A stretch of DNA of 64,000 bases from Deferribacterales bacterium (GTDB taxonomy: Bacteria > Chrysiogenota > Deferribacteres > Deferribacterales > Geovibrionaceae), in contig JBFWJS010000002.1 in NCBI GenBank assembly GCA_050253075.1, positions 96,001 to 160,000 on the forward strand, read 5' to 3'. Below, piece by piece: positions 1 to 64,000 of this stretch. A model generated the notes under the pieces. The model had not been told where the DNA came from, searched no databases, and was given only the letters and a program-made list of their open reading frames with translations. The position numbers were made by a program, and so were the translations under genes. Numbering within the stretch: position 1 is the first letter of the stretch; every line of letters starts with the position of its first letter.

Positions 1-1181
1 TGAATGAAAGGATCGGCGGGATAAACCTCAGCGTGGACAATACTCAGGTGCTCGAAAAGATCGATGGTCTGAAAGCCGACTACGATGCGCAGATATCCGC
101 ACTCGATGCAAAGCTCACAGCGAGCGATGCAAAGCGCAAAGAGCAGTTTTACCAGATACTGGTCGCTATACTTTCAGCTACAATAGCTATTTTAGCCATA
201 ATGCTCATCACTTACCGCTATATTAAAAAGTTTATAGCAGAAAGCATGATCATATCCTCATATAAATCAGGCAAATCTGAGCCTGCACCGGAGATAAAAG
301 TAGGTGAGTCAGAGTCTAACACAGTATTAGACACAGTAAATGCCTCCGCTAATGCCCTGAATACTAAGATCAAAGAGGCTTCATTCCTCTTCGACCCTGA
401 AAAGGCAGTTAAGCTCACAGGTGCTCAGAAAACAGCCCTCACAGAAATAAACGCAGAAGTATCATTCCTGAAAAAAGCAGGTTTCGAGCTTTCATCTAAG
501 CACGAATACCTCATCGCTCTGGAAAAAGTGAATGATAAGAACTATTCCGAAGCATCAAACATACTGGATAAGATAAAAGAAGACGAAGAGCCATACGCTC
601 CTGCATTCTTCCTCTCCGGATATATAGCATATGTTTCCCGCAAGTATGACTCCGCCATAGTCAGCCTCGAAAAGGCGTGTGCGCTGGAGCCTGAAAATGC
701 AGCATACCTTGTCAGCTACGGCAATGCCTGTCTGAAAGAAAAGAAATATGACGAAGCCGCAACAGCACTTAAGAAAGCCGTGGAGATAAACTCTGACGAC
801 GCTTCCGCATGGAACAACCTCGCACATGCCTATATCGTTTCCGAAAAGATGACAGAGGCTGTCGAAGCATTTAAGAAAGCCACAGAAATAAAGCCTGACT
901 TCCACGAAGCCCTGCACAACCTCGGACTCGCCCTGGGCAAGCTCGAGCGTTACGAAGAGGCAGCAGACGCCTTTACAAAAGCTATCGCAGCAAAGGAAGA
1001 CAAGCACGAGTCGATGTATAATGCGGCATGTGTTTTCGCCCTGATAGGCAAAAGAGATGGAGCACTCAGCAACCTTAAAAAGGCCATCGAGCTCCAGCCC
1101 GAATACGCAGCGAAGGCTAAAAAGGATAAAGACTTCTCATCTTTCAAAGATGACGAGGAATTCCAGACTATCGTTAAATAA
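1..1181 (+). CDS. Membrane-anchored TPR-repeat protein (5' partial)
   Basis: Frame is open to the window edge; one TM helix followed by multiple TPR motifs (AWNNLA, ALHNLG, SMYNAACVFA). Confidence 0.85.
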   Translation, partial: NERIGGINLSVDNTQVLEKIDGLKADYDAQISALDAKLTASDAKRKEQFYQILVAILSATIAILAIMLITYRYIKKFIAESMIISSYKSGKSEPAPEIKVGESESNTVLDTVNASANALNTKIKEASFLFDPEKAVKLTGAQKTALTEINAEVSFLKKAGFELSSKHEYLIALEKVNDKNYSEASNILDKIKEDEEPYAPAFFLSGYIAYVSRKYDSAIVSLEKACALEPENAAYLVSYGNACLKEKKYDEAATALKKAVEINSDDASAWNNLAHAYIVSEKMTEAVEAFKKATEIKPDFHEALHNLGLALGKLERYEEAADAFTKAIAAKEDKHESMYNAACVFALIGKRDGALSNLKKAIELQPEYAAKAKKDKDFSSFKDDEEFQTIVK

Positions 1182-1192
1182 AGCCCCTCTTT

Positions 1193-1231
1193 GTCATTGC
1201 GAGGCAGCACGCAGTGCTAACGAAGCAATCT
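1193..1231. repeat. REP-like palindromic element, left half (GTCATTGCGAG...GCAATC)
   Basis: Same ends as the other copies in the window. Confidence 0.6.
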
Positions 1232-1279
1232 TAGAACTTGTTACAAACTAACGGGCAGGGTTAATCACTCTGCCCTTTT

Positions 1280-1966
1280 TTATTCATTCAGGTTGCGGAA
1301 CTTTGCGCCGTATCTGCTGAATATATCTATCACCTGTTCGGCATCATTCATCTCGAGCTCTATGCGGAAGCGTTTATCGAGCCACCTGCCATTCTTAACC
1401 GGGAACTGTATAATGAGGTCGGCGTCGCCCACTCTTTTCATAACATTCTCTACATCAGCCTCAGAAGGCACTTTCCACAGAGTATGCCGAAGCTCAAAAG
1501 GGACGTTATATTCCCTCAAAATATCCAATGTATCGTACAACTTTTCCAGCTTATACCCTGTGCGGGTGATGAAAGCCATATCATCATCGCTGAAAGCCTT
1601 TATGTCCACAGCGACAAGATCGACCAAGTCAGCCTCGCAAACCTTTCTCAGCTTTGAAGGAAGGCTTCCGTTTGTATCCAGCTTTACCTTGACGCCCTCC
1701 TCTTTCAGACCGGAGAGAAACGGCATCAGACCCTCAGAGACAAGGGGCTCACCGCCTGTGACGGCAACCCCCTCAATATCCTTCCCTGTCAGACCGTTCA
1801 TAAAATCATCCAGCCTGCTGGCCCCCGCCTTTCTATTTACAAGGTCAGGGTTGTGGCAATACCTGCAAAGCAGGTTGCACCCGTGGGTGAAGACCACCGA
1901 CGATATCAGCCCGGGATAATCTATCAGGCTGACAGGGACAAAATCAGCAATATGAATATCTTTCAT
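1280..1966 (-). CDS. nrdG: Anaerobic RNR activating enzyme (radical SAM)
   Basis: GCNLLCRYCHNP motif, TGGEP, DTNG; ATG overlaps the stop of the upstream 56-aa ORF (TGATG). Confidence 0.93.
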   Translation of the reverse strand: MKDIHIADFVPVSLIDYPGLISSVVFTHGCNLLCRYCHNPDLVNRKAGASRLDDFMNGLTGKDIEGVAVTGGEPLVSEGLMPFLSGLKEEGVKVKLDTNGSLPSKLRKVCEADLVDLVAVDIKAFSDDDMAFITRTGYKLEKLYDTLDILREYNVPFELRHTLWKVPSEADVENVMKRVGDADLIIQFPVKNGRWLDKRFRIELEMNDAEQVIDIFSRYGAKFRNLNE

Positions 1967-2136
1967 CACTTCTTAATGTCGAAAGTTTCCCTGTGGGCAA
2001 ACTCTTCTTTTTTTCCTTTGTTCCAGTGGCTTGTGGGGCTGTGGTATCCGACAACACGGCTGTAGACCTCACACTCTTCGCCTTTCACGTTTTTAAGCTC
2101 TTCTTTCAGCTCTGCGATTCTTTCTGTTTTGCTCAT
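1966..2136 (-). CDS. Stand-alone glycyl-radical domain of class III RNR, 56 aa (not in the ORF track)
   Basis: Manual translation MSKTERIAELKEELKNVKGEECEVYSRVVGYHSPTSHWNKGKKEEFAHRETFDIKK; YSRVVGY..W..GK..EF..R is the NrdD C-terminal motif; AGGAGG RBS upstream. Confidence 0.92.
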   Translation of the reverse strand: MSKTERIAELKEELKNVKGEECEVYSRVVGYHSPTSHWNKGKKEEFAHRETFDIKK

Positions 2137-2137
2137 C

Positions 2138-4177
2138 TTATGCCTCCTGTTTCTGGTTTTCTAATTCTCTCAGCTCTGCCTCTATGGCATTTTTGCGCTC
2201 ATCCGCACAGTGGGGACAATTCGCATGTTCCCCCTTGATGTACCCATGCACCGGGCAAACGGAGAATGTCGGCGTGATCGTCACATACGGAATGGCGTAT
2301 TCGTTTGTTATTTTTTGTAAAAGTTTGCTGACGGTCTTCGGCTCGTCCACAGCTTCACCGAGGAAGACATGGAAAACCGTACCGCCTGTATAAAGTGTCT
2401 GCAGCTCGTTCTGGTGTTTCAGCGCTTTGAAAAGCTCACGGGTCTTTTCAACGGGTATCTGGGTCGAGTTCGTATAATATGGTCTGTCTGCCGAACCCGA
2501 GGTTATGATGCCTTCAAGGTCTTTGATATCACGCTTCGCCAGTCGGAAAGATGTCCCCTCCGCAGGTGTCGCTTCGAGGTTATAGAGCATGTCGTCCTCG
2601 TCCTGATACTCCATCAGCTTATCCCGCATGAAGTTAAGTATCTTCACTGCATACTGATGCCCGTCGTCGTGCATGATATCCACACCGATGAAGTTCTGCA
2701 GTGCCTCGTTCATGCCTATGATGCCGATGGTGTTGAAGTGATTCTTCCAGTACTGATTAAAATTCTCTTTGATACCCGACAGATAATATCTCGCATATGG
2801 ATAAAGCCCGTGGTCTGTCAGCTTTTCTAGGATGTTCCGCTTCACACGCAGGCTCTCCCTGGCGAGGAGCATAAGGTGCTCCAGCCTTGCGAAGAAGTCC
2901 CCTTCACTCTCTGCGACAAACCCTATTCTAGGCAGGTTTATGGTGACAACGCCTATGGAGCCAGTAAGGGGGTTCGCTCCGAAGAGCCCTCCGCCTCGCT
3001 TTCTCAGCTCTCTGTTATCCAGTCTCAGCCTGCAGCACATGCTTCTGGCATCGTCGGGGCTCATGTCGCTGTTAACGAAGTTTGCGAAATAAGGTATGCC
3101 GTACTTCGCCGTTGCGCTCATTATGTCGCCCACTATCTCGTGTTCCCAGTCGAAGTCCTTCGAAACATTATATGTAGGTATGGGGAAAGTGAATATGCGC
3201 CCTTTCGCATCCCCCTCTATCATCACTTCCATAAAGGCTTTGTTCAGCATGAACATCTCATTCTGAAATTCTTTATATGTCTTTTCCTGCGGTTCACCGC
3301 CGATGATAACTGCCTCATCCTGAAACATCTTCGGCACAAAGAGGTCGAGTGTCAGGTTTGTAAAAGGGGTCTGAAAGCCTACTCTGGTAGGTACATTTAT
3401 ATTGAATATAAACTCCTGCAGAGCCTGCTTCACATCGTCGTAAGTCAGCTTATCATAGGCGATGAACGGAGCGAGGAGCGTGTCAAAGCTGGAAAATGCC
3501 TGTGCGCCCGCTGCCTCCCCCTGAAGGGTATAAAAGAAATTTACTATCTGCCCCAGAGCAGAGCGGAAGTGCTTCGGCGGTTTGCTCTCCACCTTCCCCG
3601 CTACACCTCGGAAACCTCTGACCAGCAGGTCTTTCAGATCCCATCCACAGCAATATACTGCGAGCAGACCGAGGTCGTGTATGTGCATCTCTCCGCTGAT
3701 ATGGGCGTCTGCCACATTCTTCGGATACACCTTATTCAGCCAGTACTTTGCCGTTACGGTGGATGATATATAGTTGTTCAGCCCTTGCAGGGCGTATGTC
3801 GTGTTGCTGTTTTCATTGATGCGCCAGTCCTCACCGCCGAGGTAATCCTCGACCATCTCTTCGAATCCCGAGAGGGTGTCTTTTATATCACGCAGGTCTG
3901 AACGCTGTTTGCGGTAAATAATATAGGCTTTGGCTGTCTTTGCGTGCCCTCTTTCGATGAGCACTTTTTCAACCTCGTCCTGAATCTCTTCTACAGAGCA
4001 TGCGCCGTATTTACCATATTTATCAATGATCTGACGACATACGGTTATCGACAGCTCCGATGCGGTATTTCTATCTGTACCGCCGACGGACGAAGCCGCC
4101 TTGAATATGGCGCTGGCTATCCTTTCGTTATCAAACGGAACAAACCGCCCGTCTCTCTTCATGACTTTTTCTATCAT
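2138..4177 (-). CDS. nrdD: Class III (anaerobic) ribonucleoside-triphosphate reductase large subunit, lacking the glycyl-radical loop
   Basis: ATP-cone (VMKRDG), HIHDL, YCCGW, SMCCRL, TGGTVFH, CPVH..CPHC zinc site; GGAGG RBS before the ATG at 4177. Confidence 0.95.
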   Translation of the reverse strand: MIEKVMKRDGRFVPFDNERIASAIFKAASSVGGTDRNTASELSITVCRQIIDKYGKYGACSVEEIQDEVEKVLIERGHAKTAKAYIIYRKQRSDLRDIKDTLSGFEEMVEDYLGGEDWRINENSNTTYALQGLNNYISSTVTAKYWLNKVYPKNVADAHISGEMHIHDLGLLAVYCCGWDLKDLLVRGFRGVAGKVESKPPKHFRSALGQIVNFFYTLQGEAAGAQAFSSFDTLLAPFIAYDKLTYDDVKQALQEFIFNINVPTRVGFQTPFTNLTLDLFVPKMFQDEAVIIGGEPQEKTYKEFQNEMFMLNKAFMEVMIEGDAKGRIFTFPIPTYNVSKDFDWEHEIVGDIMSATAKYGIPYFANFVNSDMSPDDARSMCCRLRLDNRELRKRGGGLFGANPLTGSIGVVTINLPRIGFVAESEGDFFARLEHLMLLARESLRVKRNILEKLTDHGLYPYARYYLSGIKENFNQYWKNHFNTIGIIGMNEALQNFIGVDIMHDDGHQYAVKILNFMRDKLMEYQDEDDMLYNLEATPAEGTSFRLAKRDIKDLEGIITSGSADRPYYTNSTQIPVEKTRELFKALKHQNELQTLYTGGTVFHVFLGEAVDEPKTVSKLLQKITNEYAIPYVTITPTFSVCPVHGYIKGEHANCPHCADERKNAIEAELRELENQKQEA

Positions 4178-4374
4178 GCATACCTCCAAAAATGTGCGCA
4201 AAGATATTGTCAAAATTAGCAAAGGTCTAAACATATAAGTGAGTTGCAGCATAGACACACCAAGAGGGGGCGTATACGCAGCAATACGGCAGTTGCTGAA
4301 TGCTGCAACTATGCTTTGATGATTAAATTGTTATGGATTGAGTAATGATAAGCTCATCCATCCCTCCGCTGGTT

Positions 4375-4520
4375 TATTGCAGGTCAGGTATCCTGGCTTA
4401 CCATCATCCTACTTGCCTCACCTTCCCGTTTTCACAGTGGTTTAAAGAGGCTTTCGTCCGGAATACAGTTGCGGGGGCAGCGTCGGATTTAAACCGAGCT
4501 TCCCTGAATCCTACTTCTGG
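4375..4520 (-). ncRNA. Cobalamin riboswitch upstream of nrdD
   Basis: Minus strand reads AGGGAA..CGGT..AATCCG..GCTGCCCCCGCAACTGT...CCACTG..GGGAAGG...AGCCAGGATACCTGACC (B12 box). Confidence 0.93.
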
Positions 4521-4521
4521 T

Positions 4522-4550
4522 ATTTTGCTATGATAACGGGATAATGTCAA
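4522..4550 (-). promoter_or_regulatory. Putative sigma70 promoter of the riboswitch-nrdD operon
   Basis: TTGACA-N17-CAAAAT. Confidence 0.55.
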
Positions 4551-4563
4551 CCCGATTCGGGCA

Positions 4564-6045
4564 TTATTTAAGACAGAGCGGGAGGAATGTCAGGGTATTT
4601 CTACCGCTGTTTTTCGAACGGTAGAGAGCTTCATCAGCAGTATCAATGATATTCGACGCTGTGATCTTTCTCTCGCCTACGTATGTGGTGCATCCGACAC
4701 TGGCTGTGACCTTCACAATATCTTCCCCTGCCACGCAAGAGCTCCTGCTTATCTGGTCTCTTATGCGGTCGCCGAAGAGCTCTGCGCCCTTTCTGTCTGT
4801 GTCGGGGAGGAGCACAATGAACTCTTCGCCTCCGTATCTGGCGAAGACGTCCTCACGGCGGAGCATCATTGTCACATGCTCAGTGAAGCACTTCAGCACC
4901 ATGTCGCCTACGCTGTGTCCCCAGCGGTCGTTAACCTGTTTAAAAAAATCGATATCTATCATAAACACTGAAAAAGGCGAACGCTCCATACGGCTGCGTG
5001 CTATGTGATAATTCAGCTTCTCGGCAAAGGCCCGCCTGTTCATCACACCTGTCAGCGGGTCGATCATCGCCTCGGTTTTCAGCTTTTCTTCCGTCTCTTT
5101 CCTGTCGAGAATGTCCACGACAATCCCCGCAAGCATGGTCTGCACGCCCGATGCATCGAAGTGTGCGTTGCCTATTATCTCTACCCATTTATACGCACCG
5201 TCGGACTTCATCACTCGGATATCCTGACGGATGCTTCTGTCTATACGGCTCATGCCTATACGGAAAAAGCGTAAGATCTGCTTTCTTTCACCGGGATGGA
5301 CAATTTTCAGCACGTTCCGAAGGGAATACTCGGCGGAGTGTATATTTGTAAGGGGCACGTCCGCTATGCCCGAGCCGAATTTGATATGCCATGTCTTCAG
5401 ATCGAGAGACCACAGCCCACTCTCTTTTACACTGTTAAGTGCGCTGAACTGCTTCTCCCTCACTGTCATCTGGTTACGCAGGATCATATTCTCCATGATG
5501 AGCCCCGCCATCCTCAGAAACGCTATCTCGGATGCTGTCCACTCACGGGGGTTTACACAGTCGTCATACCCCAGCACGCCCCACCACTCGCCGTTTACAT
5601 AAAGCGGAACGGTCAGCATGGATAATATAGCCTGTGATGCTATATCTTCCTTAAGGAAATCTGCTCCTAGCCTGTCCGTTACGATGCTCTGCCACTCCCC
5701 ACGCTGACGGCTCTCCATCAGCCTGCGATAGTTGCCCTCGCCCAAAGGATTAGTAAACATATTAAATTTCGACAGACCAAGCTGGATATACTTAGGGTCG
5801 GACGCCCATTCGAAGATATAGTCCTGTGTGATGTGTTCGTCGGTGAGGTTCATAAGCTGGAAGACCCAAACCCTGCTCACATCGAAATGCTCGCCCAGAG
5901 TTTTAAGCAGGACATTCACGCCGTCCGGCCAGACCTCGCCTGTCATCAGGCTTTCAGCACATGACGCAAGTTCAGTAAGAAACTGGATATCCTTAGCTTC
6001 TGATTCGATATTTAGATTTTTGAGTTTCCCGCATTTGAATCCCAT
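4564..6045 (-). CDS. GAF-PAS-GGDEF diguanylate cyclase
   Basis: N-terminal GAF, PAS-like segment, DPLTG, DIDFFKQVND, RRED I-site and GGEEF. Confidence 0.9.
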   Translation of the reverse strand: MGFKCGKLKNLNIESEAKDIQFLTELASCAESLMTGEVWPDGVNVLLKTLGEHFDVSRVWVFQLMNLTDEHITQDYIFEWASDPKYIQLGLSKFNMFTNPLGEGNYRRLMESRQRGEWQSIVTDRLGADFLKEDIASQAILSMLTVPLYVNGEWWGVLGYDDCVNPREWTASEIAFLRMAGLIMENMILRNQMTVREKQFSALNSVKESGLWSLDLKTWHIKFGSGIADVPLTNIHSAEYSLRNVLKIVHPGERKQILRFFRIGMSRIDRSIRQDIRVMKSDGAYKWVEIIGNAHFDASGVQTMLAGIVVDILDRKETEEKLKTEAMIDPLTGVMNRRAFAEKLNYHIARSRMERSPFSVFMIDIDFFKQVNDRWGHSVGDMVLKCFTEHVTMMLRREDVFARYGGEEFIVLLPDTDRKGAELFGDRIRDQISRSSCVAGEDIVKVTASVGCTTYVGERKITASNIIDTADEALYRSKNSGRNTLTFLPLCLK

Positions 6046-6110
6046 CAGCTAATATAGCAACTGAATATGAAACAAGGCAAGTTCAGATTATGGTAGGTAA
6101 ATGCAGAAAA

Positions 6111-7085
6111 TTACAAACGTTTAAAAAGGTCAAGGAGCCTCTTTGATGCGGTTGAAGGAGTTGTTAGCCCCTGTACGACAGCTTCCTGAATCTGCGGAAG
6201 CATCGCCTGAACATTCTTGTTGTTAACAAACATGTCTTTCAGATCGTCCATGACCATAGTCCACAGCCAGTCCACAGACTGCTTCTTACGCTTTTCTGCA
6301 AACTCTCCGCTCTCGGTCAGCTTTTCCCTGTATTCACAGACCATATCCCACACGGCATCTATCCCTTCGTGATAAAGCGCACTGGTGAGCAGGACGGGCA
6401 CTATCCAGTTCTTAGACTTCGGACGGAGGATATGCAGAGCATTGATATACTGCCCCTTCGCCAGCTCGGCCTTTGGTCTGTTGTCCCCTTCGGCTTTGTT
6501 TATGACTATTGCGTCGGCTATCTCCATAACGCCTTTTTTGATCCCCTGCAGTTCGTCGCCCGCATTGGCAAGCTGTAAAAGCATGAAGAAATCAACCATA
6601 GACGCCACGGTTATCTCCGACTGACCGACACCGACAGTCTCCACAAGTATCACATCATACCCCGCCGCTTCGCAGAGGAGCATTGTCTCTCGTGTCTTTT
6701 TCGCCACACCGCCGAGGGTCTTGCCCGCAGGGGAAGGACGTATAAAGGCATTCTCGTCTCTGGACAGGTCTTCCATACGGGTCTTATCCCCGAGGATAGA
6801 TCCCCCCGTAAGCTGAGACGAAGGATCGACAGCCAGCACGGCGACCTTATAGCCTTTTGCTGTTAGAGATTTACCGAAAGACTCGATGAATGTTGATTTC
6901 CCTACACCGGGGACCCCTGAGATACCTATACGGATGGACTTACCCGTATGGGGGAGTATCTTATCCAGAAGCTGCGAGGCGGCCTCGTGATGCTCCGGAT
7001 TTGAGCTTTCGATAAGTGTGATGGCTCTTGATAAGGGGCGAAGTTTCCCCTGTAAGAGCCCTTCGGCAATCTTGTCTGTGTCCAT
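6111..7085 (-). CDS. meaB: Methylmalonyl-CoA mutase-associated GTPase
   Basis: GVPGVGKST, AVDPSS, GGSILGDKTRM, ETVGVGQSE. Confidence 0.95.
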   Translation of the reverse strand: MDTDKIAEGLLQGKLRPLSRAITLIESSNPEHHEAASQLLDKILPHTGKSIRIGISGVPGVGKSTFIESFGKSLTAKGYKVAVLAVDPSSQLTGGSILGDKTRMEDLSRDENAFIRPSPAGKTLGGVAKKTRETMLLCEAAGYDVILVETVGVGQSEITVASMVDFFMLLQLANAGDELQGIKKGVMEIADAIVINKAEGDNRPKAELAKGQYINALHILRPKSKNWIVPVLLTSALYHEGIDAVWDMVCEYREKLTESGEFAEKRKKQSVDWLWTMVMDDLKDMFVNNKNVQAMLPQIQEAVVQGLTTPSTASKRLLDLFKRL

Positions 7086-7159
7086 AGTATCCTTTAAAAA
7101 CAAAATCCCCCTCAGTCCCCCTTAAAGCAAGGGGGAAGAGAGGGAATATTATAAATTTC

Positions 7160-7220
7160 GTCATTCTGAGCATAGTGAATAATCTGACAGCGCAGATCCT
7201 TCGCAAAAGCTCAGGATGAC
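7160..7220. repeat. REP-like palindromic element (GTCATTCTGAG...CTCAGGATGAC)
   Basis: Inverted terminal repeats immediately after the mutase stop codon. Confidence 0.75.
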
Positions 7221-7222
7221 AA

Positions 7223-9364
7223 TTATTTTTTCGCTTTGATAGCTTCCAGAGTCTTTTTAGCTGACTCTGTGATCGGTGTTCCCGGTCCGAAGACGCACGC
7301 AGCACCTGCGGCATAAAGCTCGTCGTAGTCCTGACGGGGGATAACTCCTCCGCAGACAACCACGATGTCCTCAGCATCGAGCTTTTTCAGCTCCTGTACC
7401 AGCTGAGGGATTAGAGTCTTATGACCGGCGGCCAGTGAAGATACGCCCACTACATGCACGTCGTTCTCCACAGCCATCTTCGCAGCCTCTTCAGGTGTCT
7501 GGAAGAGCGGGCCTACATCCACATCGAAACCTGCGTCCGCATAAGCAGAGGAAACGACCTTCGCCCCTCTGTCGTGACCGTCCTGTCCCATCTTAGCGAC
7601 GAGGATACGAGGTCTGCGTCCTTCTTTCTTTTCGAATGCTTCTATGTCCGCTTTGAGAGCGTTAAACTCTGCATCATCTTCAAACATTGAACCGTATGCT
7701 CCTGAAACCAGCTTTATCTCTGCTTTGTGTCTGCCGAAGACCTTTTCCATCGCATCGGATATCTCGCCGACGGATGCTCTCAGTCTTGCGGCTCTTACAC
7801 AGAATTCGAGCAGGTTGTCGCTGTTATTCTCACACGCCTTTGTGATGTCGTCCAGAGCTTTCCGGCATGCTGCCTCGTCTCTGTCAGCTTTCATCTTATC
7901 AAGGCGTCTGATCTGTGATTCACGCACGGCTGTGTTGTCGATGTCGAGAACCTCGATAGGGTCTTCCTTCGCCAGCTTGTATTTGTTTACGCCGACGATG
8001 ACATCTTTACCGCTGTCGATAGCCGCCTGTTTTTTCGCTGCTGATTCTTCGATCTTCAGCTTAGGCATGCCTGATTCGATAGCTTTTGTCATACCGCCCA
8101 TCTTCTGAATCTCTTTGATCTCCTCACGAGCTTTGTCGATGAGAGCCTGTGTGAGAGACTCGATGTAGTATGAACCGCCCATAGGGTCTACGACCTTCGT
8201 AATGCCTGTCTCCTCCTGTATCACGAGCTGAGTATTACGCGCGATACGTGCGGAGTGGTCTGTCGGCAGTGCGATAGCCTCGTCAAGGGCGTTTGTATGG
8301 AGTGACTGTGTACCGCCGAGAACGGCAGCCATAGCCTCTATTGTTGTTCTGATAACGTTGTTGTACGGGTCCTGCTCTGTGAGAGACCAGCCAGATGTCT
8401 GGCAGTGTGTACGCAGAGCCTTGCTCATAGGGTTCTTCGGTTTGAACTCTTCCATCAGCTCAGCCCAGAGGAAACGTGCCGCTCTCAGCTTTGCTATCTC
8501 CATGAAGAAGTTCATGCCTATGGCGAAGAAGAATGAAAGGCGCGGAGCAAAGGAGTCTATGTCGAGACCTTTCTCTACCGCAGCTTTAACATATTCCAGA
8601 CCGTCAGCCAGCGTGAATGCAAGCTCAAGCACGTTGTTCGCACCCGCCTCCTGAATGTGGTACCCGGAGATGGATATGGAGTTGAACTTAGGCATATATT
8701 TACTGGTGTATTCTATAATGTCGGAGATTATTCTCATAGAAGGTGCAGGTGGATAGATGTATGTGTTTCTAACCATGAACTCTTTCAGGATGTCGTTCTG
8801 GATGGTTCCTGCGAGCTTCTCCTGAGGCACACCCTGCTCTTCCGCAGCGACTATATACATAGCCATAACGGGGAGCACGGCTCCGTTCATCGTCATAGAA
8901 ACAGAAACATCGCCCAGCGGAATCTCGTCGAAGAGTATCTTCATATCCTCGACAGAATCGATGGCAACGCCTGCCTTACCAACGTCTCCCACTACCCTCG
9001 GGTGGTCGGAGTCGTATCCTCTGTGTGTGGCGAGGTCGAATGCTACGGAAAGCCCCTGCTGACCGGCCGCCAGATTTCTTTTGTAAAATGCGTTGGACTC
9101 CTCCGCAGTGGAGAATCCCGCATACTGTCTGACTGTCCACGGACGTCCCGCATACATGCTGGCTCTCGGGCCTCTCATGTATGGAGCAAATCCGGGGAGA
9201 GTATTGATATTTTCAAGTTTCTCAAGGTCTTCAAGAGTGTACAGAGGCTTAACATTTATCCCCTCGGCTGTCGCCCACTGGAGCTTATCAATGTTTTCCT
9301 GCTTTATCTCTTTAGCTGCTTGACGCTCCCACTCCTGAATGGTCTTCTTTTCGTAATTCGCCAT
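7223..9364 (-). CDS. scpA: Methylmalonyl-CoA mutase (B12-dependent)
   Basis: [21 protein letters not shown] cobalamin-binding motif. Confidence 0.97.
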
Positions 9365-9544
9365 TCCTCACCTCATGGCTAGCAGCCATAGGCACATCAC
9401 CACACTGTAAACGCTGTTTAAACTGTCACGCTTTACGGCTCACGATGCTCGCCTAATATGCTAGTAAAAATATATGAACAGGATGTATGGTGAACCATAC
9501 TGCAAACTATCCTGTTTACTTTTAGTATACTACAAAGAAACGTT

Positions 9545-9572
9545 AAAAAAAGAGGGGAACTCAGTTCCCCTC
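9545..9572 (-). terminator. Intrinsic terminator after the carboxylase genes
   Basis: GAGGGGAAC-TGA-GTTCCCCTC followed by T7 on the minus strand. Confidence 0.75.
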
Positions 9573-9589
9573 GGGTTCGATCGACAAAA

Positions 9590-9667
9590 GTCACTGCGAG
9601 CGGAGCGCGGCAGTCTTCCAGCATAGCAGCATGGAAGATTGCTTCACCCTGAAGGGTTCGCAATGAC
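9590..9667. repeat. REP-like palindromic element (GTCACTGCGAG...CGCAATGAC)
   Basis: Nested inverted repeats downstream of the biotin carrier gene. Confidence 0.75.
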
Positions 9668-9677
9668 GTATTAAATT

Positions 9678-10199
9678 TTACTCAACCACTGCGAGTTTAT
9701 CGCCTGTGGATACAGTCTGATCAAGCTCTACGAATATGTCTTCAACGACGCCGTCCTTAGGAGCTTTGATCTCGTTCTCCATCTTCATGGCTACAAGGAT
9801 CATGAGCGGTTCGCCCGCTTTAACTTCCTGACCTTTCTCCACGAGTATCTTCCAGATGTATCCAGGCATCTGAGATTCGATAACCTGACGTCCTTCGAGA
9901 CCTGCGGAGTGACGCATCTTCATAAGACGCTTCATCTCGTCGAGAACTTCGATAGCGAAGTGGTCTCCGTTTTCCATAAGGATGTTGAAGATGTCGCCCT
10001 TCTCATCTATCTCCATAGCGTATGACTTACCGTCTATGATGATGGAATAAACGGAATCGCCCGCCATAGCAAAGTCTATCTCATGCTTGCGTCCGTCTAT
10101 TTCGATGACGAAATGGTTCTGTGTATCTTCACAAAGGTTGACGATGTATTCCTGCTCACCGCCGTCTATTGTTGCGTAGTATTGTCTTTTCAGTATCAT
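9678..10199 (-). CDS. Biotin carboxyl carrier subunit of acyl-CoA carboxylase
   Basis: AMKMENE biotinylation motif. Confidence 0.93.
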   Translation of the reverse strand: MILKRQYYATIDGGEQEYIVNLCEDTQNHFVIEIDGRKHEIDFAMAGDSVYSIIIDGKSYAMEIDEKGDIFNILMENGDHFAIEVLDEMKRLMKMRHSAGLEGRQVIESQMPGYIWKILVEKGQEVKAGEPLMILVAMKMENEIKAPKDGVVEDIFVELDQTVSTGDKLAVVE

Positions 10200-11728
10200 T
10201 AGAAACCACCTCCGAGCTTGTTACCCAGGCTGGTCATACGTCCGAATTTCTTCCAGTTTGACTCGCCTACATCGCGTCTTGTAACGCTTCTCTCAGCTGC
10301 GATCTTCTCAGAGAGAACCTGCTTGATGGCTGCCGCTATGATAGGTACATCGACATCCTCGTTACGCTTTCTCTTCATGTCTTCCATGTCGAACTTTGTG
10401 TCGATGAAAGCTGTATCGTAGTTCCCCGCAAGGAATGTCTCGTTTTCGAGAACACGCTTGTGGAATGGGATGGATGTTTTGATACCGCATATTTTATATT
10501 CGGAAAGGATACGCTTCATGCTTGTGATGGCGCTCTCTCTCGTCTTACCGATGGCACAAACCTTTGCGATCATCGGGTCATAGTAGAGAGGCACTTCGAA
10601 GCCTGCGTATGCACCGGAGTCCACACGAACGTTCGGTCCTTCAGGAGACTCGTAAACTGTGATAAGTCCCGGTGACGGAGCAAAGTTGTTCATAGGATCT
10701 TCGGCATAAACACGGCACTCGATGGCGTGTCCCTGTCTCTGTATCTCTTCCTGCTGGAATGAGATAGGCTTGCCCTCTGCGATCTGGATCATCTCACGGA
10801 CGATATCCACACCTGTGATGAGCTCTGTAACAGGGTGCTCAACCTGAAGACGTGTGTTCATCTCGAGGAAGTAGAAGTTCTGGTCTGCGCCGACGATGAA
10901 CTCGAGTGTTCCCGCTGACTCATAGCCGATAGCCTTAACGGCTTTAACGGCAACTTCGTACATTTTCGCCCTTGTGTCGTCGTTGATGAACGGTGACGGA
11001 GCTTCCTCGATAACTTTCTGGTGGCGTCTCTGGATGGAGCACTCACGCTCGAAGAGGTGGATGCCGTTCCCGTGGGAGTCACCGAGAACCTGAATCTCAA
11101 CGTGGTGAGGCTCTATGATGAACTTTTCGATATACATATCGCCGTTGCCGAAAGCGTTCTGCGCCTCGGAGCTGGCCATACGGTATGAAGACTCGAAGTC
11201 TGCCTCGTCATGGACGAGTCTCATACCCTTACCGCCGCCGCCGTGTACGGCTTTCAGCATGATAGGGTAGCCAACTTCAAGAGCTGTCTTCTTAGCTGCT
11301 TCTACATCTGTGATGGCATCTTTTGTACCCGGTACAACAGGTACGCCTGCTTCCATCATAGCTTTACGGGCACCTGTCTTAGAACCCATAAGGATGATGT
11401 GCTCAGCCTTTGGTCCGATGAAAGGTATGCCGTTGTTTTCACAATCTTTAACGAAGTTCGCATTCTCGGCATAGAAACCGTATCCGGGGTGGATAGCAGC
11501 GCCGAGCTCTTTTGCGAGCTGGATTATCTTTTCCTGCTTCAGATAGCTTGTATCTTCGGGGCCGTCTGTGATGCAGTAGGCCTCGTCAGCGTATCTGACA
11601 TGGGGAGCCAGTCTGTCCGCATGTGTGTATATGGCTACTGTGCCTATACCCATCTTACGGCATGTTCTGAAAACCCTTATTGCTATTTCGCCTCTGTTGG
11701 CGACGAGAACTTTTTTAATATCAGCCAT
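10199..11728 (-). CDS. Biotin carboxylase subunit (propionyl-CoA carboxylase alpha-like)
   Basis: VANRGEIA, HPGYGF, GGGGKGMR, RECSIQRRHQK, EMNTRLQVEH. Confidence 0.95.
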   Translation of the reverse strand: MADIKKVLVANRGEIAIRVFRTCRKMGIGTVAIYTHADRLAPHVRYADEAYCITDGPEDTSYLKQEKIIQLAKELGAAIHPGYGFYAENANFVKDCENNGIPFIGPKAEHIILMGSKTGARKAMMEAGVPVVPGTKDAITDVEAAKKTALEVGYPIMLKAVHGGGGKGMRLVHDEADFESSYRMASSEAQNAFGNGDMYIEKFIIEPHHVEIQVLGDSHGNGIHLFERECSIQRRHQKVIEEAPSPFINDDTRAKMYEVAVKAVKAIGYESAGTLEFIVGADQNFYFLEMNTRLQVEHPVTELITGVDIVREMIQIAEGKPISFQQEEIQRQGHAIECRVYAEDPMNNFAPSPGLITVYESPEGPNVRVDSGAYAGFEVPLYYDPMIAKVCAIGKTRESAITSMKRILSEYKICGIKTSIPFHKRVLENETFLAGNYDTAFIDTKFDMEDMKRKRNEDVDVPIIAAAIKQVLSEKIAAERSVTRRDVGESNWKKFGRMTSLGNKLGGGF

Positions 11729-11743
11729 TATGTCCTCCATTCA

Positions 11744-13288
11744 TTAAAGCGGCAGGTTGTCGTGCTTTTTAGCCGGGTTTGTCTGCCTTTTGTTTGAAAG
11801 GAGTTCAAATGCCTGAATGATCTTAGGTCTTGTGTCCTCAGGGAGGATGACCTCATCTATGAATCCGAGCTCTGCTGCTCTGTATGGATTCGCAAATGTC
11901 TCACGGTAGGCGTCTACTTTTTCCTTCTTCGCAGCTACAGGATCTTCAGCGGAAGCGATAGCCTTGCCGAAGAGGATCTGTGCAGCACCGTCAGGACCCA
12001 TAACAGCGATCTCAGCCGTAGGGAATGCATAGTTGATGTCGCCGCGTACGTGTTTTGAGCTCATAACGTCATATGCGCCGCCGTATGCCTTACGTGTGAT
12101 GACAGTAACCTTAGGCACTGTAGACTCGCAGTAAGCATAGAGAAGCTTCGCACCGTGACGGATGATACCGCCGAGCTCCTGTTTAACGCCTGGCATGAAG
12201 CCTGGAACGTCTTCAAGAGTGAGAAGCGGGATGTTGAAAGCATCGCAGAATCTGATGAATCTGGCGCCTTTAACAGATGAATCTATGTCGAGAGCACCGG
12301 CCATGATAGCAGGCTGGTTCGCTACGATACCGACGGAACGTCCGTTCAGACGGGCGAAACCGACGATGATATTCTTAGCAAAGTGTTCCTGAACCTCGAA
12401 GAAGTTGCCGTCATCGACGATCTTCGCGATGACTTCCTTCATGTCGTATGGTTTGTTCGGGTCAGCAGGAACGATAGTTCTGAGGGATTCCTCAGTTCTG
12501 TTCGGATCATCTTTAGTGGGAACAACAGGAGCTTCCTCCATGTTGTTAGAAGGGATGAAGCTGAGCAGCTCTCTGATTCTCAGAAGAGCGTCCTCATCGT
12601 TCTCAGCAGCGAAATGCGCAACGCCTGATGTGGAGTTGTGTGTCATGGCTCCGCCGAGTTCTTCTTTTGTAACATCTTCGGATGTAACAGTTTTAACAAC
12701 TTCCGGTCCTGTGATGAACATATAGGATGTGTCCTTCACCATGAATGTGAAGTCTGTAAGCGCAGGTGAATAAACCGCACCGCCCGCACATGGTCCCATG
12801 ATAGCGGATATCTGTGGTACAACACCTGAAGAAAGTGAGTTACGGAGGAAGATGTCTGCATATCCTGCAAGGGAGAGCACCCCTTCCTGAATACGCGCAC
12901 CGCCCGAGTCATTAAGACCGATGACCGGACATCCGAGTTCCATAGCTTTGTCCATTATCTTGCATATCTTCTTTGCAAACTGTTCTGCAAGTGAACCGCC
13001 GAAAACTGTGAAATCCTGAGAGAATACGAAAACTGTTCTGCCGTTAACTTTTCCGTATCCTGTCACTACTCCGTCGCCGAGGAACTTTGTCTGTTCCATG
13101 CCGAAATTACTGCATCTGTGTACAGCATATTTGTCGAATTCGACGAAAGTGCCTTTATCGAGCAGCTTATCGATTCTCTCGCGGGCAGTGAGCTTGCCCT
13201 GCTTATGCTGCTTTTCGATACGGGCAACACCACCGCCGAGCTCAGCAGCTGCATTGAGCTCCTGTAGCTGTTTGATCTTTTCTTCCAT
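11744..13288 (-). CDS. pccB: Propionyl-/methylmalonyl-CoA carboxyltransferase beta subunit
   Basis: [35 protein letters not shown]. Confidence 0.93.
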
Positions 13289-13485
13289 TATATGGCCCCC
13301 TCTTAGTGGTTATAACGTCTAATAATAAAACATAATTTAAATTTTTTGTCAACAATCAAAAAATACACAAACCGAGACACATAGAAACATATTTACCCCT
13401 ACTTATCAGTAACTTACAAATAAAAGTTTGAGTTAAATTTTACATTAATAGTTAACGCCGATAACTTATGCATATTGATATTTTG

Positions 13486-14118
13486 TTAGAAATTAAAACC
13501 TTCATAAAAGGTTTCTAAATTGAGAACTGCCTTTTTAAAATCCCATTCTTGTTCTGAACGTATGCCACAAAAATTTGAAACGGCTCTTATCTGATAACAC
13601 TTTATTCCAAATAACTTACAAACATATCCGAAAGATGCTCCCTCCATATTCTCAACCTGAGCCCCTGTTGATTTATGAAGAATCTGAGAAATTGCACCAT
13701 TTCCATCTAAAAATGAAACTGTATTAGAATCCGCATTTTGCAGATGTTTGATTTCATTGAACATTATAAAACTCTTTTCTAAAAAGCCAAACCCCATTTC
13801 AAATACGGATTTGAATGTTTCGCCCTCATAGAGCCCTTCGTCTGCGAAATGATCCTTCCCGACGGAAACAATGTCGCCCACCGCCAGACCGCAGTTCCTG
13901 TAGGCTCCGCACACACCCGTGAGCAGTGCTTCCGTGATATCAAAGTTTTCAAAAACAGACGTCGCAGCCGCTGCGCAAGGCGTCTTTGTCACTCCGGTGA
14001 TAAAGACTTTATACCCTTCGGCATCTGCAGTACTGATCCCTCTTTTCCATTCTTTGAACGAAAGTTTCGGGAAAATGAACTTAGCCTCCCCCATAGAAGG
14101 CACAAAGACTGCTTTCAT
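13486..14118 (-). CDS. mqnB: Futalosine hydrolase (PNP/UDP phosphorylase family)
   Basis: GVCGAY, ENMEGA, QIRAVSN..G.R...W. Confidence 0.8.
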   Translation of the reverse strand: MKAVFVPSMGEAKFIFPKLSFKEWKRGISTADAEGYKVFITGVTKTPCAAAATSVFENFDITEALLTGVCGAYRNCGLAVGDIVSVGKDHFADEGLYEGETFKSVFEMGFGFLEKSFIMFNEIKHLQNADSNTVSFLDGNGAISQILHKSTGAQVENMEGASFGYVCKLFGIKCYQIRAVSNFCGIRSEQEWDFKKAVLNLETFYEGFNF

Positions 14119-14994
14119 CTAAAACTCCTCATAAAAGTCAGGATACTCGTTAAGTATACCACGGGTTTCCATCATTCTGCGGGTTTCTGATATCTGGGCT
14201 AGGAGCCTCTCTTTGTCCTGAGACAGTCTGCCCGAAAGGGGTACAAAGTTGGATACATGATTAGACCTGAAGATTATATTATGCCCGTCCACACGGCTGA
14301 TGATCCCCTCTGTTTCATCGAGGATATCCGCCATGGTCGGCTTTTCGAGATTGTTGAAGTAGTCTTTCTTTCTACGCAGAAAGAGCGTCAGAAAAGACAT
14401 AAAGTCAGGGTTCACCTCGCTGACCCATTTAGCCGAGTCTTCAATGTGTGCCTGTTTGAGCTTTTTCCCGCCTCCGCCGAGGATTATCATAACGGAGAAC
14501 TGCATGCCGACTGCCTTTATCTCTTTCACTTTCGGCATAACTTTAAATGCGTCCATCCCTTTGTTCATGAGCTTCAGTACTTCTTTATTCCCTGATTCCA
14601 GTCCGAAATAAAGTAGCTTCAGCCCTGCATCATAAAGAGACTGCCATTCGTCCATCGGCTTTTTCATTATCGCCTGCGGACCGCAGTAAGAGCTGTATCT
14701 GCGTATGTTCGGGAATTTCTTATTCATGTGTTCGAGTATCTGCAGAAGCCCCTCTGTGGGATAAACGGCAGCATCGCCGTCCGCCAGAAAAACCTTATGC
14801 ACACGCTTTGCGTAATGCTCCGGTATCTCGTCCACCTCTTTCATGACCTCTTCTACCGGTTTCAGCTTAAAAGGCTTTGAAAGATACATCCCGCAAAAGG
14901 CGCATTTGTTGTATGAACATCCTTCCGTTATCTGAAAGATGAGCGACTGAGCCTCACTTGGCGGTCTGTAAAGCGGTTCTTTATAGTTCGGCAT
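14119..14994 (-). CDS. Radical SAM protein
   Basis: YRPPSEA, CSYNKCAFC, GLESG, FRSNH. Confidence 0.9.
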   Translation of the reverse strand: MPNYKEPLYRPPSEAQSLIFQITEGCSYNKCAFCGMYLSKPFKLKPVEEVMKEVDEIPEHYAKRVHKVFLADGDAAVYPTEGLLQILEHMNKKFPNIRRYSSYCGPQAIMKKPMDEWQSLYDAGLKLLYFGLESGNKEVLKLMNKGMDAFKVMPKVKEIKAVGMQFSVMIILGGGGKKLKQAHIEDSAKWVSEVNPDFMSFLTLFLRRKKDYFNNLEKPTMADILDETEGIISRVDGHNIIFRSNHVSNFVPLSGRLSQDKERLLAQISETRRMMETRGILNEYPDFYEEF

Positions 14995-14998
14995 TGAT

Positions 14999-15859
14999 TT
15001 AGAACACTTGGGTTATTATATCTTCCGTTGCTGCGGATTTATTCAGAGTGTAAAAGTGCAGCCCGTTCACTCCGCTGGACCAGAGCCCTCCGCACTGCTT
15101 AACCGCAAACTCGATGCCCATCTTATACTGGTCTTCGGGTGTTGCGTCCTGCATTTTCTGCAGGAGCGGTTTCGGTAAGGATGCTCCGCACATATCAGTG
15201 AACCTCACTGCCTGATTTATATTGAGGATAGGCATGATACCTGCGATCACAGGTACCTCTATCCCTGCTTTACGTATCCTCTCCAGATAGTTGTAGAAAA
15301 AGAAGTTATCGAAGAAAAGCTGAGTGATGATGAAGTCTGCGCCTTCGTCCACCTTCTTCTTCAGATTGTCGATGTCGTCAGACATGCTGGCAGACTCGGG
15401 GTGCTTTTCGGGATAGCCCGCAACACCGATGGAGAACCTGTCGCCGGTCTTCTTACGTATGTATCTGACAAGGTCGGACGCATAGCGGAAATCATCTGAA
15501 AGAGCTTTACTGCCTGCCTCCGGAGGTATATCGCCACGGAGAGCGAGTATGTTGTCTATCTTAAGCACGTCTAAGCTGTGGAGGATCTTATCTATCCCCT
15601 CCTCTTCTGCCCCGATGCATGTAAGATGCATCATAACGCTGTAGTCGTATGCGTGCTTCATAGTCTTTGTCCATTCGAGGGTTTTATCTGTCGTGGAGCC
15701 GCCCGCACCGTATGTCACAGAGACAAAGTCGGGGTTGTATTTACGAAGCTGTTTTATGGTATCAAAAAGCACCAGCTCGCTCTCTTCCTTCTTCGGAGGG
15801 AAGAATTCGAACGAAAACGGGCGCTTATGCTGTAATATATCTTTGATTCTCATGGTCAC
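14999..15859 (-). CDS. metF: 5,10-methylenetetrahydrofolate reductase
   Basis: SFEFFPPK, VSVTYGAGG, HLTC, ALRGD, ITQLFFD, HFYTLN. Confidence 0.96.
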   Translation of the reverse strand: MTMRIKDILQHKRPFSFEFFPPKKEESELVLFDTIKQLRKYNPDFVSVTYGAGGSTTDKTLEWTKTMKHAYDYSVMMHLTCIGAEEEGIDKILHSLDVLKIDNILALRGDIPPEAGSKALSDDFRYASDLVRYIRKKTGDRFSIGVAGYPEKHPESASMSDDIDNLKKKVDEGADFIITQLFFDNFFFYNYLERIRKAGIEVPVIAGIMPILNINQAVRFTDMCGASLPKPLLQKMQDATPEDQYKMGIEFAVKQCGGLWSSGVNGLHFYTLNKSAATEDIITQVF

Positions 15860-15933
15860 GTCCTAAAATTTGTCTTTCATACTAATACACACAGTTTATT
15901 GACTGCAAGCTGTTTTTATGGGATTATCTTCTC

Positions 15934-16503
15934 ATGATAACAACTATATACCGCAAAATATTACTTATATTCATTATATATGTTCTGACACTGAATGCAC
16001 TCACATTTCTCACGTCGCTTAGCCCGAAAGCGCTGATCAATCCGTTTTTCGTTAAAAACCGCACCGTCAGCATGTACCACCTGACAAAGCACATCGTCTT
16101 CGTGGCGGGGATAGGCTTCATCACATCCAGCCCCGAAGAGGTGAACGAAATGGTTCAGGACGCATGCCTCATATATGAAGTAGACCCGAAGCTGATACAC
16201 ATCATGATAGAGGTGGAATCCAAAGGCAGACAGTTCGCCATCAGCAGAACAGGCGCAATGGGGCTCATGCAGGTGATGCCCACCACATTCTTTGACATTT
16301 CAACGGGCGATCCGTTCCTTGCTAAAGATAATATTTATGCAGGGGTGAAGTATTTCTCTATGCAGCTTAAGAGGTTTAAAAGTGTCGAACTGGCTCTCGC
16401 CGCTTATAACGCAGGCCCGCAGAGGGTAAAAGACGGAAAAGTGCCTGATTTCGGTGAAACCAGACACTATATAAAACGTATTCTTACTGCTTACAATAAG
16501 TAG
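15934..16503 (+). CDS. Lytic transglycosylase (SLT domain)
   Basis: VES, GAMGLMQVMP, ALAAYNAGP, ETRHY. Confidence 0.92.
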   Translation: MITTIYRKILLIFIIYVLTLNALTFLTSLSPKALINPFFVKNRTVSMYHLTKHIVFVAGIGFITSSPEEVNEMVQDACLIYEVDPKLIHIMIEVESKGRQFAISRTGAMGLMQVMPTTFFDISTGDPFLAKDNIYAGVKYFSMQLKRFKSVELALAAYNAGPQRVKDGKVPDFGETRHYIKRILTAYNK

Positions 16504-16795
16504 ATTTATTTGCTGTCCTAGCAAATAAATTCGCGTCGATAAGGCAGAACAAGTACTGCCTATCTCCCTCTCCGCTGAAACCTGCGGTTCGCTCCGAGAG
16601 GCACATCCCTGTACCTGTTAATAGATTTATTCACTGTCCTAGCAAATAAATTCGCGTCGATAAGGCAGAACAAGTACTGCCTATCTCCCTCTCCGCTGAA
16701 ACCTGCGGTTCGCTCCGAGAGGCACATCCCTGTACCTGTTAATAGATTTATTTGCTGTCCTAGCAAATAAATTCGCGTCGATATGGCAGAACAAG
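16501..16795. repeat. 121-bp tandem repeat (about 2.4 copies) built of hairpins
   Basis: Units start at 16501, 16622 and 16743 and are near-identical. Confidence 0.92.
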
Positions 16796-16843
16796 TTAGC
16801 CATTGCAAGCAAACGCTATACTCCTCGCAATGACTTCGCTGTC

Positions 16844-18856
16844 CTATTCAGGGCTTTTAGCGTCCATTATCTGGTCAATGAAATATTCTGCCTGCAGCTT
16901 TGCCCCGTTAATACTGAGGTGGTCGTCGTCTCTGTAAAGGAGCAAGCCGTCCTTCATCGCATAGCATGAAGTCCCGTCACAGAAGAGCTTTTCAGGGTCA
17001 AGCACATTGACCTTATTATACTTTCCTGCGATATCCATAACACGGGCTCTGAATGCCCCTGCTCTATCCACATAATCTTTATAGCTGATGCTGCAGTCAG
17101 GATTCTTTATACCCAGCCCGTATGGTCTTGAAATACAGTCATTTTTCGGTTCAAAGCCGAGCTCAGGGTTTTCCATGATAAAATAGAAATCATACTTTTG
17201 GTCATTAAAATAAGCTAAGGTCTTGTCCAGTTTGTCGAAGAAAAGCTCTGCGTTATTATAATCTTTCGCACCGTCATAATACTCTCTGAAAGCACGGAAG
17301 GTATATTCTTCGGAACCAAAGCCCGTGCCGTAGGCATATGACTGCCCTCTTCCGACAAAGATGAGCTTTTCAATGTTGTCGAAGCTCTCGATGAAGGCGT
17401 ATACATCTTTGATCTTTTCCGAGCACTGCTCAAGGATTTCTCTGTCTTCGCCTATTTCACCGTTTATAAGCGGGATGCACCCGCTGTTTGCCACTAAGAC
17501 AGCTTCGTATCCGTTATTTTGCAGATAGTCCTTAAAACCTGCATAGGCGGCAAGTGCGTGACTGTCGCCCACAAGTGCGACATATTTCTTATCTTTATCA
17601 ACGCTTGTCGCTTTCAGATAGTTATTCCTCGGCTCGTGGGTCAGAACAGATGATACAAGCTCCTTTCCGCTCTTATCCTTGCCCGAAGGACGTTTAAGCT
17701 GTTCCTGAAAGTTCTGATCTATATTAAATTGAGGTCTGTTCGGCATGCCGTCCATATCTCTGACGTGCTGTGCAGTTGCTGCAAGGCATCCTGCAAGCAC
17801 CAGAAGCAGTATCATAAACTTATAGCTTTTGATGCCTCTTGTGTAATATTCCAGAAATCTGTAAGTCAGATACGCCAGAAGTACCGACACGAAAACAACG
17901 GCGAGACCATACTTTTCCACATCGATAGCGAGGATATGTAGGTAGCTGATGATGACATAGTGCCAGAGATACAGCGGATAACTGATAAGCCCGAGGAAAA
18001 CCAGAGGATAAAACGAGAACAGCTTCTGCTCCGGTTTGAAAGACACCAGAAGCACAGTGAAGCTGGTGGATATGATGAGCACTATGGTCTTCCACGTGCT
18101 GTAATTGTCGGTGTTGTAGCCTATGAGCATACCAAAGATGAAAAACATTATGATAGCCCATTGGTATTTGCCTATTTTATTAATATCCTTAACCTTTGTG
18201 GTGGCGGCGTATGTCAGTCCGCCGAAGGACAGCTCCCAGAATCTTGAAATAGAATGGAAAAAGAGATCCACATGGAAAAGGTGAGGAAGCACCATAAGAA
18301 CCAGAGTGATAGCCAGCATCGAGTAAAAGAAATCACGTCTCAGCCGGTAGACGATTATTATAACCGTCGGCCACAGCAGGTAATACTGCTCTTCGATAGA
18401 GAGCGACCAGTAGTGCAGCAGAGGCTTCAGATGTGCGGAAGAGTCCCAGTATCCCACCTCATACATCAGACGAAAGTTCTGATAAAAGAGGCTGGATGAC
18501 TTAACGTGCTTCGCAACTGTCTCGAACTCTGACGGGATAAGGAAAAACCAGCCCAAAGCCAGCGCCGCAGAAGTGACCAGCAGCATCGAAGGGAATATCC
18601 TCCGAACCCTGTTACGGTAAAATTCCTTAAAGCTGAAATCATCTTTCTTCAGCTTGTTATATATGATCTGCGTTATCAGGTATCCCGAGATAACGAAAAA
18701 TACGTCGACACCCACATAGCCGAAAGCAAATAAGTCCGGCCATATGTGGAAAATGAGAACCACACCGACGGCTATACCCCTGAGCCCGTCTATGGCTCTG
18801 TTATAGGAAAGAGAGTGTTTAGCAACAGGGAAAAATCTTGCTAAATAATCAAACAT
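16844..18856 (-). CDS. O-acyltransferase (acyltransferase-3 + SGNH, OafA/OatA-like)
   Basis: IDGLRGIAV, GVDVFFVISGY, HYWSLSIEEQYY, GDSHA, DDDHLS. Confidence 0.93.
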   Translation of the reverse strand: MFDYLARFFPVAKHSLSYNRAIDGLRGIAVGVVLIFHIWPDLFAFGYVGVDVFFVISGYLITQIIYNKLKKDDFSFKEFYRNRVRRIFPSMLLVTSAALALGWFFLIPSEFETVAKHVKSSSLFYQNFRLMYEVGYWDSSAHLKPLLHYWSLSIEEQYYLLWPTVIIIVYRLRRDFFYSMLAITLVLMVLPHLFHVDLFFHSISRFWELSFGGLTYAATTKVKDINKIGKYQWAIIMFFIFGMLIGYNTDNYSTWKTIVLIISTSFTVLLVSFKPEQKLFSFYPLVFLGLISYPLYLWHYVIISYLHILAIDVEKYGLAVVFVSVLLAYLTYRFLEYYTRGIKSYKFMILLLVLAGCLAATAQHVRDMDGMPNRPQFNIDQNFQEQLKRPSGKDKSGKELVSSVLTHEPRNNYLKATSVDKDKKYVALVGDSHALAAYAGFKDYLQNNGYEAVLVANSGCIPLINGEIGEDREILEQCSEKIKDVYAFIESFDNIEKLIFVGRGQSYAYGTGFGSEEYTFRAFREYYDGAKDYNNAELFFDKLDKTLAYFNDQKYDFYFIMENPELGFEPKNDCISRPYGLGIKNPDCSISYKDYVDRAGAFRARVMDIAGKYNKVNVLDPEKLFCDGTSCYAMKDGLLLYRDDDHLSINGAKLQAEYFIDQIMDAKSPE

Positions 18857-18891
18857 AAGAACCTCATAAAAATGTCATTTTAGTCTATACA

Positions 18892-19131
18892 ATTTGCCGT
18901 CAAATAAACTGTCACTGCGCATATATACGGATCAGATTGCCGTGTCGCAAAGCTCCTCGCAATGACATAAATGTCTTTAATAACGTGTAAGCACATCCAT
19001 TACAGATTTATCATATTTATTTGCCGTCAAATAAACCGTCACTGCTCATATATACGGATCAGATTGCCACGTCGCAAAGCTCCTCGCAATGACATAAATG
19101 TCTTTAATAACGTGTAAGCACATCCATTACA
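18892..19131. repeat. Direct duplication (about 113 bp, period 127) containing a REP-like element and the 3' end of the downstream ADH gene
   Basis: 18892-19004 matches 19019-19131; REP copies at 18911-18966 and 19038-19093. Confidence 0.9.
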
Positions 19132-20198
19132 AAGTCTTTTTCAACCTTGAAAGGCATCCACTCGGTGTTTTTCTTGGTCATAGCATAGTCCACCATAGCC
19201 TCGATCTCTTCAGGAATATAGAGGTCTTTCAGTGAAACATCATAGCCAAGCTCGCCCTGCCATCTCGAAATGTTAAACTCGTACTTCTGCATGATAGATG
19301 CCAGCACATGATATCTCTCGACATTTTTCAGCCTGAGCATCTCGAGGTAATAAGGCATGAGTATGGCATTCGCAGTGCCGTGGTGCACGCCTTTTTCATT
19401 TGTCATCCAATACCCGAGGGCATGCATGAGAGTAGTCGCTGTGTGCAGTATGGTAATGCCCGCAAGGCTCGATCCGTAAAGGAAATTCACCAGTGTCTCG
19501 TCCTGTGTGGTGACGGCGCCCTCGGCAAAAGTGGACATTATGATCTCCATAGACGTGATGGCCATAGAGTCGCTGAAAGGGTTCGCCCTTGTGGAGATAA
19601 ATCCCTCCATAGCATGGGACAGAGCGTCCAGAGCTGTTGCGTATATTATCTTTTTATCCAGTGTGCGGAGAAAGACAGGGTCTATAACGGCATATTTGGG
19701 GAATGTGTTTTCCTTTGCAAAGTTGACCTTATCCACCTTTTCCGTATCTGTGATGATGGAGTAATTGTTCATCTCGCTCCCTGTACCGCATGTGGTGGGC
19801 ACGGCGATGAGCGGAAGCGGTTCGTTGTCCAGTGACGGCTGTGAAAGGAGCTCGTAAAAGCCCTTATTATTCGTAGCGAAAGCGGCAATAGCCTTCGAAG
19901 CATCAAGCGGGCTCCCCCCGCCGAAGCCTATCACTATCTCAGCCTTGCACTCACGGGCAAATTTACCGCCCTTTATGATGGTGTTGATGGACGGATTCTC
20001 CTCTATCTCGCTGAAGTAGAATATCTCTTTCGAGGCGAAATGCGTCCTGAGGAATTTCTTAAATCCTGATTTATCTATTGATGTACGTCCTGAAACCACA
20101 CATATCTTTTTATACGGTTTCAGAAGCTCGTGAAAGTTCTCTATGGCATTAAATCCGAAAAAGGCTTTAACAGGGCTGTGAAAGCTGAATTGTGACAT
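19104..20198 (-). CDS. Iron-containing alcohol dehydrogenase family protein
   Basis: GGGSPLD, PTTCGTGSE, DALSHAMEG, H..G......HHG. Confidence 0.92.
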   Translation of the reverse strand: MSQFSFHSPVKAFFGFNAIENFHELLKPYKKICVVSGRTSIDKSGFKKFLRTHFASKEIFYFSEIEENPSINTIIKGGKFARECKAEIVIGFGGGSPLDASKAIAAFATNNKGFYELLSQPSLDNEPLPLIAVPTTCGTGSEMNNYSIITDTEKVDKVNFAKENTFPKYAVIDPVFLRTLDKKIIYATALDALSHAMEGFISTRANPFSDSMAITSMEIIMSTFAEGAVTTQDETLVNFLYGSSLAGITILHTATTLMHALGYWMTNEKGVHHGTANAILMPYYLEMLRLKNVERYHVLASIMQKYEFNISRWQGELGYDVSLKDLYIPEEIEAMVDYAMTKKNTEWMPFKVEKDFVMDVLTRY

Positions 20199-20266
20199 GA
20201 AATTCTCCTTTGTTACGGCTTCTGATTCTATCCTAAAAACAAAAGGGGGCTTTCGCCCCCGTATTA

Positions 20267-21352
20267 TCAGTATCTTGGTACTTTTGAGAGCCAGCCGAAT
20301 TTGTCTTCGGCTTTGCCCGTTTGTATAGCTGTGTATGCTTCGTATATCTTTCTGGTGTTTTCACCGATACCGCCTTTGCCGACAGTGATGAGCCCGCCGC
20401 TTTCAAAGATATATTCGCTAACAGGCGTGATAACGGCAGCAGTACCGAAACCGCCCGCCTCGATGATATCGCCTGATTTAACTCCGTCGATGAAGTCGGA
20501 TATCTTCACCCTCTCCTGACGAACCTTAAAGCCTATCTCAGGCAGAAGCTCCATGACGGAGACGGATGTTATGGAACGCAGGATGGTGTCTGTGAACTCA
20601 GGTATCACGACAGTGCCGTCCTTCATGATGTGGAAGTGGTTCATAGCGCCGACTTCCTCTATATATGTGTTTGTCGCATCGAGGTAGAGTACCTGTTTTG
20701 CGTCGAACTTCTTGCTGAATTTCGCAGCCTGAAATGCCTGTCCATAGTTTCCGCAGCATTTCGCAGCACCCGTACCGCCTGATACGGCTCTGTGGTATCT
20801 CTCTGTGATGAGCAGACGGACAGTGTTTTTAAACCCGCCCTGATAGTATGCTCCGCTCGGGGAGAGTATCACGCAGTATGTGTATGTCTTGCTAGGTTCC
20901 ATGCCGAGGGCATCGTCTGTGCCGAACATGAACGGACGTATATAAAGTGACGACTCAGGGAGTGAAGGACACCACTCACGCTCTACATCAAGCAGTCTCA
21001 TGAGTGTCTCTTTCTGCAGCTCCACGGGTATCTCAGGCATGCACAGCTTCACGGCAGAGTTGTTCAGCCTTTTGGCATTTTCCTCAACTCTGAAAGCGTA
21101 CATCTCGCCGTCTTCCTGACGGAAAGCCTTTGCGCCTTCGAATATAGACTGACCGTAGTGGAGAGCCACAGCACCCGGCATGACCTCGAGCGGGCCGTAT
21201 GGGACTATGCGTGCGTTTTTCCACTCGCCGTCTGCATAGTCGATGAGAAGCATATGGTCGCTCCTCAGCTTGCCGAATGAGAGAGACTCAGCGCCTTTTA
21301 TTGAATCTGATTTACGCTGATCCTCAGGTAAAAGAGTCATTTTGATTTCCAT
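20267..21352 (-). CDS. ilvE: Branched-chain amino acid aminotransferase
   Basis: LHYGQSIFEG, LYIRP, AKCCGNY, EEVGAMN, GTAAVITPV. Confidence 0.93.
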   Translation of the reverse strand: MEIKMTLLPEDQRKSDSIKGAESLSFGKLRSDHMLLIDYADGEWKNARIVPYGPLEVMPGAVALHYGQSIFEGAKAFRQEDGEMYAFRVEENAKRLNNSAVKLCMPEIPVELQKETLMRLLDVEREWCPSLPESSLYIRPFMFGTDDALGMEPSKTYTYCVILSPSGAYYQGGFKNTVRLLITERYHRAVSGGTGAAKCCGNYGQAFQAAKFSKKFDAKQVLYLDATNTYIEEVGAMNHFHIMKDGTVVIPEFTDTILRSITSVSVMELLPEIGFKVRQERVKISDFIDGVKSGDIIEAGGFGTAAVITPVSEYIFESGGLITVGKGGIGENTRKIYEAYTAIQTGKAEDKFGWLSKVPRY

Positions 21353-21443
21353 GTCGTCCTCATAATCTGGAATTTGTTAGAAAAGAATTATATGAAATAA
21401 TAAAATCGCAGTAAAGAGCTTTGGTGTGAAATATGAAGTTTTA

Positions 21444-22694
21444 TTAAAAATAAAGTGCGACCTGTCCGTAGACACGCTTCGGAGCGGATATCAGACGTCC
21501 TGTCGCATCGTCGTAAAACCCGCCGAATTCAGTACCCGTACTTCCAAAAGGCAGATCGAGCCCGACGGTGAATATCAGGTCTTCCCTGTGGTGATACTCT
21601 ATCTTCGGCTGTAAAATATATGACATATCTCTAAGATTGACCACTGCCTGAGTGTAAAGGTCTATTGCCCTAACAGGGGTGTACTCTATGCCTATTGCAG
21701 TATAATATTCGTCCCGCAGGTTTATCTCACCCGTCTGTATCTTTCTGTACAGGTCTGGGTTATTTCGTGCATCGTCTATGCTGGCCTCGCCCAGAGAGTT
21801 GTAGTAAAGCTCTGCAAAGCCTGTTGTATCATTACCCAGCGTCAGCCACGAATAGTCTGCATTCACCACCGCCGTGATATATGCCTCTTCGCTGCCGCTA
21901 CCTGCGACGACATCACCGCCGAAACCGCCGTGGTTAAATGTCACTCTTCCGCCTAAGCCCGCTGTCTCGTCTCCGTTGTGCGTTCCGCCGTAAATGGCAA
22001 ATCTGTTCCCGTCGGTGTAACGGTTCAGCCTGAATAGTGCTGAGGAGTGGTCATAGTCTATCTCTCTGTCTTCGGGGTCTCTGCCCGGCACGATGAGAAG
22101 CTGTTCGTCTGAAAACAGCCTGCCCCGAACCCTCACAGACAGCAGATCCTGCCCCTCTTTATACTGTGCAAGGGTATCTGTCGGGGAATAAGGATTTATA
22201 AAGTCAGCCGTCTGAAATATCTGCCCATGCCCCCAGAATACAGCCTGACGTCCGAACCTGATCTCGCCCTGTCTCAGCATATATTTCAGATACAGTCTGT
22301 CCAGCCTGTGATACGCCGTCTCGCCGTTGTTATCGACATATTCCTGACTAAGGGTGAACAACTGGGTGTTATCCTTCGGTGTCCTCTCCTCTATCACATC
22401 CATGTATCCGGTGCGCCCTTCGAGAGCCTCGATGGCAGACATGTACTCGCCTTTGGAAAAGCTGTTTTCATAAGCGACAAAGAGGAGCGTATCATCCGCC
22501 ACATCCCCCTTCACCATTATGCGGGCGAGGATGCGGGCATCCACCATGGCCTGTTCGTCACCGACCATATCCATGATGGACGATGCCGAATAGGAGTCTA
22601 CAAAAGTGCGGGTTTCAAGCAGACCTTTCACCTCTGACTCAGAGCCGTAGACAAGAACAGGCAAAAAGAATATAATTAAAACTATTAAACGCAT
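21444..22694 (-). CDS. Putative outer-membrane beta-barrel protein
   Basis: Signal peptide, RLDRLY..GRQ..WG, alternating strands, C-terminal Phe. Confidence 0.65.
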   Translation of the reverse strand: MRLIVLIIFFLPVLVYGSESEVKGLLETRTFVDSYSASSIMDMVGDEQAMVDARILARIMVKGDVADDTLLFVAYENSFSKGEYMSAIEALEGRTGYMDVIEERTPKDNTQLFTLSQEYVDNNGETAYHRLDRLYLKYMLRQGEIRFGRQAVFWGHGQIFQTADFINPYSPTDTLAQYKEGQDLLSVRVRGRLFSDEQLLIVPGRDPEDREIDYDHSSALFRLNRYTDGNRFAIYGGTHNGDETAGLGGRVTFNHGGFGGDVVAGSGSEEAYITAVVNADYSWLTLGNDTTGFAELYYNSLGEASIDDARNNPDLYRKIQTGEINLRDEYYTAIGIEYTPVRAIDLYTQAVVNLRDMSYILQPKIEYHHREDLIFTVGLDLPFGSTGTEFGGFYDDATGRLISAPKRVYGQVALYF

Positions 22695-22794
22695 TCGGGA
22701 TTATAACCTTAAACATATGGTATACACAAGATTACATCTTATCTGACAGTCGGTTCAGATAAATATGCTTGTAATCTGCAATACCGGAGAAGAT

Positions 22795-24231
22795 ATGACA
22801 AACAACGTAAACGGCAATAGTGAAAAATATACTCTTATAATCGGTCTGGGCTATTTCGAGCGGGAGCTCGTCGCCCATCTCAAAGATAAGAGACCTATCA
22901 AAGTTGTTGATATAAAAGAAAGCTATGTGGAAAAGCTGGACGTGAAATTCCCCGAGGTGGACTTCATCACGGGCGATTCATCCAGCCTAGTCACATGGAA
23001 AAAGCTCGACCATCAGGCGATAGCGCAGATAATCATCACCGTGAGGGATAAGGATGTGGTGCATGAGACATGCCGACTGGTACGTGAGTTCCTGAAGCTG
23101 GAGATAATGATCATAGTCATCAGCTACGACGACTACGACACATCTATCCTCGACGAATTCAACGTCACGATCGTCCGCCCTATGCAGATGGGTCTAGACA
23201 TCATAGCGAACCTGCTGGACAAAAACGTATCATGGCCGGTAAACATCGGAAACCGCGAAGGGGAGATCGTCGAGGTTCAGGTTTTGAAAAACTCGCACCT
23301 TGTGGGGGTCAGGCTGAAACACATCCGCCCCGTCAGCTGGAGCATAGCCCTGATATATATCGACGGACGTCCGCAGATACCTAACGCAAACACACGCATA
23401 TCCGTCGGGTGCAGGGTCGTCCTCGTCGGCGAGCCGAACGTGCTTAAGGGTGTTATCGATACCCTGACAAAGGGTGAGCCGAATTTCCCTCTGCAGTTCG
23501 GGCAGAACATAGCCGTAAAGGCAACCAACCAATACCCTGAGCTCCCTGACGAAGCCATATATATGTTCAAACACACAATGGCGAAGAAAGTGAATGTGCT
23601 CCCCACCAAAGGAAAGAGCATCAAAGGACTGGCGGAGAAATTCAAAACTGAAAAGATAGAGTTCATCACAGGGGACACCATAAACTCCTATGAAGATATA
23701 GTAGACTATAAAGACGGTATGCTCGTCCTGCCGAAGAAGACATCAATATTCTCTGGCAGATATTACCGCAGATTCTTCAGCAATGCAGAGTCGCCACTCC
23801 TCTTCACCCATGGGCATACATCATACGACAGGGTCGTCATCAGCCTTAATACGGAGACCCCCGCATTTGTTCTTGAGACAGGTGTGGAGCTGGCGAAGCT
23901 GCTCATGACGAAATACTCCGTAATATACGTGAATCGTGTGGAGAATGTCCGCAGTCAGAAAGACGTGGACTATCTGAACTACCGCAAGAACCTCATCGCC
24001 GACTTCGAGATGACAGACGGCGTGACTATAGACCACACTATACTAGAGGGGAACCCCGTCATGGAGACCCTCAGCCATATGGAAGGATACGAAGGGGAGA
24101 ACTGTCTGCTTGTCATGACATTCGACCCTGAGGATAAGATAACCGTCTTCGACCCGAATGTGCAGTATCACCTTGCTAGAAAGACAAAGTGCAGCGTGCT
24201 CGCCATACCTGTTGAGGACACCCATGCATAG
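22795..24231 (+). CDS. TrkA-N/TrkA-C (RCK) protein with C-terminal USP-like domain
   Basis: IIGLGYF Rossmann start, GD..., RCK_C segment, USP-like tail (GNPV...ARKTKCSVLAIP). Confidence 0.75.
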   Translation: MTNNVNGNSEKYTLIIGLGYFERELVAHLKDKRPIKVVDIKESYVEKLDVKFPEVDFITGDSSSLVTWKKLDHQAIAQIIITVRDKDVVHETCRLVREFLKLEIMIIVISYDDYDTSILDEFNVTIVRPMQMGLDIIANLLDKNVSWPVNIGNREGEIVEVQVLKNSHLVGVRLKHIRPVSWSIALIYIDGRPQIPNANTRISVGCRVVLVGEPNVLKGVIDTLTKGEPNFPLQFGQNIAVKATNQYPELPDEAIYMFKHTMAKKVNVLPTKGKSIKGLAEKFKTEKIEFITGDTINSYEDIVDYKDGMLVLPKKTSIFSGRYYRRFFSNAESPLLFTHGHTSYDRVVISLNTETPAFVLETGVELAKLLMTKYSVIYVNRVENVRSQKDVDYLNYRKNLIADFEMTDGVTIDHTILEGNPVMETLSHMEGYEGENCLLVMTFDPEDKITVFDPNVQYHLARKTKCSVLAIPVEDTHA

Positions 24232-25381
24232 CGCAGAAGCATTACTCCTGCTCCTATTTGTGGTCGGTGCATACGTTGCGCCTATTATATCAAAAAAGAT
24301 ACTCATCCCCCCTGCGGTGGGCGAGATACTCTTCGGCATAGCCATTGCGCCACTATACCATAAGCTGATGCACACACAGGAGATAGTCAGCTTCCTTGCG
24401 GAGCTCGGCTTCCTCATACTTATGTATCTGGCAGGGCTGGAGGTTGATTTTGAAAATATCAGCCGCATGCGCAAAAGCGAGCTGTGGAGCTATTTTGCCT
24501 CTATAGTCCTTGTCGCCGTGCTTTCTGTCACTGCCGTGCTCATACTGGGGCAGTCGCCCCTTATGGCCGTCGCATATATGACGATAGCCATCGGTCTGCT
24601 CTTCCCTGTTCTGCAGGATCTGAACCTGCTGGACAAGCCCGAGGGGCAGTCGCTACTTGTGCTCGGAGGCATAGGCGAGGTGTTTTCTCTTGTGGGGCTG
24701 ACACTCGTGTCGCTCTATTACCAATACGGTCTGGGAGCGGAGGCAATGCTTCACTTCTCATACCTCATCATGTTTGTTATATCCATCTTTGCACTGACAA
24801 AGGTGTTTAACCTGCTGGTATGGTGGTATCCGAGGATATCCAGCATGATAACCACTACGGGCACGGCATCGGAGATGGGCATCAGGGCAAACTTCGTGAA
24901 CATGTTTATCTTCGTGGCGGGCGCAGTGCTCATAGGTGTCGAGCCAATCATCGGGGCTTTCATCGGGGGGCTGATATTCTCTCTGCTGTTTAAGACAAAG
25001 CACGATATACAGGAAGTTTTCAGCGGTGTGGGGAACGGTTTTCTCATACCCATATTCTTTATAAATGTCGGACTGAATTTTAATATATCATATCTGGCAG
25101 ATATTAACGTCATAGCAGGAGCAATTATAATATCGCTCCTTTTGCTTGTTATCAGATATCTGTCTATGATACATTTCCTCTTCACGGGGATGTCTTTCAG
25201 GCTGTTCATGGTGGCGCCCGTTGCGCTTTCGTTTCCGCTGACCCTTATGGTTACGGTTGCGATGTTCGGACTGAGCTATAAGATGCTGGACGAGACAGAC
25301 GCAGCCATGCTCATCATATCGGCACTGCTGACGGCTATAGTCTATCCCGTGCTGACAAAACAGCTTGCGAAGCGATTTTAA
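24224..25381 (+). CDS. Cation:proton antiporter (CPA2)
   Basis: GEILFG, LAELG..LMYLAGLE.D, GAFIGG, PIFFINVG; about 12 TM helices. Confidence 0.88.
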   Translation: MHSAEALLLLLFVVGAYVAPIISKKILIPPAVGEILFGIAIAPLYHKLMHTQEIVSFLAELGFLILMYLAGLEVDFENISRMRKSELWSYFASIVLVAVLSVTAVLILGQSPLMAVAYMTIAIGLLFPVLQDLNLLDKPEGQSLLVLGGIGEVFSLVGLTLVSLYYQYGLGAEAMLHFSYLIMFVISIFALTKVFNLLVWWYPRISSMITTTGTASEMGIRANFVNMFIFVAGAVLIGVEPIIGAFIGGLIFSLLFKTKHDIQEVFSGVGNGFLIPIFFINVGLNFNISYLADINVIAGAIIISLLLLVIRYLSMIHFLFTGMSFRLFMVAPVALSFPLTLMVTVAMFGLSYKMLDETDAAMLIISALLTAIVYPVLTKQLAKRF

Positions 25382-25399
25382 TTTTACGGAGATTCACAT

Positions 25400-26245
25400 A
25401 TGCCTTTTGAAAATGAAGTTCTTATCAGAGTAGCGGCGACGGTATTTGCGGTATTAGTACTGCTGACACTGCGGAAGCTCTCTGTGAATATAGTGATGAA
25501 GAAGGAATTCATCCACAAAGAGCAGAAGATGCGTGCGGTGATATACACCCGCAAAGTGTTCATGACGCTGATAATACTGTCTGTTTCATTCATCTGGCTG
25601 ACACACATAAAAGACTTTGCAATATCCATAACAGCCCTCGCCGTTGCCATCGTAATAGCGACGAAAGAGCTGATACTCTGCGTCAGCGGAGGTATATTAA
25701 AGAACTATGCACAGTCTTACCGCATAGGTGACAGAGTGCGCATAGGCGAATACAGAGGCGACGTGGTGAACTATGACCTGCTCTCCACCACAATACTAGA
25801 GATCGGCCCGGGGGAGAAATCCCATCAATATACAGGACGCTCCATCAGCGTGCCTAACAGCATGTTTCTCTCGCTGCCGCTGGTGAACGAGACACTCAGC
25901 GACGACTATATGCTCCATGTCTTCACCATACCTCTCAATGCGGCGTCCGACTGGCAGAGAGCCGAGCAGGAGCTGCTGAAAGCGTCTAACGAGATCGTGA
26001 GCGAGTATAAGGAAGAAGCACAAAAACTGATGGAAAAGATAGGCAGTAAGACAGGCTTCGAAGCGCCGAACGCAGACCCGAGGGTCACCATCACTCTGCC
26101 CGATAAAGACACCATACACCTTATGGTCCGTGTCCCCGTCCCTTCACGCAGAAAAGGAAAGATAGAACAGGCAATCCTGCGCAGATTCCTCGAGAGTTTT
26201 AAAGGATTTGGCGAATACTCTTCTCCGTATCCGCCAAGCAACTGA
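25400..26245 (+). CDS. Mechanosensitive channel, MscS family
   Basis: TM N-terminus, YRIGDRVRIG..GDV, VPNS. Confidence 0.88.
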   Translation: MPFENEVLIRVAATVFAVLVLLTLRKLSVNIVMKKEFIHKEQKMRAVIYTRKVFMTLIILSVSFIWLTHIKDFAISITALAVAIVIATKELILCVSGGILKNYAQSYRIGDRVRIGEYRGDVVNYDLLSTTILEIGPGEKSHQYTGRSISVPNSMFLSLPLVNETLSDDYMLHVFTIPLNAASDWQRAEQELLKASNEIVSEYKEEAQKLMEKIGSKTGFEAPNADPRVTITLPDKDTIHLMVRVPVPSRRKGKIEQAILRRFLESFKGFGEYSSPYPPSN

Positions 26246-26248
26246 TAT

Positions 26249-26566
26249 TTACTCTGCGATGTATGAACAGCAGTAATCTGCGAATGTATCTGTAGATACT
26301 TTGAAAAGGCTGTTTGCGGGTATTTCGAATGATTCGCCCGCTTCCACGGTGATCCACTCATCGCTCCCCGGCAGAAGCACATTCAGGCTGCCTCCGAGTA
26401 TCTCCATAACCTCTTTCAGGTTTGTGTCGAACTCGTATTCGCCTGGATTGATAAAGCCGAGGGTCTTTTTAACGCCGTCAGCGAAAAGGACTGTCCTGCT
26501 GGTTACTCCGCCGTCGAAATATACGTTCGCCTTTTTTATAACACTTACATTTTCAAATTTATCCAT
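26249..26566 (-). CDS. ppnP: Pyrimidine/purine nucleoside phosphorylase (DUF1255)
   Basis: [32 protein letters not shown]. Confidence 0.9.
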
Positions 26567-26713
26567 GATCTCCTCCTGATATAGAAGCTAACGGATTTTA
26601 ATCACAATTATATTTTTTACAAGAATTTTCAGTGATCCATGTATATAATAAACCTGTAACGACCATAACGCCTTACATAATGAACTCTGTATTCACCGTA
26701 TAAGGAGCCTATC

Positions 26714-27031
26714 TTGAGCAATTTCGCTAAAACACCCGAACCGCCCTACTATGCCGTTATATTCACATCGGACAGGACAGACGGAGACAACGGATACGCC
26801 GAAATGGCCGACAGAATGGTTGAGCTCGCATCAAAACAGCCCGGATTTCTCGGTGCAGAATCCGCACGGGAAGGTACAGGCATCACCGTCTCCTACTGGA
26901 AAGACATGGAATCCATAAACAACTGGAAGAACAATCCCGAACACCTTCAGGCACAGAAAACAGGTCGAGAAAAATGGTACAGCGGTTTTATAACACGGAT
27001 AGCAAAAGTCGAGCGGGATAACTCATTTTAG
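26714..27031 (+). CDS. Antibiotic biosynthesis monooxygenase family protein
   Basis: PYYAVIFTS, QPGFLG.ES, ITVSYW, H..AQ..GRE.WY. Confidence 0.88.
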   Translation: MSNFAKTPEPPYYAVIFTSDRTDGDNGYAEMADRMVELASKQPGFLGAESAREGTGITVSYWKDMESINNWKNNPEHLQAQKTGREKWYSGFITRIAKVERDNSF

Positions 27032-27104
27032 TTTTATAAATCAGAATCTTTGTTTTAAGTGCATCACGAGCCGTTACATCCTCCAAAAATCACGCCACCG
27101 TATA

Positions 27105-27123
27105 GATAATGATTTTCATTTGC
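27105..27123. promoter_or_regulatory. Possible Fur-family box upstream of aldB
   Basis: GATAATGATTTTCATTTGC matches 15/19 of the GATAATGATAATCATTATC consensus. Confidence 0.35.
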
Positions 27124-27338
27124 ATAACAACAAGTAAGCATCGTTTTAAGACCTTTATAATCCCGCTACACAACATGCAAATAGCAAAACCCTGTTCTGA
27201 TACCCTTGACGCCTCTATCTGAGGAACTATATTTAGTATATGTCGATAATGACTTTTTAGAAATATGCTAAGCCTGTATGCAAAGGTGACTGCAGTAACT
27301 TAGCTACATACCCTATATAACCCTTTTTGGAGGTAATA

Positions 27339-28865
27339 ATGGGAAAAGTATATGAAGCCCCCGGCAAACCGGGGAGCATTGTTTCGCTAAAACCACGTTA
27401 CGACAACTTTATTGGCGGCAAATGGGTAGCTCCTGTAAAGGGGCAGTATATGCCTAACATCACCCCTGCAACCGGAAAAGTTTTTTGTGAAGTTGCTAAA
27501 TCAACAGCAGCAGACGTAGAGCTCGCTCTCGATGCTGCCCACAAAGCAAAAGACGCATGGGGAGAGACATCATTAACCGAAAGAGCTGCAGTTCTGAACA
27601 AAATTGCAGACGCCATAGAAGCCAATCTTGAGATGCTTGCCGTAGCAGAAAGCTGGGAAAACGGTAAACCCGTGAGGGAAACCCTCGCAGCAGACATACC
27701 TCTTGCGGTAGATCACTTCCGTTATTTTGCCGGAGCTACACGCTCCCTCGAAGGCACTCTGACAGAAATCGACAAAGACACCGTAGCTTATCATTTCCAT
27801 GAGCCGCTCGGCGTTGTCGGACAGATCATCCCCTTTAACTTCCCTATCCTTATGGCAGCGTGGAAGATAGCCCCCGCTCTGGCGGCAGGCAACTGTACCG
27901 TGCTAAAACCTGCGTCTCCTACTCCTTGGTCTATCCTGAAACTGGCAGAAGTTATCGCTGATGTCGTTCCGGAAGGTGTTATAAACATCATAACAGGCCC
28001 TGGCGGAGAGATAGGCAAGGCCCTTGCCACAAGCCCTCGTATTGCCAAAATAGGCTTCACAGGGGAAACAACAACAGGCCGCCTCATCATGCAGTATGCA
28101 GCACAAAACATCATCCCTTCCACCACGGAACTCGGCGGAAAGTCGCCTAACATCTTTTTCGAAGACGTTATGGCAGAGGATGATTCATTCCTTGATAAAG
28201 CTATCGAAGGCCTTGTGCTTTATGCCTTTAACAAAGGCGAAGTTTGTACTTGTCCTTCCCGTGCACTCATTCAGGAATCAATATATGACAAATTTATGGA
28301 GCGCTGTCTCAAACGTATCGAAAAGATCGTTCAGGGCAACCCTCTGGATACAGCCACAATGATAGGACCACAGGTCTCCACATCCCAGATAGAAAAGATC
28401 ACCGGATATGTAGACATAGGTAAACAGGAAGGCGCACAGTGTCTCATCGGAGGCGAGCGCAATGTCCTCGGCGGCGAGTTTGCAGACGGCTACTATTTCA
28501 AACCGACTATACTCAAAGGCGAAAACAGCATGAGAGTATTTCAGGAAGAGATATTCGGTCCTGTACTTGCAGTGACAACTTTCAAAGACGAAGCAGAAGC
28601 TCTTAAAATAGCCAACGACACCCTTTACGGCCTCGGCGCAGGCGTATGGACAAGGGACGGAAACCGTGCATACCGCATGGGACGTGCTATAAAAGCGGGT
28701 CGGGTTTGGACAAACTGTTACCACCTCTACCCTGCGGGAGCAGCATTCGGCGGATATAAAATCTCCGGTATCGGAAGGGAAAACCACCAGATGATGCTTG
28801 AGCACTATACCCAGACTAAAAACCTGCTGGTAAGCTACAGCGAGAAACCGCTGGGATTCTTTTAA
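27339..28865 (+). CDS. aldB: Aldehyde dehydrogenase (AldB/ExaC type)
   Basis: [39 protein letters not shown]. Confidence 0.93.
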
Positions 28866-28875
28866 CGAGAAAGGC

Positions 28876-29250
28876 ATGAAAACACCAACAGGAGAACCGG
28901 CAGTAATCGCCACAAAAGAAGCTCTGGAAGCTATTGAACGACTGAAGGAAGAGCATGGCCATATCATGTTTTTTCAATCAGGAGGATGTTGTGACGGCAG
29001 TCTGCCGATGTGTTTCGGAAAGGATGAATTTATAGTAGGTGATAATGACGTCATGCTCGGAGAACTGGGCGGAAGCCCTTTCTACATAGACTTTCGTCAG
29101 TACGAAGTTTGGAAGCACACTCAGCTTATACTGGATGTAGGAGAAGGTGCACCGGAAGGCTTTTCGCTCCCCGCAGGAGAGGACAGCCACTTTATAACAA
29201 GATCACGGGTATGTTCTATCCCGACCGAAAAAACAGACGGCCAGCCCTAA
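28876..29250 (+). CDS. DUF779 family protein
   Basis: QSGGCCDGS.PMC, W.HTQL.LDV; usual aldB neighbour. Confidence 0.9.
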   Translation: MKTPTGEPAVIATKEALEAIERLKEEHGHIMFFQSGGCCDGSLPMCFGKDEFIVGDNDVMLGELGGSPFYIDFRQYEVWKHTQLILDVGEGAPEGFSLPAGEDSHFITRSRVCSIPTEKTDGQP

Positions 29251-29331
29251 GAAAGCTGCCGACCAAATTCTTAACAACTAATGAGGGGCATTAATTTGCC
29301 CCTCTTTTTATGTGACTATCTATATACGGCT

Positions 29332-30102
29332 CTACTTACGTCCGCCGCCGCCACCGGAGCCGCCTCCGCCGCCTGAACCGCCTTTACCGCCTGAGCCTCC
29401 GCCCATTCCGCCGCTCATTCCGCCTGACGAACTGCCCATGTCGGAAGCAGACCTGCCTGCCTTCATACCGCTTTCCATACGGTCAGCCATATCGGACGCA
29501 TTCCCCATGGATGCCCCCTGCATAAAAGCAGATCGGTATTCATTTATCTGTGACCGGTTCATGCCTGATGCCTGTACAGCCACCCTGCTGACCTTACTCT
29601 CCTCCACACCGTACTGCATCATTGTTTTGTACAGCTGCATAACGGCATAGGTGTATTCCGCTGACTTGAGCTCTTCGATGGTTTTATCCAGCATCTGACG
29701 TGTAGCTCCTGCCGCCATAGCATCCGCCACGGCATCGCAGAATCCGTTTTTATCAGCCTGTTTCACCTGCATCTTATCCGCCAGCTGCGACGCATATTCA
29801 TACCTTGCGCCGATGGCTTCCACAGCACCCATTATCCTCGCCTCGGGGACATTTTTAGCTATCCCTTCCGCCACTTTTTCCATAACACTTACGGCCTGCG
29901 AGCCAATCCTTTTCTGCATCATTTCTTTTATACGCAGGGTGCTTTCAGCGGCGAAATTCATCGTCTTAAGCTCATTAGCCACCTGCACGGCAAACTCCGC
30001 AGGAACTCCCGCATCAACCGCTACGTCAGAAATATCTGTGTATTCATCCGCAAAAGCGTTTATGGAAAATATCATAAGTGTTATCATGATCAGCTTTTTC
30101 AT
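29332..30102 (-). CDS. Secreted helical protein with Gly-rich C-terminus
   Basis: Signal peptide (…NAFA); last gene of the ECF cluster. Confidence 0.75.
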   Translation of the reverse strand: MKKLIMITLMIFSINAFADEYTDISDVAVDAGVPAEFAVQVANELKTMNFAAESTLRIKEMMQKRIGSQAVSVMEKVAEGIAKNVPEARIMGAVEAIGARYEYASQLADKMQVKQADKNGFCDAVADAMAAGATRQMLDKTIEELKSAEYTYAVMQLYKTMMQYGVEESKVSRVAVQASGMNRSQINEYRSAFMQGASMGNASDMADRMESGMKAGRSASDMGSSSGGMSGGMGGGSGGKGGSGGGGGSGGGGGRK

Positions 30103-30103
30103 A

Positions 30104-30418
30104 TCAGTTCTCCTCGTAAATGCATAACTGCCCGCCGAAGCCGTCGTTCTCTCTCATACTGCATTCAGGCAGATACATCTTTCCGTCTACGGTCAGGAAA
30201 TACCTCGTCCCTTCTTTGAAAGGGAAGCTCCCGAGCCATTTATCTTTGTCATTATTCAGTTTTATCTTTTTATATCCGTTGGCAGAGGTATAGAGGTAAA
30301 CCTCGCCGACATCCTTTATCATAAACTTTGCATCCACCGCATCCGCCTTTCTCACCATGCTGTAGTTCGCACAGCCCTGCAGGAGAATTATCAGCGCAGT
30401 AATGAGCAGATATCTCAA
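30104..30418 (-). CDS. Lipoprotein with degenerate CBM48/AMPK-beta-like domain
   Basis: LQGC lipobox; YFLTVDG...NDGFGG shared with the adjacent anti-sigma. Confidence 0.7.
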   Translation of the reverse strand: MRYLLITALIILLQGCANYSMVRKADAVDAKFMIKDVGEVYLYTSANGYKKIKLNNDKDKWLGSFPFKEGTRYFLTVDGKMYLPECSMRENDGFGGQLCIYEEN

Positions 30419-30972
30419 ATCTTTTCCCCGACGGTGATCACAGAGTTTTCACCGCCGAAACCGTCATTCTGCCTGGCACGGACAGTCGGGTCGGGTAGCT
30501 GTATCTTACCGTCTACAATGTATGTATATGAGTATTCGCCGTTTTCCAGAGGCAGAGTCACCTGCCAGTAGCCCCCGCCGGCACTCGTCATGTTTATCGG
30601 CTTCCATCCGTTGAAAGAACCTGTCAGCTCTACATTTGCAGCGTCAGGGTTATATATGACGAACCTGTGCTGGAGCTTCGCCGTATCCACCGAAGGCGCA
30701 AACATAAAGACCTTCAGCATCAGTACAAGAGAAGCAGCCAGAGCCGTGAAAGAGACATAAGCCGTTATATTTACAGGCTTTTTCTCTTTAAAAACAGGGA
30801 GCTCAGGCACGTGAATATCCTCTGTGCCGAACATCTGCTCTGTCTCCAGCATGCCGAGGGCGTCGCTGAAATATGCCTCACTGCCGTGCACCTCTTTGAT
30901 GAACTCTATCTTCTCGCTGAGGTTCAACTCGTTGTCTATATACTGGCTGATGAGTATCTCTTTTTCACTCAT
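30415..30972 (-). CDS. Membrane anti-sigma factor with extracytoplasmic CBM48/glycogen-binding-like domain
   Basis: ISQYIDNEL anti-sigma-like N-terminus, one TM helix, V.LTGSFNGW...W..TLPL..GEY.Y..IVDG...DP....DGFGG.NSV. Confidence 0.82.
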   Translation of the reverse strand: MSEKEILISQYIDNELNLSEKIEFIKEVHGSEAYFSDALGMLETEQMFGTEDIHVPELPVFKEKKPVNITAYVSFTALAASLVLMLKVFMFAPSVDTAKLQHRFVIYNPDAANVELTGSFNGWKPINMTSAGGGYWQVTLPLENGEYSYTYIVDGKIQLPDPTVRARQNDGFGGENSVITVGEKI

Positions 30973-31447
30973 TTTCCGCCTCCATCATCTCTTTCAGTCT
31001 TTTTCTCGCTCGGAATATCTTTACCTTCACATTCGCTTTGGACATCTTCTTTATCTCGGCTATCTCGTCGTAGGACATGCCGTCTGAGCCGGCCATAGAG
31101 AGCAGTTCCCGCTCTTCCCCGCTGAGTTTATCCATCAGGTCAAAGACCCTCTGCTTCGAAGCCCTGCCTATGATGACATTTTCAGGGTTGTTATCATCCT
31201 CTATGTCCATGTCGCCCAGCTCGGTATTTCTCGACTGCTTTTTAAGCCCATCGAGGAAGATGCTTTTAGCCACCGTGAAAAGCAGCGCAGAGCTATGCCT
31301 ATCTGGATATGTTTTTGCATATTTTATGAAAGTGTCCTGAAAGATGTCTTCTGCCTCGTCGGGGCTCCCAGTCATTTTTACGAGATAGCCAAAGAGCTTC
31401 TTTCTGTTGCTTTCAAAAAAGGCCGTTAATTCTGCGTTGTTTCTCAT
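30965..31447 (-). CDS. ECF RNA polymerase sigma factor
   Basis: DEAEDIFQDTF, SYDEIA, VKVKIFRARKRL. Confidence 0.93.
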   Translation of the reverse strand: MRNNAELTAFFESNRKKLFGYLVKMTGSPDEAEDIFQDTFIKYAKTYPDRHSSALLFTVAKSIFLDGLKKQSRNTELGDMDIEDDNNPENVIIGRASKQRVFDLMDKLSGEERELLSMAGSDGMSYDEIAEIKKMSKANVKVKIFRARKRLKEMMEAENE

Positions 31448-31493
31448 GATAGATTATAGGCGGGAATTGCTCCCCGCCCAACATTTTTTTATA

Positions 31494-32126
31494 TTATTCT
31501 GCTGCAGCTTCGTCAGGTGTTGCATCAGGTGTTGCATCAGGTGTTGCTTCGGGTGCTGTCTCTGCATCTTCTGCGACATCAGCCTCAAGTCCTGTCTTGT
31601 ACTGGTGCTTATACTGATTTCTATACTGGTGCTTTGCCTGTGTCATTGAGCCTTCTGCATCAGCATTGACACCTGTCCCTGCCATTGTGTCTTCTGACGG
31701 GCCTGTGCCGTCCATGAGACCTGCTCCTTTACGTCCGATACCCTCAGCAGGACCAGTGCCGTCACATTCAGCATCTGCTGTGCCTGCAACTGTTTCGTCT
31801 GTTGTCTCTGTTGTAGACTCGTCTGTAACTTCCGCTCTGGATGAAACCGCAGTCATGCTTGATGTACCAAAGTTTGTGGAATTTCCGCTGAATCCGCCGC
31901 CAAAGCCTGATCCGTCGTATGAGCCGTCGGCTGCGCTTCCGCCGAAGCCTCCGCCGCCCATGCCGCCTGATGCCGAGCTGCCTGATGATGATCCGCCGGA
32001 AGAAGAACCACCTGATGAAGAACCGCCACCACCGTGTCCGCCGCCGGAACCGCCTTTACCTGCATATGCTGTCGTTACTGCTGCCATTGTGAATATCACT
32101 GTAAGAAGAATGATTAACTTTTTCAT
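31494..32126 (-). CDS. Secreted low-complexity Gly/Ser/acidic protein
   Basis: GGAGG RBS, signal peptide (…AYA), DGTGP x2, QYRNQYKHQYK, ATPD repeats. Confidence 0.8.
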   Translation of the reverse strand: MKKLIILLTVIFTMAAVTTAYAGKGGSGGGHGGGGSSSGGSSSGGSSSGSSASGGMGGGGFGGSAADGSYDGSGFGGGFSGNSTNFGTSSMTAVSSRAEVTDESTTETTDETVAGTADAECDGTGPAEGIGRKGAGLMDGTGPSEDTMAGTGVNADAEGSMTQAKHQYRNQYKHQYKTGLEADVAEDAETAPEATPDATPDATPDEAAAE

Positions 32127-32158
32127 TGTGTATACCTCCGTATCCTTTCTTCGTATGC

Positions 32159-32186
32159 ATAACGATTCAGAAACAGAAAGGTTACA
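32159..32186 (-). promoter_or_regulatory. Putative ECF-type promoter
   Basis: TGTAAC-N16-CGTTAT directly upstream of the first gene of the ECF cluster. Confidence 0.7.
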
Positions 32187-32296
32187 AAAAAGTTTCAACT
32201 GTAGCTTTCTAATAAAGTTGGAAACTGAAAACGGCGTAAGTTATTGATAATTCATTCAGGCGGTCACAATTTTTTCAAAGTTGAAAACTGGAGAAA

Positions 32297-32326
32297 AGGG
32301 TAGTGCTCATATATGAGCACTACCCT
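32297..32326. terminator. Perfect 30-bp palindrome, likely terminator of the yaaW-RHH transcript
   Basis: AGGGTAGTGCTCATATATGAGCACTACCCT. Confidence 0.6.
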
Positions 32327-32390
32327 ATTTACACAAAATAATGAGCAAGTATTTATATTAATTTGCCAGACATACTGTAACATCAAGCTG

Positions 32391-32537
32391 TTATTTTTTA
32401 TCTTCTTTTTTAATTAAGAAACGTAAATATGCTGATATTGATAAGCCATTCTCCGAAGCTTTTCGTTTAAACTTCTCGTATGTATCCCTATCCAAATAAC
32501 AACTTAGTTTTACTGTTTCTTTCTTGTCATAACTCAT
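32391..32537 (-). CDS. Small ribbon-helix-helix (CopG-like) protein, 48 aa (not in the ORF track)
   Basis: MSYDKKETVKLSCYLDRDTYEKFKRKASENGLSISAYLRFLIKKEDKK; ATGA overlap with the upstream stop. Confidence 0.75.
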   Translation of the reverse strand: MSYDKKETVKLSCYLDRDTYEKFKRKASENGLSISAYLRFLIKKEDKK

Positions 32538-33286
32538 TGTTCGTCTGTAGACTCCTCCATGCTTTTCGTCATATAAAGTTGTCGTAAATAAGCTATTTGA
32601 ATTACTGCAGGAATCGTTACCCTATAGGCAGGTCCTGCTATATCTATAGCAGTCCACAGTCCAGTGATAATCCAGCCTATTGGGCCTGCAAAAATCGAAA
32701 TTGTTCTTGTTAAAGTTGCATTAGCAGCTAAGCTAAGTCCTCGACCAAAAATTGCTTTCATAACTGCATTTGCGACGATGACAGCTATCTGATATGATTT
32801 GAATCCACCTTTTTTTATGGCGAACTGAACAGCCATTGTTATACCATTTGCTGTAAAGTCAGTTGTTTTTAACTCAAGCTCTTTTGCAACTTCTTTTAGT
32901 TCTTCCTGCGACATTTCTCTTGTTGCATCTTCAAATATTTTCAGAAATAGATTTTGCTCTATATTTATTGTTGTAGAATTTTTATTGTAATTAACCTTCA
33001 TCTTATCACAAACATCGCAAAGTACTTCTTTGTATAAGACACCTTCGCCAAAGCGCAATAGATTGGCAAAGGTATTTCCACCAAAACGTTGTATTTCTTC
33101 AGCAATTAGATCCCAGTACTGGATATGGTTAGGAGAATATCTTTTGTATTTATCGCTAGTCGTAAGTTCCTCTGTTAATCTTAGTTCACCATCTTTATCC
33201 TTTATCAGAACAGTTACTAAATCTTCAAGTTCATTGCTCTCCATATCTTGTAAGAATTCTAAGTCAGCATCTAATCTATAAGCCAT
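32534..33286 (-). CDS. YaaW/UPF0174 (DUF3944) family protein
   Basis: MAYR.D.DLEFL, R.TE.L, IAEE.Q.FGGN, GP.GW, AGPAYRVTIPAV.QIA.LR. Confidence 0.88.
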   Translation of the reverse strand: MAYRLDADLEFLQDMESNELEDLVTVLIKDKDGELRLTEELTTSDKYKRYSPNHIQYWDLIAEEIQRFGGNTFANLLRFGEGVLYKEVLCDVCDKMKVNYNKNSTTINIEQNLFLKIFEDATREMSQEELKEVAKELELKTTDFTANGITMAVQFAIKKGGFKSYQIAVIVANAVMKAIFGRGLSLAANATLTRTISIFAGPIGWIITGLWTAIDIAGPAYRVTIPAVIQIAYLRQLYMTKSMEESTDEQ

Positions 33287-33302
33287 AACATACCTCCGGT
33301 GC

Positions 33303-33383
33303 GCCTAATATGACGCTAAAGTAACTCCACTATAACCCCATATTAACCCCGTGTCAAGTTTTGTTTCGTCTTGCCTAATATGA
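33303..33383 (-). promoter_or_regulatory. sigma70 promoter flanked by 11-bp direct repeats
   Basis: TTGACA(33357-33352)-N17-TATAGT; GCCTAATATGA at 33303-33313 and 33373-33383. Confidence 0.65.
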
Positions 33384-33406
33384 TGTTTTTTGCAGACAGT
33401 AAATAA

Positions 33407-33448
33407 TGAACCGCCCCTAAAATCGTAGACACTTCTAGGGGCGATTCA
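33407..33448. mobile_element. IS3-family end remnant (two terminal IRs joined, no transposase)
   Basis: TGAACCGCCCCTA...TAGGGGCGATTCA; TG...CA termini and TGAACCGCCCC..TAGACAC resemble IS3-family IRs. Confidence 0.55.
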
Positions 33449-33586
33449 ACCAGTAGAGTTAGAACCTCTGAATTTAGGAATCTTTATTTGGGGCTCGTAT
33501 TCGCTTAACTGAGGTTGACCAAAAGAGATATCAGACATATATTCAGCAGAGAAAGAAAATGCGGGAGAAAACCGCTGGAGGAAAAC

Positions 33587-33703
33587 ATGGCTACGAAAAC
33601 AGGCGAAGTGTACATCTGCAAAGTTTGTCAGGCGATGGTAAAAGTTGAGAACGGCGGAAGCGGCGCTCTTATGTGCTGTATGGTAAAAATGCAGAAACAG
33701 TAA
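33587..33703 (+). CDS. Desulforedoxin-like FeCys4 protein, 38 aa
   Basis: GEVYICKVC...GGSGALMCC; GGAGG RBS. Confidence 0.85.
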   Translation: MATKTGEVYICKVCQAMVKVENGGSGALMCCMVKMQKQ

Positions 33704-34689
33704 TGCTTTTCAGGATCCCTCTGCTGCTCTTACTGCTTGTCTTGCCTGCGGAAGTATTCGCAGGTGCAGGCTATGCGGAGCAGGTGTTTAAGGATAAACA
33801 GAGGCACAGAAAGCTCGATACATTCATCTGGTATCCGTCTGCGGAGGCAGAGGTGAAAGAATCTGAAGCCAAAAGGGTCTTCAAAGGGTTTTACGCTGAA
33901 AAGAACTCTAAAATAACAGCCGTCAATGCTCCGCTGGTGGTCATGCTCCACGGCACAGGTGGTAACAAGACAAATCAGGGCTGGCTGGCGCAGGCACTAG
34001 CTGAAAACGGTGCAGTGGTTATAGCGGCCGACCACCCGAAAAGCTCTGTAAAAGAAGCAGGAGCCATGCCCGAAATATGGCTTCAGGCGCAGGATGCCTC
34101 TTTCCTTATCGATTCTATCCTTTTGTCAGAATATTCCCAATACATCGACAGTAATAAAATATATGCGCTGGGTTTTTCACTCGGCGGGTATTCCGCCCTT
34201 GCCCTCGCAGGTGCAGAGGTTAATATGCGCAGATATATCGACTTTTGCTCAGAGGAGAGCACAAAGGCCTGTGCAAATATGGCTCCGATACTGAAAAAGA
34301 TGCCCGACACCTACTTTGAAACAGCGTCAAAGAGCTATGCCGACAGAAGGATCAAGAAGGTGACGGCTATTGCTCCAGCTTTTGTCGGTACAATGAGCAA
34401 TGAATCTCTGGCATCTATAAATATCCCTGTGATGGTGCTGGCAGCCGGACAGGATCTCAACATTGACCCCGATCTTGAATATGAGCAAATATACGATGGA
34501 CAATACCCAAACATCGCATACGACGAAGTCTATGAAGCCGACCACTATGCTTTCATTCAGGAGTGTAAGGACGGCGCCGTGGAAAAGATGGGCAGGATGG
34601 CATTCCTTTGCAGAGAGCCAGTAAAACAGTCCCGTGCGGAAAGTCACAAAGAAGCCCTAAGCAAGATAATCCCCTTTATATTCAAATAG
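33703..34689 (+). CDS. Secreted alpha/beta hydrolase (dienelactone hydrolase-like)
   Basis: Signal peptide, HGTGG, GFSLGG, DHYAF. Confidence 0.85.
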   Translation: MLFRIPLLLLLLVLPAEVFAGAGYAEQVFKDKQRHRKLDTFIWYPSAEAEVKESEAKRVFKGFYAEKNSKITAVNAPLVVMLHGTGGNKTNQGWLAQALAENGAVVIAADHPKSSVKEAGAMPEIWLQAQDASFLIDSILLSEYSQYIDSNKIYALGFSLGGYSALALAGAEVNMRRYIDFCSEESTKACANMAPILKKMPDTYFETASKSYADRRIKKVTAIAPAFVGTMSNESLASINIPVMVLAAGQDLNIDPDLEYEQIYDGQYPNIAYDEVYEADHYAFIQECKDGAVEKMGRMAFLCREPVKQSRAESHKEALSKIIPFIFK

Positions 34690-34777
34690 ATCCCACGGGT
34701 AAATCCGTGTTTCTATAATTCGCACATGCTGAAGGTGCGGAGTAATAAATCCGTTGTCATAACTATGCATAAAATAC

Positions 34778-34911
34778 GTCACTGCGAAGCTCGCAGGGCT
34801 GTGGCACTAGCCGAACGCTGTACGAGTCTATGACAGTTATTGCCGAGCTAGTCTTTCAGCTTTTTTCGTTAAATGCACTTGGAAGATTGCTTCACATTCG
34901 TTCGCAATGAC
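34778..34911. repeat. REP-like palindromic element
   Basis: GTCACTGCGAAG...GATTGCTTC..TTCGCAATGAC. Confidence 0.65.
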
Positions 34912-34983
34912 ATTCTTATCAGATATAAAAAAGGAGCCCCGAAGGACTCCTTATTATCATTCATAAATTGAATAACTAACTTA

Positions 34984-35577
34984 TTAGTATGATTCTATGA
35001 AGAGCTCGAAGTGCTCTTGTTTGTGTGCGCAGACAGGGCATACGCCGGGAGCTTCGATACCTGAATGCACGTGTCCGCAGACCATACATTTCCACTGAAC
35101 AACTTCGTTTTTCTTAAACACAAGTCCGTCAGCCATGTTCTGAGCGAGCTTGAGGTATCTTGCTTCGTGGTGAGCTTCGATAGCTGCGATCTTTGTGAAG
35201 AGAGATTCGATGTGAGGGAAACCTTCTTCCTTAGCTATTTTAGCGAATGTAGGGTAAAGGATCTCCCACTCTTCGTGCTCGCCTTCGGCAGCATATTTAA
35301 GGTTATCGAGAGTGCTTTTGAATGCTACAGGGTAGTCTGCGTTGATAGTAACGGCAGTAGGCATATCTGTAGCGCCGTCGCAGGCATACTGGAAGAATCT
35401 TTTCGCGTGCATACGCTCGTTGATAGATGTCTCCATGAATATTGCCTCTATTTGTCTGAAACCTTCGTTTCTAGCTACTCCTGCATAATAGTCATATCTG
35501 TTTCTCGCCTGAGATTCGCCGGCGAAAGCTTTCATAAGGTTCTGAAGTGTTTCAGTTCCTAAAAGTGACTTGGACAT
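34984..35577 (-). CDS. rbr: Rubrerythrin
   Basis: AFAGESQARNRY, E..H motifs, C-terminal CMVCG..CPVC rubredoxin domain. Confidence 0.95.
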   Translation of the reverse strand: MSKSLLGTETLQNLMKAFAGESQARNRYDYYAGVARNEGFRQIEAIFMETSINERMHAKRFFQYACDGATDMPTAVTINADYPVAFKSTLDNLKYAAEGEHEEWEILYPTFAKIAKEEGFPHIESLFTKIAAIEAHHEARYLKLAQNMADGLVFKKNEVVQWKCMVCGHVHSGIEAPGVCPVCAHKQEHFELFIESY

Positions 35578-35655
35578 TTTATCCTCCTTTTGATTTAAAC
35601 TGAAAATATTGTACCACAAACTTTCAGAATTTCAATCTCTAAATGATAAAAATTA

Positions 35656-37116
35656 TTATTTACTTAATAATTTCTCTATCATATTGTTCATAGCATATTT
35701 AAAGTCCTCCACAGCACCGCTGAACTCTCTCAGCCTGTGGTGAACCTGACTGTCGCCTGACCTGACGGCAGCAACGACCTGATCGGCATATTTATGCGCC
35801 ATTTTGTGCGGTCCTTCGATAGCTTTATAGTCTCTGTCCCCTGAAAATGTCTTCTGATATTCTTCGCTGTAGTATGCCTTTCCGAACATACAGTTTGCAT
35901 GATCAGGGATCTTCATATCAGCCTGTTTATTGATAACAGCGGTCTGCATAGCCTTCAGCACGTTGACATGCCCCAGCTTCGCCCTGATGAACATCGCCGC
36001 AGTATCGCCCTTTTTATAATGTGTAACAGACTGATCTATCTTGTTTATAGAGTCCATCAGCAGCCCAATGGATGAGCCCAGAGTATCACCCAGCTCGTCG
36101 AGGAGCTCTGAATCCTGACGGAAAGATTCGATATTTTCAGCGATAAGGCTGGAAGCCTCCACCTGCTGTGTCATAGAGTGGGCGATATTGCCGATGAATT
36201 CGCTTATCTCGCTCATTTCCTCTGCGACGGTGGCGAAGCTCTCGCCGACCTCACTGTTTTTGGAAAGCTGAGATGCGACAGCCTGAGATGTCTTCGCCGA
36301 CATATCGGAAGCCTGACGGATGCTGTCTGTGATACTTTTCACCACAGATCCTATCTCTTCTGTCGCCTGTTTTGTCCTCTCTGCCAGTTTACGCACTTCA
36401 TCCGCCACCACGGCAAAGCCTCTGCCTGCCTCCCCTGCTCTGGCTGCCTCTATTGCAGCGTTAAGTGCGAGAAGGTTTGTCTGGTCAGACACATCATTAA
36501 TTACACCGAGTACGTCACCGATCTTGAGGGCTTCGGTCTCCAGCTGTTTGATATCCGATGCCAGCAGATTCATGGTTTCGCCCACTATCTCTGCCTTTGC
36601 ATTGTTCTCAGTCATCTTATCAGCACCCTGCGATGCGACATTCACCGCATGCTGAGCCTTTTCCGCTGATTCGGTGATAACGCCGGATATCTCCGTAATG
36701 GTCATGGCGAGTTCGTTCCCCGATGCTGCCACCTGTGAGGACACAAGACTGCTGTGCTCGGCTATCTTTTTTATCTCTGCTATCTGATTGATAAGAGGGA
36801 TGCTGGCGTCGCCTGCCTGAGAGATGCCTACATATGCACTGCGCATATTGACATCCAGCCTCTCTGCGAAAGACTTGATATTTACAGGGAGTGAAGACTC
36901 CTTTATACGGCTGTAGTCGCCTGATTCGAGAAGACATTCGCCGCCGGATTTACTGCTGTTCTGCTTATCTGATTTCAGAAAAAATGTGATGCCTATTATT
37001 AAGGATATCAGTGCAGATATTAATGTGGAAATCCATGAAGCATTTGTAAGGAAAACAGAAACGGGTATGAGTACCAATAGAATAAACTGTATTATCTTGA
37101 TTTGATTCAGAACCAT
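35656..37116 (-). CDS. Methyl-accepting chemotaxis protein with C-terminal CZB zinc domain
   Basis: [19 protein letters not shown]...DH..C.FGK..Y...H...H. Confidence 0.9.
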
Positions 37117-37214
37117 TGTCATCTCCTGATGAAATATATAACGCATCAGATTAATAACTTTAGTTCATAATTGCAATAAATACTTAACGGTTCATAAAAT
37201 ATTTGAATTTGTGT

Positions 37215-38510
37215 TTATACACTAAGCCCGTTACGCCCTATTCTCACATTTTTATTTATTTTCAGGTACTCCTGCAGGGCCTTTTCCTGTGATCTCGCTC
37301 TTATCACATGCACCTGTTTAAGGTTCTTTAGAAGTAAGCCCACGATGCCAGGGTCGAGTTTGTTATCACGAGCCATCTTCTTCATAAGCTCCGCCGCATC
37401 ATCTGTGTTCATGCCGCTTCTATATGGTCTCTCCTCTGTCAGAGCGGAGAAAACATCCGCCACGGCGACAATCCTCGCCCCTGTGCTGATGTCTTCGCCC
37501 TTAAGCCCGAATGGGTATCCGCTCCCGTCCATCCTCTCATGGTGGTGCGAAGCCCACATGGTGACGGTTTCCAGCCCCTTTATCTTTCCGAGTATCCTGT
37601 ATGTGTGGTAAGAGTGCGAACGCATTATGTCAAACTCGCCCTGCGACAGCCCCGCCTCTTTATCCAATATACACGTGTGGATACTCAGCTTTCCCATATC
37701 ATGCAGGAAGCCCGCTATCTGAAGCATGGAGCAGTCATAGCTGTCCATACCGGAAAGCATGCCGAGAGACATAGCAACGGCGGCAACGCCTGATGAATGT
37801 GAAGCGGTGTAAGGACTGCGGAAGTCGATGAGGTATGAGATTATCTTTGTAAACTGTATCAGCTCGTCAAGGGTGAGGTATCGGACATACTCGGGGAATT
37901 CCTTTTTAACCACTTCGTCCAGACGCAGGTGGTCGAGGTAAAGCCAGTTATAATCATTACTGAACGCTTCCAGAAAAGCATTCACCACCGTCGGTGCAAA
38001 CATTGTGCCCGACTGCGAACGTACAGTCTCGAGTATCGCTTTTTTCTGGTGCAGGATATACACGTCTTTGTTTATCAGCATGTCCACAAAGTCTGCCAGA
38101 TGTATTATGTGCCCTTCATAGGGGACTATCTTTCCGCCTGCAACGTGCCCTTTGCCGTCTTCCCACTGATGATGATGATACTTTATTATGTTGGCCACTC
38201 TTTCCAGCGGCTTGAATTTATTAAGGAGGATGTATCCTGTCTCTGCGTGGCTTTCCACATCCTGATCAAGCACATTGTGCAGTTCGCTGGATTCTCCGTC
38301 GTGGGATAGAGTGCCTATGTCGTGCATGGCAGCAGCAAGGATGAGGTCGTATGCTCTTTCTCTGGATATTTTCATCTGCTCTCCGATGGTGTGAGAGATG
38401 AAAGCGACACGCTGATGGTGCCGTGTGAGATTATCATTTACTAAGTCCACAGTGCTCGATATCGCGTTCACTACACTGCGCAGAGTAACTCCGGTCTTTA
38501 TATCAGACAT
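37215..38510 (-). CDS. Tandem HD / HD-GYP phosphodiesterase
   Basis: HDIG and HDMGK; HHERMDGSGYP. Confidence 0.92.
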   Translation of the reverse strand: MSDIKTGVTLRSVVNAISSTVDLVNDNLTRHHQRVAFISHTIGEQMKISRERAYDLILAAAMHDIGTLSHDGESSELHNVLDQDVESHAETGYILLNKFKPLERVANIIKYHHHQWEDGKGHVAGGKIVPYEGHIIHLADFVDMLINKDVYILHQKKAILETVRSQSGTMFAPTVVNAFLEAFSNDYNWLYLDHLRLDEVVKKEFPEYVRYLTLDELIQFTKIISYLIDFRSPYTASHSSGVAAVAMSLGMLSGMDSYDCSMLQIAGFLHDMGKLSIHTCILDKEAGLSQGEFDIMRSHSYHTYRILGKIKGLETVTMWASHHHERMDGSGYPFGLKGEDISTGARIVAVADVFSALTEERPYRSGMNTDDAAELMKKMARDNKLDPGIVGLLLKNLKQVHVIRARSQEKALQEYLKINKNVRIGRNGLSV

Positions 38511-38534
38511 AAATCACCAATAACAACACATGTT

Positions 38535-38560
38535 TAATAATGATATCGATTATCATTATC
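38535..38560. promoter_or_regulatory. Fur-like box upstream of the HD-GYP gene
   Basis: Minus strand GATAATGATAATCGATATC matches 17/19 of the Fur consensus. Confidence 0.65.
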
Positions 38561-38697
38561 CTAATAAATAATCAAGAGCAAATTTTGGATAAAAAGAAAG
38601 GCCGCTTGCTCAGGGCGGCCTCTCTCTTACTTAAGGGGGTTCTATGAAAAGTTCACTACTTGGAATATCCTGATTTTCATCAGGTATTGTTTAGTGA

Positions 38698-38778
38698 TTA
38701 TTTACCGTGATGCCAAACGAAGCCCCAGTAAGCGGCTATCGCAAGTACACAGAAAGTTCCTATTGCTAAAGAGTACAT
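38698..38778 (-). CDS. Putative 26-aa membrane peptide (not in the ORF track)
   Basis: GAGGTG RBS; MYSLAIGTFCVLAIAAYWGFVWHHGK; downstream terminator near 38591-38622. Confidence 0.6.
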   Translation of the reverse strand: MYSLAIGTFCVLAIAAYWGFVWHHGK

Positions 38779-39226
38779 ATTGCACCTCGTTTTAGATTTC
38801 TTTATCTCATTGATTTATTTGTACAATATACCCCTCAAAAAATAAAACAAGTATTATTTTTGTTTCAGTTTTTCGCTTTTGATGCTGATTAACATCACTC
38901 CGTTTTATTTTAACTCAGCATAATAAATAGGCTTCATAGGATTTATTGATAGAAATATGGATAAAACATAAAAAGAGGACATGTTTAAAATTTATATTCT
39001 TATTACTAAAGAGTTATGAGTTTTGAAAAATCAATTGATAAAATATTGAGCTCTGAAAAAGTATACAAAAGTTTTCTAAAACGGCCACGAGTTCCGTTAT
39101 ACTTAACCGCAATAAATATGAAAAAAAATTGCGGATGAGGCTTCGCAACCCCACCCGCATCATTTAAAAGCTATTTATCAGTTAGTTACAAAACATACTT
39201 GTTCAGAAACTGTTTTTAAAATGTTA

Positions 39227-40111
39227 TCACTCAGGTTTCACTCCAGAATCGATAATAATGAAGATATCCATCGGCATGGTTCCCGCCTCTTCGCCTACAC
39301 TTTTAAGACTGTCGTTTTCGTCTGCTTCGATATTATACTTCATTAATCTGTTCAGAGCCTCTTCCACACTGATCCCTACCTGAGCCGCAGCATCGGCTAC
39401 GCTCTTCTTGCCCATCCCAGAGCCCATCATAGACTCATACTTGGACATATCCACACCTTCCTGCACACCTTCATACATGGTCACAGGCTCGTCTTCAGCA
39501 CCCTCTATCTGCGTAGGCTTCAGCAGTGCAAATATATGCGCAGGGTCAGTGTTATTATTATTTGCTATAGTCTTCAAATTCTCTTCCATAGTGTATTTGA
39601 TGCCTTCAGCGTTTAATATTTCAATTGCTTTTACTTCGTCGAATTTCATTCTCTTAATAAAGGCGGCCATTGTGGTCAGTTCTGCATGTGGATACGGCGG
39701 ATTGCCCAGAGAATATTCATAATCTTCCTTGATATCGTCGAGAGCAAAGAGAATGTTCCCGAAAGGAGGCACTAGGGCAAGTGTGCCCCACACAACCAAA
39801 ACAGCAAGGATAAAACCGAGGATTGTCTCCTTTGTAAATATGACCAGCCTGCCTGACCTGTTCTTCATATAGCTGAGAAGAGGTTTCCAGTTCAGCCAGA
39901 GGTGCAGCACCATCAAAACCAGAAACAGCATAGATATAGTTATATGTGTCTGGTTGTACATCGTCTTATTCATGCCAAAGATGCGCCAGTCTGCCCAATA
40001 GGCTATCCTGCCCGCAGGGGTGAAATACATTACGATCCCGCTGAATGCCAGATAAATAAATGAAAACAAAGATGCCATAGATACTGCTTTACGCAAAATG
40101 TTCTTGCTCAT
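39227..40111 (-). CDS. DUF4405-like membrane protein with periplasmic domain
   Basis: SGIVMYF.P.GRIAYW..W..G, H...LHLWLNW, PYPHAE. Confidence 0.75.
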   Translation of the reverse strand: MSKNILRKAVSMASLFSFIYLAFSGIVMYFTPAGRIAYWADWRIFGMNKTMYNQTHITISMLFLVLMVLHLWLNWKPLLSYMKNRSGRLVIFTKETILGFILAVLVVWGTLALVPPFGNILFALDDIKEDYEYSLGNPPYPHAELTTMAAFIKRMKFDEVKAIEILNAEGIKYTMEENLKTIANNNNTDPAHIFALLKPTQIEGAEDEPVTMYEGVQEGVDMSKYESMMGSGMGKKSVADAAAQVGISVEEALNRLMKYNIEADENDSLKSVGEEAGTMPMDIFIIIDSGVKPE

Positions 40112-40178
40112 GTCCTGCTCCGATATGACTTTATAGTTTATTATATCTTAAAACCCGTTCGTTTTATATGAAATATGA

Positions 40179-40194
40179 TGCAAAACACATGCCA
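40179..40194 (-). promoter_or_regulatory. Putative sigma54 promoter
   Basis: TGGCATGTGTTTTGCA with -24 GG / -12 GC spacing. Confidence 0.6.
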
Positions 40195-40321
40195 CACATA
40201 AACTACTTTAACACACTGATAATACTACATTCGCTCAAAGCTGTATTGTATAAACAATGCACATATGTGCAGTAAATGCGCAATCTTGCGTTTAGTCATG
40301 ATAGGTGATATATTGACCGCC

Positions 40322-40954
40322 ATGAAAAATATATTATTCGACCTTGACGGTACACTGACAAACCCTCGCGAGGGCATCCTTAACTGTATAAGATATGCTC
40401 TGGACAAGCTGAACGTAGCGGCACCGCCCGAAAGCAGCCTGTTGAAATACATCGGACCTTCGCTTTGGGAGAGCTTCAAAGAGATGCTCAACACCGACAG
40501 CGAGGAAAAAGCGAACGAAGGCGTAATGCTTTACCGTGAGCGCTTCTCCACAGTGGGAAAGTTTGAGAATACACCCTATTCCGGCATACATGAAACGCTA
40601 AAGACCCTCCGCTCAAAAGGCTATACATTATATATATGTACATCAAAGCCTTCCGTCTTTGCCAAAGAGATAGCAGAGCATTTCAAATTTGCCTCATTTT
40701 TCAAAGAGATATACGGAAGCAACCTCGACGGAAGTTTAGTGGATAAGACCCAGCTGATAGCACATATACTGCATGCAGAACAACTAGACCCGTCAGAATC
40801 AATAATGATAGGCGACAGGAAGTATGATCTGATCGGCGCAAGGAACAACTCGCTCAAACCCTACGGTGTTTCATACGGGTTCGGTTCAGGAGAGGAGCTG
40901 AAAGATGCGGAATACGTCTTTAACGCACCAATTAAAATCGCTTCGTATTTTTAA
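40322..40954 (+). CDS. HAD-family phosphatase
   Basis: FDLDGTL, TSKP, MIGDRKYD. Confidence 0.92.
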   Translation: MKNILFDLDGTLTNPREGILNCIRYALDKLNVAAPPESSLLKYIGPSLWESFKEMLNTDSEEKANEGVMLYRERFSTVGKFENTPYSGIHETLKTLRSKGYTLYICTSKPSVFAKEIAEHFKFASFFKEIYGSNLDGSLVDKTQLIAHILHAEQLDPSESIMIGDRKYDLIGARNNSLKPYGVSYGFGSGEELKDAEYVFNAPIKIASYF

Positions 40955-41030
40955 ATAATTAATAATATTTACAAGACTTTGTTTTTTAAACCTCCGAAAA
41001 TATGTTAACATTATATTTACGGAGGAACTT

Positions 41031-42164
41031 ATGAATAAACTAATTATTACTTTGCTTTTCTGCATACTCGCCCTGCCCGTATTCGCAGCGGAAAAAGGCG
41101 AGATGTACCTCGGCCCGGCCCTTGGTTATCACTTTTTTGATGATGACCACCGCCTTGATGATAAGGCTGAAGGTGGGCTCAGGCTCGGCTACTTCTTCAT
41201 GGACGACCATTCTGTCGAACTTGAAGGCGACTACACCAACACAGACCACGACTTCGAAGGGAGCACAGGCGCGACATCCCTTTCCCTCTCTGTTTTAAAG
41301 TATTTCAATATCGGATCCCCGCTGAAACCGTTCATTTTCCTCGGCTTTGGCGGACTCTTCCATGAAGACGACATGGCGTCTCTCGTGGGCGGTATCGGAG
41401 CCGACTATATGATAAATGACATGATCAGTTTCGACTTCAGAGTGAAAGACATGTATCACTCCAAAGGACGTAACGACGTAATCCCTTCCATCGGGCTGAA
41501 CTTCCACTTTGGTAAAGCTCCTGCACCTGTTAAAGCTACACCGAAAGCCGAGGAGAGAAAAGACTCTGACGGCGACGGCGTGTATGACGAAGATGATGCA
41601 TGTCCTGACACACCGAAAGGTACAACGGTAAACAGCGCAGGATGTATGCTCGACACAGACGGTGACGGCGTATCCGACGACAAAGACCAGTGCATGACAA
41701 CACCCAAAGGCATGCCGGTGGATGCTACAGGATGTACTCCTGATACAGACGGTGACGGTGTATACGACTTCGAAGACAGATGCCCGAACACTATGAAAGG
41801 CGTTAAGGTAAACAGCGCAGGATGCTTTGTCTCTGCCACTCTTAAGATAAACTTTAAGACAAACAGCGCAGCGATAGACGAAGACTATCTGGAAGATATA
41901 CAGAAATTTGCCGTATTCATGAAGGCTAACTCTCACATCAAAGCTGAGATACAGGGTCACACAGACTCTAAAGGTGCGGCTGAATACAACCTTCAGCTTT
42001 CACAAAAGAGAGCAGAATCTGTTGTAGATATACTCGTTAAGAAATACGGTGTAAGCGCAGACAGGCTCACAGCCGTCGGTTACGGAGAGAATGTACCTCT
42101 CGTGCCTAATGACTCACCTGCGAACATGCTTAAAAACCGCAGAATCGACACAGTCGTAAAATAA
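41031..42164 (+). CDS. OmpA/OprF-like outer membrane protein with Ca-binding TSP3-like repeats
   Basis: Beta-barrel N-terminus, D.DGDGV.D..D.C repeats, GHTD..G...YN..LS..RA. Confidence 0.92.
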   Translation: MNKLIITLLFCILALPVFAAEKGEMYLGPALGYHFFDDDHRLDDKAEGGLRLGYFFMDDHSVELEGDYTNTDHDFEGSTGATSLSLSVLKYFNIGSPLKPFIFLGFGGLFHEDDMASLVGGIGADYMINDMISFDFRVKDMYHSKGRNDVIPSIGLNFHFGKAPAPVKATPKAEERKDSDGDGVYDEDDACPDTPKGTTVNSAGCMLDTDGDGVSDDKDQCMTTPKGMPVDATGCTPDTDGDGVYDFEDRCPNTMKGVKVNSAGCFVSATLKINFKTNSAAIDEDYLEDIQKFAVFMKANSHIKAEIQGHTDSKGAAEYNLQLSQKRAESVVDILVKKYGVSADRLTAVGYGENVPLVPNDSPANMLKNRRIDTVVK

Positions 42165-42230
42165 AAACTTATCATATATATAAGTCATAAAAAAATCCCC
42201 GGTGCTTAAAACATCGGGGATTTTATTTTA

Positions 42231-44534
42231 TCAGTAAGTTATATCTATCATCGTAGGCACAAGGACATCATCTATAGGATCTCCATTGCCGAGAATTCCT
42301 AAGGTATCCCTCCCCCATGTCCAGACAGTACCGTCAGATTTCATTGCTGCGGCATACCCACTCCCTATGGCCACATAAGCCCAGTCAGTGGCACCCGTCG
42401 GTTCCTGTACAGGGTCACTGCTGTCGTTTGTCGTACCATCGCCTAGATTGCCTCCGGTGTTATCTCCCCATGCCCAAAGGGTTCCATCAGCCTTTATTGC
42501 AGCGGTAAAACGTATTTTACCTTCGGCTACTGACCAGTTTGTCGCACGAGTTGATTCCTGAACAGGGACACTGCTGCTATTTGTTGTGCCGTCCCCGAGC
42601 TGGCCATCATCATTCAATCCCCAGCCCCAGAGAGTGCCATTGGATTTAATAGCTATGGTGTAATTGTCTCCTGCTGAAACAGCAACCCAGTCTGTTGCAC
42701 GGGTTGACTCCTGAATAGGAGTAAGACTATATGTATTTGTACCGTCTCCAAGCTGGCCATCTGAATTCCCTCCCCAGCTCCAGAGGGTGCCGTCGGACTT
42801 AATCCCCACAGTATGATACTGTCCTGCGTCGATAGCTATCCATTCAGTACCAATATTCACAACCGCCGGAACGACTCTATCTGATGTAGATCCATCGCCG
42901 AGCTGACCATACTGATTATCTCCCCAGGCCCATAGAGCTCCGCTTGATTTTATAGCGAAGGTCACATATCTTCCTGCATCAACATAAACCCAGTCATTAG
43001 CCGTCGTAGCTTCCTGCACAGCATAAAGCGCATTTGTAATGCTATTATTACCTAACTGACCGTTAGTATTCCATCCCCATCCCCATAGGGTACCGTCTGA
43101 CTTTAAATGGATGGAATGACTTGTACCGAATGCTCCCATAGTCCAGTTATTTGCCTCTGTATACTCCTGAACAGGAGCGTTCTTTTCAATAGCAGTATTA
43201 TCTCCAAGCTGGTACAAAGTATTTTCTCCCCAGCTCCATATCGTGCCGTCTGACTTGAGCAGACTAAGAGTATATACACCTGAATAAAAAGGACTTGCCT
43301 TTTCAAAAGAGATAATAGTAACTTCGAAATCCTTCGTCGTCGCAGCATTACCTTTTGTTATGGTTGCAGTGAGAGTGACCGTCTGATCCCCCTCTGACAC
43401 AACAGGGCGTGTCACTTTTCCGTCTGAGCCAAGATAGTCGGAATCATCAGACCATGATATCTCAGTACCACTCACGCCAGTATCAGGGAGAGCTAAAGGG
43501 AAATATATAATACCAGTGCTGCGGTTATTCCCGCGTATGACGTCAAAAGTAAGGGCGTTCTCAGCATCGGCCACCGCCTGTATATCTTCGGCTGTCGCCT
43601 CGCTTGTCGAAGTCAGATTGAAAATTTTGCTGACTGAAATACTGTTTTTAGAGACTGTTACAGTCATAGCAACATCTGTGGGAGCATAAGGGATAGTCAG
43701 CTCGCCCGTGTTTGAAATAACCGATTCATCACTGCTCAGCCATGAGATGTCGGCTTTGTTGCCTGGCTCGCTTGTGAGGTTCAGATTTTGCGTGATTGCT
43801 GAAGCAAGTAAATTTTCACCTTTAATAGTGTCAAAGGTTATCTTTTCGAGAAGACCGTTCAGCATATGTTCTACAACATTACTATTCATCGGAACTGTCT
43901 GCGCACCTGATAAGATATCAGAACCAGAAATGCTTATTAGGGAATCGGATTCTCCCCTAATGGTCACAGTGAGATTACCGCCTGAAAACGCGATGGAATA
44001 ATCATCTAAAATATCATCAAGATTAAACCCATTCGCCTCAAAATCTGCAAAAGAGATGAAACCGGATTCATAATCTTCCACACCGTAAAGATCCAGCAAT
44101 GGCTGGAAAACCTCTATCAATCCTTCCTCGGCAGCTGCAACATCTTCTTCATCATAGAGAACATTTTCAGGTTCTCCGCCTCCGCTGAACTCATACTGAG
44201 CAAACTCAACAAGAGCACCGGTAAGCGGATTCACATTTACTGTTCCATCACCAAAAGCCACGGAATAGACCTTTTCGCCGTTATCATCGAACCATATAAG
44301 AAGAGGAAAAAACTGTGCCTCAGCTGTAAAGGAGTAATAACCGTCGGCGTCTGCCGTCACTTCATTGACTGTCCCGGATGTATCTTTGATATATATTGTC
44401 TTGCCGGATGCAGGAGCACCAATAGCTCCGACTCCGCTTATTGTATGTGATACTACAGGCGGCTCTTCGTAAGAACCGCCGCCGCAAGCAGATATTATAA
44501 GAAATAGTCCTAAAATAAGAATTCTTCTATACAT
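42231..44534 (-). CDS. Lipoprotein with Ig-like domains and RCC1-repeat propeller
   Basis: ISAC lipobox; repeated KSDGTLW.WG.N..GQLGDG. Confidence 0.88.
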   Translation of the reverse strand: MYRRILILGLFLIISACGGGSYEEPPVVSHTISGVGAIGAPASGKTIYIKDTSGTVNEVTADADGYYSFTAEAQFFPLLIWFDDNGEKVYSVAFGDGTVNVNPLTGALVEFAQYEFSGGGEPENVLYDEEDVAAAEEGLIEVFQPLLDLYGVEDYESGFISFADFEANGFNLDDILDDYSIAFSGGNLTVTIRGESDSLISISGSDILSGAQTVPMNSNVVEHMLNGLLEKITFDTIKGENLLASAITQNLNLTSEPGNKADISWLSSDESVISNTGELTIPYAPTDVAMTVTVSKNSISVSKIFNLTSTSEATAEDIQAVADAENALTFDVIRGNNRSTGIIYFPLALPDTGVSGTEISWSDDSDYLGSDGKVTRPVVSEGDQTVTLTATITKGNAATTKDFEVTIISFEKASPFYSGVYTLSLLKSDGTIWSWGENTLYQLGDNTAIEKNAPVQEYTEANNWTMGAFGTSHSIHLKSDGTLWGWGWNTNGQLGNNSITNALYAVQEATTANDWVYVDAGRYVTFAIKSSGALWAWGDNQYGQLGDGSTSDRVVPAVVNIGTEWIAIDAGQYHTVGIKSDGTLWSWGGNSDGQLGDGTNTYSLTPIQESTRATDWVAVSAGDNYTIAIKSNGTLWGWGLNDDGQLGDGTTNSSSVPVQESTRATNWSVAEGKIRFTAAIKADGTLWAWGDNTGGNLGDGTTNDSSDPVQEPTGATDWAYVAIGSGYAAAMKSDGTVWTWGRDTLGILGNGDPIDDVLVPTMIDITY

Positions 44535-44681
44535 GTCAAGAACCCCACATCATTAATAATATGTATTATAACATATAAGCATTTGCCCATAACTAATAAA
44601 CTTTATATTTATGTTTAGAATAGCAAAAAAAAGGGGGACACCAAATGGCATCCCCCTTGTTATTTTCAATTCAGGCAGCTA

Positions 44682-44993
44682 TTAGTTTGCCTGCATTTTT
44701 TCGTTTATAAAGTCGAAAAGTTCCCATCTGATCTGGTTGATGTTGCCCATGTATGTGATCTCTTCGTCACCAGCAAGATAGAGCACTTCTTCTTTTGACA
44801 GTCTTGTTTTCTCAAATTCGTTTTTGAAGGTGAGCTCCCTGTCTGTCCACCTTTCAAAAGTGCTGAAGCTGAGAAGCACAAAATGCTCTGCCTTAAAGAC
44901 GAACCTAGAAAGAACAACAAACTTCTCTTTCTGGAGTCCCTTGTCGAAGATTTTAAATATATCACCGACACCGTATTCCTGTTTTTCGATCAT
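44682..44993 (-). CDS. Hypothetical protein
   Basis: 103-aa ORF with GAGGAG upstream and a terminator downstream. Confidence 0.7.
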   Translation of the reverse strand: MIEKQEYGVGDIFKIFDKGLQKEKFVVLSRFVFKAEHFVLLSFSTFERWTDRELTFKNEFEKTRLSKEEVLYLAGDEEITYMGNINQIRWELFDFINEKMQAN

Positions 44994-45131
44994 CTCCCGA
45001 TTCTCCTCACGATATTAAACACGTACGTGCGTTTTTTATATCATTGCATCATTGGATAATTCCCGCAAGTTTTTTTGAACCGTAATATAAAAAAATAGTA
45101 ATGATAACAGTACTTTTTTTTAATTAATTGT

Positions 45132-45434
45132 TTATTTTAAGCTAAAATCTATGTATCTGCGTACTTCCTTATGAAGACCAACCCTGTTTTTAAATATCAC
45201 GTTGTTTTCTTCGAAGAACTTATCCATCTCGTTAAAATCAACAACATCGAGTAAGTCTCCGGTTACCTTATCTTTAAGCCGAAGCACCTTTGTAATGTCG
45301 TTCTCTTTTACCTTGTTTGCCTTTATCTTTTTTTTGCTTTTAAACACAAAGACTTCGCAGATACTATCATCGCAGTTAACATTCACTTCGTGCCATGTCA
45401 TGTCTTCGTGCACCAACATCCATCTGGGTTCCAT
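45132..45434 (-). CDS. Hypothetical protein
   Basis: 100-aa ORF with AGGTG RBS. Confidence 0.7.
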   Translation of the reverse strand: MEPRWMLVHEDMTWHEVNVNCDDSICEVFVFKSKKKIKANKVKENDITKVLRLKDKVTGDLLDVVDFNEMDKFFEENNVIFKNRVGLHKEVRRYIDFSLK

Positions 45435-45610
45435 CTTTCACCTGTATTCAATTTTTCTCATATTATAATAGTCGAAATAATATTAATTGCATCCCATTTT
45501 ATTTCAGACACGGCACAGCACCCGTAAATAAAAAGTGATATTGATAAAATTTGTTTTTATATATACCCAAAGTAGGATATAATTTCATAATAACCAACAG
45601 GGGTAATATT

Positions 45611-46600
45611 TTGAAAAAAAGCGTATTACCATTAATATTCATTTTCGTTATATTTATTGTGTTCCTGTTTCTGAACGACACGTCAGAAGAGAAAGATCGT
45701 ATATACAGGATAGGTGTGCTGAATTACACTCAGGCAGCAGGTCCTGCTCTTATGGGGCTGAAAAACGGCCTCGCGAAAAAAGGTCTCTTCACAAACGTGA
45801 ATGTGGAATACATATATAAAGGACCAATCAGAGACAAGGCTATGCTGAAGCAGGAAGCAGAACGCCTCGTAAAAATTAAGCCCGACATACTCTACACAAT
45901 GTCTACCACTGCCACACTGGCTGCGAAAGAGCCTGCGGCAAGATATAATATCCCAATAGTATTCGGTCCGGTGAGCGCACCCGTGCAGTCGGGCATAGTA
46001 TCATCCATGCGTGAAAGGGATGAAAATATCACAGGCGTGAGCTTTGGCCCTCAGGAAGGGCGCAGGCTCGAGATGCTCGTGAAGATAATGCCAAGTGTAA
46101 AGCGAGTACTTATCCCCTATAACGCAAACGATATGAGCCCAGTCATAGGCATTGGAAACCTGAAACCCGTCGCTGAAAACCTCGGTCTGGAGCTGGAATT
46201 CCTTGCACTGAGGATCCCTGAAAACACGGCAGTAGAGCTGGAAAACTACAAAGGCAGTTTCGATGCTATATTCACCCCAACCGACTCCAGCATGGTGGCA
46301 GTATCCGACGACATAGCCGCTTTTGCCATATTAAGAAAAATACCGTACAGCTGCCCGCAGAAGGAAGGTGTCATCGGAGGCGCACTCTTTTCATACGGAT
46401 TCAGCATAGAGGAGCTCGGCGAGCAGGCATCCAGACTGGTTTATATGGTATATAACGGAACACCCGCCAACGAAATACCTGTGGAGCTGTCAGACTTCAA
46501 GCTCTCCATAAACATGAACACGGCGAAACTAATTGGTCTTAAAATACCGGAATACCTCAGCAGCAGTGCTGTTATAATAGGCGAAAACAATGTTTATTAG
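45611..46600 (+). CDS. ABC-type substrate-binding protein (ABC_sub_bind family)
   Basis: PDIL..T.A, IPIVF..V..PV..G, NITGV, G.QA..L, IN..TA..IGL.IP. Confidence 0.85.
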   Translation: MKKSVLPLIFIFVIFIVFLFLNDTSEEKDRIYRIGVLNYTQAAGPALMGLKNGLAKKGLFTNVNVEYIYKGPIRDKAMLKQEAERLVKIKPDILYTMSTTATLAAKEPAARYNIPIVFGPVSAPVQSGIVSSMRERDENITGVSFGPQEGRRLEMLVKIMPSVKRVLIPYNANDMSPVIGIGNLKPVAENLGLELEFLALRIPENTAVELENYKGSFDAIFTPTDSSMVAVSDDIAAFAILRKIPYSCPQKEGVIGGALFSYGFSIEELGEQASRLVYMVYNGTPANEIPVELSDFKLSINMNTAKLIGLKIPEYLSSSAVIIGENNVY

Positions 46601-48470
46601 CTTACGCACAAAGGTCGTACTTTCATTCTTCTTGCTGGTCATCGTACCGATACTGCTGGGTGCATACGCCATAACAGAGCAGGTGCACTCCACAGAGCTG
46701 GAACAACTCAATATCATACACACACAGATGACAAAGCGCATTGCGACTGAGCTGGAAAACTATGTTAAACATAACGCAGAGATACTGAAACAGCGCACCA
46801 CAAGCTATGTGATAGACTATTCAGACAAAACTAAGATAGAGAGATCACTCTCAGCACTGGTGATATCAAATAACAACCTCGACCAGATCATCTTTCTGGA
46901 TAAGGACGGATACGAGGTCTCTCATGTACACAGATATAAAATACTCAGCATAGAAGAACACGACGACTATTCGAAAAAGATAGTCTACATCTATCCAAAG
47001 CTGAATAAGTCTTTATACTTTGGAGATATACGCTTCGCCGATGAAACAGGCGAGCCCGTGGCGGAGATATCCTTCGACGTGCGTGACCCGCAGACAAACC
47101 ACATCATAGGCGTTGTGATAGCCACACTCAGGCTGAAACCCATATGGAACATGCTGGCGAACATCAACGTACAGAAAGGCCAGCAGATATACATACTCGA
47201 CTCCAACGGAAGGCTGATAGCCCACCCGAACCCATCCATGGTGCTGAAAAACATTACATACAACATAACAGGCGAACAGTTCACCAAAGGGATAACAGGA
47301 GACTATGCTTATCTCAAATATACAAAAGTAAATGTGGGTAACCAGTTCTTCACCGTTGTATCCGAGCACAACACGAAAGAGGCGCTCAAACTGCTGAATA
47401 ACATTACTCTAGTGATAATAATAGTAGTCACCTGCGTGGTGGTGATGTGTATCCTGCTGCTTTATCTGGGTATGAAGCATCTGGTGAAACCTATAAATAA
47501 CCTGTCTAAAGTCGCCAAAGAGATCGAACACGGAAACCTCGAGAGCTTCGCCGAGGCATATAATAATGACGAGCTCGGGCTGCTCGCCGATTCATTCAAC
47601 AAAATGACGCATAAGCTAAAAGAAAACACTATACAACTCAAAGAGTTTAACCTCGGACTTCAGAAAAAGATCAGCTCCGAGATAGAAAAAACCAGAAAAA
47701 TGGAGCAGATGCTCTTCGAGCAGAAAAAGTTTGCCGATATGGGGCAGATGATCAACGCCATCGCCCACCAGTGGAGACAGCCCCTGAACAATATAGGGCT
47801 CATACAGCAGTACCTTTCAGAAGGTTTCAGAAACAAGAGTATCACCGAAGAAGAGTTTGAATCCTATTCGAAATCTCTGATGGAGATAGTCAGCAACATG
47901 TCGTCCACTATAGACGACTTCCGCACCTTCTTCACCTCAAACAAACAAAAAGACAGGTTCAACGTTATAAATGCACTAAAGGAATTCATGAGGCTAACAA
48001 CGCCTCAGCTAAACAGCAGCAACATCAGATATGTCATCCGGTGCTATGTCTGCTCTAATAAGCATGTATTCGATGTTGAAAATCTTAGTAATGAATGTGA
48101 CTGCCCAAGCATGGAAATAGTCGGACACGCAGGCGAATTTAAGCAGGTGATGCAGAATATCGTATCAAATGCGAAAGACGAATTTGTCGAAAACGGGACT
48201 GAATCTCCGATGATAACCATCAGCATATCGCTGGACGAATCATCAGTGACCATCAGCTTCAAGGACAATGCAGGAGGCATACCCGAAAATGTCCTGCCGA
48301 ACATCTTTGACCCTTACTTCACCACAAAGGAAGAAGGGAAAGGGACAGGTATCGGACTGTATATATCCAAAGTGATCATAGACGAACACTTCGGCGGGAG
48401 ACTCCGCGCTGTTAATGTAGAGGGCGGAGCCGAATTCAGCATATCGGTACCGAGAGCACCGAAGGCCTGA
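46590..48470 (+). CDS. Sensor histidine kinase (Cache-HAMP-HisKA-HATPase)
   Basis: IAHQWRQPL, DNAGGI, FDPYFTTK, GTGIGL. Confidence 0.92.
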   Translation: MFISLRTKVVLSFFLLVIVPILLGAYAITEQVHSTELEQLNIIHTQMTKRIATELENYVKHNAEILKQRTTSYVIDYSDKTKIERSLSALVISNNNLDQIIFLDKDGYEVSHVHRYKILSIEEHDDYSKKIVYIYPKLNKSLYFGDIRFADETGEPVAEISFDVRDPQTNHIIGVVIATLRLKPIWNMLANINVQKGQQIYILDSNGRLIAHPNPSMVLKNITYNITGEQFTKGITGDYAYLKYTKVNVGNQFFTVVSEHNTKEALKLLNNITLVIIIVVTCVVVMCILLLYLGMKHLVKPINNLSKVAKEIEHGNLESFAEAYNNDELGLLADSFNKMTHKLKENTIQLKEFNLGLQKKISSEIEKTRKMEQMLFEQKKFADMGQMINAIAHQWRQPLNNIGLIQQYLSEGFRNKSITEEEFESYSKSLMEIVSNMSSTIDDFRTFFTSNKQKDRFNVINALKEFMRLTTPQLNSSNIRYVIRCYVCSNKHVFDVENLSNECDCPSMEIVGHAGEFKQVMQNIVSNAKDEFVENGTESPMITISISLDESSVTISFKDNAGGIPENVLPNIFDPYFTTKEEGKGTGIGLYISKVIIDEHFGGRLRAVNVEGGAEFSISVPRAPKA

Positions 48471-48473
48471 TAA

Positions 48474-48788
48474 TTACATATCCAGCTTGCCTTTGCCCTG
48501 CTTCACCAGCTCTCTCTGCTTGGCGGCGTATATCTCTATATCTTTCAGAAGCTGCTGGTCATACATGCCTTCGAAATCTTCTGTCTTCTTATTCCCCATT
48601 ATCACGTCGAAAAGGTCGTTGTCGAATATCTTTTCGAGCATTACATTCAGTCTTTCGAGCTCGTCCAGTCCATAGCTTTCAGGCAGACAGTTTGTCACAT
48701 ACTCACGCAGGAACGCTTCGTTCTCGAGCATAGCACGTCTCGCTCCCTGAAAAATCGCTTTCTTTCTGAGCATCTCAAGTTGGTCCAT
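48474..48788 (-). CDS. SdhE/Sdh5-like flavinylation factor
   Basis: RKK..F...RRAMLENE...L...DNDLFD. Confidence 0.65.
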   Translation of the reverse strand: MDQLEMLRKKAIFQGARRAMLENEAFLREYVTNCLPESYGLDELERLNVMLEKIFDNDLFDVIMGNKKTEDFEGMYDQQLLKDIEIYAAKQRELVKQGKGKLDM

Positions 48789-48812
48789 TTTGTCACTCCA
48801 AGTGTATATAAA

Positions 48813-50384
48813 CTATATTATTTCCGGTTCAACAGTCACAGAGAAAAACCTGTGGTATATCACAAAGCCCGGCGGTGTGTTCTTAGGCTTTTTCACATGC
48901 TTCTTCTGTGTGTAGTCCACAGTAACTCTCAGGTCGCTCTTCGCCTTACTGAGCCCTGCGACGATAGCCGCACATTTCTCAATCTCTTCATCCGTCACCT
49001 GCCCGTCCTTGCGGAAGATAAGGTGTGCCGAAGGTATCTTCTGAGCGTGAAACCACCAGTCGTTCGGGTTCGCAAACTGAAAGACCAGCCTGTGGTTGCT
49101 GACAGAGTTACGACCGATGTATGCCGTGCCTCCGCCTATATCCATCTTTTCGAACTGCTTCTGATTCACCTGACGTTTCTGCTGTTTCGGAGACTTCTTC
49201 TTCATCTCCAGAGCCAGCTCACGCAGCTCGTCATCATCAGCCGATATCTCTATAAAATATAACTGCTCCAGAGCAGAATCGACAATATCCTCAACCTCCG
49301 CCAGCCTCTGCTGTATCAGCGGGATGGAGCGTTTCAGCTTGTCAGCTCTCTTATACAGTTTTTCTATCTCTTTGTTAACATCAAAAGATTCGGGGATGTC
49401 ATATTTAACGACATTCACGCCCTCTTCCGTATACTCGTCGAGGTCTACGGAGCCCTTCACGTTTTTCAGTTTATAAATGTTCCCTTTCAGCAGTTCCGCC
49501 AGCCGCGATATCTCGCCGTGTTTTCCTGCCTCGGCCAGTTCCCCCGTCAGGTTGTCTTTCAGGCGGAGGTACTTCTCCCCCTGTTTTTCAAAGAATCTGC
49601 TGAGGCGTTTGCGTATGCTGACGTCCCGCTTCTCTGACTCTTTCGCATCTGCGAGGGTGCATATCTCGTCATAGGTGACCTCTTCCCCGCCGTCGTAAGG
49701 CTTAAAGGGTATCAGCCTGCCTGCTTCGTCTTTATAGAATGTGTCGCCGTCTTCCAGTGATTCGTTTATCAGCACGGCTGTCTCCGCAAAGGAGTAGTTA
49801 GCCTCAATATATCTCTGCCCATGCTTCACCGTTACAGGGTAAAAGCCGAGCAGATCGGCGAAGTTATCTGTGTCGTATTTCTCAAGGGTCTGGCTTTTGT
49901 TTGACCTCGGCATCTGGTAGGTCTTACCTATCCCCATCTCTCTGTCTGCGTCTGCATTGTTTTTGCAGAATGTCCAGATGATCATCCCGTCTTCGTTCAG
50001 CATAAAGGCATTCGCCATCTTTCCTATCAGTTCAAAGACCAGCCTGTTAGTCTCGAGCTTTCCGCTCGGTCTGCGCTTTTCGATATCCAGATAAAAAACA
50101 CGGTCATACTTTCGGCATCCGATGAGCGTAATCTGCCCGCCGTTAAGCCTGTCGAGGAACTGATCGCCCACTCCCTCGTGGGAAAAAACCGTATGCAGCG
50201 AGGGTTTCCCCCCTGTTATGCGCACCATAACGGACGCACGTTCATCGGAATATACGCCGATGCACATACTGTCTTCGGTAACGGTCACTTTCGTAACTTT
50301 ATTACCTTCATATCTTTTTTTAAGGATGTTCACCCCTTTGGTGATGCTCAGACCGTCCAGATTAGCCCCCTTTTCGTCATGCAT
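48813..50384 (-). CDS. NFACT/RqcH (FbpA) family protein
   Basis: MDG-like start, DRV..L, ELIG..AN, GRN...N, DWWFHA..IPSAH, VDYT..K.VKKP..PG.V.Y. Confidence 0.85.
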   Translation of the reverse strand: MHDEKGANLDGLSITKGVNILKKRYEGNKVTKVTVTEDSMCIGVYSDERASVMVRITGGKPSLHTVFSHEGVGDQFLDRLNGGQITLIGCRKYDRVFYLDIEKRRPSGKLETNRLVFELIGKMANAFMLNEDGMIIWTFCKNNADADREMGIGKTYQMPRSNKSQTLEKYDTDNFADLLGFYPVTVKHGQRYIEANYSFAETAVLINESLEDGDTFYKDEAGRLIPFKPYDGGEEVTYDEICTLADAKESEKRDVSIRKRLSRFFEKQGEKYLRLKDNLTGELAEAGKHGEISRLAELLKGNIYKLKNVKGSVDLDEYTEEGVNVVKYDIPESFDVNKEIEKLYKRADKLKRSIPLIQQRLAEVEDIVDSALEQLYFIEISADDDELRELALEMKKKSPKQQKRQVNQKQFEKMDIGGGTAYIGRNSVSNHRLVFQFANPNDWWFHAQKIPSAHLIFRKDGQVTDEEIEKCAAIVAGLSKAKSDLRVTVDYTQKKHVKKPKNTPPGFVIYHRFFSVTVEPEII

Positions 50385-50461
50385 TATATCCAGAAAGTTA
50401 GTGAAAATAAATGAAGTATTTTATATGATGATTTATACACAAACATTAAAACGGTGACACA

Positions 50462-51784
50462 ATGTATAAAGTAAAAGATATCCTGAACCTAGAAGTAACT
50501 CTGGCACTCGGCTGTACCGAGCCCGTGGCGATAGCCCTCGCCTCTGCCGCTGCCGCATCTCTCACAGACGACAGGACAGATATAAAATCCGTAAAGCTGA
50601 CTGTAGACGCAAATATGTATAAGAACGCCCTCGCCGTCTCCATCCCGGGCACAGACGGAAAGTGCGGCGTAGAGCTCGCCTGCGCACTCGGCATAGTGGC
50701 CGGTGACCATACAAAGACCCTCGAAGTTCTCTCGGGGCTCACCCACGAAGATTTAAAAAAGGCAGAAGCTATGGTCGCCTCAAAGGTTATCAAAGCAGAG
50801 CTGAACCGAGATATCAAAGGCATATACATCCGCACCGAGATACAGACATCCAAAGACAATACAGAGGCAGAGATACGCCTCTTTCACAATAATATATCCG
50901 GCATGAAGAAGAACGGCGAAGAGATAGCCCTCGAGGCTCTCTGCGACGAAGACACCGAAGGGAAAAAGGACATAGCAAAGATGGAGCAGTGGCTCACAAC
51001 ACTTGAGCTGTCCGACCTGCTGACCATGCTGGGAGACCTGGACGAAGACGACCTCGCATTTATCAAAGAGGGCGTAGATACGAACCTCCGCCTCGCCGAA
51101 TACGGCATGAAGACAGGCGCAGGGCTCGGCATAGGCAGAGCACTGGAGCGGAGCATCAGGTCAAAACTGATAAAGAAAGACATGGGCGTAGCCGCCCGCA
51201 TACTCGCCTCTTCCGCATCGGATGCAAGGATGAGCGGTGTGTCACTCCCCGCTATGAGCTCCGCAGGCAGCGGAAACCACGGACTGACGGCTATACTCCC
51301 CATCTGGGCTGTGAAGGACTTCATAGAGCTGGACAGCGAGCAGACAGTGCTTGAGGCTATTGCGCTCTCGCACCTTGTCACTGCATATATCAAGGCACAC
51401 ACAGGCAGACTATCCGCCATATGCGGATGCTCCGTCGCAGCGGGTGCAGGTGCGGCAGCGGGCATAACATACATGCTGGGCGGTACGGCAAACCATATCG
51501 CAGGGGCGATAATAAACCACACACACGACCTGGCAGGTGTTGTCTGCGACGGTGCAAAGGCAGGCTGTTCACTTAAGCTGGCAACGGCAGCAGGCACGGC
51601 AGTAACTGCTTCTCTGCTCTCCCTTCAGGGGGTAGTGGTTCAGCCGACGGACGGACTCTCTGCAGGGTCGCCCGAGCAGAGTATGAAAAATATCGGAACC
51701 CTCGCCAGCGAAGGGATGGTTGAAACCGACAGGACTATTCTCAATATTATGCTTGAGAAACAGTTCAATAAGAATTTTGAGTGA
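50462..51784 (+). CDS. Fe-S L-cysteine desulfidase / serine dehydratase alpha family (YhaM/CyuA-like)
   Basis: ALGCTEP, DARM.G, GSGNHG, GRLSAICGC, CDGAK.GC.LK. Confidence 0.9.
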   Translation: MYKVKDILNLEVTLALGCTEPVAIALASAAAASLTDDRTDIKSVKLTVDANMYKNALAVSIPGTDGKCGVELACALGIVAGDHTKTLEVLSGLTHEDLKKAEAMVASKVIKAELNRDIKGIYIRTEIQTSKDNTEAEIRLFHNNISGMKKNGEEIALEALCDEDTEGKKDIAKMEQWLTTLELSDLLTMLGDLDEDDLAFIKEGVDTNLRLAEYGMKTGAGLGIGRALERSIRSKLIKKDMGVAARILASSASDARMSGVSLPAMSSAGSGNHGLTAILPIWAVKDFIELDSEQTVLEAIALSHLVTAYIKAHTGRLSAICGCSVAAGAGAAAGITYMLGGTANHIAGAIINHTHDLAGVVCDGAKAGCSLKLATAAGTAVTASLLSLQGVVVQPTDGLSAGSPEQSMKNIGTLASEGMVETDRTILNIMLEKQFNKNFE

Positions 51785-51796
51785 GATCGACTCAAG
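51776..51796. promoter_or_regulatory. HAIR-like operator (HspR) upstream of htpG
   Basis: TTTGAGT-GAGATCG-ACTCAAG versus consensus CTTGAGT-N7-ACTCAAG. Confidence 0.75.
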
Positions 51797-51903
51797 TCTT
51801 GATTTTTTTGGTGAGTTATATATTATTTAAACCGTATATTTCATACATATTAATCTATTAACACAAATAACATTAAACGTTTATCAATGGAGGACAATTA
51901 GTT

Positions 51904-53781
51904 ATGTCACAGGAAAAGATGCAGTTCAAAACGGAAGTAAACAAACTTCTCGAGCTGATGATCCACTCTCTTTACTCTCATAAGGAGATATTCCTCAGAG
52001 AGCTGATATCAAACGCCTCTGACGCCATCGACAAACTCAGATTCGAGGCTATTAAAAACGATGCACTGACTGAAGGGGACGCAAACTACAAGATCAAGCT
52101 GAAAGCCGACAAGGATGCGGGAACACTCACCATATCCGACAACGGTATCGGTATGACGAAGGACGAGGCCGTCAACTCGCTCGGAACCATCGCACACTCC
52201 GGCACAAAGGAATTTATGAAGATGCTCGAGAGCAAAGAGGTAAAGGACAACCCTGAGCTGATAGGTCAGTTCGGTGTGGGATTTTACTCTGCTTTCATGG
52301 TGGCGGATAAAGTGACCGTAATATCCCGTAAAGCAGGCGAGGACAAATCTGTCGGTATCAAATGGGAATCAAATGCAGACGGCACTTTCACCATCGAACA
52401 GTGTGAAAAAGATACAAAGGGTACAGACGTAATACTCACCCTTAAAGAAGATGAAAAAGACTATCTCGAAGAGTGGGAGATCAAAGACGTAGTTAAAAAA
52501 TACTCCGACTACATCAGCTACCCTGTCGTGATGGACACCACAAAGAAAGAAGAAGACAAAGACATCATAGAGGAAGAGACCCTCAATTCCATGAAGGCAA
52601 TCTGGCTGAAAGACAAGTCCGAAGTGAAGGAAGAGGAATACAACGAATTCTACAAACACATCACACACGACTTCTCTGCCCCTATGAAGACTATACACTA
52701 CCGTGCAGAGGGAACCACAGAGTTCAGCGCACTGGTATATCTGCCGAAAAAGGCTCCGATGAACATACTGTATCAGGACTATAAATCAGGCCCTGCGCTT
52801 TATGTCCGCCGTGTGCAGATAATGGAAAACTGCGAAGAGCTCGTGCCCGTATGGCTCAGGTTCGTAAAGGGTGTGATAGACTCATCCGACCTGCCTCTGA
52901 ACGTATCCCGTGAGATACTGCAGAATAATAAGATGATAGAGATCATCCGCAAGAACATCACAAAGAAGGTTCTGGAAACTCTGAAAGATATGAAGCAGAG
53001 CGAGTATGATAAATATGTCGAGTTCTATGAAGAATTCGGACGTGTCATCAAAGAGGGCATCCACTTCGACTTCAGTAGAAAGGAAGAGATAGCAGACCTG
53101 CTCCTCGTGCAGTCCACAGCCACAGAGAACGGTAAATACACCACTCTCGCCGACTATGTTTCCCGCATGAAGACAGAGCAGAACGAGATATACTACATCA
53201 CAGGCAAAAACAGAAAAGAGATGGAAAACAGCCCATACCTCGAAGCACTGAAAGATAAAGAGTACGAAGTGCTCTTTATGACAGACGAGATAGACGACAT
53301 AATAATCTCTAGCCTGATGAAGTATGCCGACAAGCCTTTCAAATCTATCCTGAAGGGAGACATAGACCTCCGCAGTGAAGATGAAAAGAAAGAGACCGAG
53401 CAGAACTTCGGCAAGCTGACAGACAAGATAAAGTCCATACTCGGCGAAAAGGTCACAGAGGTACGCCTCAGTGCGAGGCTGAAAAATTCTCCGTGTGTAC
53501 TCGTTTCCGGCGACGGCGATATGGACATGCAGATGGAGATGATGATGAAGGCTATGGGACAGCCTATCCCGCCGAGACAAAAGATACTCGAGCTGAACCC
53601 CGCACACGAGCTGGTGGAAGCGCTGAACAAAGAGTTCGACGCTAATGCCGACAGCCAGAAAGTTGCGGACATAGGCGAGCTGTTATACAATCAGGCGCTC
53701 ATCCTCGAAGGCTCCATGCCCGAAGATGCGAACCGCTTCACACAGCTCCTTACAAAGGTAATGACAGAAAACGTAAAGTAA
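51904..53781 (+). CDS. htpG: Chaperone HtpG (Hsp90)
   Basis: YSHKEIFLRELISNASDA, IGQFGVGFYS, DLPLNVSRE. Confidence 0.97.
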   Translation: MSQEKMQFKTEVNKLLELMIHSLYSHKEIFLRELISNASDAIDKLRFEAIKNDALTEGDANYKIKLKADKDAGTLTISDNGIGMTKDEAVNSLGTIAHSGTKEFMKMLESKEVKDNPELIGQFGVGFYSAFMVADKVTVISRKAGEDKSVGIKWESNADGTFTIEQCEKDTKGTDVILTLKEDEKDYLEEWEIKDVVKKYSDYISYPVVMDTTKKEEDKDIIEEETLNSMKAIWLKDKSEVKEEEYNEFYKHITHDFSAPMKTIHYRAEGTTEFSALVYLPKKAPMNILYQDYKSGPALYVRRVQIMENCEELVPVWLRFVKGVIDSSDLPLNVSREILQNNKMIEIIRKNITKKVLETLKDMKQSEYDKYVEFYEEFGRVIKEGIHFDFSRKEEIADLLLVQSTATENGKYTTLADYVSRMKTEQNEIYYITGKNRKEMENSPYLEALKDKEYEVLFMTDEIDDIIISSLMKYADKPFKSILKGDIDLRSEDEKKETEQNFGKLTDKIKSILGEKVTEVRLSARLKNSPCVLVSGDGDMDMQMEMMMKAMGQPIPPRQKILELNPAHELVEALNKEFDANADSQKVADIGELLYNQALILEGSMPEDANRFTQLLTKVMTENVK

Positions 53782-53830
53782 CATAAGGGCGGCTTCGGCC
53801 GCCTTTTTTATTTCGAAAAGATTTTTCCTT

Positions 53831-54061
53831 GTCATTCTGAGCAGAACGAAGAATCTGATACCATTAGAGAATCTGCGTGTTCAGATCCTTCGGCTAAAGC
53901 CTCAGGATGACGAAAAAGATTTTACCTTGTCATTCTGAGCCTGTTTACAGACGTAAGAATCTCAGGCTATAGCCAATTAACCATTTAAAATCACCGTGAC
54001 CATAAGACTCAAATAACCAGCGGTTTGAGACTCTGACGGTCGCAAGCTCCCTCAGAGTGAC
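53831..54061. repeat. Two adjacent REP-like palindromic elements
   Basis: 53831-53911 and 53929-54061, both GTCATTCTGAGC...CTCAG(G/A)(A/G)TGAC. Confidence 0.75.
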
Positions 54062-54249
54062 AGTTACCTTTTATAATCTGAAATATTTTTCGTAGCAACA
54101 CGTCTTTTAAGTCCCTTGGGCTTCGGCCGCCTTTTTTATTTCTCCATATTCACAGCTAAAGCTATCTACCTGACACACAAACACATTTACATACAGCAAA
54201 AAAGTTTACATGCAAATTTCCACTTGATTTACATAATAATTATCTTATA

Positions 54250-54269
54250 CTGACTGAGTACTCAGTCAG
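54250..54269. promoter_or_regulatory. Probable TetR operator
   Basis: Perfect palindrome CTGACTGAGTACTCAGTCAG abutting the RBS. Confidence 0.8.
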
Positions 54270-54277
54270 GAGGCGAA

Positions 54278-54856
54278 ATGACGAAAAAGAAAAAGATATT
54301 GAGAGAGGCAGCAAGGCTTTTTGCCGAAAAAGGCTTTAACTCCACCACTACGGCGGAGATAGCCGAAGCGGCAGAAACCGCACACGGCACGATCTTTTAT
54401 CATTATCAAAGCAAATTTGACATGATCAAAAGCATATACGACGACCTTGTGGTTGAGTTCTGGGAAAATCTGAACAGCGCCATATCAGACGAAAGAAACG
54501 GACTGGAAAATGTGAAATCCCTCCTGAAAAATGCGCTGAAATTCGCAGAAGAGCATAAGAATGAAAATACTGTGCTCCACAGAGACCTTCCACAGCATAT
54601 CCTCCACGACAAAGAGTGGCTGGAAACTATATCTGAAAATAATAGGAAGATAATAGAAACCATGAAAAACGTAATCGAAAACGGCATCGAAGACGGCTCC
54701 ATCAGAAAAGAGGTCAACTCTGAGCAATACGCAACACTCATGCGTGCTATGGTCATCGGCGTTATCAAAATGAAATACGCCAAATCCTTTGAAGTAGATG
54801 TGACGACAGAGTCCATACAGGATTTCTGCGTGAATGCACTGGAGAAGAAAGACTGA
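54278..54856 (+). CDS. TetR/AcrR family regulator
   Basis: A..LF.EKGF..TT..EIA..A..G.IFYHY.SK. Confidence 0.93.
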   Translation: MTKKKKILREAARLFAEKGFNSTTTAEIAEAAETAHGTIFYHYQSKFDMIKSIYDDLVVEFWENLNSAISDERNGLENVKSLLKNALKFAEEHKNENTVLHRDLPQHILHDKEWLETISENNRKIIETMKNVIENGIEDGSIRKEVNSEQYATLMRAMVIGVIKMKYAKSFEVDVTTESIQDFCVNALEKKD

Positions 54857-54857
54857 T

Positions 54858-56336
54858 ATGAAGAAATATATATTACCGCTGATGCTGCTCCCTTTCGTAG
54901 CGGGCGCACAGCCGCTCAGCCTTAAAGACGCCGTGTCCATAGGGCTTAAGAACAGCTTCGATATACAGAGCGAAAAAGTGCTCATAGAAGTTCGTAAAGA
55001 ACAGATAACACAGGAAGATGCAAAATTCGACCCCATCGTAACGGCAAATGCAGGGGCGAAATTCTCCGACATGCCTACGGCATATGCACCTTATAACACA
55101 GACTATCTGAGGGAAAAGACCTATTCCGCATCCGCATGGATAAGCAAGCTGCACCATGCGGGCTTCACTGGCGCATTCTCTCTTAGCAGCAGACGTCTGG
55201 ACACAAACAACCCTTATGAAAACCTCGATCCGTCATATAAAACCGTACTGCGGATGGACCTCACCCTGCCGATACTCAAAAACTTCGGCAAGGATATCAA
55301 TGCCACAGGGCTGAAACAGAGAGAGATAGCCATGCAGCAGGCAAGGCTCGACCTGTACTCTAAGATGGTCGGCAAAACCGCAGAGATAGAGACGGCATAC
55401 CGTAATCTCGCACGCACCACAGAGGTGCTGAAGCTGAATATCAGAGCTAGAGAGCTCGCAAGCGAACTGCTGGAATCCGACAGGAAACGCTTCAATGCGG
55501 GGATAGTGCCCATCACAGAGGTACAGGAGGCAGAGGCAGCCGTAGCCGTCCGTGACGAGCAGGTCGTGCTGGCTAAAACAGGCGTCGCCGACGCTATGAA
55601 CAAGCTGAACAGCCTGCTGAACCCTATGGAATATTATGACGAGCTAACCACTGAGCCGCTAGCGAAAAACTGGATAGAGGTCAGCACGGGCGAAGAATAC
55701 GAAACCGCCCTAAAAGCCAGACCTGACATAGAAAATATGCGTGCGGAGCTTGCAAAACAGGATCTGACCATCAAATACCTGAAAAATCAGGAGCTCCCTG
55801 AACTGGATGTGGTGAACACCCTCGGAGTAATCGGGCTCTCGGGCAGTGAGCGCACAGACAACCATTTCGAAGGCAATTATGCCGACTCTCTATACGACAT
55901 GTCGGACGCTGAGGGATATGAAGCGTACATCGGGCTTTCGTTTAAATACCCTCTGGGACAGCGAGCTTCAAAGGCTCAGACCGCAGCCGCAAACAGCGAA
56001 AAGAGACGTGCGGTATATCGACTTAAAAATAGTGAAGTTTTAATCAAAAAAGAGATACATGATGCGGCGACAATCATAACAAACAGCAAGGAAAGATATG
56101 AAATATCGCTGACATCAATAAGACTTGCCGAAACGACTCTGGAACAGGAGATGAAAAAGCTGAAAGAAGGACTTTCAGACACCTTCAGAATACTGAAATT
56201 CCAGAATGACGTAATCTCGGCAAAGATACGTTCCGTAAATGCTTTATATGATTATAACAGAGGTATTGCCATGCTGTATAAGGCAGACGGCACAAACCTC
56301 GACAGACTTGGTTTTAAAATAGGAGAAAATGATTAA
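54858..56336 (+). CDS. TolC-family outer membrane efflux protein
   Basis: Signal peptide, LSL.DAV..GL.N, two OEP repeats. Confidence 0.88.
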   Translation: MKKYILPLMLLPFVAGAQPLSLKDAVSIGLKNSFDIQSEKVLIEVRKEQITQEDAKFDPIVTANAGAKFSDMPTAYAPYNTDYLREKTYSASAWISKLHHAGFTGAFSLSSRRLDTNNPYENLDPSYKTVLRMDLTLPILKNFGKDINATGLKQREIAMQQARLDLYSKMVGKTAEIETAYRNLARTTEVLKLNIRARELASELLESDRKRFNAGIVPITEVQEAEAAVAVRDEQVVLAKTGVADAMNKLNSLLNPMEYYDELTTEPLAKNWIEVSTGEEYETALKARPDIENMRAELAKQDLTIKYLKNQELPELDVVNTLGVIGLSGSERTDNHFEGNYADSLYDMSDAEGYEAYIGLSFKYPLGQRASKAQTAAANSEKRRAVYRLKNSEVLIKKEIHDAATIITNSKERYEISLTSIRLAETTLEQEMKKLKEGLSDTFRILKFQNDVISAKIRSVNALYDYNRGIAMLYKADGTNLDRLGFKIGEND

Positions 56337-57409
56337 TGGAAGCCAAAGAATATTCCGAAAAACTGGATAAAAGCATAAATTCTAAAGCGAAAACGAAAAA
56401 AATGGGGATATATGCAGTTTTCCTTATCTTAGTGATAGCGTCTGCCGTATATTTCACACCGAAGGTCATCTTCGCTCTTAATCACGAAACAACGGACAAT
56501 GCCTTTGTAAAGGGATCCGTGATCCCCGTCTCTGCTATGGTTAAGGGGCGCATAAGCACTGTCTATATAGAAGACAACATGACAGTGGCAAAAGGCGACA
56601 AGCTCTTTGAGCTGGAAAAAGACGAATACATCATCGCTCTTGATAAGGCACAGCAGGAACTCGAAGCGGCTCTGGCGCAGATAGTAAAGATAGACGCAGC
56701 CATAGCCCAGACAGGTAAAAGCATAGAGCAGTCCCAGTCTCTGCTGAATAAGGTGAAGACCGAAGAGAACTTCGCCGTGAAAGAACAGCAGAGGTATTCA
56801 AAACTAGCCGAAGAGAACCTCGTCTCCAGCAACTATTACGACAGCATAAAGGCGAAAGCCGACGAGATAAACGCACAGAAAAAAGCATCAGAAGTATCTG
56901 TTGAAATGGCTGAATCTGCACTGAAAACCAATCAGGCAGAGCGTAAAATGGCAGAATTCAAAGCTGAATCCGCCAGACAGGCAGTGAAACAGGCAGAACT
57001 GAACCTCAACAGGACAACAGTCTATGCACCGGCTGACGGCAGGATAGGACAAAACAACGTGAAAGAAGGCAGATATGTTCAGCCCGGGCAGAGCGTCATA
57101 ATGCTCGTGAACGACACAGACCTGTGGATAGAGGCAAACTATAAAGAAACCCAGATGGAAAACATACGTGTGGGTCAGAGCGTTGAGATAAAGGTAGACG
57201 CATTCCCAAACTCTAAGATAACAGGACACGTAGAGAGCATACAGCCGGGTACCGGTTCGGCTTTCAGCCTGCTCCCCGCGGAGAACGCCACAGGCAACTT
57301 TGTAAAGGTTGTACAGCGTGTGCCCGTGAAGATACTGGTGGACGGCATAGAGGGCGATACGCTCCTTGTACCGGGGCTTTCTGTCGAGCCGAGCATCAAA
57401 GTTAAATAA
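56336..57409 (+). CDS. emrA: HlyD/EmrA-type membrane fusion protein
   Basis: TDNAFV, ANYKETQ, FSLLPAENATGNFVKVVQRVPVKI. Confidence 0.9.
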   Translation: MEAKEYSEKLDKSINSKAKTKKMGIYAVFLILVIASAVYFTPKVIFALNHETTDNAFVKGSVIPVSAMVKGRISTVYIEDNMTVAKGDKLFELEKDEYIIALDKAQQELEAALAQIVKIDAAIAQTGKSIEQSQSLLNKVKTEENFAVKEQQRYSKLAEENLVSSNYYDSIKAKADEINAQKKASEVSVEMAESALKTNQAERKMAEFKAESARQAVKQAELNLNRTTVYAPADGRIGQNNVKEGRYVQPGQSVIMLVNDTDLWIEANYKETQMENIRVGQSVEIKVDAFPNSKITGHVESIQPGTGSAFSLLPAENATGNFVKVVQRVPVKILVDGIEGDTLLVPGLSVEPSIKVK

Positions 57410-57411
57410 GT

Positions 57412-58923
57412 ATGAAAACACCTAATACACTGATGATAACATTCACGGTGATGACGGGGGCTGTAATGAGCGCCCTCGACACCAGCATCGTGAATGTCGC
57501 CCTCCCCTATATGCGCGGGTCGATGAGCTCCACTGTCGAGGAGATAGCATGGGTTTCCACGTCATATATCCTCGCAAACGTTATCATCATGCCCATCGTC
57601 GGACTTTTGAGCTCCCGATTCGGGCGGAAGAACTTTTATATGTACAGCGTGGCGATCTTCACCCTGACGTCACTGCTCTGCGGTATAGCATGGGATCTGA
57701 ACTCCATGATATTCTTCAGAGTGCTGCAGGGTATCGGCGGCGGCGCACTCATCCCTATATCACAGGCGATACTTAGGGAATCTTACCCCCCTGATAAACA
57801 AGGGGTGGCGATGGGCATATTCGGCCTAGGGGTCGTTATGGGCCCTGCTTTCGGTCCGACCCTCGGCGGATGGCTCACAGACCACTTCTCATGGCCGTGG
57901 ATATTTTATATCAACCTTCCCGTGGGTATACTGAACCTCTTCCTGACCATGCGCTTTATCGAAGATCCTTCGTATATGCAGCGTAAGAAAGAGCGCTGGG
58001 ACGTGCCCGGGCTTATGCTTCTGGTGATCGGACTCGGCTCGCTTCAGCTCATGCTGGAGGAAGGACAGTCTAAGGACTGGTTCGCATCAAACTATATAAC
58101 AATACTCGCAGTGACAGCAGCCATAGGCTCAGCGCTCTTCGTATGGAGAGAGCTGGTGGCGGAAAAGCCTGCTGTAAACCTGCGTCTGCTGAAAAATATT
58201 ACATTCGCATCAGGCACGATGATTGGCGGTGTTCTGGGGATATCCCTCTTTGCTTCGCTTTTCCTCCTGCCATTGTTCCTGCAGCAGCTTCTGGGATATC
58301 CGGCTTTTGACTCAGGGATAACAATGATGCCCCGAAGCCTTGCGATGGCTATCACCATGCCCATAGTCGGACGTATGTATAACAAGCTCGGGCCGAAGTT
58401 TCTCATCGGTGCGGGGCTTCTGATCAACGCATTCAGCTTTTGGGAGCTTTCCGTGATATCGCTGGATGTGGGATTCTGGGATATCTTTTACCCGCAGGTT
58501 TGGCAGGGGATAGGATTCGGGCTGATATTTGTCGCCCTCTCCACCGTCACCCTTTCCACAGTGGATAAGGCGAACATGACAGATGCATCGGGGCTGTATA
58601 ACGTCGTGAGACAGGTTTTCGGCTCTGTGGGCATAGCACTTTCGGCCACTTTCCTCACTAGGGACGAGACAATATTCCACAGCTATCTGACCGAAAAGGT
58701 GACATCAGTCAGCGACTCGGCAACCATGTGGCTCGGCTCGCTTCAGTCTTACTTCTTTAATCAGGGGTTCGACAATGAGACTGCATCGGCAATGAGTATG
58801 CGCATGGTGGAGGGACTCATTACAAAGCACGGGGCAATGATGGCTTTCAACCACGTATTCTTCATGGTGTCTGTCCTGTTCATCATCAGCTTCCCTATGA
58901 TATTCCTGCTTAGAAAAAATTAA
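57412..58923 (+). CDS. emrB: DHA2 MFS efflux permease (EmrB/QacA)
   Basis: LDTSIVNVALP, GPAFGPTLGG, WPWIFYINLP. Confidence 0.92.
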   Translation: MKTPNTLMITFTVMTGAVMSALDTSIVNVALPYMRGSMSSTVEEIAWVSTSYILANVIIMPIVGLLSSRFGRKNFYMYSVAIFTLTSLLCGIAWDLNSMIFFRVLQGIGGGALIPISQAILRESYPPDKQGVAMGIFGLGVVMGPAFGPTLGGWLTDHFSWPWIFYINLPVGILNLFLTMRFIEDPSYMQRKKERWDVPGLMLLVIGLGSLQLMLEEGQSKDWFASNYITILAVTAAIGSALFVWRELVAEKPAVNLRLLKNITFASGTMIGGVLGISLFASLFLLPLFLQQLLGYPAFDSGITMMPRSLAMAITMPIVGRMYNKLGPKFLIGAGLLINAFSFWELSVISLDVGFWDIFYPQVWQGIGFGLIFVALSTVTLSTVDKANMTDASGLYNVVRQVFGSVGIALSATFLTRDETIFHSYLTEKVTSVSDSATMWLGSLQSYFFNQGFDNETASAMSMRMVEGLITKHGAMMAFNHVFFMVSVLFIISFPMIFLLRKN

Positions 58924-59274
58924 AAAGAGGGGAGCTGCAAGGCTCCCTCTCGTTTTTTTAAAACTAGTAACAGCAATAACTTATAGATAAAGTACGAAAT
59001 CCGCTAAAAATAATTCTTGCTAATTTTTAGATAAACCATATAGTTATTTCAGTCATTCAATAGTGATAAAAGTTTAGAGTGTTGTTACTAAATTAAATTG
59101 GATTTCGAATCATATCCGGCAGTTTACAAGCATATCTATTGAAGTTTTCAATCATAGGCCGCCTAAATTTGTTTCCGAGAATGCTTCAGCGAGGTTAAAA
59201 CCTCTTCAACTAGTTTGTACAAATTACTAACTCAATCAGATCTGTTTTGACAAAAAAATTTATGGAGCATAATT

Positions 59275-59598
59275 ATGAACATTTATGTAGGTAACCTGAG
59301 CTTCTCAACAAAAGAAGACGACATTTTAGCACTTTTCAGCAACATCGGTGATGTAGACACAGCAAGAATCATCACAGACAGAGACACAGGCCGTTCTAAA
59401 GGATTCGGTTTCGTAGAAATGCCTAACAACGACCAAGCTAAAGAAGCTATCGAAAAACTTAACGGTACAGAGCTCGACGGCAGAAACCTCACAGTAAACG
59501 AGGCTAAACCTAAAAGCGAAGGCAACAGCCGTGGCGGATTCGGCGGCGGACGTGGCGGTAACGGCGGTTTCGGCGGTCGTGGCGGCAAAAGATACTAA
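59275..59598 (+). CDS. RRM RNA-binding protein with Gly/Arg-rich tail
   Basis: IYVGNL (RNP2), KGFGFVEM (RNP1), RGG tail. Confidence 0.95.
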   Translation: MNIYVGNLSFSTKEDDILALFSNIGDVDTARIITDRDTGRSKGFGFVEMPNNDQAKEAIEKLNGTELDGRNLTVNEAKPKSEGNSRGGFGGGRGGNGGFGGRGGKRY

Positions 59599-59756
59599 TC
59601 TTTTGATCACTAATCAAAGAATATAAAAACAAGCCGGGCAGCAATGTCCGGCTTTTTTGTTGTCTATATCCCCTCTTATCTCATCATTTATCATCAGTTT
59701 CACATAGGCATTGACCATAAGACTGTGTTAATATTAATGATTATGAAGAGGTAGAC

Positions 59757-61151
59757 ATGAGCGATATGGATTGGAAAAAACTGCTGACGTATTCCCCCTT
59801 CACCCCCGAGGGTGAGATCATCAAGCGTGACCTTGACTTCAACAGGACACAGTTTCAGACAGACTACGACAGGATCACATTTTCCCAAGAATTCCGCAGA
59901 CTTGATAAAAAGACTCAGGTTCACCCGCTCAAAAGCAACGACCATGTACATGCGAGACTCTCACACAGCCTCGAGACATCATGCGTGGGGCGTTCCCTCG
60001 GTGCTATCGCAGGCACATTTCTCAAAGATATCGAAGACTTTCACCCCTACTCTGACCAGATATCAAACAAGAAGAACAGCGACATACTTATGCCCATATT
60101 CTTAGGGCAGATAGTGCAGACGGCATGTCTGGCGCATGATATAGGCAACCCGCCATTCGGGCACGCAGGTGAAGGGCACATACAGGACTGGTTCAAAGAA
60201 AACAAAGACTCCGCACTTCTGTGTGATCTGAATAAAGATGAATTTGACGATTTCGCTAACTTTGAAGGGAATGCACAGGCATTCCGCATACTCACCAAGA
60301 CCAGCATGAGGGTCGGTCAGGGCGGGATGGGGATATCCTATGCCGTGCTCGGCACTATGATGAAGTACCCGTGGGTATATTCCGACAAACTGCCTAAGGC
60401 GAAATTCTCCAGTTTTGACAGTGAGAAAGATTATCTGAAGCATGTGGCTGAAGCATGCGGGCTGCTTAAAAGCGACTTCTCCGAAGACGGCTACAGCTTT
60501 GTAAGGCATCCTCTGGCATACCTGTCTGAGGCTTCCGACGATATATGTTACAACATCATAGACTTAGAAGATGCTTACGAACTGGGCATTCTCGACTATA
60601 AGACGGTTTATGATGTATTCATAGAGTTCTGCAAATGCGGCAATGACAAATTTGAATGCATACGATACGAATCGGCGGAAAATAAGCAGAACAACCTTGC
60701 CCACCTTAGAGCAATTGCCATAAATTCCTGCATAAACTCTGTCATCGAAGAGTTTAAAAAGAATTACGAAGACATAATAAGAGGGAAGAAAGATATAGGT
60801 TACTCTCTGACCGGCGAATGCAGTGTGAGAGAGATAATGGAAAAAGCCAAAGGCATCTCTAAAACGAGGGTTTTCACCTCTGCAAAGAAAGCCGATCTGG
60901 AACATCAGGCGAAGAATGTCTTATGCTTCCTGCTGGACAGCTTCATCGGCACTGTGCACAGCATGCACACCATCGGACGGGAAAACATGTCTGTATTTCA
61001 CAGACAGCTTCTGGATATGATGGGGAACAACAAGCCCAAAGCTGAAGATTCGCTTTATAACAAATACCAGAAAGTGCTGGACTATATATCCGGCATGACA
61101 GACAACTATGCCATGAAAGTATCAAAACTCATAAACGAGATCAAATACTGA
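59757..61151 (+). CDS. dgt: dGTP triphosphohydrolase
   Basis: FRRL..KTQV, RL.HSLE, HDIGNPPFGHAGE, FEGNAQ, DYISGMTD. Confidence 0.92.
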   Translation: MSDMDWKKLLTYSPFTPEGEIIKRDLDFNRTQFQTDYDRITFSQEFRRLDKKTQVHPLKSNDHVHARLSHSLETSCVGRSLGAIAGTFLKDIEDFHPYSDQISNKKNSDILMPIFLGQIVQTACLAHDIGNPPFGHAGEGHIQDWFKENKDSALLCDLNKDEFDDFANFEGNAQAFRILTKTSMRVGQGGMGISYAVLGTMMKYPWVYSDKLPKAKFSSFDSEKDYLKHVAEACGLLKSDFSEDGYSFVRHPLAYLSEASDDICYNIIDLEDAYELGILDYKTVYDVFIEFCKCGNDKFECIRYESAENKQNNLAHLRAIAINSCINSVIEEFKKNYEDIIRGKKDIGYSLTGECSVREIMEKAKGISKTRVFTSAKKADLEHQAKNVLCFLLDSFIGTVHSMHTIGRENMSVFHRQLLDMMGNNKPKAEDSLYNKYQKVLDYISGMTDNYAMKVSKLINEIKY

Positions 61152-61165
61152 TATATATCACAAAT

Positions 61166-61283
61166 GTCATCCTGAGCCTGTACTCAGGCGTAAGGATCTC
61201 GGCTTTAAGCTGGTTGATAACATCAAGATAAGTCAATCGGCCACAGTCTTAGATTCTCACGTCACTCCGTTCCTCAGAATGAC
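61166..61283. repeat. REP-like palindromic element
   Basis: GTCATCCTGAG...CTCAGAATGAC after the dgt stop. Confidence 0.72.
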
Positions 61284-61404
61284 AATTATCAGCTTCCTGA
61301 AACAAAAAATCCCCAATCTTTTGTCAAGACCGGGGATTTATTATATAAATTTTGGGAACAGCCTGAAGCATGTCCCGTGTTTCTGTAAAAAAGATTATAA
61401 CGGA

Positions 61405-62112
61405 TCAGATACCGAGGTAAGCCTTCTTAACTTCCTCATTCACCAAGAGATTATCCGCATTATCTTCGAGAGTTATGTGACCGTTCTCCATTACATAGCC
61501 TCTGTCGGCTACTTTCAGAGCGAGGTTCGCATTCTGCTCTACGAGGAATATCGTCGTCTTGTCCTCTTTGTTTATCAGCTTGATGATGTCGAATATCTGC
61601 TTCACGATGATAGGAGCGAGACCGAGTGAAGGTTCGTCCAGAAGGAGCAGCTTCGGCTTTGCCATCAGAGCACGGGAGATAGCGAGCATCTGCTGCTCAC
61701 CGCCCGAGAGTGTTCCGCCCTGCTGGTTGCGTCTCTCATGGAGACGCGGGAACAGGCTGAAAACATGGTCGAGGTCTTTCTTTATCGCTGCCTTATCCTT
61801 ACGCAGGAAGGCGCCGAGGTCGAGATTTTCCATAACTGTGAGGTAAGGGAAAATGTGACGGCCTTCGGGAACGTGTATCAGACCCATCTTAACTATGTCT
61901 TCGGGGTTCTTATTCACGAGGCTCTCGCCGAGGAATGTGATGTCCCCTCTTTTTGGTGTGACAACATTGCTCATAGACATAAGGGTGGTCGTCTTACCTG
62001 CGCCGTTAGCACCGATAAGGGTGATGATCTCCCCCTCTTTCACACTGATGGAAACATCGTGCAGAGCCTGTATGTTGCCGTAATATGTATCTATATTTTT
62101 AATCTCAAGCAT
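61405..62112 (-). CDS. livF: Branched-chain amino acid ABC transporter ATPase
   Basis: GANGAGKTT, LSGGEQQMLAI, LDEPSLGLAP. Confidence 0.95.
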   Translation of the reverse strand: MLEIKNIDTYYGNIQALHDVSISVKEGEIITLIGANGAGKTTTLMSMSNVVTPKRGDITFLGESLVNKNPEDIVKMGLIHVPEGRHIFPYLTVMENLDLGAFLRKDKAAIKKDLDHVFSLFPRLHERRNQQGGTLSGGEQQMLAISRALMAKPKLLLLDEPSLGLAPIIVKQIFDIIKLINKEDKTTIFLVEQNANLALKVADRGYVMENGHITLEDNADNLLVNEEVKKAYLGI

Positions 62113-62893
62113 CAATATCCTCCCCCAGATAAGCCTTGATAACCTCGTGGTTATTTCTTATCTCTATGGGTGTGCCCTCGGCGATCTTCTGACCGTGATC
62201 CATAACATAAATACGCTCTGAGAGGTTCATAACCAGCTTCATGTCGTGCTCGATGAGCAAAATGGCTATCTCTTCCTGATCTCGTATCTGACGGATGAGC
62301 TCTGTGAGCTCCACAGTCTCCTGAGGGTTCATGCCCGCTGCTGGCTCGTCAAGGAGCAGCAGCGAGGGTTCGGTGGCGAGGGCTCTTGCTATCTCGAGCT
62401 TTCTCTGCTCACCGTAAGGCAGATTGCACGCCATCTCGTCTGATTTGTGTGCAAGTCCTATCTTTTCAAGTATCTCATAGCTCTGTGTGGCTGCTTTCAG
62501 CTCTTCTGCACGTGTTTGTTTATCACGGAAGAGTGCGCCGAGCACCTTAGCCTTCATACGGCAGTGCTTTCCTATCATAACGTTCTCGAGAACTGTCATG
62601 TTCTGGAAAAGGCGGATGTTCTGAAATGTTCTCGCCAGACCTCTCTCTGTGACACGGTTAGGCTTAAGGCCGTTCAGCCTTGCCACTGCGCCCGAGTGGG
62701 TCAGAGCTCTGATATCGCCCTTTGTCGGGTTGTATATACCTGTGATGCAGTTGAAGAATGTCGTCTTCCCCGCACCGTTGGGCCCGATGAGAGCCACTAT
62801 CTCTTTTTTATCCACGTAAAGGTCAACAGAGTCTACGGCACGCAGTCCTCCGAAGTCCATTGTGAGTCCGTCTACTTTAAGTATATGTTCCAT
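62105..62893 (-). CDS. livG: Branched-chain amino acid ABC transporter ATPase
   Basis: GPNGAGKTT, ARTFQNIRLF, LDEPAAGMN, IEHDM. Confidence 0.95.
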   Translation of the reverse strand: MEHILKVDGLTMDFGGLRAVDSVDLYVDKKEIVALIGPNGAGKTTFFNCITGIYNPTKGDIRALTHSGAVARLNGLKPNRVTERGLARTFQNIRLFQNMTVLENVMIGKHCRMKAKVLGALFRDKQTRAEELKAATQSYEILEKIGLAHKSDEMACNLPYGEQRKLEIARALATEPSLLLLDEPAAGMNPQETVELTELIRQIRDQEEIAILLIEHDMKLVMNLSERIYVMDHGQKIAEGTPIEIRNNHEVIKAYLGEDIDA

Positions 62894-62894
62894 A

Positions 62895-64000
62895 TCAGCT
62901 ACCAAACCTTGCATCTTCGGCGTGGAAAGAATACTTTCGCCGGAAGTTGCTGATGAGTCCCTGCGGACGGAATACCATCATGACAACCATAGCACCGCCG
63001 AAGACCAGCATACGGTATTCGGAAAATGCCCTGAGGTACTCAGGAAGGAGTATCATGATGAGCGCACCGAGGATAACACCCGGAATGGAGCCCATACCGC
63101 CGAGAACTACGATGGAAAGTATTATCGCAGATTCGAGGAATGTGAAGCTGGCAGGGTTTATGAATGTGGTCTTAGCAGCGAATACAACGCCCATGAGACC
63201 CGCCCATGTAGCACCGAGAGCGAAAGCCATGAGCTTTGTCCTGGTACGTCCGACACCCATAGCCTGACATGCTATCTCATCCTCTCTGAGGGCGAGCCAC
63301 GCACGGCCGATACGGCTGTTCTGAAGTCTGTTCACAAAGAAGACCGTGAGAACAGTGAAAACCACCATCAGGAAGTATACAAATATTGTCGCCTGCTCAA
63401 GTGAAAGATCCATTCCGTATATGGTCGGTCTGTCAATGTTTGCGACACCGCTTGGTCCCATGGAAAACTCATTCCAGTTTTCAAGGACAAGGCGGATGAT
63501 CTCTCCAAAACCGAGGGTAACGATGGCAAGGTAGTCACCGCGAAGCCTCAGTACAGGGAAACCGAGCAGTATGCCGAATATACCCGCAAGTATACCGCCC
63601 ATCGGCAGAACAACCCAGAAAGGCATGCCGAAGTGGTGGTTTAAAAGGGCATATGCGTATGCACCCACCGCATAGAACGCTACGAAACCGAGGTCGAGAA
63701 GACCTGCGAGTCCGACAACTATATTAAGCCCCAGACCAAGCACTATATACATAAGTGCAACGGTGAGGATGTTTATCTGGTACGCATCTGTGAGAAAGGG
63801 AAAAACGCAGAGTAACGCGAGTGAGCCTATTGTGATGGAGCGGAGCATCTTCGGGTTTTCGAGAACCATCTGTGAGAGGGTCTGCTTCCCCGCCGAATCC
63901 TTCTTTCCGCTCATCTCCTTGCGCTCGAGGAGATAACGCCAGACCATAGATATAAAGAATATACCTACGCCCATGAGCATCATATTTTTCCAACGCCAGA
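62895..64000 (-). CDS. livM: Branched-chain amino acid ABC transporter permease (5' partial)
   Basis: GLNIVVG.AGLLDLG, LRLRGDYLAIVTLGFGEI; frame open to the window edge. Confidence 0.93.
   Translation of the reverse strand, partial: WRWKNMMLMGVGIFFISMVWRYLLERKEMSGKKDSAGKQTLSQMVLENPKMLRSITIGSLALLCVFPFLTDAYQINILTVALMYIVLGLGLNIVVGLAGLLDLGFVAFYAVGAYAYALLNHHFGMPFWVVLPMGGILAGIFGILLGFPVLRLRGDYLAIVTLGFGEIIRLVLENWNEFSMGPSGVANIDRPTIYGMDLSLEQATIFVYFLMVVFTVLTVFFVNRLQNSRIGRAWLALREDEIACQAMGVGRTRTKLMAFALGATWAGLMGVVFAAKTTFINPASFTFLESAIILSIVVLGGMGSIPGVILGALIMILLPEYLRAFSEYRMLVFGGAMVVMMVFRPQGLISNFRRKYSFHAEDARFGS

Follow-up and report, generated by a model that had tools for sequence, protein, structure and literature searches.

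The split nrdD locus

The window, i.e., the whole 64,000-nt stretch of the Deferribacterales genome analysed here, carries three adjacent genes on the reverse strand: a gene for the large chain of a ribonucleotide reductase (RNR) belonging to class III, a very small gene and a gene for the NrdG activase (Table 1). A single base (2137) separates the nrdD stop codon from the ATG of the small gene, and the small ORF lies in the +1 frame. The AGGAGG of the latter (2148-2143) is located 6 nt ahead of its ATG, and purine-rich sites precede the small gene in relatives as well. The ATG of nrdG at 1966 overlaps the stop codon of the small gene (TGATG); translation might alternatively begin from the in-frame GTG at 1969. 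The large chain ends with ...CPVHGYIKGEHANCPHC followed by 22 residues, without an RVxGY motif. The first-pass annotation had described an NrdD that ends after its zinc site and lacks RVxGY, and beside it a separate 56-aa ORF with YSRVVGY, a ribosome-binding site of its own and the overlap with nrdG; the coordinates bear out both descriptions. Gly motif and barrel, which share one polypeptide in a one-chain NrdD, are parted here by the stop codon at 2140-2138, with no indel.

Table 1. Features of the locus and its surroundings (window coordinates)
Feature	Position	Strand	Details
nrdD, large chain, 679 aa	2138..4177	-	ATG 4177, TAA 2140-2138
Small chain gene, 56 aa	1966..2136	-	ATG 2136, stop TGA 1968-1966
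nrdG, activase (NrdG2 type), 228 aa	1280..1966	-	radical SAM CxxxCxxC; TIGR02495, PF04055
AGGAGG ribosome-binding site of the small gene	2143..2148	-	from sequence; within the final nrdD codons
Cobalamin riboswitch aptamer, 5' of nrdD	4386..4505	-	Rfam RF00174, 81 bits, E 2.5e-19
C-terminal amphipathic helix, large chain residues 658-679 (proposed docking helix)	2141..2206	-	heptad pattern in relatives, predicted interface
Hairpin directly 3' of the nrdG stop, between convergent genes	1253..1275	.	terminator-like on + strand only
Neighbour, TPR protein	33-1181
Neighbour, GAF-PAS-GGDEF protein	4564-6045
Neighbours, MeaB-like and methylmalonyl-CoA mutase-like genes	6111-9364		MeaB and mutase names presumed from sequence

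Results of profile searches showed that the two chains are complementary, since the Pfam NRDD model (PF13597) aligned with the large chain over model positions 1-532 and with the small ORF over 531-562 (E 3.9e-9, above the cut-off). The large chain carries an ATP cone (PF03477) at residues 4-93 and exceeds the curated cut-offs of NF006126 PRK08270 (1027 bits vs. 548) and TIGR02487 (539 vs. 326), and the nrdG product matches TIGR02495 (150.5 bits, cut-off 131) and PF04055. The class III RNR features, i.e., barrel, finger-loop motif, zinc site, Gly motif (on the 56-aa protein) and radical SAM activase, are all present. In addition to the ATP cone and barrel the large chain holds an NSN flap, an HIHD motif and an SMCCR finger loop (C381, C382), the cysteines of which are invariant in 21 of 21 large chains, but no Gly loop. 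The putative zinc site, C641/H644/C654/C657, is likewise invariant in the 21 sequences. In the first-pass annotation the glycyl-radical domain was taken to be separate. This holds for the Gly loop and tail and fails for the zinc site: in the available text on P. copri NrdD (PMC11226230) the domain comprises the zinc site and the Gly loop, and as the former remains on the large chain here, only Gly loop and tail are detached.

The small chain consists of an N-terminal helix (residues 3-17), a strand with C22, the YSRVVGY loop with the presumed radical Gly30 and a C-terminal tail. T. maritima NrdD (4COI/4U3E) has a Gly loop to which the small chain shows a weak profile match (E 0.03). In 21 of 21 aligned orthologues G19, C22, YSRxVGYH, W38, N39, K42, E45, F46 and R49 are invariant, and for 18 close pairs among 26 orthologues dN/dS was 0.034 in the Gly-loop part and 0.16 in the N-terminal part, which indicates that the small ORF is more than a chance reading frame. 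Close homologues are labelled Deferribacterales or Geovibrio, and the peptide is entered in databases simply as a ribonucleoside-triphosphate reductase, so that the two-gene layout is hidden there. Cys22 (2071-2073) was modelled beside the zinc ligands C641 and C654. It is also common in fused forms and missing from some (L004, L092); its frequency in the species-genome scan described below is biased because the search pattern required it.

Promoter and terminator scans of the region returned site numbers at the chance level, the hairpin at 1253..1275 included. An NrdR-box-like pattern gave 33 matches vs. 47 expected, none of them useful.

Integrity of the junction and conservation in the order

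No indel was found at the junction in any of four sequencing runs, the contigs of which span the whole of 1800-2500 without a gap. One run (X1) is possibly the source of the assembly; the others (X3, X4 and X10) come from other studies and show 12-17 substitutions. The only substitution listed within the small ORF falls on the third position of a Gly codon. None of 23 runs listed as containing the sequence is an RNA run, which speaks neither for nor against expression. The genome is 99.89% complete and contains one nrdD and one Gly-loop gene.

Our survey of the order covered 63 genomes, 36 of them with any NRDD match; the best 30 loci were examined, one of which was ended by a contig edge. Among the 29 full nrdD loci 28 were split and one was fused. 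The distance between the two genes in the split loci (n = 28) ranges from -8 to +519 nt, and frames 0, 1 and 2 occur 4, 16 and 8 times, respectively. The 519-nt interval (L003:3172-3690) gave no Rfam match. Two of the 28 split loci (L023, L027) encode an unrelated, single-cysteine NrdD (MGCR, with an RRITGY loop) together with a different peptide, and have no docking helices. Reads across the junction and synteny in relatives had both been proposed at first pass as checks; the former gave no indel fusing the ORFs and the latter showed that the relatives are by no means all fused, in agreement with that annotation.

The predominance of split loci, the spread of gap lengths and the use of all three frames exclude assembly error and recoding. 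That the locus is misassembled or a decaying pseudogene is next to inconceivable: the genome does have NrdJ as an alternative, yet the intact junction in all runs, the order-wide conservation and the purifying selection speak against it. Synthesis of a single polypeptide by frameshifting or readthrough, which the distance of only 1 nt at this locus might suggest, is hardly more credible, given the three frames and long gaps in the order, the strong ribosome-binding site before the small gene and the lack of any X XXY YYZ heptamer within 160 nt around the junction. Moreover, nrdG sits between the two genes in 12 of the 70 split loci examined overall, which rules out recoding at these loci.

B12 represses B12-independent RNRs. 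Of 20 related nrdD loci, 19 share the cobalamin riboswitch upstream of nrdD, the exception (L023) being of the other NrdD type, and a gene for a B12-dependent NrdJ lies in the genome some 32 kb ahead of the window (G000:C2:63193-64593; L136:1207-3501). Most likely the riboswitch turns the operon on when NrdJ cannot work, and this context fits a working operon. At the same time, NrdJ could make NrdD dispensable, as only the above-mentioned 36 of 63 genomes have an NRDD match.

Probable two-chain assembly and the history of split and fused forms

Taken together, the locus very probably encodes a class III RNR that depends obligately on two chains and belongs to the double-cysteine (SMCCR, PRK08270) type. 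A two-chain enzyme had already been proposed in the first-pass annotation and is now well supported by the junction without indel and by the 28 split loci among 29 in the order. It shares with the one-chain NrdD/NrdG systems of T. maritima (4COI/4U3E), P. copri and phage T4 the barrel, ATP cone, NxN flap, double-Cys finger loop, zinc site, RVxGY loop and radical SAM activase. It differs from them in that Gly loop and tail are encoded by a separate gene and two added helices flank the cut.

Judging from the overlaps, large chain, peptide and NrdG would be made from coupled genes, and NrdG, by family knowledge, would take the hydrogen from Gly30 of the peptide. The peptide is predicted to restore a normal C-terminal domain in trans, with its residues 20-26 paired to the large chain's zinc-site strands, the Gly loop inserted into the barrel and the tail placed over the flap. 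The helix pair of large-chain residues 658-679 and peptide residues 3-17 would substitute for the lost 6-residue linker, as their co-occurrence and the model suggest. Catalysis would then be ordinary, with transfer from the Gly radical to the finger-loop Cys and on to the NTP.

The predicted complex of large-chain residues 100-679, zinc and the peptide scored 0.85 vs. 0.02 for the best control; 116 of 157 solved pairs came up to the mark and so did 2 of 215 mismatched ones, counts that are only roughly valid here. Such a prediction, too, had been suggested at first pass, and its outcome favours the pairing; halves of a split gene can pass via their likeness to a solved one-chain NrdD, so the score, to which this likeness contributes, is no independent proof. 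Contact agreement between the runs was at least 90% and partner pLDDT at least 81. All 25 best pairs listed are strand-to-zinc-site contacts, between peptide residues 20-26 and large-chain residues 635-654. Further parts of the predicted interface are the flap (124-127), the TPAEG segment (538-541) and one face of each helix (661-676 and 3-14); its confident part names neither C381 nor C382. Pairing of helix with helix is proposed from the helical spacing of the residues in 661-676.

In fused chains the YSR motif is separated from the last CxxC by 6-11 residues (29 of 29). At the present locus a 22-residue amphipathic tail forms the end of the large chain and a similar stretch opens the peptide, and these helices have no counterpart in the 29 fused relatives examined. 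According to a heptad score, both helices occur in 48 of the 70 split loci, neither in 20 and the peptide helix only in 2; the score is crude and its threshold was chosen after the sequences had been inspected. The 48 loci with both helices are related, so the pattern comes down to three or four clades and no statistical test is attached to it.

One could envisage that the split serves activation or control, either because NrdG reaches the Gly of a free peptide more easily or because the supply of peptide limits the amount of active enzyme. According to the available text of PMC11226230, the docked state of P. copri NrdD buries the Gly completely and the domain is mobile. At the present locus the peptide gene is coupled to nrdG, and it lies 3' of nrdG in the 12 loci mentioned above. 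However, YfiD needs a region of its partner for good activation (PMC8683613, accessible portion), and we consider such a role improbable.

To see the split in a wider frame, species genomes were scanned with the peptide alignment. The best 80 of at least 600 matches were kept, and the counts therefore give no estimate of prevalence: a split was seen in 42 of these loci and a fused gene in 26, a further 2 had a fused gene plus an extra small one, and 10 had no NrdD end in the locus. Split forms were found in Elusimicrobiota, Spirochaetia, Halanaerobiales, Synergistota, Thermodesulfobacterium and Thermoplasmata. A tree was built from 87 large chains, trimmed before the trait (12 of 99 loci were omitted as short, broken or masked). 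On this tree, 7 changes (at least 5 forced) have to be assumed for the fused label and 4 (at least 3 forced) for the helix-type split. Two fused sequences group with split ones: L112 with L074 and L093 at a support of 99, L106 with L094 at 100. L112, fused and devoid of helices among split helix-type relatives, is likely a re-fusion. A single origin of the helix-type split was tried and rejected (AU p 1.8e-51; 9e-6 with L112 added; quick tree of 37 hand-picked rows). With one helix-type clade rejected, repeated fusion, fission or peptide-gene transfer is needed.

Such alternation of split and fused states on the large-chain tree would be expected also of neutral fission, in which the break fell in a linker that tolerates it, the two halves kept their ability to assemble and the helices compensate without any benefit. 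This explanation appears rather unlikely to us, though less so than a regulatory role: it leaves unaccounted for the orphan copies, the copies beside an intact NrdD and the peptide-only phages described below, and in the same order the unrelated MGCR NrdD (L023, L027) is split as well.

Possible exchangeability of the peptide and relation to known spare parts

We tentatively propose that the two-chain enzyme represents a widespread class III RNR with its glycyl radical on an exchangeable peptide, such that O2 would destroy the peptide only, the host would hold spares and phages would carry copies with a host-matched docking helix. This idea, plausible but somewhat short of probable, adds to the two-chain model: O2 would cleave at Gly30, the pieces would leave and a fresh peptide would restore activity. 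An exchangeable radical subunit, with damage by O2 confined to a small peptide, had been put forward at first pass, and it stays a conjecture. By analogy with YfiD and T4 Y06I, extra host copies could conceivably be spares, and phage copies could keep the host enzyme running.

Ten genomes were searched for orphan copies, all chosen for an orphan-looking, doubled or re-fused locus. Six of them, five Elusimicrobiaceae and one other (G063-G067, G071), contain an operon copy and a remote orphan copy; G064 has also a second NrdD that covers the whole model. In G068 an intact NrdD is accompanied by a remote zinc-finger/Gly-loop gene, and in G069 and G070 an intact NrdD is followed by a zinc/Gly-loop gene with a near-identical loop. 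The tenth genome has fused NrdD only. Among the best 80 loci on viral contigs, 19 were fused, 5 split with nrdD near, 29 alone with short flanks and 2 at an edge, and in 25 the small gene had neither nrdD nor nrdG in the flanking 3 kb or more on each side. Ten of these 25 records were searched over their full length: the small gene was the sole match in each, and 6 of the ten are at least 90% complete. Several peptide-only records carry the helix type. These extra copies, the peptides beside an intact NrdD and the peptide-only phages make exchange plausible.

Several points weigh against exchange. The genomes and phage records with orphan copies were selected for their orphan look, and some of the phages may encode nrdD in unassembled parts. 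The present genome has one copy, arranged for 1:1 coupled translation, and one copy is found in 29 of 30 genomes of the order with a match. The stub left by cleavage (residues 1-29) would retain helix and strand; it may obstruct the site, being kept there, possibly, by the docking helix. The exception in the order is L006 (G017:C105:954-1070), with a partial second copy of the peptide gene that has no start and lies about 400 nt downstream.

The closest parallels of an exchangeable peptide are YfiD/GrcA and T4 Y06I, the spare parts of pyruvate formate-lyase (available text of PMC8683613 and PMC13450708), which are likewise small stand-alone radical-Gly proteins with host and phage versions. 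In contrast to GrcA, the peptide matches NRDD, PF01228 gives no match at the locus, and the peptide is the sole source of the Gly, as the genome has no intact one-chain NrdD. No alignment was obtained between the peptide and the genome's own PFL-type Gly domain. GrcA stands beside an intact one-chain enzyme; this arrangement is absent here and present in G068, G069 and G070. We do not regard the peptide as a GrcA, yet it may act in a similar way. In split class II NrdJa/NrdJb the C-terminal part of an RNR is also a separate chain, the difference being the class (PMC9669993, available portion).

In the texts available, 'split' in the RNR and glycyl radical enzyme literature denotes class II NrdJa/NrdJb, a reannotated cyanophage gene pair, or something unrelated (PMC9669993, PMC4390871, PMC11226230, PMC13450708, PMC8683613, PMC8365446, bioRxiv 10.1101/2022.04.23.489257). 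We found no description of a split NrdD in the literature searched, mostly main texts of non-subscription papers, and an earlier mention may exist. As far as the accessible part of a 2026 review goes, formate lyases are the only glycyl radical enzymes with identified spare parts, those of others being yet to be determined (PMC13450708), and YfiD and Y06I are the only validated ones in the accessible part of PMC8683613. If true, exchange of the peptide would make this the first glycyl radical enzyme beyond formate lyases to have a spare-part system, and the oxygen-sensitive part of an enzyme that makes DNA building blocks may be replaceable. The family offers three natural test cases, i.e., the obligate split, an intact NrdD with an extra peptide, and the phage peptides, and a synthesizable 56-mer substrate of NrdG would ease the study of class III RNR activation and radical transfer.

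Small proteins with CxxC...CxxC and a Gly loop were observed in genomes with an intact NrdD (L097:3845-4129, L100:3872-4129, L087:3803-4165); these are the best candidates for true spare parts. At two other loci (L033 and L034:2661-4168) an orphan peptide gene lies 3' of genes for a DsbA-like thioredoxin and a metallo-beta-lactamase-fold protein, with a TetR-family gene divergent, the gene calls resting on a Pfam scan of L034.
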